The notes below the pieces were generated by a model, which had not been told where the DNA came from, searched no databases, and was given only the letters and a program-made list of their open reading frames with translations. A DNA stretch of 20,000 nt, from the IMG/VR virus record IMGVR_UViG_3300010362_000017; one strand, written 5' to 3'. Shown here in pieces: positions 1 through 20,000 of the stretch (the stretch's first letter is position 1; every line of letters begins with the position of its first letter). The stretch comes from an uncultured virus (IMG/VR IMGVR_UViG_3300010362_000017). Taxonomy: Duplodnaviria > Heunggongvirae > Uroviricota > Caudoviricetes. Position numbers and translations under genes: made by a program.

Positions 1-42
1 GTGCAGGGCAGGGCGCTTAACGAGCGTAGTTTCGATTGTCAT
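1..42 (-). CDS. 5' fragment of a hypothetical protein (MTIETTLVKRPALH...) running off the left edge
   Basis: ATG at 42 preceded by GGGAG; frame open to the window edge; same strand as the upstream operon. Confidence 0.45.
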   Translation of the reverse strand, partial: MTIETTLVKRPALH

Positions 43-59
43 TGCGATCTCCCGGGGCC

Positions 60-131
60 GGGCGGCGAGTGAGGCCGGATGGCGCGACCATCCCGGAGGA
101 GCTACCTCTAACCGTGCCCCACTCGCCGTCC
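60..131 (-). ncRNA. candidate structured RNA element (three-way junction) in an intergenic region
   Basis: 16-bp closing stem 60-75/116-131 with one mismatch and one G-U; inner hairpins 77-82/88-93 and 96-99/105-108. Confidence 0.4.
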
Positions 132-192
132 TATCCGCAGCGGCTGCTTGCCTCTAGCCGGGCTTCCAGGATTACCGGCTCGTGCGGAATCT

Positions 193-1311
193 CTATGCTG
201 CCTCCGGCGGCGCCCCGCCCAGCCTCTCTCTGGTGCGCTGCCATTCTCCGGCCAGCATCTCCCAGTCGATGGCTTCAAACTCGCCTTCGCGCGGGGCAAC
301 CATCTGGTTCCAGAACTGTACGGCGCCGGTCAGGGTGTGCATCTGCTGCAGTTGCGCCGCCACCCAATTCAAGGCGTCCTGTGCGTCCTTCTTGGGATCG
401 GGCATGCCCTGTGCTGGCGCGACCTGCTGGCTTCGCATATCAACGGCGGTGGCAATCCGCTCGTAGATTTGTGAGTGCCTGTCCGAAAGCATCTGCAGGA
501 TGGGATCGTTCTGCTCGTCCCACTCGCGTATCTCGTCCTCGGTCTTGGCTTGGCCGATCATGCGGATATAGGTGGCCGCCCATTCATCGGGGCCTTTGCC
601 GGGGCCGAGTATGATTTTATGGGGACCGGCCGGTGTGGTCGGTTCTTGCTTGGGCGTTTCCTGCTTGGGCGCGGAACCCCCGCCCTCCGCCGGGGCCGAA
701 TCGGCCGCCGCAGATTTTTGGTCTCGCGCAGGACCGGGTACGCGAGTCTTGTTCGTGTCGCCTTCGTCGGCATCCCCATCCTCGAAGTCGCCGGCGGGAA
801 CCTGGTAGAGCGAAAGCAGAAAGGATTTCCGCGCGCCGCTATGGCATTTGTTGACGGCCTTGTCGTCGTAGTCGCCCTTGCGCGTGCGGGCGACGCACAT
901 GCCGGTGTGCAGCTGCGGCGGCAGGCTCTCACCCGATTCGTGGTAGACGATGAACTCGTATTGAATCGCGAGACGACCGCCCTCGACCGTTTCGACCTTG
1001 ATCTGGCTCTGCGTGACGGCCAGCCCGTTCGCGCCCATCAATGGCGTGATGGCGTACAGCAGGTCTTCGAAGCGGGCGTAGTCGTAGTTGAAATAGTCGT
1101 TGTGCCCACGTTTGCGGATTGTGCCAACTTCCTTCATCACGTTGGCGATAGCCCTGGTGATCTTGCCGGTCGGCCGGGGAGGCGGCGCTGCGGTGCGCTG
1201 CGCAATCTCCTGCCTTGCGGCACCGTCGACTTGCGTCAGCCCGGCTGTGGCGGTGGTTCCACGCGGCCCCGGCACCATCGGGACACGGGGTTTGGAGGGT
1301 TGATCGTTCAT
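193..1311 (-). CDS. ERF-superfamily single-strand annealing (recombination) protein
   Basis: N-terminal AIANVMKEVGTIRKRGHNDYFNYDYARFEDL and DKAVNKCHSGARKSFLLSLYQVPAGDFEDGD match the ERF pattern; low-complexity linker, then helical C-terminal domains; ATGA overlap with the upstream gene. Confidence 0.8.
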   Translation of the reverse strand: MNDQPSKPRVPMVPGPRGTTATAGLTQVDGAARQEIAQRTAAPPPRPTGKITRAIANVMKEVGTIRKRGHNDYFNYDYARFEDLLYAITPLMGANGLAVTQSQIKVETVEGGRLAIQYEFIVYHESGESLPPQLHTGMCVARTRKGDYDDKAVNKCHSGARKSFLLSLYQVPAGDFEDGDADEGDTNKTRVPGPARDQKSAAADSAPAEGGGSAPKQETPKQEPTTPAGPHKIILGPGKGPDEWAATYIRMIGQAKTEDEIREWDEQNDPILQMLSDRHSQIYERIATAVDMRSQQVAPAQGMPDPKKDAQDALNWVAAQLQQMHTLTGAVQFWNQMVAPREGEFEAIDWEMLAGEWQRTRERLGGAPPEAA

Positions 1312-2237
1312 ACTGCTTTCTGCTCCTCTAGGACGTTGACGCCTGGCACGGTAATCCCTGAACGCACGGCGCGGTTAGCGAGGTCCTGGACGGCCATCTT
1401 GATGTCAGGACTATCAGCGAAAAAAGCCAAGCACGCCTTGTAGTCGGTGATCTCGGCGTGCTTGAGACTCTTGAGCGTCATCGCTCGTCCGCGCGTGCCA
1501 GCACGGGGACGACGGGCATCGCCAGTGGGAGGTGTGCCCGCCGCCGCCGCCGCCTTGGCCTGTTCTTCTTGAGCTTGCTTGAGCTTGCTCAGCCAAGGCG
1601 TAAGGAGTTTGTATTTCAGGTCTTTGTAGGTCTCGGCTTTGAGCAGCACCGGCGCCCACTTTTTCTGCACCGCTTTCATGCCTTCGTCGTAGGGCCGGCG
1701 CTCCTCTTTGCGCTGCTCCTCGGCGAGGTGGCATAGCTCTGCCAGGCGATCGGCGAGGTTCGCGATACGGTCGGCCTCAGCCTGATCGGCGATCGGCGGC
1801 CCCTCAATGCGCCGTATGGCCTCGCGCGCCAGGTCCTCGATTTGGTCGAACAGAGTCTCGTAGCTCATATCCTCGGGCGGGAGGTTGTCGCCCATCGGCA
1901 CCAATTCGTGCTCGTCCGGCCACGGCTTCCCGTCCTCGGCAACGGCGCGATAGGCTTCCTCGCTGACCGGATGATTGCCCACCATCACCCATAGGTCTTG
2001 GCCGCGCTCCGGCGTCACGTCCGTGTCGCCGACACGGCAGCACAACCGGCCATCCCATCCGGGCCAGTAGGCAATCGGCGTAAAGGTGCGGCGCGCGCCA
2101 TACTGCTCCTTGTGCGGCTTGCGAAAGAACCCGGCGTGCGGCGTGCCTTCGTTCATCTCGACGGGCATGCCGGCGAGCTTGGCCTTCCACCACGCCCAGG
2201 CGTCATAGTTGTTGTCGTAGAACGATTCCGTGCTCAT
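1308..2237 (-). CDS. phage hypothetical protein with C-terminal coiled coil, translationally coupled to ERF (loosely Gam/Gp157-like)
   Basis: 309 aa; AAGGAG RBS; aromatic N-terminal domain; coiled coil RKEERRPY...VQKKWAP; ends GITVPGVNVLEEQKAV. Confidence 0.7.
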   Translation of the reverse strand: MSTESFYDNNYDAWAWWKAKLAGMPVEMNEGTPHAGFFRKPHKEQYGARRTFTPIAYWPGWDGRLCCRVGDTDVTPERGQDLWVMVGNHPVSEEAYRAVAEDGKPWPDEHELVPMGDNLPPEDMSYETLFDQIEDLAREAIRRIEGPPIADQAEADRIANLADRLAELCHLAEEQRKEERRPYDEGMKAVQKKWAPVLLKAETYKDLKYKLLTPWLSKLKQAQEEQAKAAAAAGTPPTGDARRPRAGTRGRAMTLKSLKHAEITDYKACLAFFADSPDIKMAVQDLANRAVRSGITVPGVNVLEEQKAV

Positions 2238-2246
2238 TCACGCTCC

Positions 2247-2483
2247 TTATTGAGTGCGGGGCAGTCGCGGGCGCGGGCCATGCAGCGCGGACGGGATATC
2301 CACCATCTGCGCGAGGTACAGGGCGGCGATGTCCAGGCGCCGCGTTTCCAGGATCGCACGGCAGTATTTGACGTGCAGGTGCGCCTCGGCGTTGCTGATC
2401 TTCTTGGCGTCAATCAGCTTCCATATCTTGTACATCTTGGCGCGAAGCTCGGCCGTCTCCTTCAACAGTTCGTCGGTGTCCAT
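2247..2483 (-). CDS. small hypothetical protein (78 aa, MDTDELLKET...)
   Basis: GAGGA RBS before ATG 2483; stop lies just upstream of the next RBS. Confidence 0.6.
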   Translation of the reverse strand: MDTDELLKETAELRAKMYKIWKLIDAKKISNAEAHLHVKYCRAILETRRLDIAALYLAQMVDIPSALHGPRPRLPRTQ

Positions 2484-2751
2484 AGGGGCTTCCTCTGTGT
2501 CCAAGTCGGTGATTTCCAAAGTCGAGTTTCCGGCCGATCTGGCGGACGACAGTCTCAAGTTCGTCCAGGGCCAGCTGCAGCGCGCGAATGTCGGCCTTGG
2601 CCTTCTGGCGTAGGCGCTGGACTTGCTGTGCGCGCGCGCTCAGCTGCGGCCGGCACTGCACGCACAGCGTCGTGTCATCGGCTGCGAGCGGCCCGCCGCA
2701 ATCCGTGCAGCGCAGCGTTCGCGTCATGCCGCGCATGAAGCTATCAGTCAT
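2410..2751 (-). CDS. small Zn-finger plus coiled-coil protein
   Basis: CTDC...CVQC followed by an amphipathic helix; ATGACTGA overlap with the upstream stop; start uncertain. Confidence 0.55.
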   Translation of the reverse strand: MTDSFMRGMTRTLRCTDCGGPLAADDTTLCVQCRPQLSARAQQVQRLRQKAKADIRALQLALDELETVVRQIGRKLDFGNHRLGHRGSPYGHRRTVEGDGRASRQDVQDMEAD

Positions 2752-3736
2752 AGTCGCCATCGTTCTTGCCGATGAACCCGCCACCCGCCAACTCGTTGGC
2801 GCACTCCATCACTAGCTGGCGGTCGCGCGCGCCGGTCTCGCGCACCAGGTCGTCAATCGTGTACCTGTAGCTGCTGCCGCGGATAACCCGCAGGATTGCG
2901 TGTTTCACGTTCTGCTTGATGATGGCCCACTGCGCGTCGGTCATCGCCAGGCTCATCTCGTGCAGGGATTGCGGCTTCGGCTTCGCTGCCGGTTCGGGCG
3001 GTTCGGGCTGCTTTTCCGCCTGCTTCCTCCTCAAGACGATGTTGGCCTTTTGATTCTTGAGCCGCTTGGCCAGCTTGCCCAGGACAACGGTCTGCTCGGT
3101 GATCCACTCCCGCGTTTGACCGTTTACCCTCCATTCCGGCACATAGCGGTTGTGCGCGTCGACCATCATGGGCGCTGCTTTGCGCTCCGCCGGCTTGCGG
3201 TAGTCGCGCTTGCGCCTGGGCTCTGGCTCGGGCGGAGCGGTCTTGGCGACAGAAGCAGCGGCGCGCTTGGCCTTGGTAAGAGTTTCGCTCCTCTCCCACT
3301 CGGCGTCGGCGAGTGCGGTCTGGAGGATACGACGCTCGCGCTCTGCCCGTAGTTTCGCTTCCTCCTCCGCGTGTATGCGCTGCATCTCGGCGCGCTGTTC
3401 GCTCACGGCAATACGGCTGGTACGGCGACGCTCCTTCTGTTCGGGAGTGAGCCGCACCGTCGTGTCGACGCCGAGACGGCGCACGACACCGGGTTCCTCA
3501 TCCCAATGGTTCTGCCAGTAGTCCATTTCCTCGTCGGGCGCGGGCCGGCGGTCGCCGGCAAAGTTCTGCCAGCCACCAACCTGCTGGGAGAGCGAGCCGT
3601 TTTCGATATATCCCCGGTCGCAAATGCGCTGAATGAACTCCCTGTCGTCCAAGGTGAGAGGGCGCGCCAAGAAATCGTTCCATTCCATGTAACGGAAGGC
3701 CCGCTTGATCGTCTTGGTGTAGACGCCCGGTTTCAC
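2744..3736 (-). CDS. hypothetical protein with coiled coil and possible C-terminal winged-helix-like domain
   Basis: 330 aa; GTGA overlap with the upstream gene; C-terminal ILRVIR...YTIDDLVRETG...ELAGGGFI. Confidence 0.65.
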   Translation of the reverse strand: MKPGVYTKTIKRAFRYMEWNDFLARPLTLDDREFIQRICDRGYIENGSLSQQVGGWQNFAGDRRPAPDEEMDYWQNHWDEEPGVVRRLGVDTTVRLTPEQKERRRTSRIAVSEQRAEMQRIHAEEEAKLRAERERRILQTALADAEWERSETLTKAKRAAASVAKTAPPEPEPRRKRDYRKPAERKAAPMMVDAHNRYVPEWRVNGQTREWITEQTVVLGKLAKRLKNQKANIVLRRKQAEKQPEPPEPAAKPKPQSLHEMSLAMTDAQWAIIKQNVKHAILRVIRGSSYRYTIDDLVRETGARDRQLVMECANELAGGGFIGKNDGDYD

Positions 3737-3993
3737 TTGCGCTTTGCCCTCTTACGACGTGGCGGTGCCCTCTTTTTCTTTCGCTGCCGCTCGGTGTAGT
3801 CGCGGAAATATCTGAGGTATGCCTCGATGTTGTGGAGCGAATCGCAAGCTGTCATCAGGCAGTTCCGCGTTCGCTCCTGGTAGTCCCGTATGTCGCGCAA
3901 AACCTGAGTGGCGGCCAGCAACTCGCGCACGCGCTGGCGTAGGGTTTCCTCATCGGCCGCCTTGATCTCCGCCTCGGTCATGATCTGAAACAT
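3733..3993 (-). CDS. small basic helical hypothetical protein (86 aa)
   Basis: TGATG coupling at 3991-3995; basic C-terminus. Confidence 0.55.
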   Translation of the reverse strand: MFQIMTEAEIKAADEETLRQRVRELLAATQVLRDIRDYQERTRNCLMTACDSLHNIEAYLRYFRDYTERQRKKKRAPPRRKRAKRK

Positions 3994-4187
3994 CACTTTG
4001 TCCTCGCACGGCAGCGCAACGCCCAGGCGGGACAACCGGGCGGCTTGGTCTGCTCTGCGGTGGGCCAGGGGCGATAGTCGGCGGCGCGGACGCGCGTGGT
4101 GAGAATCGTCACGATGAATAGGATGGCGACCACCAACGCGATGATGATCGTCACTTGCGCGCGCCAGACCTGGCGACCGGGAGTCAT
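3993..4187 (-). CDS. small single-pass membrane protein (64 aa)
   Basis: GGAGG RBS before ATG 4187; hydrophobic segment VTIIIALVVAILFIVTILT. Confidence 0.6.
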   Translation of the reverse strand: MTPGRQVWRAQVTIIIALVVAILFIVTILTTRVRAADYRPWPTAEQTKPPGCPAWALRCRARTK

Positions 4188-4333
4188 GTTTTCCTCCGCG
4201 TGTAGATGCCGGAGAAGGTGCGCCGGGCGCAGCGGTAGCAGAACTCCTCCTCCGGCTCTTTCAGGCGTGCCGGCTCGCGGTCGCCTTCCTCGCGGCGCCA
4301 GCACTCGTCACAGATTGGAACGGTGTAGTTCAT
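4184..4333 (-). CDS. 49-aa Zn-finger microprotein (not in the ORF track)
   Basis: MNYTVPICDECWRREEGDREPARLKEPEEEFCYRCARRTFSGIYTRRKT; ATGA overlaps at both ends. Confidence 0.65.
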   Translation of the reverse strand: MNYTVPICDECWRREEGDREPARLKEPEEEFCYRCARRTFSGIYTRRKT

Positions 4334-4545
4334 GCGCTCCGCTCCGATACTGTCACGTGGACTTCCATCAGCTTGCCGAATCGCGCAGCGCGGGTGAGCA
4401 CGTCGACCAGTGCTTTAGTCAAGACCTGGGCGTCACGCTCGAAGTCCATCCCGTGGGCCGACAATAATATCGGGGTGGGGTAATACCTCGGATCGTCTAT
4501 CCAGAGGTTGTCGGCGTTCCCCTGGAACCGTTCGTGTTTCATCAC
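4330..4545 (-). CDS. small hypothetical protein (71 aa)
   Basis: start/stop overlaps with both neighbours. Confidence 0.55.
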   Translation of the reverse strand: MMKHERFQGNADNLWIDDPRYYPTPILLSAHGMDFERDAQVLTKALVDVLTRAARFGKLMEVHVTVSERSA

Positions 4546-4727
4546 ACCGCCCCCATCGGCTTGCGTGCGCGCGCCAGCGTGTACCGGCCACGGCCAAGCT
4601 CGCGCAGGATGCCAATTTCCGCGAGGTGTCCGAGTGTCGGCAGTCGCTTGAGGCCGGCTCTGTGGTAGGCAGTCTTTAATACCGCGGCCTCACGGCGGCG
4701 GATCACGTGATTGACGCGCTTTCGCAT
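4542..4727 (-). CDS. small basic protein, possibly a winged-helix fragment (61 aa)
   Basis: AGGAGG RBS before ATG 4727; LAEIGILRELGRGRYTL. Confidence 0.55.
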   Translation of the reverse strand: MRKRVNHVIRRREAAVLKTAYHRAGLKRLPTLGHLAEIGILRELGRGRYTLARARKPMGAV

Positions 4728-5298
4728 GTGATGTCCTCCTGGGTTTGGTCTTACCGTCAAATCCTCTGGTGAGTTTCTTGTCGAAGCCTCGACTACGAAT
4801 CTTCCGCTTCGGCTTTTTGTTCCAATCGATGGCACTGTAGTTTTCGGCGTAGAGATCACGCGGTTCGTTCATGCGCTCGTAGGCGTTTTTGGCTCCCGCC
4901 TCGAAGCCTGCGCGAACAGCCTCGCCCATAGCTACGACGATATTACCGTGCGGGCCATGCAGTGCATTGCTCCAGTCGAGCAGGGCCTTCTGTGAGCGGC
5001 GCGCGTCCGCTTTCGTGCGAATGCGCCGGCTCTTGGCGATGATCTTGGCGTCCTCCCTAGTCTTCTCCTTGTGCGCTTTGCGCAGCATCGGCGTCAGGTT
5101 CCAGTACACGTCCTCGCCTTTGAACGTGTGCAGCCGGTTGTGATCGAAATGGAACAACGAAAGGAACTGGTGTTCCGTCATCTTCTTGGCGTCGGTGTAC
5201 CAGAGCGGCCCCTTGTAGCGCTCCATCGCATACGCCAGCAGGGCGCTGGCGCATTTGGTCCGCCATGAAATGTGCTTTCGACGAGTCTTGTCAGCCAT
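4690..5298 (-). CDS. HNH-like endonuclease
   Basis: FDH-x12-NL-x7-H-KEKT-x2-D-x3-IAK pattern plus basic KIRSRGF tail; start taken at MADK (5298). Confidence 0.6.
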   Translation of the reverse strand: MADKTRRKHISWRTKCASALLAYAMERYKGPLWYTDAKKMTEHQFLSLFHFDHNRLHTFKGEDVYWNLTPMLRKAHKEKTREDAKIIAKSRRIRTKADARRSQKALLDWSNALHGPHGNIVVAMGEAVRAGFEAGAKNAYERMNEPRDLYAENYSAIDWNKKPKRKIRSRGFDKKLTRGFDGKTKPRRTSHAKARQSRDPPP

Positions 5299-5316
5299 CG
5301 TGTGCAATGTTATAGG
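5288..5316 (+). promoter_or_regulatory. sigma70-like rightward promoter
   Basis: TTGTCA (5288-5293)-N17-TATAGG (5311-5316) with TG in the extended -10 position. Confidence 0.5.
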
Positions 5317-5336
5317 TGTATGGCGATGTCTGTCAA
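5309..5336 (-). promoter_or_regulatory. sigma70-like leftward promoter
   Basis: TTGACA (5336-5331)-N16-TATAAC (5314-5309). Confidence 0.55.
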
Positions 5337-5526
5337 CCGAAAGCCGCCGACCGTTTCCGTCACAGTTCGGCTCCCGCGCCGCCTGGCAGCGCGATTGAAG
5401 GAGGCCGCCAATGTTCGCGGTTGGCCACCGGCGCCCAGCCAGGCACAGATTGTTGCGCGTGGCGTGGAAATAGTCCTGGACACATTGAGCAAACAAGGCG
5501 GGGCGCTCAGTGACGGTACACGGTAG
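5326..5526 (+). CDS. ribbon-helix-helix (Arc/CopG-like) DNA-binding protein
   Basis: TVSVTVRLPRRLAARLKEAA...SQAQIVARGVEIVL: alternating beta strand followed by two helices. Confidence 0.7.
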   Translation: MSVNRKPPTVSVTVRLPRRLAARLKEAANVRGWPPAPSQAQIVARGVEIVLDTLSKQGGALSDGTR

Positions 5527-6091
5527 TACGGGCAATCCAGGACGCGCCAGCCTCAGAGAGCGTGCTGACGACCGCTACGATACGCCGCCGCAAGCGGTCC
5601 ACGCGCTGGTCAAAGCGGAAATGCTACCGCTGCACATCTGGGAGCCGGCCTGTGGTGCGGGCTCTATCGTCAACGTGCTGCGCGAGGCCGGCCATACCGT
5701 CATGGCGACGGACCTGCAGAACGGCGGATGTTATGACAGCCGCTTTGGCATTGACTTCCTGATGGAGTACACCGCGCCGATCGGCTGCGAAGCGATCATC
5801 ACCAACCCGCCGTACAAGCTGGCAGACCAGTTCGTGCGGCACGCGCTTACATTGGTGCCCAAGGTCATCATGCTCTTGCGGTTCAACTACTTGGAGGGCG
5901 TGGGCCACAGCGACATCATCGATAAGCACCTGGCGCACGTATATCTGTTCCGCAATCGTCTGCCGATGATGCACCGCAAGAACTGGGCCGGGCCAAAGTC
6001 TACCAGCATGGTTGCATTTGCGTGGTTCTCCTGGATGCGCGGCCACACCGGGCCGATGACGTTGAGCCGGCTGACGTGGACAGATGAGTGA
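5510..6091 (+). CDS. compact amino (N6-adenine or N4-cytosine) DNA methyltransferase
   Basis: DRYDTP (motif X), IWEPACGAG (motif I), DFL, IITNPPY (motif IV). Confidence 0.8.
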   Translation: MTVHGSTGNPGRASLRERADDRYDTPPQAVHALVKAEMLPLHIWEPACGAGSIVNVLREAGHTVMATDLQNGGCYDSRFGIDFLMEYTAPIGCEAIITNPPYKLADQFVRHALTLVPKVIMLLRFNYLEGVGHSDIIDKHLAHVYLFRNRLPMMHRKNWAGPKSTSMVAFAWFSWMRGHTGPMTLSRLTWTDE

Positions 6092-6599
6092 CGATGTTCG
6101 TATTCGGCTGACCTGGGACGAGATACTTGAGGCCGCTCTAGTTGGTTGCGTGACTAATATCGACAGCCTGAAGCGCAAATACGTGCCGGGCAACAATGCG
6201 CCAGAGGAGGAGAACTGGACTTTCAACATCGAGGGCAGATGCGGAGAGAAGGCCGTCGCCAAGCATTTCGGTGTGTACTGGGCCGCGATGACGAACATGG
6301 GCAATCCCAAGGCTGACGATGTTGGGCCGTATCAGACCAAGACCAACACCAGCCGCAAATGGGATGACCTGATCCTGCGCGATAGCGACAACATCGACCG
6401 CAACTATATCTCGGTGTTGAGCTTCCTGCCCGATTTCGTGATCACCGGATGGATGGAAGGCACGGAGGTTAAGCAGGAAAAATGGAGACGCGAAGGAAGC
6501 CCGGGCAGGGCGCCGGCGTTCTTCTTCCCGCGCAAACTGCTGCATCCGCTGAGAACATTGCCGGGGCTCGTGGTCGCGCGACGAAGGCCGCTGGTTTGA
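6084..6599 (+). CDS. hypothetical protein, possible PD-(D/E)XK-fold nuclease
   Basis: GRCGEKAVAK helix, then ADDVG and YQTKT; ATGAGTGA overlap with the methyltransferase. Confidence 0.55.
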   Translation: MSDDVRIRLTWDEILEAALVGCVTNIDSLKRKYVPGNNAPEEENWTFNIEGRCGEKAVAKHFGVYWAAMTNMGNPKADDVGPYQTKTNTSRKWDDLILRDSDNIDRNYISVLSFLPDFVITGWMEGTEVKQEKWRREGSPGRAPAFFFPRKLLHPLRTLPGLVVARRRPLV

Positions 6600-6724
6600 C
6601 ACGTAAAACCAAGCCGCCCGATTTGCAGGAATGGGTTGCCAGGTACGGGGGATATCAGAACATTCCGTGGGAAAAGTGGGACGCTGCGACGGCGCAGTAT
6701 CACATCGCGCGTCGGATGAGGTAA
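6596..6724 (+). CDS. 42-aa microprotein (MTRKTKPPDLQEWVARYGGYQNIPWEKW...)
   Basis: TTGA overlap with the upstream stop; ends 3 nt before the next ATG. Confidence 0.5.
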   Translation: MTRKTKPPDLQEWVARYGGYQNIPWEKWDAATAQYHIARRMR

Positions 6725-6727
6725 AAC

Positions 6728-7255
6728 ATGCCAACAGGCGGCGACGGCTCGGTCATCCTGGAGCAAGCCTATGCGCTCAGTAAGATGCTCAACAACAAAA
6801 GCTGGCACGGGTTGTTGCGCAGCGGCATTACTCCATCGGATATCGACTTGCCGTACATCCCGGTGGTGTTCGGCAGCTTTGCACGTACCATCCTCTGTGA
6901 TTTGTCGAACAGCTACAGACAGTGGTCCGAGGCGCCGACCGGCCAGCATCGGCTCTATCGAGAGTTGACAACATCGGCGCCGCACATTGCCGTGCTTTGT
7001 CACCACAACGTCACCCCGGAGATGGGCCGCAAGATCGACACGCTGTACGATATCGACTCGTTTCAAGTGATGCTGGAGGATTTTGGTTTCGTGTACTCGA
7101 AGCTATTCGAGGCCGACGACTGGCAACCTTTCGTCGAGCGCTGGGTGAACGATCCGCATGGACCGCAGTTCATACGTCGCCGGTTGCTCGGCAGCTGGGC
7201 CAAGCAGAACAGCCCAACAACTCCGGCCTCATTGCAGACGGCCGTTGCAAAGTGA
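6728..7255 (+). CDS. hypothetical protein, possible degenerate PD-(D/E)XK-like fold
   Basis: 175 aa; GAGG RBS; ITPSDID...ILCDLS...PTGQ. Confidence 0.6.
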   Translation: MPTGGDGSVILEQAYALSKMLNNKSWHGLLRSGITPSDIDLPYIPVVFGSFARTILCDLSNSYRQWSEAPTGQHRLYRELTTSAPHIAVLCHHNVTPEMGRKIDTLYDIDSFQVMLEDFGFVYSKLFEADDWQPFVERWVNDPHGPQFIRRRLLGSWAKQNSPTTPASLQTAVAK

Positions 7256-7273
7256 TAGCTATTCGAGTACACT
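7245..7273 (+). promoter_or_regulatory. sigma70-like promoter
   Basis: TTGCAA (7245-7250)-N17-TACACT (7268-7273). Confidence 0.6.
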
Positions 7274-7277
7274 GAAC

Positions 7278-7379
7278 GCGATGGTCATGGCACTGTGCCG
7301 GTACGCGGCGTGGGGTTGCTGCCCACGGGACATAAGGGAGTAGCTTCCCTCCGGTTTGTCCATGACCATCGCTTTTTTT
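7278..7379 (+). ncRNA. candidate sRNA or attenuator leader, multi-branched, ending in a U7 tract
   Basis: perfect 13-bp inverted repeat 7278-7290/7360-7372, inner stem 7297-7301/7351-7355, hairpins 7309-7327 and 7335-7350, then T7 at 7373-7379. Confidence 0.6.
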
Positions 7380-7389
7380 GGAGGCCCCG

Positions 7390-7605
7390 ATGGCACACGA
7401 GTGGACACAGTATCGGCGCACAACGGTACAGGACATGCGGCCCTACGAGCCGGGCGAAGACGTAACGAACATCGAGATCAATCCGATTGACGCTGCGCAG
7501 GGCTCGCCGAAAGAGGGTGACATGATCGCCCGCAATCCGAACGATGAGACCAAGGGCTGGCTCGTGAGCCAGCACTATTTCGCGCACAACTTTACGCGGG
7601 TATGA
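7390..7605 (+). CDS. conserved-looking small phage protein (71 aa)
   Basis: GGAGG RBS; YRR...MRPYEPGED...GSPKEGDMIARNP...WLV...YF..NF. Confidence 0.7.
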   Translation: MAHEWTQYRRTTVQDMRPYEPGEDVTNIEINPIDAAQGSPKEGDMIARNPNDETKGWLVSQHYFAHNFTRV

Positions 7606-7859
7606 CCTACGATCCTAACTACAAGCTCAAGCACAAGCCGCCGCCAGTCCACCGGCTGGCGTACTACAAGCGCCTGCCACCGCCCATGGTGGGCGATCCG
7701 CGGCCCGATCTCGGCTGGCACTGCAAGAACCCCTGGAAGCAGCGCTGCGAGGCGGTCTACGCCGCGATGATGGCGTTCAAGCACGGCACCGTGCCGCCCA
7801 GGAGCAGGGTTGGTCTCTGGTACTACGACGTGGACACCGACCATTACAGGCAGGCGTGA
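7602..7859 (+). CDS. small hypothetical protein (85 aa)
   Basis: ATGA and GTGA overlaps with its neighbours. Confidence 0.55.
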   Translation: MTYDPNYKLKHKPPPVHRLAYYKRLPPPMVGDPRPDLGWHCKNPWKQRCEAVYAAMMAFKHGTVPPRSRVGLWYYDVDTDHYRQA

Positions 7860-9382
7860 TGCAAGAGTTGCGACCATACCAGGAGGAGGCCCTGCAAGCC
7901 CTTCGGGAGACCGTGGGGCAGGGCGTTCGCCGGCTGGTAGTCCAGGCCCCGACCGGGAGCGGAAAGACGCTGCTTGCGGCTACGGTTGTCCAGGCGTGCC
8001 TAGCCAAGCGCAATCGAGCGGTTTTCTGCGTGCCCGCCATCCAGCTGGTCGACCAGACCGTGGAAATGTTCTACGCGCAGGGCATCCGGGGGATTGGCGT
8101 TATCCAGGCTAACCACGTCATGACGGATTGGTCCCAGCCGGTCCAGGTCGCCTCCATCCAGACCATCCGCAGCCGCCGCGTCTACCCGGACGCCAAGGTC
8201 GTGATCATCGATGAGGTGCACCAGCTACATAAGGCCCACGTGAAATGGCTGCACCATCCCGATTGGGAGAACGTGCCGTTCATCGGCCTGTCCGCCACGC
8301 CCTGGACGACCGGGCTGGGGCGGTACTTCGACTCGCTCTTGGTTATGTCGACCACCGCGGACCTGATCGAGCAGGGCTATCTCAGCAAGTTCAAGGTGTT
8401 CGCGTCGGACCACCCGGACTTGTCGCACGTCAAGACCGTGGCCGGCGACTACCACGAAGGCCAGCTTTCCAGGGTGATGCAGCAAAGCCCGCTGGTCGCC
8501 AACGTCGTGGAAACCTGGCGGTCGAAGTGGAACAAGGACAAGACATTCCTGTTCGCGGTCGACTGCGCCCACGCCCAGATGCTCCAGGCGCGCTTTCGCG
8601 ATGCCGGGATTAGCTGCGGCTACCAGGACGCCAACACCTCGCTGGCTGATCGGGCGGCGCTCAAGCGGGCGTTCCACAACGGCGAGGTGAGGATCATCTC
8701 CAACGTCGGCACGTTGACGGTGGGCGTCGACTACGATGTGCGTTGCCTGATCCTGGCACGGCCGACCAAATCGGAAATGCTGTACGTGCAGATCATCGGG
8801 CGGGCGTTGCGCACCGCCGAGGGCAAAGACCACGCGCTGATCCTCGATCACACCGACACCACTAGTCGGTTGGGATTTGTCACCGATATCCATCACGAGC
8901 ACCTGTCGCAGGGCAAGCTCGACTCTACCCAGAAGCACGTGCCCCGTCCGGTACTGCCCAAGCCGTGTCCCAAGTGCACGGCGCTGATGCCGGCCGGCGT
9001 GAAGGTGTGTCCGGAGTGCGGGTTCGAGCGCAAGGCGCCGGAGAGCAAGATCATCGAGCGCGAGGGCCGCTTGGTCGAGTGGGACTACCAGTTCCGCAAG
9101 CCCAAGTACCCCAAGGCGATAGACGAGCCGATAATCTACACCTACGAAGAGAAGGCCCGGTTCTACGCCCAGCTGCGCGGCTACGGTATTGCCCGCAACT
9201 TCAAGCCGGGCTGGGCCAAGCTCAAATACCGGGAGAAGTTCAATGGCGTCTGGCCGGAGTGGGCCTGGGAGCGGCACCATCCCTTGCCGCCCGGCCCGGA
9301 GGTCATGATGTTCATCAAATCCCGGTTCATCGCGTGGGCCAATGATCCGAGAAACCCCAACTACCGACCGCGCTCTGCGTGA
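7856..9382 (+). CDS. superfamily 2 DExH helicase, YejH/RadD-like, with C-terminal Zn ribbon
   Basis: LRPYQ (Q motif), APTGSGKT, IIDEVH, GLSATP, LTVGVD, QIIGRALR; CPKC...CPECG. Confidence 0.92.
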   Translation: MMQELRPYQEEALQALRETVGQGVRRLVVQAPTGSGKTLLAATVVQACLAKRNRAVFCVPAIQLVDQTVEMFYAQGIRGIGVIQANHVMTDWSQPVQVASIQTIRSRRVYPDAKVVIIDEVHQLHKAHVKWLHHPDWENVPFIGLSATPWTTGLGRYFDSLLVMSTTADLIEQGYLSKFKVFASDHPDLSHVKTVAGDYHEGQLSRVMQQSPLVANVVETWRSKWNKDKTFLFAVDCAHAQMLQARFRDAGISCGYQDANTSLADRAALKRAFHNGEVRIISNVGTLTVGVDYDVRCLILARPTKSEMLYVQIIGRALRTAEGKDHALILDHTDTTSRLGFVTDIHHEHLSQGKLDSTQKHVPRPVLPKPCPKCTALMPAGVKVCPECGFERKAPESKIIEREGRLVEWDYQFRKPKYPKAIDEPIIYTYEEKARFYAQLRGYGIARNFKPGWAKLKYREKFNGVWPEWAWERHHPLPPGPEVMMFIKSRFIAWANDPRNPNYRPRSA

Positions 9383-9608
9383 CGTGGTGCGCCGCGCGAT
9401 AGACGACAATCAGTACAAGGCGGAGTTTACGCCCTGGTGCAACACGTTCATGTGCAACAAGTGCTACGGCGAGATCGTCAGCAAGCAAGATGACAAGACC
9501 TACCGCGCGCTGACAGAGCCGCCGCCGCGCGAGCGCAAGCTAGACCTGGGCGAGCCTCGCCCGGTCGAGGACGTGCAACTTGCCGCCCGCAAGATCGAGC
9601 TTGATTGA
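9342..9608 (+). CDS. small hypothetical protein
   Basis: 88 aa with CNTFMCNKC; fills the gap after the helicase; start uncertain. Confidence 0.5.
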   Translation: MIRETPTTDRALRDVVRRAIDDNQYKAEFTPWCNTFMCNKCYGEIVSKQDDKTYRALTEPPPRERKLDLGEPRPVEDVQLAARKIELD

Positions 9609-9864
9609 CTTTGAGCGCCTGGCGCTCGGGCTGATCGTCCACGGCCCGACCGCTGCGACCATCGCCACGGTGCGGCCGTTGGCGTATTCGCCGCTGTGGC
9701 TGGAGACCAGGAACTTATTGCGCGAGCACGGATTTACCGAGGCAGAGATTGCTCACTTGATGAATAAGCACCCGGCCGGTTGTCCGTGCTGGGAGTGCGT
9801 CATCGCGCTGAACCGCGCCGCGCGCCGCAGCTACTACCGTAGGAAACGGTCCACAGCAAAGTGA
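9601..9864 (+). CDS. small protein with H-x3-CPC-x2-C metal-binding motif and basic tail
   Basis: TTGATTGA overlap with the upstream stop; HPAGCPCWEC. Confidence 0.55.
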   Translation: MIDFERLALGLIVHGPTAATIATVRPLAYSPLWLETRNLLREHGFTEAEIAHLMNKHPAGCPCWECVIALNRAARRSYYRRKRSTAK

Positions 9865-9968
9865 GTCATCCGCCCGACTCGCCTCTTTAGTTTGGATTGC
9901 GACTCGCAGCGTTGCGCTATACCTATGTGGAACTCCCGTGCGGGGAGTGTGTAGGAACGGAGAGGGCC

Positions 9969-10268
9969 ATGCGATCCCGTCTCGCTGGGAAGGCGAGCCT
10001 ATGCCGTGAGCGCGCGCGGTTGTGTAGCGCGCTGGCCCGCCATCGTTACTGCGCTGAGGCTAAGCGCAGCGAGTATGAGGCGATGGCTGCGCACTGGCTG
10101 GCGCTCGCCGAACATTTCAAGCTGGCCGAACAAGTGAGCGGGTTCCTGGAGTGGAATGCGCGACGGCTTGAGCCGCCGTCGGCTTTCGAGGAGGAAACGC
10201 CATGCAAAACGTCGGTCTTATCCTACTGTGCTTCGCCTTCGTCTTTGCGGTCATCGCGGCGTGCATAA
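9969..10268 (+). CDS. small helical hypothetical protein
   Basis: GGAGAGG RBS before ATG 9969; CRERARLC...YEAMAAHWLALAE. Confidence 0.55.
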   Translation: MRSRLAGKASLCRERARLCSALARHRYCAEAKRSEYEAMAAHWLALAEHFKLAEQVSGFLEWNARRLEPPSAFEEETPCKTSVLSYCASPSSLRSSRRA

Positions 10269-10363
10269 TGTCGCAAGCCGGCCGCTTCCACTTGGGCTGG
10301 GCGGCGGTGGCGTGCTGGATTGCCGCCGAACTGATCGGAGGATTGGGACGTGCCTTCCACTAA
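10202..10363 (+). CDS. 53-aa two-TM membrane microprotein (not in the ORF track)
   Basis: GAGGAGGA RBS; MQNVGLILLCFAFVFAVIAACIMSQAGRFHLGWAAVACWIAAELIGGLGRAFH. Confidence 0.65.
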   Translation: MQNVGLILLCFAFVFAVIAACIMSQAGRFHLGWAAVACWIAAELIGGLGRAFH

Positions 10364-10565
10364 GCTGCCGCGGCTCCGGTTCAAACCGGACATGCCGGCG
10401 ATCTCTTGGGGGCGGGCCGATAGCCCGCCTCGTTTGCTATGCTCGGTCTGCCACGGCAAGCTCCCGGAGGTGGCGCTCAGGCTGTGGCGCGGCGACGGCA
10501 CGTCAGCGGCCTTGTGCGACGAGTGCGTGGAGAAATGGATCGGGCCGGTTACGGTCGAGGCATAG
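10350..10565 (+). CDS. small Zn-finger protein (71 aa)
   Basis: GGAGGA RBS, GTG start; CSVC...CDEC. Confidence 0.6.
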   Translation: MPSTKLPRLRFKPDMPAISWGRADSPPRLLCSVCHGKLPEVALRLWRGDGTSAALCDECVEKWIGPVTVEA

Positions 10566-10592
10566 AAAAAGGGCCGCTCTTGCGAGCGGCCC
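10566..10592 (-). terminator. rho-independent terminator at the convergence of two operons
   Basis: 9-bp perfect stem GGGCCGCTC/GAGCGGCCC, GCAA loop on the minus strand, followed by U5. Confidence 0.8.
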
Positions 10593-10630
10593 AGAGTGCC
10601 CAAACGAAGGAGTATTCACGCCAGCGCAGG

Positions 10631-11089
10631 CTACTTGCCGGCGCGGATAGCGTCAATGGCGGCCTTGCCCGTCAGCGGCCACTTGCGAGTTTTTCCCCGC
10701 AGATTTGCCTCGCGCTTCTCGCGCTCCACGGCCCGGCGCTCGGCCTTCTTCTCTTTGGTGCGGGGATCGGGTAGCGTCTGTAGCTGGCGGTTTCGCTTCA
10801 GATTCTCCGGGATGTCGAGGCCGTCATCTTCTCGTGGTGGTACTTGTGCCGGGGCTGCTTCCGTTCCAGGGGCGGCCCCGGCTTTTTCGTCGAACCCGCC
10901 GGTGACGTTGCGGGTGTCGTCATAGATGGGCTTGTGCTCGGCCATAAGCCGCTCGCGTAGCTCCTCCCGGTCGAGGCGCTGTCGCTGTCGCTCCAGCTTG
11001 TCGACCGTGTTGAGCGCTCGCTTGAGCCGGGTTCGCCAGCGCTTCAAGTCGGCCTCGCACTTTCTCAGTTTCGCTTCGGTCTTTGTCAT
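10631..11089 (-). CDS. basic coiled-coil hypothetical protein (152 aa)
   Basis: GGAG RBS, own promoter upstream and terminator downstream. Confidence 0.7.
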   Translation of the reverse strand: MTKTEAKLRKCEADLKRWRTRLKRALNTVDKLERQRQRLDREELRERLMAEHKPIYDDTRNVTGGFDEKAGAAPGTEAAPAQVPPREDDGLDIPENLKRNRQLQTLPDPRTKEKKAERRAVEREKREANLRGKTRKWPLTGKAAIDAIRAGK

Positions 11090-11121
11090 CTCATGACTCC
11101 ATGTTTCGAGTTGACGTTCGC

Positions 11122-11154
11122 ATTATAGCAAATCGAGTTTTCGCACTTTGCGAA
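11122..11154 (-). promoter_or_regulatory. extended -10 promoter with an adjacent palindrome
   Basis: TGCTATAAT on the minus strand at 11130-11122; TTCGCA-CTT-TGCGAA at 11140-11154. Confidence 0.55.
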
Positions 11155-11218
11155 CATCAATGGGTTAGCTCAGGTCTCGGGCCTGATTCGCGTTTCCGTT
11201 CAACGTAACAAAAAGTGA

Positions 11219-11467
11219 TTAGGTGGATTTTTTGCCGCCTTCGATCACGCGCAGCCTCGGCTCCAGGTCGAGGCCGTAAACGTCGTAGCGGTGCATCGGC
11301 CGTGTCTCGAAGCGGCAGGCGACAACCCCATCACGGATAGACTGCGAGACCGGCACGATGAAGCGATAGGTCAACGTCTCGTCGATCTCGCGCTCCATCA
11401 TGCCGCGCTCGATCTCGTAGCGTAGCTCGCTGAGCAATCGCTCGATGCGCTCCATGCGCAGGTTCAC
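11219..11467 (-). CDS. small hypothetical protein (82 aa)
   Basis: GTGA overlap with the upstream gene; ends LRVIEGGKKST. Confidence 0.6.
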   Translation of the reverse strand: MNLRMERIERLLSELRYEIERGMMEREIDETLTYRFIVPVSQSIRDGVVACRFETRPMHRYDVYGLDLEPRLRVIEGGKKST

Positions 11468-11649
11468 AGCTTGCATTCCTTCTTGAGCGTCAGAATCCAT
11501 CGGCGCTTCCAGACTGCCGGCACGGGCGCGTCGTCGAGGGTTAGCTCGTTCACCATGTCGCCAAGGAACTTGCGGTCTTCCTTCGCGATACAGTAGGCGC
11601 TCTGCTTTTGGAGTAGCGCGACCAGGCTGAGCCATTCGTCCGGTGTCAT
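11464..11649 (-). CDS. small hypothetical protein (61 aa)
   Basis: coupled by 4-nt overlaps on both sides. Confidence 0.55.
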   Translation of the reverse strand: MTPDEWLSLVALLQKQSAYCIAKEDRKFLGDMVNELTLDDAPVPAVWKRRWILTLKKECKL

Positions 11650-11867
11650 CCTTGTAGCTCCTTCACCAATCGGTCGAACATGGGAATGCTCTTGGTCAGG
11701 CGGACGCGAACCATCAACCGCAGCAGGCGCGCGACGCTCTCCGGTATCTCAGTCTCGCCGCTGCCGTAGCGGTACTCGGTACGGATGGAGACGCCCAGTG
11801 CCTCGGCCATGCGCTCGTGCGTCCAGCCTAGCTCGGCGCGGGCGTGCTCGTATTGTCGCGGTGTCAT
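11646..11867 (-). CDS. XRE/Cro-C1 family helix-turn-helix regulator
   Basis: ARAELGWTHERMAEALGVSIRTEYRYGSGETEIPESVARLL. Confidence 0.85.
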   Translation of the reverse strand: MTPRQYEHARAELGWTHERMAEALGVSIRTEYRYGSGETEIPESVARLLRLMVRVRLTKSIPMFDRLVKELQG

Positions 11868-12085
11868 GTGTCGTTATCCTCGTCGTCGTCCAGGTCGAAT
11901 AGCTCGGCCCAGTACCGTTTGCAGAACACCTTCCATACCTCTTGGCCGTTCGCGAGGCATTTCCAGGCCCGCGAGTCGCTGCAATCCCGGCTGTCGTTGA
12001 CACAACCGGGCGCGTCGAGGCCGGCTGGCGCGGTTGAGAGCGCCAGCGCGGCCATAACGATGGCGAGCGCGATCAGCTTGCGCAT
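11864..12085 (-). CDS. small Cys-containing protein with a signal peptide
   Basis: MRKLIALAIVMAALALSTAPA signal-like N-terminus; four Cys; acidic tail. Confidence 0.55.
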   Translation of the reverse strand: MRKLIALAIVMAALALSTAPAGLDAPGCVNDSRDCSDSRAWKCLANGQEVWKVFCKRYWAELFDLDDDEDNDT

Positions 12086-12537
12086 AGCATTCCTTGCAAG
12101 AGCCCCTTGTGCTCGGTCGCGTGCGTCATTTGCAGCGGTGAGAGCGTGGCGGGCGCGTGCTCGGGGCGCAGGATGAAATACCAGCCCTGCATGGTCTTGC
12201 CGGTATTGTCCTCGGCGTTGACGGTGAGGATTTCACGGCGGTCGGGGTAGTTCTTGAGGTTGCCGCCGAGATAGGGCGCCACCGCTTCCATGTTGCCGGT
12301 GAAGGCGCCCCACGCCTCGCACATGAAGACGTAGCGCGTGACGCCCTTGGCGCGGAATAGGTGGCGCAAGCCGTACACCATTTCCTCCTTCTCCTCCTGG
12401 CCTTGCCACGGTGTGAGGATTAGGAGGTGTTCGCCGTTGCGGTCGATGGCGTGCCACATCGGGACAAGCTCGCCGCGCTCTTTGAAGATCACGGCCGCTC
12501 GCTCGGCGGCGTTGTCGAAGAATGTTTTCAGGTCCAT
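12073..12537 (-). CDS. hypothetical protein (154 aa, MDLKTFFDNA...)
   Basis: GGAGGAGG RBS before ATG 12537; YVFMCEAW...DRREIL motif. Confidence 0.7.
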   Translation of the reverse strand: MDLKTFFDNAAERAAVIFKERGELVPMWHAIDRNGEHLLILTPWQGQEEKEEMVYGLRHLFRAKGVTRYVFMCEAWGAFTGNMEAVAPYLGGNLKNYPDRREILTVNAEDNTGKTMQGWYFILRPEHAPATLSPLQMTHATEHKGLLQGMLCAS

Positions 12538-12538
12538 A

Positions 12539-12742
12539 TCAGTCCTCCTCCGGGTAGGGCGCCAAGCCGATAGCCTCGGCGGCTGCGTCGATGGCGGGAC
12601 CAAAGATGTCGCACCACATGTCTCCGCCGTAGTCGTCGAGCGCTTTGGCAACCTTCAACGGATCGTAGCCACGGTCGCACAACGTATCGAACGTCAATGC
12701 CAAGCCGGCGTCGTATTGGTAGTCCTTCGGTTTCGGGCTCAT
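12539..12742 (-). CDS. small acidic hypothetical protein (67 aa)
   Basis: AGGAG RBS; abuts the next gene. Confidence 0.65.
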   Translation of the reverse strand: MSPKPKDYQYDAGLALTFDTLCDRGYDPLKVAKALDDYGGDMWCDIFGPAIDAAAEAIGLAPYPEED

Positions 12743-12804
12743 GTTGAACTCCTATGGTTGGGTTAAGATGGTGGCTTGCAAGGCTTCGCCGATTGAATAC
12801 TCCC

Positions 12805-12917
12805 AGCTAATAACCGGGAGCCCGGGAGCGGCACTCCAGCCTTGCCTTGATCGGGCCATTGCACCCTCGTTGCGCTGCCACCTCGCCTAACGGGCCTAAA
12901 CCTCCCGGCTACCAACC
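12805..12917 (-). ncRNA. candidate rod-shaped structured RNA element
   Basis: 16 consecutive pairs 12917-12902/12820-12805 with five G-U wobbles valid only on the minus strand; inner stem GAGGUGGCA/UGCCGCUC. Confidence 0.45.
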
Positions 12918-13462
12918 TAGCGAGCGCGAAGCACCATGTCGGGGGCAATGGCCTGCCGGCCTTCGTCGCCGTCGCCGTAGACGAATGACCGCACCATTTC
13001 GTGCTTGGTTTTGGTGCCGTCTAGGTTTTCTATGGTGTACGTCTCGCGCTTGAACTTGCCGCCAAGCTCCCGCTCCAGAGCGGCGGCGACCAGATCGCTA
13101 ACGTCGGTCCACGGCTCGCTCACGTTCTCGGGCTCGGGATCACATGCGCTGTAGATTTCGGCGCCTTTGAGCGTGTAGCGAACCTCGCGCGGGGCCGGGG
13201 CTTCCAGCGTATAGATCACGTCGTCGTCATAGTCGCCAACCATGGCGATGCGGTCGCCGCGCCAGCGGCCTAGCACGTCCTGGTGCTGGTCGAAGTCTCC
13301 GCCGCCGTCGCCGGTCGAGGCGGACGCCAGCAACAGCAAGAGCGCGGCGCCGGTTCCCGGATGTGTGCCGAGTTGTTCGACTTGCTTCAAGCCGCAGCCC
13401 AAGCGGTGCGGGTTGATGTACTCGCGGCGGTCGAGGTTCACTATCTTGTGGTACTGTCCCAT
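12917..13462 (-). CDS. conserved-looking phage hypothetical protein (181 aa)
   Basis: AAGGAG RBS; MGQYHKIVNLDRREY...GLKQVE...GRWRGDRIAMVGDY. Confidence 0.75.
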   Translation of the reverse strand: MGQYHKIVNLDRREYINPHRLGCGLKQVEQLGTHPGTGAALLLLLASASTGDGGGDFDQHQDVLGRWRGDRIAMVGDYDDDVIYTLEAPAPREVRYTLKGAEIYSACDPEPENVSEPWTDVSDLVAAALERELGGKFKRETYTIENLDGTKTKHEMVRSFVYGDGDEGRQAIAPDMVLRAR

Positions 13463-13463
13463 G

Positions 13464-13538
13464 TTAGACTCCTTCGTTCACGGGCTCGGCGGTATTGCCG
13501 GCCATGTGCCAGGGGCCACCCTGACACATGATCTGCAT
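13464..13538 (-). CDS. possible 24-aa micro-ORF (MQIMCQGGPWHMAGNTAEPVNEGV)
   Basis: GGGAGG RBS, TAATG coupling, stop 1 nt before the next ATG. Confidence 0.35.
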   Translation of the reverse strand: MQIMCQGGPWHMAGNTAEPVNEGV

Positions 13539-13852
13539 TACCTCCCTTCGATGTTGAACTCGATTCCGGTAGCGGTGCGGAATGCTTTGAGCGGCGCGTA
13601 GGCTTTGCGCAGGCGTTGCGGGGTGGCGTCGGCGCGCTTGCCCTCGCGGTAGCTCCAGGTGCCGTCGCCTTCGATCAACTCCATAAGCAAGCGCGCGGCG
13701 CGTGCCGGCTTGGGCCAGTAGCACCAGCCATCGGAGTTGGCGTTAGCGGCGTGCATTAGGTTCGCCAGCGTTTGCGTGGCGGGACCAAGGACGGGGTGAG
13801 AGCGCCAGCGGTTGCGGGCTTCCTCGATGTCCCACTCATTCATGAACTTCAT
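13538..13852 (-). CDS. phage hypothetical protein (104 aa)
   Basis: AAGGAG RBS; NSDGWCYWPKPARAA motif. Confidence 0.7.
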   Translation of the reverse strand: MKFMNEWDIEEARNRWRSHPVLGPATQTLANLMHAANANSDGWCYWPKPARAARLLMELIEGDGTWSYREGKRADATPQRLRKAYAPLKAFRTATGIEFNIEGR

Positions 13853-13854
13853 TT

Positions 13855-14124
13855 TCAGACTCCTTCTGGGTTGCGTTGCCAGCCTCCCGGGACGGGCGGC
13901 TCGGCCTCTTGTTGCTCATAGTGCTCTGCCATTGCGTGGCATTCGGCCGCGAACTCGTCGGCAGACATACCTAGCGGCCAGTTGGTCGGTACGCTGTTGT
14001 TGAGCCGTTCATTCTCGTGCAGCACCGCGCTGATAATGTCGGCGGCTTGCGCGATACGGCGGAAGGCGGTGGCCAAGGTGTGGCGGTGGATTTGGTCCAC
14101 ATAAACGTCGTTGCTCTCGGCCAT
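13855..14124 (-). CDS. small hypothetical protein (89 aa)
   Basis: TAATG coupling; AAGGA RBS. Confidence 0.6.
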   Translation of the reverse strand: MAESNDVYVDQIHRHTLATAFRRIAQAADIISAVLHENERLNNSVPTNWPLGMSADEFAAECHAMAEHYEQQEAEPPVPGGWQRNPEGV

Positions 14125-14321
14125 TAGTGCGTTTCCTTTTTCAGCATGTCCCATATCTCTCGCATTTCGGGATCGTCGCGTGGCGCGTTGTGGTACACAT
14201 CGGCAAGACGGCGAACGGCCGCCATAAGGTCATCCGGTAGTGCCTTGCGTTTCTCCCACAGTGCGTCGTGCTCGCGCACAACAGCGGCCACAGCTGCGAG
14301 CAACCTAACGGCGGGTGTCAT
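14124..14321 (-). CDS. small hypothetical protein (65 aa)
   Basis: AAGGAG RBS; ATGA overlap. Confidence 0.6.
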   Translation of the reverse strand: MTPAVRLLAAVAAVVREHDALWEKRKALPDDLMAAVRRLADVYHNAPRDDPEMREIWDMLKKETH

Positions 14322-14545
14322 GAGGCTCCTTGCGGTTTTCTCGCGCCCGATTCGATCTCGTTGCCGCGCGCCTTGGCGATGATGCGCAAGAGGCGCCGTA
14401 GCTCGGCGACGAAACCGGCGATGAAAGCGAACTGCGCTTCCTGGTCGGAGTCGCTGTCCATTGCCTTGCTACAGGCGGCGGCGAAGGTCTCGGCCGCATA
14501 GGCGCGGCCGGCCTTGTGGGCGGCAACCATGCGCTCGGTGGTCAT
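14318..14545 (-). CDS. small hypothetical protein (75 aa)
   Basis: GGAGG RBS; abuts the upstream stop. Confidence 0.6.
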   Translation of the reverse strand: MTTERMVAAHKAGRAYAAETFAAACSKAMDSDSDQEAQFAFIAGFVAELRRLLRIIAKARGNEIESGARKPQGAS

Positions 14546-14546
14546 G

Positions 14547-14729
14547 TCAGCCTGCCTCCGGTTCGCTTATCAAGATAAAGGCGTGATCGTCGTCGGTGCT
14601 GTTCGCGATGTCGCAAGCGGTGCGGCAAAGCTGTTCGAGCATATCGCACATTGTTTCGGCGTCGCTTGCTTCAAGCTCTACCGTTACGGTGCGGGTGATG
14701 CGCTTTGGGCGCTTCAGTGCGTGTGCCAT
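14547..14729 (-). CDS. small hypothetical protein (60 aa)
   Basis: fills the gap in a tightly packed operon. Confidence 0.5.
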   Translation of the reverse strand: MAHALKRPKRITRTVTVELEASDAETMCDMLEQLCRTACDIANSTDDDHAFILISEPEAG

Positions 14730-15052
14730 GTCTTGCCCCCATCGTGTGAGTGGTGGCCTTGCGCGACCATGGTGCGGTCAACCTTGCGGCCGGCTAGAAG
14801 CTCGGCGCGCTCGATTGCCAGGCGCGCCATTGCGTTGCCTGTCGCCATTATCCTTCGATAGGCGCAGGCGTCGGTGATGCCGTCGCGGCTGGTCGTGTCC
14901 CAGCCTTCAAAGGCGATTGCGCCTTGCGGGCCGATGCGAACCTTGACGCGCCCCGCGGCCAGAGCGGCGGCAAGCCGCTCCGTCGCTTGGCGCACCTCGG
15001 CCGCGCGCTCGCTGATGGTTTGATTGCGCTTTAGCCTGGTGTCGCAGGGCAT
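14714..15052 (-). CDS. AAA-module-associated protein with N-terminal MPCD and a His-rich C-terminus containing an Asp-box-like motif
   Basis: GAGGTG RBS; ends GHHSHDGGKTWHTH. Confidence 0.7.
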   Translation of the reverse strand: MPCDTRLKRNQTISERAAEVRQATERLAAALAAGRVKVRIGPQGAIAFEGWDTTSRDGITDACAYRRIMATGNAMARLAIERAELLAGRKVDRTMVAQGHHSHDGGKTWHTH

Positions 15053-15053
15053 G

Positions 15054-15905
15054 TCACACCTCGAACAAACGGCCCTGAGACACGGGCGCCGCGGTTTCGC
15101 TCTTGGGCTCGTCGTCGTAGTCGATCACGCGGCCGTCGCCGTCGCGTGCAACGTCGTCGGGGTAGGCCGGCGCCTCGGTCTCGGCCTCAAAGTCCACGGC
15201 GCGGCCGGTGTGCTCTACCTCGGCGATGGGCGCGGCCTCGCCGATGTCCAGGAACGCCGTGCGCGCTTCTTCAATGCGAGCGATGGCGGCCCGGTCAATC
15301 TCTTGCGCTCCGGTTTCCGCGGCCTTCACGGCCTCGCGCGCGGTCTTGCGTGCGATATCAATGGCGCCTTGGATTTTCTGTTGCATCTCCGGGGTTAGCA
15401 TCTGCGCCACGGCGCGCGCGCGGTTGCAGGCGTCCCGGATCACCTTAACGTCGAGGTTCGCCATACCCTCGGCCATGTTCGCCATAAGGTCGCTCATTTC
15501 GGCGTTGATTGCCTTGATTGCTTCGGCGTCATCCGGGGCGATGCGGCCGGCCAGCACGTTGAAGGTAACCCGCGTCACGGCCGCGCTGGCGTTGAAGTCA
15601 TCGACGATGGCGCGGGCGGCGGCCACGGCGCCGTCGAGCGCTTCGCGCTTGCTCTCCGGGCACAGCAAGCCAAAGGCCGATTGTGCGCAAACAGATTGTA
15701 CAGCGCTGCGGGCCGCGCTCCGGGCTTTGCTGGCGCGCTCTTGCTCGGCCTTGTCGGTGATGTGGCGGTTTGTCTCCCAGCGCGACTCCTCGGCGCCGTC
15801 CACGGTGGTGGTGGTGCCAAGGTCCGTTGTGGAGTACCGCACATTGCCCCTGACGCTGGTCGTCACAGCGACCAGCAAGCCGGGGCGAAGGGTAGAGGTA
15901 AACAT
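15054..15905 (-). CDS. AAA-module partner protein (283 aa), helical, possibly DUF3150-like
   Basis: CAGGAG RBS before ATG 15905; beta-rich N-terminus, FGLLCP motif, long amphipathic helices, acidic tail. Confidence 0.75.
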   Translation of the reverse strand: MFTSTLRPGLLVAVTTSVRGNVRYSTTDLGTTTTVDGAEESRWETNRHITDKAEQERASKARSAARSAVQSVCAQSAFGLLCPESKREALDGAVAAARAIVDDFNASAAVTRVTFNVLAGRIAPDDAEAIKAINAEMSDLMANMAEGMANLDVKVIRDACNRARAVAQMLTPEMQQKIQGAIDIARKTAREAVKAAETGAQEIDRAAIARIEEARTAFLDIGEAAPIAEVEHTGRAVDFEAETEAPAYPDDVARDGDGRVIDYDDEPKSETAAPVSQGRLFEV

Positions 15906-15906
15906 G

Positions 15907-15924
15907 TGTTTAGCTCCTGTGTTG
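15907..15924 (-). repeat. 18-nt leader repeat, copy 1 (CAACACAGGAGCTAAACA)
   Basis: identical to 17591-17608; 1 nt before ATG. Confidence 0.9.
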
Positions 15925-15935
15925 CGTTTCGCTAA

Positions 15936-15952
15936 CATGCCATTTTGGCATG
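15936..15952. promoter_or_regulatory. palindromic operator-like site CATGCCA-TTT-TGGCATG
   Basis: perfect 7-bp arms; lies just downstream of a minus-strand TTGACC (15962-15957). Confidence 0.5.
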
Positions 15953-16020
15953 ATACGGTCAAGCGGGGGGCTTGCCGGTCTTGCGCGCGCTTGTGGAAGG
16001 CGGCGCAAGGGCTGCAAGTC

Positions 16021-17589
16021 CTAGCCTAAGTCGAGCACGCGCCCCGTGGGGCCGGTACGCGCTTCCTGGCTGGTCGCCGGCCGCGCGCGTTTGCTCCACG
16101 CGCGGAGTCGCTGCATCTTCTCCGGCATGGAGTCGACCAGCGGCACAACCTTGCCGGCGGCTGCGATCAGGTCGGCCGGCGTGATCTCGCGGGCACCATC
16201 GGCGAAGGCCGTAAACATGGCCTCGTCAATTAGGCTCGCTACCTCGGCGCCTGTGAACTTGTCGCAATGGCTGGCAATCTCGTCGGCACCATCGGCGCCG
16301 AATAGCTTCACGGGATCACGGCCACGGCTGCGGGTGGTTGCCTCGATGATTTGCGCGCGCTCGATAGGCGTGGGCAAGTCAACGAAGAACATTTCATCCC
16401 AGCGGCCTTTGCGTAGAAGCTCCGGGGGGAGCGCTTCCACATCGTTGGCAGTGGCAAAAATGAACGCCTGATTTGTGCGGTCGTTCATCCATGTCAGCAT
16501 GGCGCCCAAGGCATCGGAAGCCACACCGCCGTCACCCTGCGGCCCGGTGCTGCCGGCGAAAGCCTTGTCCATCTCGTCTATCCAAAGGACGACGCGCCCC
16601 ATGGACTCAACGGTACGCTGCGCCTCCCGGATATTGCGCTCGCTCTCGCCTACGTATTTGGAGCGCAACGCGCCCATATCCCAGCGGATGATTGGGCAAC
16701 GCCATGCGGTGCCGGTCGCCTTGGCGCTAAAGGTCTTGCCACAGCCACTAACGCCGATGACCAAGACGCCCTTGGGGATTGCCAGGCCATAGGCTCTGGC
16801 CTCCGGGCTATAGGCAATGGTCCGCTGCATGAGCCACCCCTTCATGCTGTCGAGGCCGCCTACGGCGTCGAGGCCGCCAGGCAAAGGCTCAACCCAAGTA
16901 AGGAGTCCGCTGCGGGCGATGACTCGCTTTTTCTCCGCCGCGATCATCTCGGGATCAATGCGACGAGTCTTGACCAATGACGCGGCGAAAGCGGCCTCGG
17001 CCTCCAAGCTATTCAAGCCAATGGCTGCATCTATCGCGATGTCGCGATTGCCGTTCAGGGGCTCCACGCGCTCGCCCCCGTTTTTCATGGTGCGGTCGAG
17101 TACTTGCCCGATCTCTTCGCGGTCGGGCTTCGGCCAGTCCATCACCACAGCATCGCCACCGCCAAGCTCGGGCGGTACGTTGCCGGAAGGCGCGAGCACG
17201 ATGATTGAAACGCCAAGCGGGGGAAGCTCGCGCGCGAGGTTGCGCAACTGCCTCAAAGTCTGAATGCCGATGGGGCCGTCTAACCACTTGTGCAGGTCGC
17301 GCATAACCCACACGGTGCGGCCGCCGCCTTCCTTGGCCTTGGCGCGAATGAATTTGAGCGCTTCGGTGGCGTCCTGCGTCTCTTGGCCGGCGACTAGCTT
17401 GCCGCTCAAGTCGGTCAGCCCTTGGGCACAGTCCCAGAACATTGGCATATACCCGGCGCTCTCACACGCGCGGGCAAGGTAAAGCTCGACTCGCACCTCC
17501 TCCGGGCTGTTAACCCAAAGGACGGCGTTGCGAGCACGAAGCAATGCGGCCACATCGGCCGCTTGCGTCTGCGATCTGGTAGGGGGCAT
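16021..17589 (-). CDS. Ycf46-like AAA+ ATPase (degenerate N-terminal AAA-like domain plus intact classic AAA domain), 522 aa
   Basis: VGGLDSMKGWL, Walker A GVSGCGKT, pore loop SKYVGESE, Walker B VLWIDE, sensor 1 ATAN, LPPELLRKGRWDEMFFVDLP. Confidence 0.9.
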   Translation of the reverse strand: MPPTRSQTQAADVAALLRARNAVLWVNSPEEVRVELYLARACESAGYMPMFWDCAQGLTDLSGKLVAGQETQDATEALKFIRAKAKEGGGRTVWVMRDLHKWLDGPIGIQTLRQLRNLARELPPLGVSIIVLAPSGNVPPELGGGDAVVMDWPKPDREEIGQVLDRTMKNGGERVEPLNGNRDIAIDAAIGLNSLEAEAAFAASLVKTRRIDPEMIAAEKKRVIARSGLLTWVEPLPGGLDAVGGLDSMKGWLMQRTIAYSPEARAYGLAIPKGVLVIGVSGCGKTFSAKATGTAWRCPIIRWDMGALRSKYVGESERNIREAQRTVESMGRVVLWIDEMDKAFAGSTGPQGDGGVASDALGAMLTWMNDRTNQAFIFATANDVEALPPELLRKGRWDEMFFVDLPTPIERAQIIEATTRSRGRDPVKLFGADGADEIASHCDKFTGAEVASLIDEAMFTAFADGAREITPADLIAAAGKVVPLVDSMPEKMQRLRAWSKRARPATSQEARTGPTGRVLDLG

Positions 17590-17590
17590 C

Positions 17591-17608
17591 TGTTTAGCTC
17601 CTGTGTTG
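17591..17608 (-). repeat. 18-nt leader repeat, copy 2 (CAACACAGGAGCTAAACA)
   Basis: identical to 15907-15924; 1 nt before ATG. Confidence 0.9.
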
Positions 17609-17659
17609 GACTCATCAGGCGCCGCGTCACGGCGCGAGGGGCTTGCGCCCCTTTCGTCC
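17608..17659 (-). ncRNA. type II hammerhead ribozyme
   Basis: GGAC-GAAA-GGGGC-GCAA-GCCCC-UC-GCGCCG-UGACG-CGGCGC-CUGAUGA-GUCC: intact CUGAnGA and GAAA core, three fully paired stems, NUH cleavage triplet CUC. Confidence 0.93.
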
Positions 17660-17863
17660 TTAGCCTCCCCAGCCATGTTCGCGTTGCCAAGCAAGCTCGC
17701 GAAGCTCAAGCTCGCGCCCCTCGATCACGCGCTCGGCGTTGGGGTTGCCGTGCCGCATGTCCCAGCGGCGAAAGCACGGCCAGCACGCAATGAGCCCGGT
17801 CGCCTTGGCGCCTCGACACAGCGGGCAAGTGGTGGAAGCTCTGACGCGGGGGTTGTCGCTCAT
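17660..17863 (-). CDS. small Zn-finger protein (67 aa)
   Basis: CPLC...CWPC; ATGA overlap with the upstream gene. Confidence 0.65.
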   Translation of the reverse strand: MSDNPRVRASTTCPLCRGAKATGLIACWPCFRRWDMRHGNPNAERVIEGRELELRELAWQREHGWGG

Positions 17864-18021
17864 GAGCGCACCCCACACGCGCGGTAGAAGCGGTCACGGT
17901 CGAAGCGGGGGTTTTGGCGTTGGCAGAGATCAGCCATTGCCTGCGCGTTTTGCCGGCGTTCCCATTCGTCCTTGATGGCGCGGATAGCGACGGCCAGCGC
18001 TCGGAAGTGCTTGCGTGTCAT
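17860..18021 (-). CDS. small early-type phage protein (53 aa)
   Basis: AAGGA RBS; MTRKHF...NPRFDRDRFYRAC motif. Confidence 0.7.
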   Translation of the reverse strand: MTRKHFRALAVAIRAIKDEWERRQNAQAMADLCQRQNPRFDRDRFYRACGVRS

Positions 18022-18055
18022 GTGTCTAGTTCCTTGGTTTGAGTGAAACGCCCAT

Positions 18056-18106
18056 AAGGTACAGAGGCTTAACACCCTGTCAATATGGCATCATGCCAAT
18101 ATGACA
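18056..18106 (-). promoter_or_regulatory. leftward sigma70-like promoter with an overlapping 29-bp palindrome
   Basis: TTGACA (18083-18078)-N16-TACCTT (18061-18056); TGTCA-ATA-TGGCAT-C-ATGCCA-ATA-TGACA at 18078-18106. Confidence 0.6.
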
Positions 18107-18210
18107 TAAGCCCTTGATCTATGCCGTACATTTATTTTTTGGACGCAATCAGGTCAGCGCCGCTGCCATATCTAGGGGTAGTAGGTCGGCCGATAGGTCA
18201 GCACTATTGC

Positions 18211-18223
18211 CAAGTCGTTGATT
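18211..18223 (-). promoter_or_regulatory. IHF consensus site
   Basis: AATCAACGACTTG fits WATCAANNNNTTR; a near-match lies at 18107-18119. Confidence 0.4.
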
Positions 18224-18393
18224 TCGCTGTGAGTTCCGGCGATTGAGCCTTGACCGGCTGCGCGAATCATGGCGAGATTCGCGTCGCGCGCGCGCGCATT
18301 CTTCTGTTGCCACAGTCTAGGGACTACCGAGAAAGCAAGGAAGAAGAAGCAAGTAAGACAGAGCGGCGGCGGTTTAGCTTCAAGGTGTAGTCA

Positions 18394-18606
18394 ATGGGCT
18401 GGGGCTACGATGATTTGCCGGAAATAGACCTGGGGGCGCAAGCCACCGATGAGGTCAAGCTCGGCCAACGCTACAGCGGCAAGCGGCACGCTAACACATG
18501 GGCCGCAGCGGGCCGGCAAGCGCAAGTCCCCATTTGGTGGCAAGAGGTCAAGCGGGTATGCCGCGAAGCCGGCGAGGCGCTCGAACGGTCCCGGGTGACG
18601 CTATGA
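18394..18606 (+). CDS. small hypothetical protein (70 aa)
   Basis: AAGGTG RBS; ATGA overlap with the next gene. Confidence 0.5.
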   Translation: MGWGYDDLPEIDLGAQATDEVKLGQRYSGKRHANTWAAAGRQAQVPIWWQEVKRVCREAGEALERSRVTL

Positions 18607-19049
18607 CAACGCGCCGCGCCTTCCTGGCCGGCCTCGGTAGCCTCTTGGCCGCCCCAGCCATCGTGCAGTGCTCTAACCTCATGTCGCTCCGCGGCGTGCC
18701 GCTCCAGCTATGGGAGCACCGCGAGGTCGGCATCGGCTACGTCATCACCCGCCAGGCCGTCGAGAGCATGACTCGCGAGGCAAGCGAGCGCTGGCGTGAG
18801 CATCTGCGCACAACCCCGGACCTGACCGCCCATCAGCTATGGGACACGGATATGCTGGAGATCGCCGGCCCGCCTGCCGACGTGTTCAAAAGCTGGCGCC
18901 TCGGCCTCGGCTATGAAGGCCGCTACCCCAAACGCCTAGAACCGCGCCCCGGCCGCCTCTGGGTGCAAGGTGACCGCACAGACCGCGCCGCGCGCTACTT
19001 GCTCGGCCAACAAGCCATACCAGGCGACAAAGCGCGATCTACCAGCTAA
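18603..19049 (+). CDS. protein with a twin-arginine (Tat) signal-like N-terminus (148 aa)
   Basis: MTTRRAFLAGLGSLLAAPAIV; start at the ATGA overlap at 18603. Confidence 0.6.
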   Translation: MTTRRAFLAGLGSLLAAPAIVQCSNLMSLRGVPLQLWEHREVGIGYVITRQAVESMTREASERWREHLRTTPDLTAHQLWDTDMLEIAGPPADVFKSWRLGLGYEGRYPKRLEPRPGRLWVQGDRTDRAARYLLGQQAIPGDKARSTS

Positions 19050-19059
19050 CTTCCAAGGC

Positions 19060-19533
19060 ATGGGAAAGCCAACCACACCACGCCCTCGCAACGCCCTCGG
19101 CCAATACCTGGTCCGCCCCGGCGCAACACCGCGCAAGCGACCAGACCAGCCCCAGCCCGTCGACGCATGGTCTGGACAAGGTGGCGGCGACGTTTACCGC
19201 GCGCGGCGAGCGCTTAACCTCGCGACCATTGACGGATTGCAACGCGCTTTTGCCAAAGGCGGCCAGAAAGCGATTGACAAGGTAATGCGGCAGTCGCCTG
19301 CTATCTTCTTGAAAATGTTAGTCCTTCTAGTGCCGCGTGAACTAGAGGTGTTGCAGTCGAGCGGCGTTAAGGCGATGACCGACGAACAGATAGACGCGGC
19401 GATCGAGACCATAAAGGGAATGATCGAGCGCCGCGACGCTGGCGTGATTGATGTTACCCCAGCGTTACCCCCAGCCCCCGACGATAGTGAAGAAGCTAAT
19501 AGCTCCAATGAGTTAGCCCCATTGGACCGCTGA
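19060..19533 (+). CDS. putative terminase small subunit (157 aa)
   Basis: basic N-terminus, helical core GQKAIDKV...PAIFLKMLVLLVPREL, MTDEQI and VIDVTP tail resembling phage TerS proteins; no TerL in the window to confirm. Confidence 0.55.
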   Translation: MGKPTTPRPRNALGQYLVRPGATPRKRPDQPQPVDAWSGQGGGDVYRARRALNLATIDGLQRAFAKGGQKAIDKVMRQSPAIFLKMLVLLVPRELEVLQSSGVKAMTDEQIDAAIETIKGMIERRDAGVIDVTPALPPAPDDSEEANSSNELAPLDR

Positions 19534-19692
19534 TAGCATATCAGCGGCGCGGCTTGGCGCCAGGCGCAGGCGCGCGCGCGCCCCCGGGCAGGCGCGAGGG
19601 GGAGGGGGGGGCGGCCGAAAAAGTCAAAAAATCTCCTGGCCCCTCTCAGAAATGCCGCGGTTTTTTTCGTTCGAGGTCAGTGGGGTAGGTGT

Positions 19693-19708
19693 TGTTTCAC
19701 GTGAAACG
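19693..19708. promoter_or_regulatory. parS-like centromere site
   Basis: TGTTTCACGTGAAACG, 15/16 identical to canonical TGTTTCACGTGAAACA; perfect 14-bp palindromic core. Confidence 0.7.
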
Positions 19709-19739
19709 TGCCGGCCTTTTTTAAGGTTAAGGGAGGTGA

Positions 19740-19907
19740 TTAGGATTTGGCGGCGTGTCGTGCGCGGTAGGCGGCTTGTTTTTGGGCTGGGGTGAGTGCG
19801 TTACCGGATTTCGGTCGACCTGGGCGCTTTTTGGTAACGGGTGTTACCGAAATAGATTGATTTTCGGTAACGGATTTCGGTAACGTCTGAGTTTCGGTAA
19901 CGGGCAT
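19740..19907 (-). CDS. small basic DNA-binding-like protein (AT-hook-like GRP plus helix); start may lie further upstream
   Basis: KKRPGRPKSGNALTPAQKQAAYRAR; frame also open from 19982 and to the window edge. Confidence 0.5.
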   Translation of the reverse strand: MPVTETQTLPKSVTENQSISVTPVTKKRPGRPKSGNALTPAQKQAAYRARHAAKS

Positions 19908-19917
19908 TTTGGTAACG
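19799..19917. repeat. cluster of TTTYGGTAACG repeats (iteron-like)
   Basis: direct copies at 19829, 19862, 19875, 19892 and 19907; inverted copy at 19843-19852; partial inverted copy at 19799. Confidence 0.8.
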
Positions 19918-19924
19918 GGAGTGG

Positions 19925-20000
19925 ATGATGAAGGCTCAGCAGATGCGCTGTCCGGTGTGTGGGAACTTTTTGACGGTGGCATTGCGGCGTGCGCGGTTGC
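19925..20000 (+). CDS. 5' fragment of a possible Zn-ribbon protein (MMKAQQMRCPVCGNFLTV...)
   Basis: GGGAG RBS directly before ATG; CPVCG; runs off the right edge. Confidence 0.45.
   Translation, partial: MMKAQQMRCPVCGNFLTVALRRARL

Follow-up and report, generated by a model that had tools for sequence, protein, structure and literature searches.

The 20,000-nt stretch of DNA analysed here, IMGVR_UViG_3300010362_000017 (hereafter the window), contains three genes, designated A, B, and C, a leader common to A and B, and a complete type II hammerhead, all of which were confirmed (Table 1). As described in the initial annotation, the genes are co-oriented and C starts 1 nt past the stop codon of B. 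The leader that had been called identical in A and B is indeed shared, the identity extending to 21 of 22 nt; a third copy (77%) precedes the first gene of the run, and in essence the 22-nt leader is a repeated ribosome-binding site. A is the third gene downstream of a TTGACA hexamer near position 18080, being preceded by ORFs of 53 and 67 aa; relatives of the latter turned up at 6 of roughly 107 loci. A consensus promoter scan of positions 14000–18600 found none; judged from its sequence, the palindrome at 15936..15952, together with the TTGACC hexamer, is a possible operator or internal promoter.

Table 1 Features of the three-gene locus and of the hammerhead in the window
Feature	Position	Strand	Basis or remark
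A, Ycf46-like AAA+ ATPase, 522 aa	16021..17589	-	open reading frame, profile and structure matches
B, 283 aa, probable compact DUF3150 homologue	15054..15905	-	phrog_11021, predicted structure, profile comparison
C, 112 aa, without assignable family	14714..15052	-	phrog_11784
A leader and ribosome-binding site, 22 nt	17587..17608	-	repeat family D4
B leader and ribosome-binding site, 21/22 nt identical to A leader	15903..15924	-	repeat family D4
Perfect 7-bp palindrome between A and B, adjoining minus-strand TTGACC hexamer	15936..15952	.	sequence
67-aa ORF upstream of A, stop codon abutting the hammerhead	17660..17863	-	not a conserved part of the module
Type II hammerhead	17608..17659	-	full core (GAAA, CUC, CUGAUGA); activity predicted
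Hammerhead stem II arms	17659-17656 and 17611-17608	-	open, 4 bp
Hammerhead GAAA	17655-17652	-	core
Hammerhead stem III, closed; predicted cut after C17636		-	sequence
Hammerhead stem I	17635-17619	-	6 bp, 7 with a U-G pair
Hammerhead CUGAUGA	17618-17612	-	core

Conservation of the three genes

When the loci retrieved with B and with C as queries were merged, all three genes were present in 97 of 105 distinct related loci. With B as the query, A was found in 80/80 and C in 79/80 viral loci, and with C as the query the trio was complete in 74/80 loci. The ATPase query gave B in all 30 loci of one clade but in none of 26 other Ycf46-like loci, and in the tree all B-bearing ATPases form one clade among the Ycf46-like ATPases. 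Gene order varies (ABC in 63 loci, BCA in 11), whereas membership is constant; there is no fourth conserved neighbour, the next real family occurring in 15 loci only. Among the exceptions are three loci of one lineage, in which C comes straight after A and the available DNA shows no B, and a further locus with C alone within 6 kb on either side. No B match was found among 72,556 plasmids, and the GTDB genomes yielded two real related loci, both on MAG contigs, and one spurious 35-residue match.

Neither DUF1257 nor DUF2997 was found near the loci bearing B and C, either with our own profiles among 4987 same-strand neighbourhood ORFs (4–6 kb flanks) or in the loci from the ATPase query. Pfam confirmed both families beside related ATPases in the L338C and SM1 phages, and the L388 phage has A and B together with DUF1257 and DUF2997, without C. 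The initial annotation had recognised neither family here, and neither B nor C has a Pfam match.

Orthologues of the cluster O type occur in 34 phage records. In Mycobacterium phage Corndog, gp96, gp95, and gp93 are orthologous to A (47%), B (37%), and C (64%), respectively, in the same order, with an extra 86-aa gene (gp94) between the B and C orthologues. Mass spectrometry of cluster O phage samples has picked up all three proteins, for which the accessible part of the report gives no function (PMC4351075). No functional description of the trio was found in the openly accessible articles searched; gene-context tables supplementary to ribozyme surveys could already list the neighbourhood. Synteny was recovered from A-, B-, and C-queries alike, and to this extent the initial proposal is upheld: the early region contains an AAA+ module that is conserved and uncharacterised and has partners dedicated to it, the suggested use in host takeover or anti-defence being conjectural.

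The ATPase, its partners, and a shared C-terminal motif

A matches PF00004 in Pfam (E 8e-25) and phrog_8638 (E 8e-153). Its C-terminal AAA module (residues 275–404), with the lid, is intact and contains Walker A (GVSGCGKT, 279–286), the pore loop KYVG (311–314), the Walker B residues DE (338–339), N382, R393, and R396; across the 87 sequences of the alignment, G279, K285, D338, E339, N382, R393, and R396 do not vary. The N-terminal half is degenerate, lacking Walker A and having RD at the Walker B position. All the ATPase motifs first pointed out for this gene are present, as is the degenerate N-terminal domain. A thus carries the sequence hallmarks of a classical-clade AAA+ unfoldase, namely Walker A/B, sensor 1, arginine fingers, and an aromatic pore loop 1, and its best matches in the PDB are Cdc48/p97/VAT (residues 233–494, E down to 2e-40). 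Residues 3–511, including the degenerate half, align with the ATPase of locus L236 (E 9e-61), and in a FastTree phylogeny of 62 sequences A nests among the ATPases adjoining DUF1257/DUF2997; the label 'Ycf46-like' refers to these neighbours, the comparison set containing neither a curated Ycf46 model nor a cyanobacterial Ycf46 sequence.

B had been annotated as a helical partner. The predicted structure does have three long helices (residues 127–219), but these follow an alpha+beta domain (9–122, within the first 122 residues) and precede a low-confidence tail. B is probably a compact, remote homologue of DUF3150, lacking about 38 residues of the DUF3150 middle. Profile comparison by hhalign gave a probability of 70.4 (E 3.9e-5) over 196 colinear columns, against 0.6 for the reversed control, a moderate and not decisive value; shallower comparisons gave 1.3, 5.7, and 21.8%. 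When the DUF3150 profile was run over the 4987 neighbourhood ORFs, B members accounted for 16 of the 20 matches at E≤1. The gene slot points the same way, B standing beside DUF1257 and DUF2997 in locus L388. B itself matched no Pfam family at E≤0.1 and lies below the DUF3150 (PF11348) cut-off, and 1 of 50 B relatives matched Pfam DUF3150 (E 0.019). The match to a DUF3150 structure model was weak (E 0.033, TM about 0.32). A fold search of B against the PDB gave nothing at E≤0.001, the best Z of 6.0 involving the helices only, and ferredoxin-like matches reached Z 5.1–5.5. For SPFH/Band 7 ancestry, no longer considered likely, the profile probability was 0.2, and the whole-B structural Z values of 4.5–5.0 tied with ferredoxin-like Cas2 and helical bundles.

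In C, the residues Cys3, Asp61, Cys63, His101, and His103 are invariant, and the two Cys and two His likely constitute a metal site. The initial label 'His/Asp-box' needs qualifying, for assignment as a BNR/Asp-box repeat was rejected: there is a single copy, its 15.5 bits fall short of the cut-off (27), and the two most divergent C sequences (L392 and L393) lack it. C matched no Pfam family. DUF1257 (PF06868) was dropped as a candidate (profile probability 0.5, E 0.12, 48 sequences), and the comparison with DUF2997 (PF11211; probability 13.6, E 0.002, reversed control 1.2) covers an 18-column beta-hairpin only. The best Z in a fold search of C among 48,161 chains was 4.4, BFVD gave only the Dylan orthologue, and the ESM Atlas gave no usable match for B or C; such blank fold searches are no proof of a new fold for either protein. 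C occurs where DUF1257 and DUF2997 are absent.

A and B share a short C-terminal motif, R-x-hydrophobic-D/E-hydrophobic. It is present at the end of A in 78 of 87 sequences and in the tail of B in 72 of 82, compared with a mean of 3.1 and a maximum of 9 after shuffling, and is absent from 9 A ends and 10 B tails. In the window, A ends in GRVLDLG and the tail of B has three motif-like copies (GRAVDF, GRVIDY, and GRLFEV). A looser end motif was found in 0/69 C sequences and in 13/2064 other ORFs of the loci. Corndog gp96 shares the ATPase tail of A, and the motif is retained in phages whose hosts differ widely, mycobacteriophages included.

A type II hammerhead upstream of the ATPase gene

A gap of 18 nt separates the hammerhead from the start-codon region of A. 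On its 5' side, stem II is immediately preceded by the adenine at 17660, which closes the stop codon of the upstream ORF. Our descriptor gave one match in the window and none in 300 composition-matched random 20-kb sequences. The topology and core are those of the prophage type II hammerheads described in the accessible part of Perreault et al. 2011 (PMC3088659) and of RF02276, from which the window copy differs in lying below Rfam detection: no Rfam match was found anywhere in the window at E≤1, nor did the 201-nt stretch, searched at E≤10, match Hammerhead_II. Sixteen sister copies from nine other loci, by contrast, score 26.8–38.3 bits against RF02276 (cut-off 37), one of them passing.

At least 184 distinct copies of the same motif were found, and in 143 a ribosome-binding site with a start codon comes no more than 45 nt downstream. 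Its stems covary, all four standard pair types being present at stem I positions 1–5 and stem II position 2. Stem I of this subfamily is fixed at 6 bp, position +7 is U, and the 4-bp stem II has A before it in 178/184 copies, the U(+7) and A matching the U(+7)-A trans-Hoogsteen contact of hammerheads noted in the portion consulted of PMC9217987. Pseudoknots between loop I and the 3' tail are not in excess (29/170 versus 30.5 when re-dealt). As a minimal hammerhead of natural origin, the subfamily may find use as a compact insulator part.

Were the long early message cut after 17636, the message for A would begin with a 5'-OH and carry a hairpin and a 46-nt leader. Activity of the type has precedent, three type II hammerhead RNAs of Desulfovibrio being active in vivo according to the available text of PMC8782182. 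In prophages, clusters of type II hammerheads flank single genes, and the proposal has been made that they divide long phage transcripts into messages of gene length (Perreault et al. 2011, PMC3088659, as far as accessible).

Within 350 nt upstream of A, a hammerhead was found in 6 of 93 loci, plus locus L055. The descriptor search, which in most loci covered this ribozyme class only, found none in the other 87, Corndog included; Corndog has a TTGACA-17-TAGAAT site directly before gp96. Five of the eight hammerhead-bearing loci have three to six copies, which stand before several different, also unrelated, genes. The hammerhead is a common, optional phage feature of a widespread inter-gene family, in an arrangement already described in 2011. 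Of the proposed co-occurrence of the three genes with an upstream hammerhead, only the gene linkage was borne out, and ribozyme control as a feature of the system is unsupported because the hammerhead accompanies A in so few loci and also punctuates unrelated genes.

Mechanistic readings and comparison with known systems

Our preferred reading, to which we give an even chance, is that A, B, and C form a dedicated early-phage protein-remodelling machine, a reduced branch of the Ycf46/DUF3150/DUF1257/DUF2997 set with tail-mediated docking, C replacing DUF1257/DUF2997 and the hammerhead being separate. Ring formation and protein threading are properties ascribed to A from the AAA family. A would form a Cdc48-like ring, the C-terminal module threading protein through the aromatic pore and the catalytically dead N-terminal half acting as a docking platform. 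B would be recruited via the short R-x-hydrophobic-D/E-hydrophobic strands in its flexible tail. A ends in the same strand as the B tail, and therefore both probably use one docking groove, for which the tail of A may compete. C would be a small metal-binding cofactor in place of DUF1257 and DUF2997, an exchange suggested by one bridging locus, L388. Prediction of an A+B+C complex, with C scored as a partner, gave a score of 0.00, which carries no weight for or against.

Alternatively, B could be the substrate of A and not its adaptor, with the helices building a polymer or cage that does the job in the cell and that A dismantles via the tail motifs, much as Vps4 takes apart ESCRT-III. The long helices would suit such a role, as would the low-confidence tail, which has between one and three copies of the motif, and DUF3150 adjoins unrelated long ORFs in proteobacterial loci with no Ycf46-like ATPase within a flank of about 1.5 kb, in keeping with a protein that has a role of its own. 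A pure substrate tag, however, leaves unexplained the same motif at the end of A, and the cage-forming SPFH proteins gave the negligible profile probability and middling structural Z (up to 5.0) noted above; on balance we consider the substrate role unlikely. Rather improbable, in our estimation, is that the shared tail addresses A and B separately to a host protein (chaperone, protease, or clamp), or is a degradation signal, instead of mediating A–B contact. The motif is short and terminal, similar to the IXI tail of small heat-shock proteins and, in a few of the B proteins, to the clamp-binding QxxLF motif; yet it persists across very different hosts, is found in few other ORFs of the loci (13/2064), and in most copies lacks the Q and terminal LF of the clamp motif.

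Two further readings have very little in their favour. The ribozyme might be an integral, regulated control element of the trio, as its genuine anatomy and its position before A here and in a handful of other loci would allow, but this is largely refuted by its distribution, with 87/93 loci lacking it by the descriptor, multicopy occurrence in most bearing loci, and the at least 184 copies of the motif at large. It is equally hard to credit that the genes work as a toxin–antitoxin or anti-phage pair like IteA/IteS, or that they are passengers inherited together but serving no joint function. In SGI1, AAA ATPases belonging to the same broad superfamily serve as antitoxins (PMC10954446, in the part available), and A has a weak IteA similarity of 46 bits; the cut-off is 510, however, neither partner is subtilisin-protease-like, and the linkage survives changes of gene order, and the 72,556 plasmids gave no B match.

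Returning to the remodelling machine, we tentatively raise a fuller and more doubtful version, in which the trio would be the minimal form of an AAA+ machine widespread in phages and bacteria: the dead AAA domain would read an R-x-hydrophobic-D-hydrophobic address on the motor and on the DUF3150-type partner, a single Cys2His2 metal protein of no known fold would do the work of DUF1257/DUF2997, and a specific host complex would be remodelled early. ATPases of the Ycf46 type occur widely, in cyanobacteria and plastids as well as in other bacteria and in phages, and the literature searched gives phenotypes and no mechanism; cyanobacterial Ycf46 is described as a KaiC-interacting, stress- and ppGpp-dependent ATPase, the accessible part of the source giving no mechanism (PMC13683863). 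The trio is the smallest Ycf46-type version found here and is present in the cultured phage Corndog, which grows on a non-pathogenic laboratory host (M. smegmatis mc2155) and where a Walker B trap, the five-residue tail motif, and the four likely metal ligands make the question testable. If the fuller version holds, a solution in Corndog would supply a first mechanism for the Ycf46 family, and with it for the members in cyanobacteria and plastids.

Compared with Cdc48/p97/VAT, A is alike in the aromatic pore loop, Walker A/B, and two conserved arginines, but has a single intact ATPase module and no detected p97-type N-domain, and B and C showed no relation to known p97 cofactors in the tests made. 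The closer relation is to the Ycf46, DUF1257 (Ycf35), and DUF2997 set, which on mobile elements includes DUF3150: A is similar over nearly its full length to the ATPases of this set, and several such loci have similar C-terminal ATPase tails, whereas the trio differs in having C and no DUF1257/DUF2997 nearby. The earlier suggestion of different adaptors is right for C and partly wrong in that B most likely belongs, remotely, to DUF3150, which mobile Ycf46-like ATPases usually have as their partner. Likewise, what had been proposed as an undescribed system is indeed uncharacterised, but it is a variant of a known gene set, to which the hammerhead adds little as a system feature.

Conservation of the gene trio

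The genes for a Ycf46-like AAA+ ATPase (A) and two partner proteins (B and C) are three of a leftward run of small genes in the right half of the window. The 22-nt leaders of A and B are identical at 21 positions, bearing out the common leader described in the initial annotation, and a third, weaker one is found before the gene that opens the run. A, B, and C belong to PHROG families 8638, 11021, and 11784, each of unknown function, and A alone has a Pfam domain above cut-off. Two related palindromes in the operon are possible operators.

Positions of the trio and of other features (window coordinates unless a locus is named)
Feature	Position	Strand	Length	Remarks
A	17589-16021	minus	522 aa
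B	15905-15054	minus	283 aa
C	15052-14714	minus	112 aa
Type II hammerhead	17659-17608			complete
Palindrome	18086-18098			TGGCAT-N-ATGCCA, head of operon, beside TTGAC hexamer
Palindrome	15936-15952			CATGCCA-N3-TGGCATG, between A and B, beside TTGAC hexamer
Other ORFs	193-1311, 5510-6091, 7856-9382, 11646-11867, 18970-19533			ERF-family annealing protein, methyltransferase-like ORF, small-terminase-like ORF, helicase, Xre-type HTH protein (both "-like" labels by eye, without family match or confirmation)
Direct repeats	19825-19922			short, around GGTAACGG, near right end
Bridging module	3668-9017 of L388			IMGVR_UViG_3300038829_000267
C alone	5576-6342 of L301

Among the best 80 of 108 viral loci retrieved with B (longest contig on record, 64,814 bases), all 80 contained A and 79 contained C; the sole locus without C stops at a contig edge. 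With C as the query (best 80 of 123), 63 loci had the gene order ABC and 11 had BCA. In a single lineage, three loci had A followed by C, with B absent from the stored DNA; another three loci had C alone, two of which lay at a contig edge. When both sets were merged, all three genes were found in 97 of 105 distinct loci, with no conserved fourth neighbour. In L301, where A and B are absent within 6 kb on either side, C follows a 118-aa ORF that carries an RELDL motif close to its end; this locus possibly holds a remnant of the module.

The search with A (best 80 of 98) was analyzed for 56 long-match loci, leaving out 23 distant short matches (L420-L443). B was present in 30, of which 28 contained C and one more, from the same contig as L027, had C cut by the contig end; the remaining one, L388, carries DUF1257, DUF2997, and a small partner in place of C. 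The other 26 loci contained neither B nor C, and custom profiles detected DUF3150, DUF1257, or DUF2997 near 20 of them. The B-bearing ATPases formed one clade (support, 0.998) among the other ATPases in a midpoint-rooted FastTree phylogeny with weak deep nodes (62 sequences, 502 columns). The annotated phage records that carry the trio are 34 entries from cluster O mycobacteriophages; the accessible part of Cresawn et al. 2015 (PMC4351075) lists the ATPase with no function given and reports peptides of all three proteins in Corndog or Catdawg samples.

Predicted features of the three proteins

As initially annotated, A has Walker A, Walker B, and an intact KYVG pore loop, together with sensor 1 and two arginines, and the key ATPase residues are invariant in 87 sequences; its closest solved structures are Cdc48, p97, and VAT. 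The N-terminal half is degenerate, also as annotated, lacking Walker A and having RD in place of DE. It nevertheless retains R20, E31, R33, E35, W52, G57, R97, and R113 without variation, and it may be a dead AAA domain retained as a binding surface.

The model of B, confident up to residue 220 (mean pLDDT, 85), shows an alpha+beta domain followed by three long helices, with a loose tail at the end. B did not match the Pfam DUF3150 model. Profile comparison of B with DUF3150, using Pfam-positive genome matches, PF11348-bearing relatives, and viral members from a custom profile as alignment sources, rose with alignment depth from 1.3% through 5.7 and 21.8% to 70.4% (E 3.9e-5; colinear over 196 columns, with ~38 residues missing from B), compared with 0.6% for the reversed control. 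Moreover, B accounted for 16 of the 20 matches at E<=1 of the DUF3150 profile to 4987 neighbourhood ORFs, which included 101 B members and 452 other ORFs of >=200 aa, and the eighth-ranked Foldseek match, a weak one, was labelled DUF3150. As B also occupies the usual DUF3150 slot in L388, we judge its homology to DUF3150 very likely. A second gene context for DUF3150 was seen in proteobacterial genomes (L218 and L222), where long ORFs follow that, we presume, resemble metallopeptidase/vWA proteins.

The model of C (pLDDT 82; <60 over the final 12 residues) gave no outstanding match in the fold search. All 87 aligned C sequences share Cys3, Asp61, Cys63, His101, and His103. In two divergent C proteins, both Cys residues and an HxH are retained but the Asp-box-like motif is lost, so the core is more likely a Cys2His2 metal site. 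Comparison of C with the DUF1257 profile gave nothing, and its similarity to DUF2997 was confined to one hairpin. The proposal of adaptors different from DUF1257/DUF2997 may hold for C, but B is probably linked to the known set by its DUF3150 similarity.

The C-terminal end of A reads R/K-x-hydrophobic-D/E-hydrophobic in 78 of 87 sequences. The same motif lies downstream of the folded part of B in 72 of 82 sequences (excluding 5 that lack the anchor), often twice, against a shuffled mean of 3.1 and maximum of 9; B of the window has three motif-like copies. A looser end pattern was found in 0 of 69 C proteins and 13 of 2064 other ORFs.

Distribution of the hammerhead ribozyme

The hammerhead descriptor, which requires a canonical core, gave one match in the window and none in 300 random sequences of 20 kb; scans for other ribozyme classes covered nine loci and the window. 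The initial annotation asked whether the trio and an upstream hammerhead co-occur. The genes do stay together, but of 93 loci with sufficient flank, only 6 have the ribozyme <=350 nt upstream of A; L055, whose flank is shorter, has one too. Five of the eight loci that carry hammerheads contain 3 to 6 of them, placed before different genes. Six phages (L120, L121, L093, L141, L147, and L060) have 4 to 6 or more copies within a few kb, with nearly all small genes preceded by one.

A pattern scan of IMG/VR gave at least 132 stretches, and 184 distinct copies were collected over all loci studied. Of these, 172 have a 4-bp stem II, and a ribosome-binding site and start codon follow within 45 nt in 143 (control, 11); no pseudoknot excess was seen. 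An adenine, a base outside the search pattern, precedes stem II in 178 copies, and U at +7, itself part of the pattern, is likewise present in 27 of 35 copies not matching it. Both bases fit the U(+7)-A contact described in PMC9217987, which these RNAs may use. In 18 of the 184 (L086-L217 and other loci), the 3' tail begins with NTCAG, in covariation with core position 7 (GTCAG with core C nine times, ATCAG with core T seven times); base pairing between tail and catalytic core could thus aid product release or damp cleavage; the hammerhead of the window lacks this tail. Type II hammerheads flanking single prophage genes, with message processing proposed, were reported by Perreault et al. 2011 (PMC3088659). 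Given this report and the sparse distribution at A loci, the hammerhead is a known kind of optional punctuation.

Possible function and relation to the known gene set

The most likely reading, which we put at an even chance, is that the trio is a remodelling machine, in which A would be a ring motor whose docking tier is dead, B would be a compact DUF3150 brought in via the tail strand, and C would be a metal-binding cofactor in place of DUF1257/DUF2997, the three jointly remodelling a target early in infection. B could itself be an assembly recycled by A, a reading we consider doubtful, and it is unlikely that the tail motif addresses a host protein. The self-cleavage control initially proposed as a feature of the system was not supported: a complete hammerhead precedes A in the window, but with so few A loci carrying one and multiple copies before different genes, integral control of the trio by the ribozyme is very improbable. 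Equally improbable is that these co-occurring genes are a toxin-antitoxin pair or passengers; the putative remodelling machine is the reading we prefer.

Our search, which lay mostly outside the subscription literature, found no paper describing the trio. New here are the link between B and DUF3150, the bridging locus L388 with the ATPase clade, this form of the tail motif, and the separability of the ribozyme from the module. Collectively, the trio is a variant of the annotated Ycf46/DUF3150/DUF1257/DUF2997 gene set, whose mechanism is unexplained.
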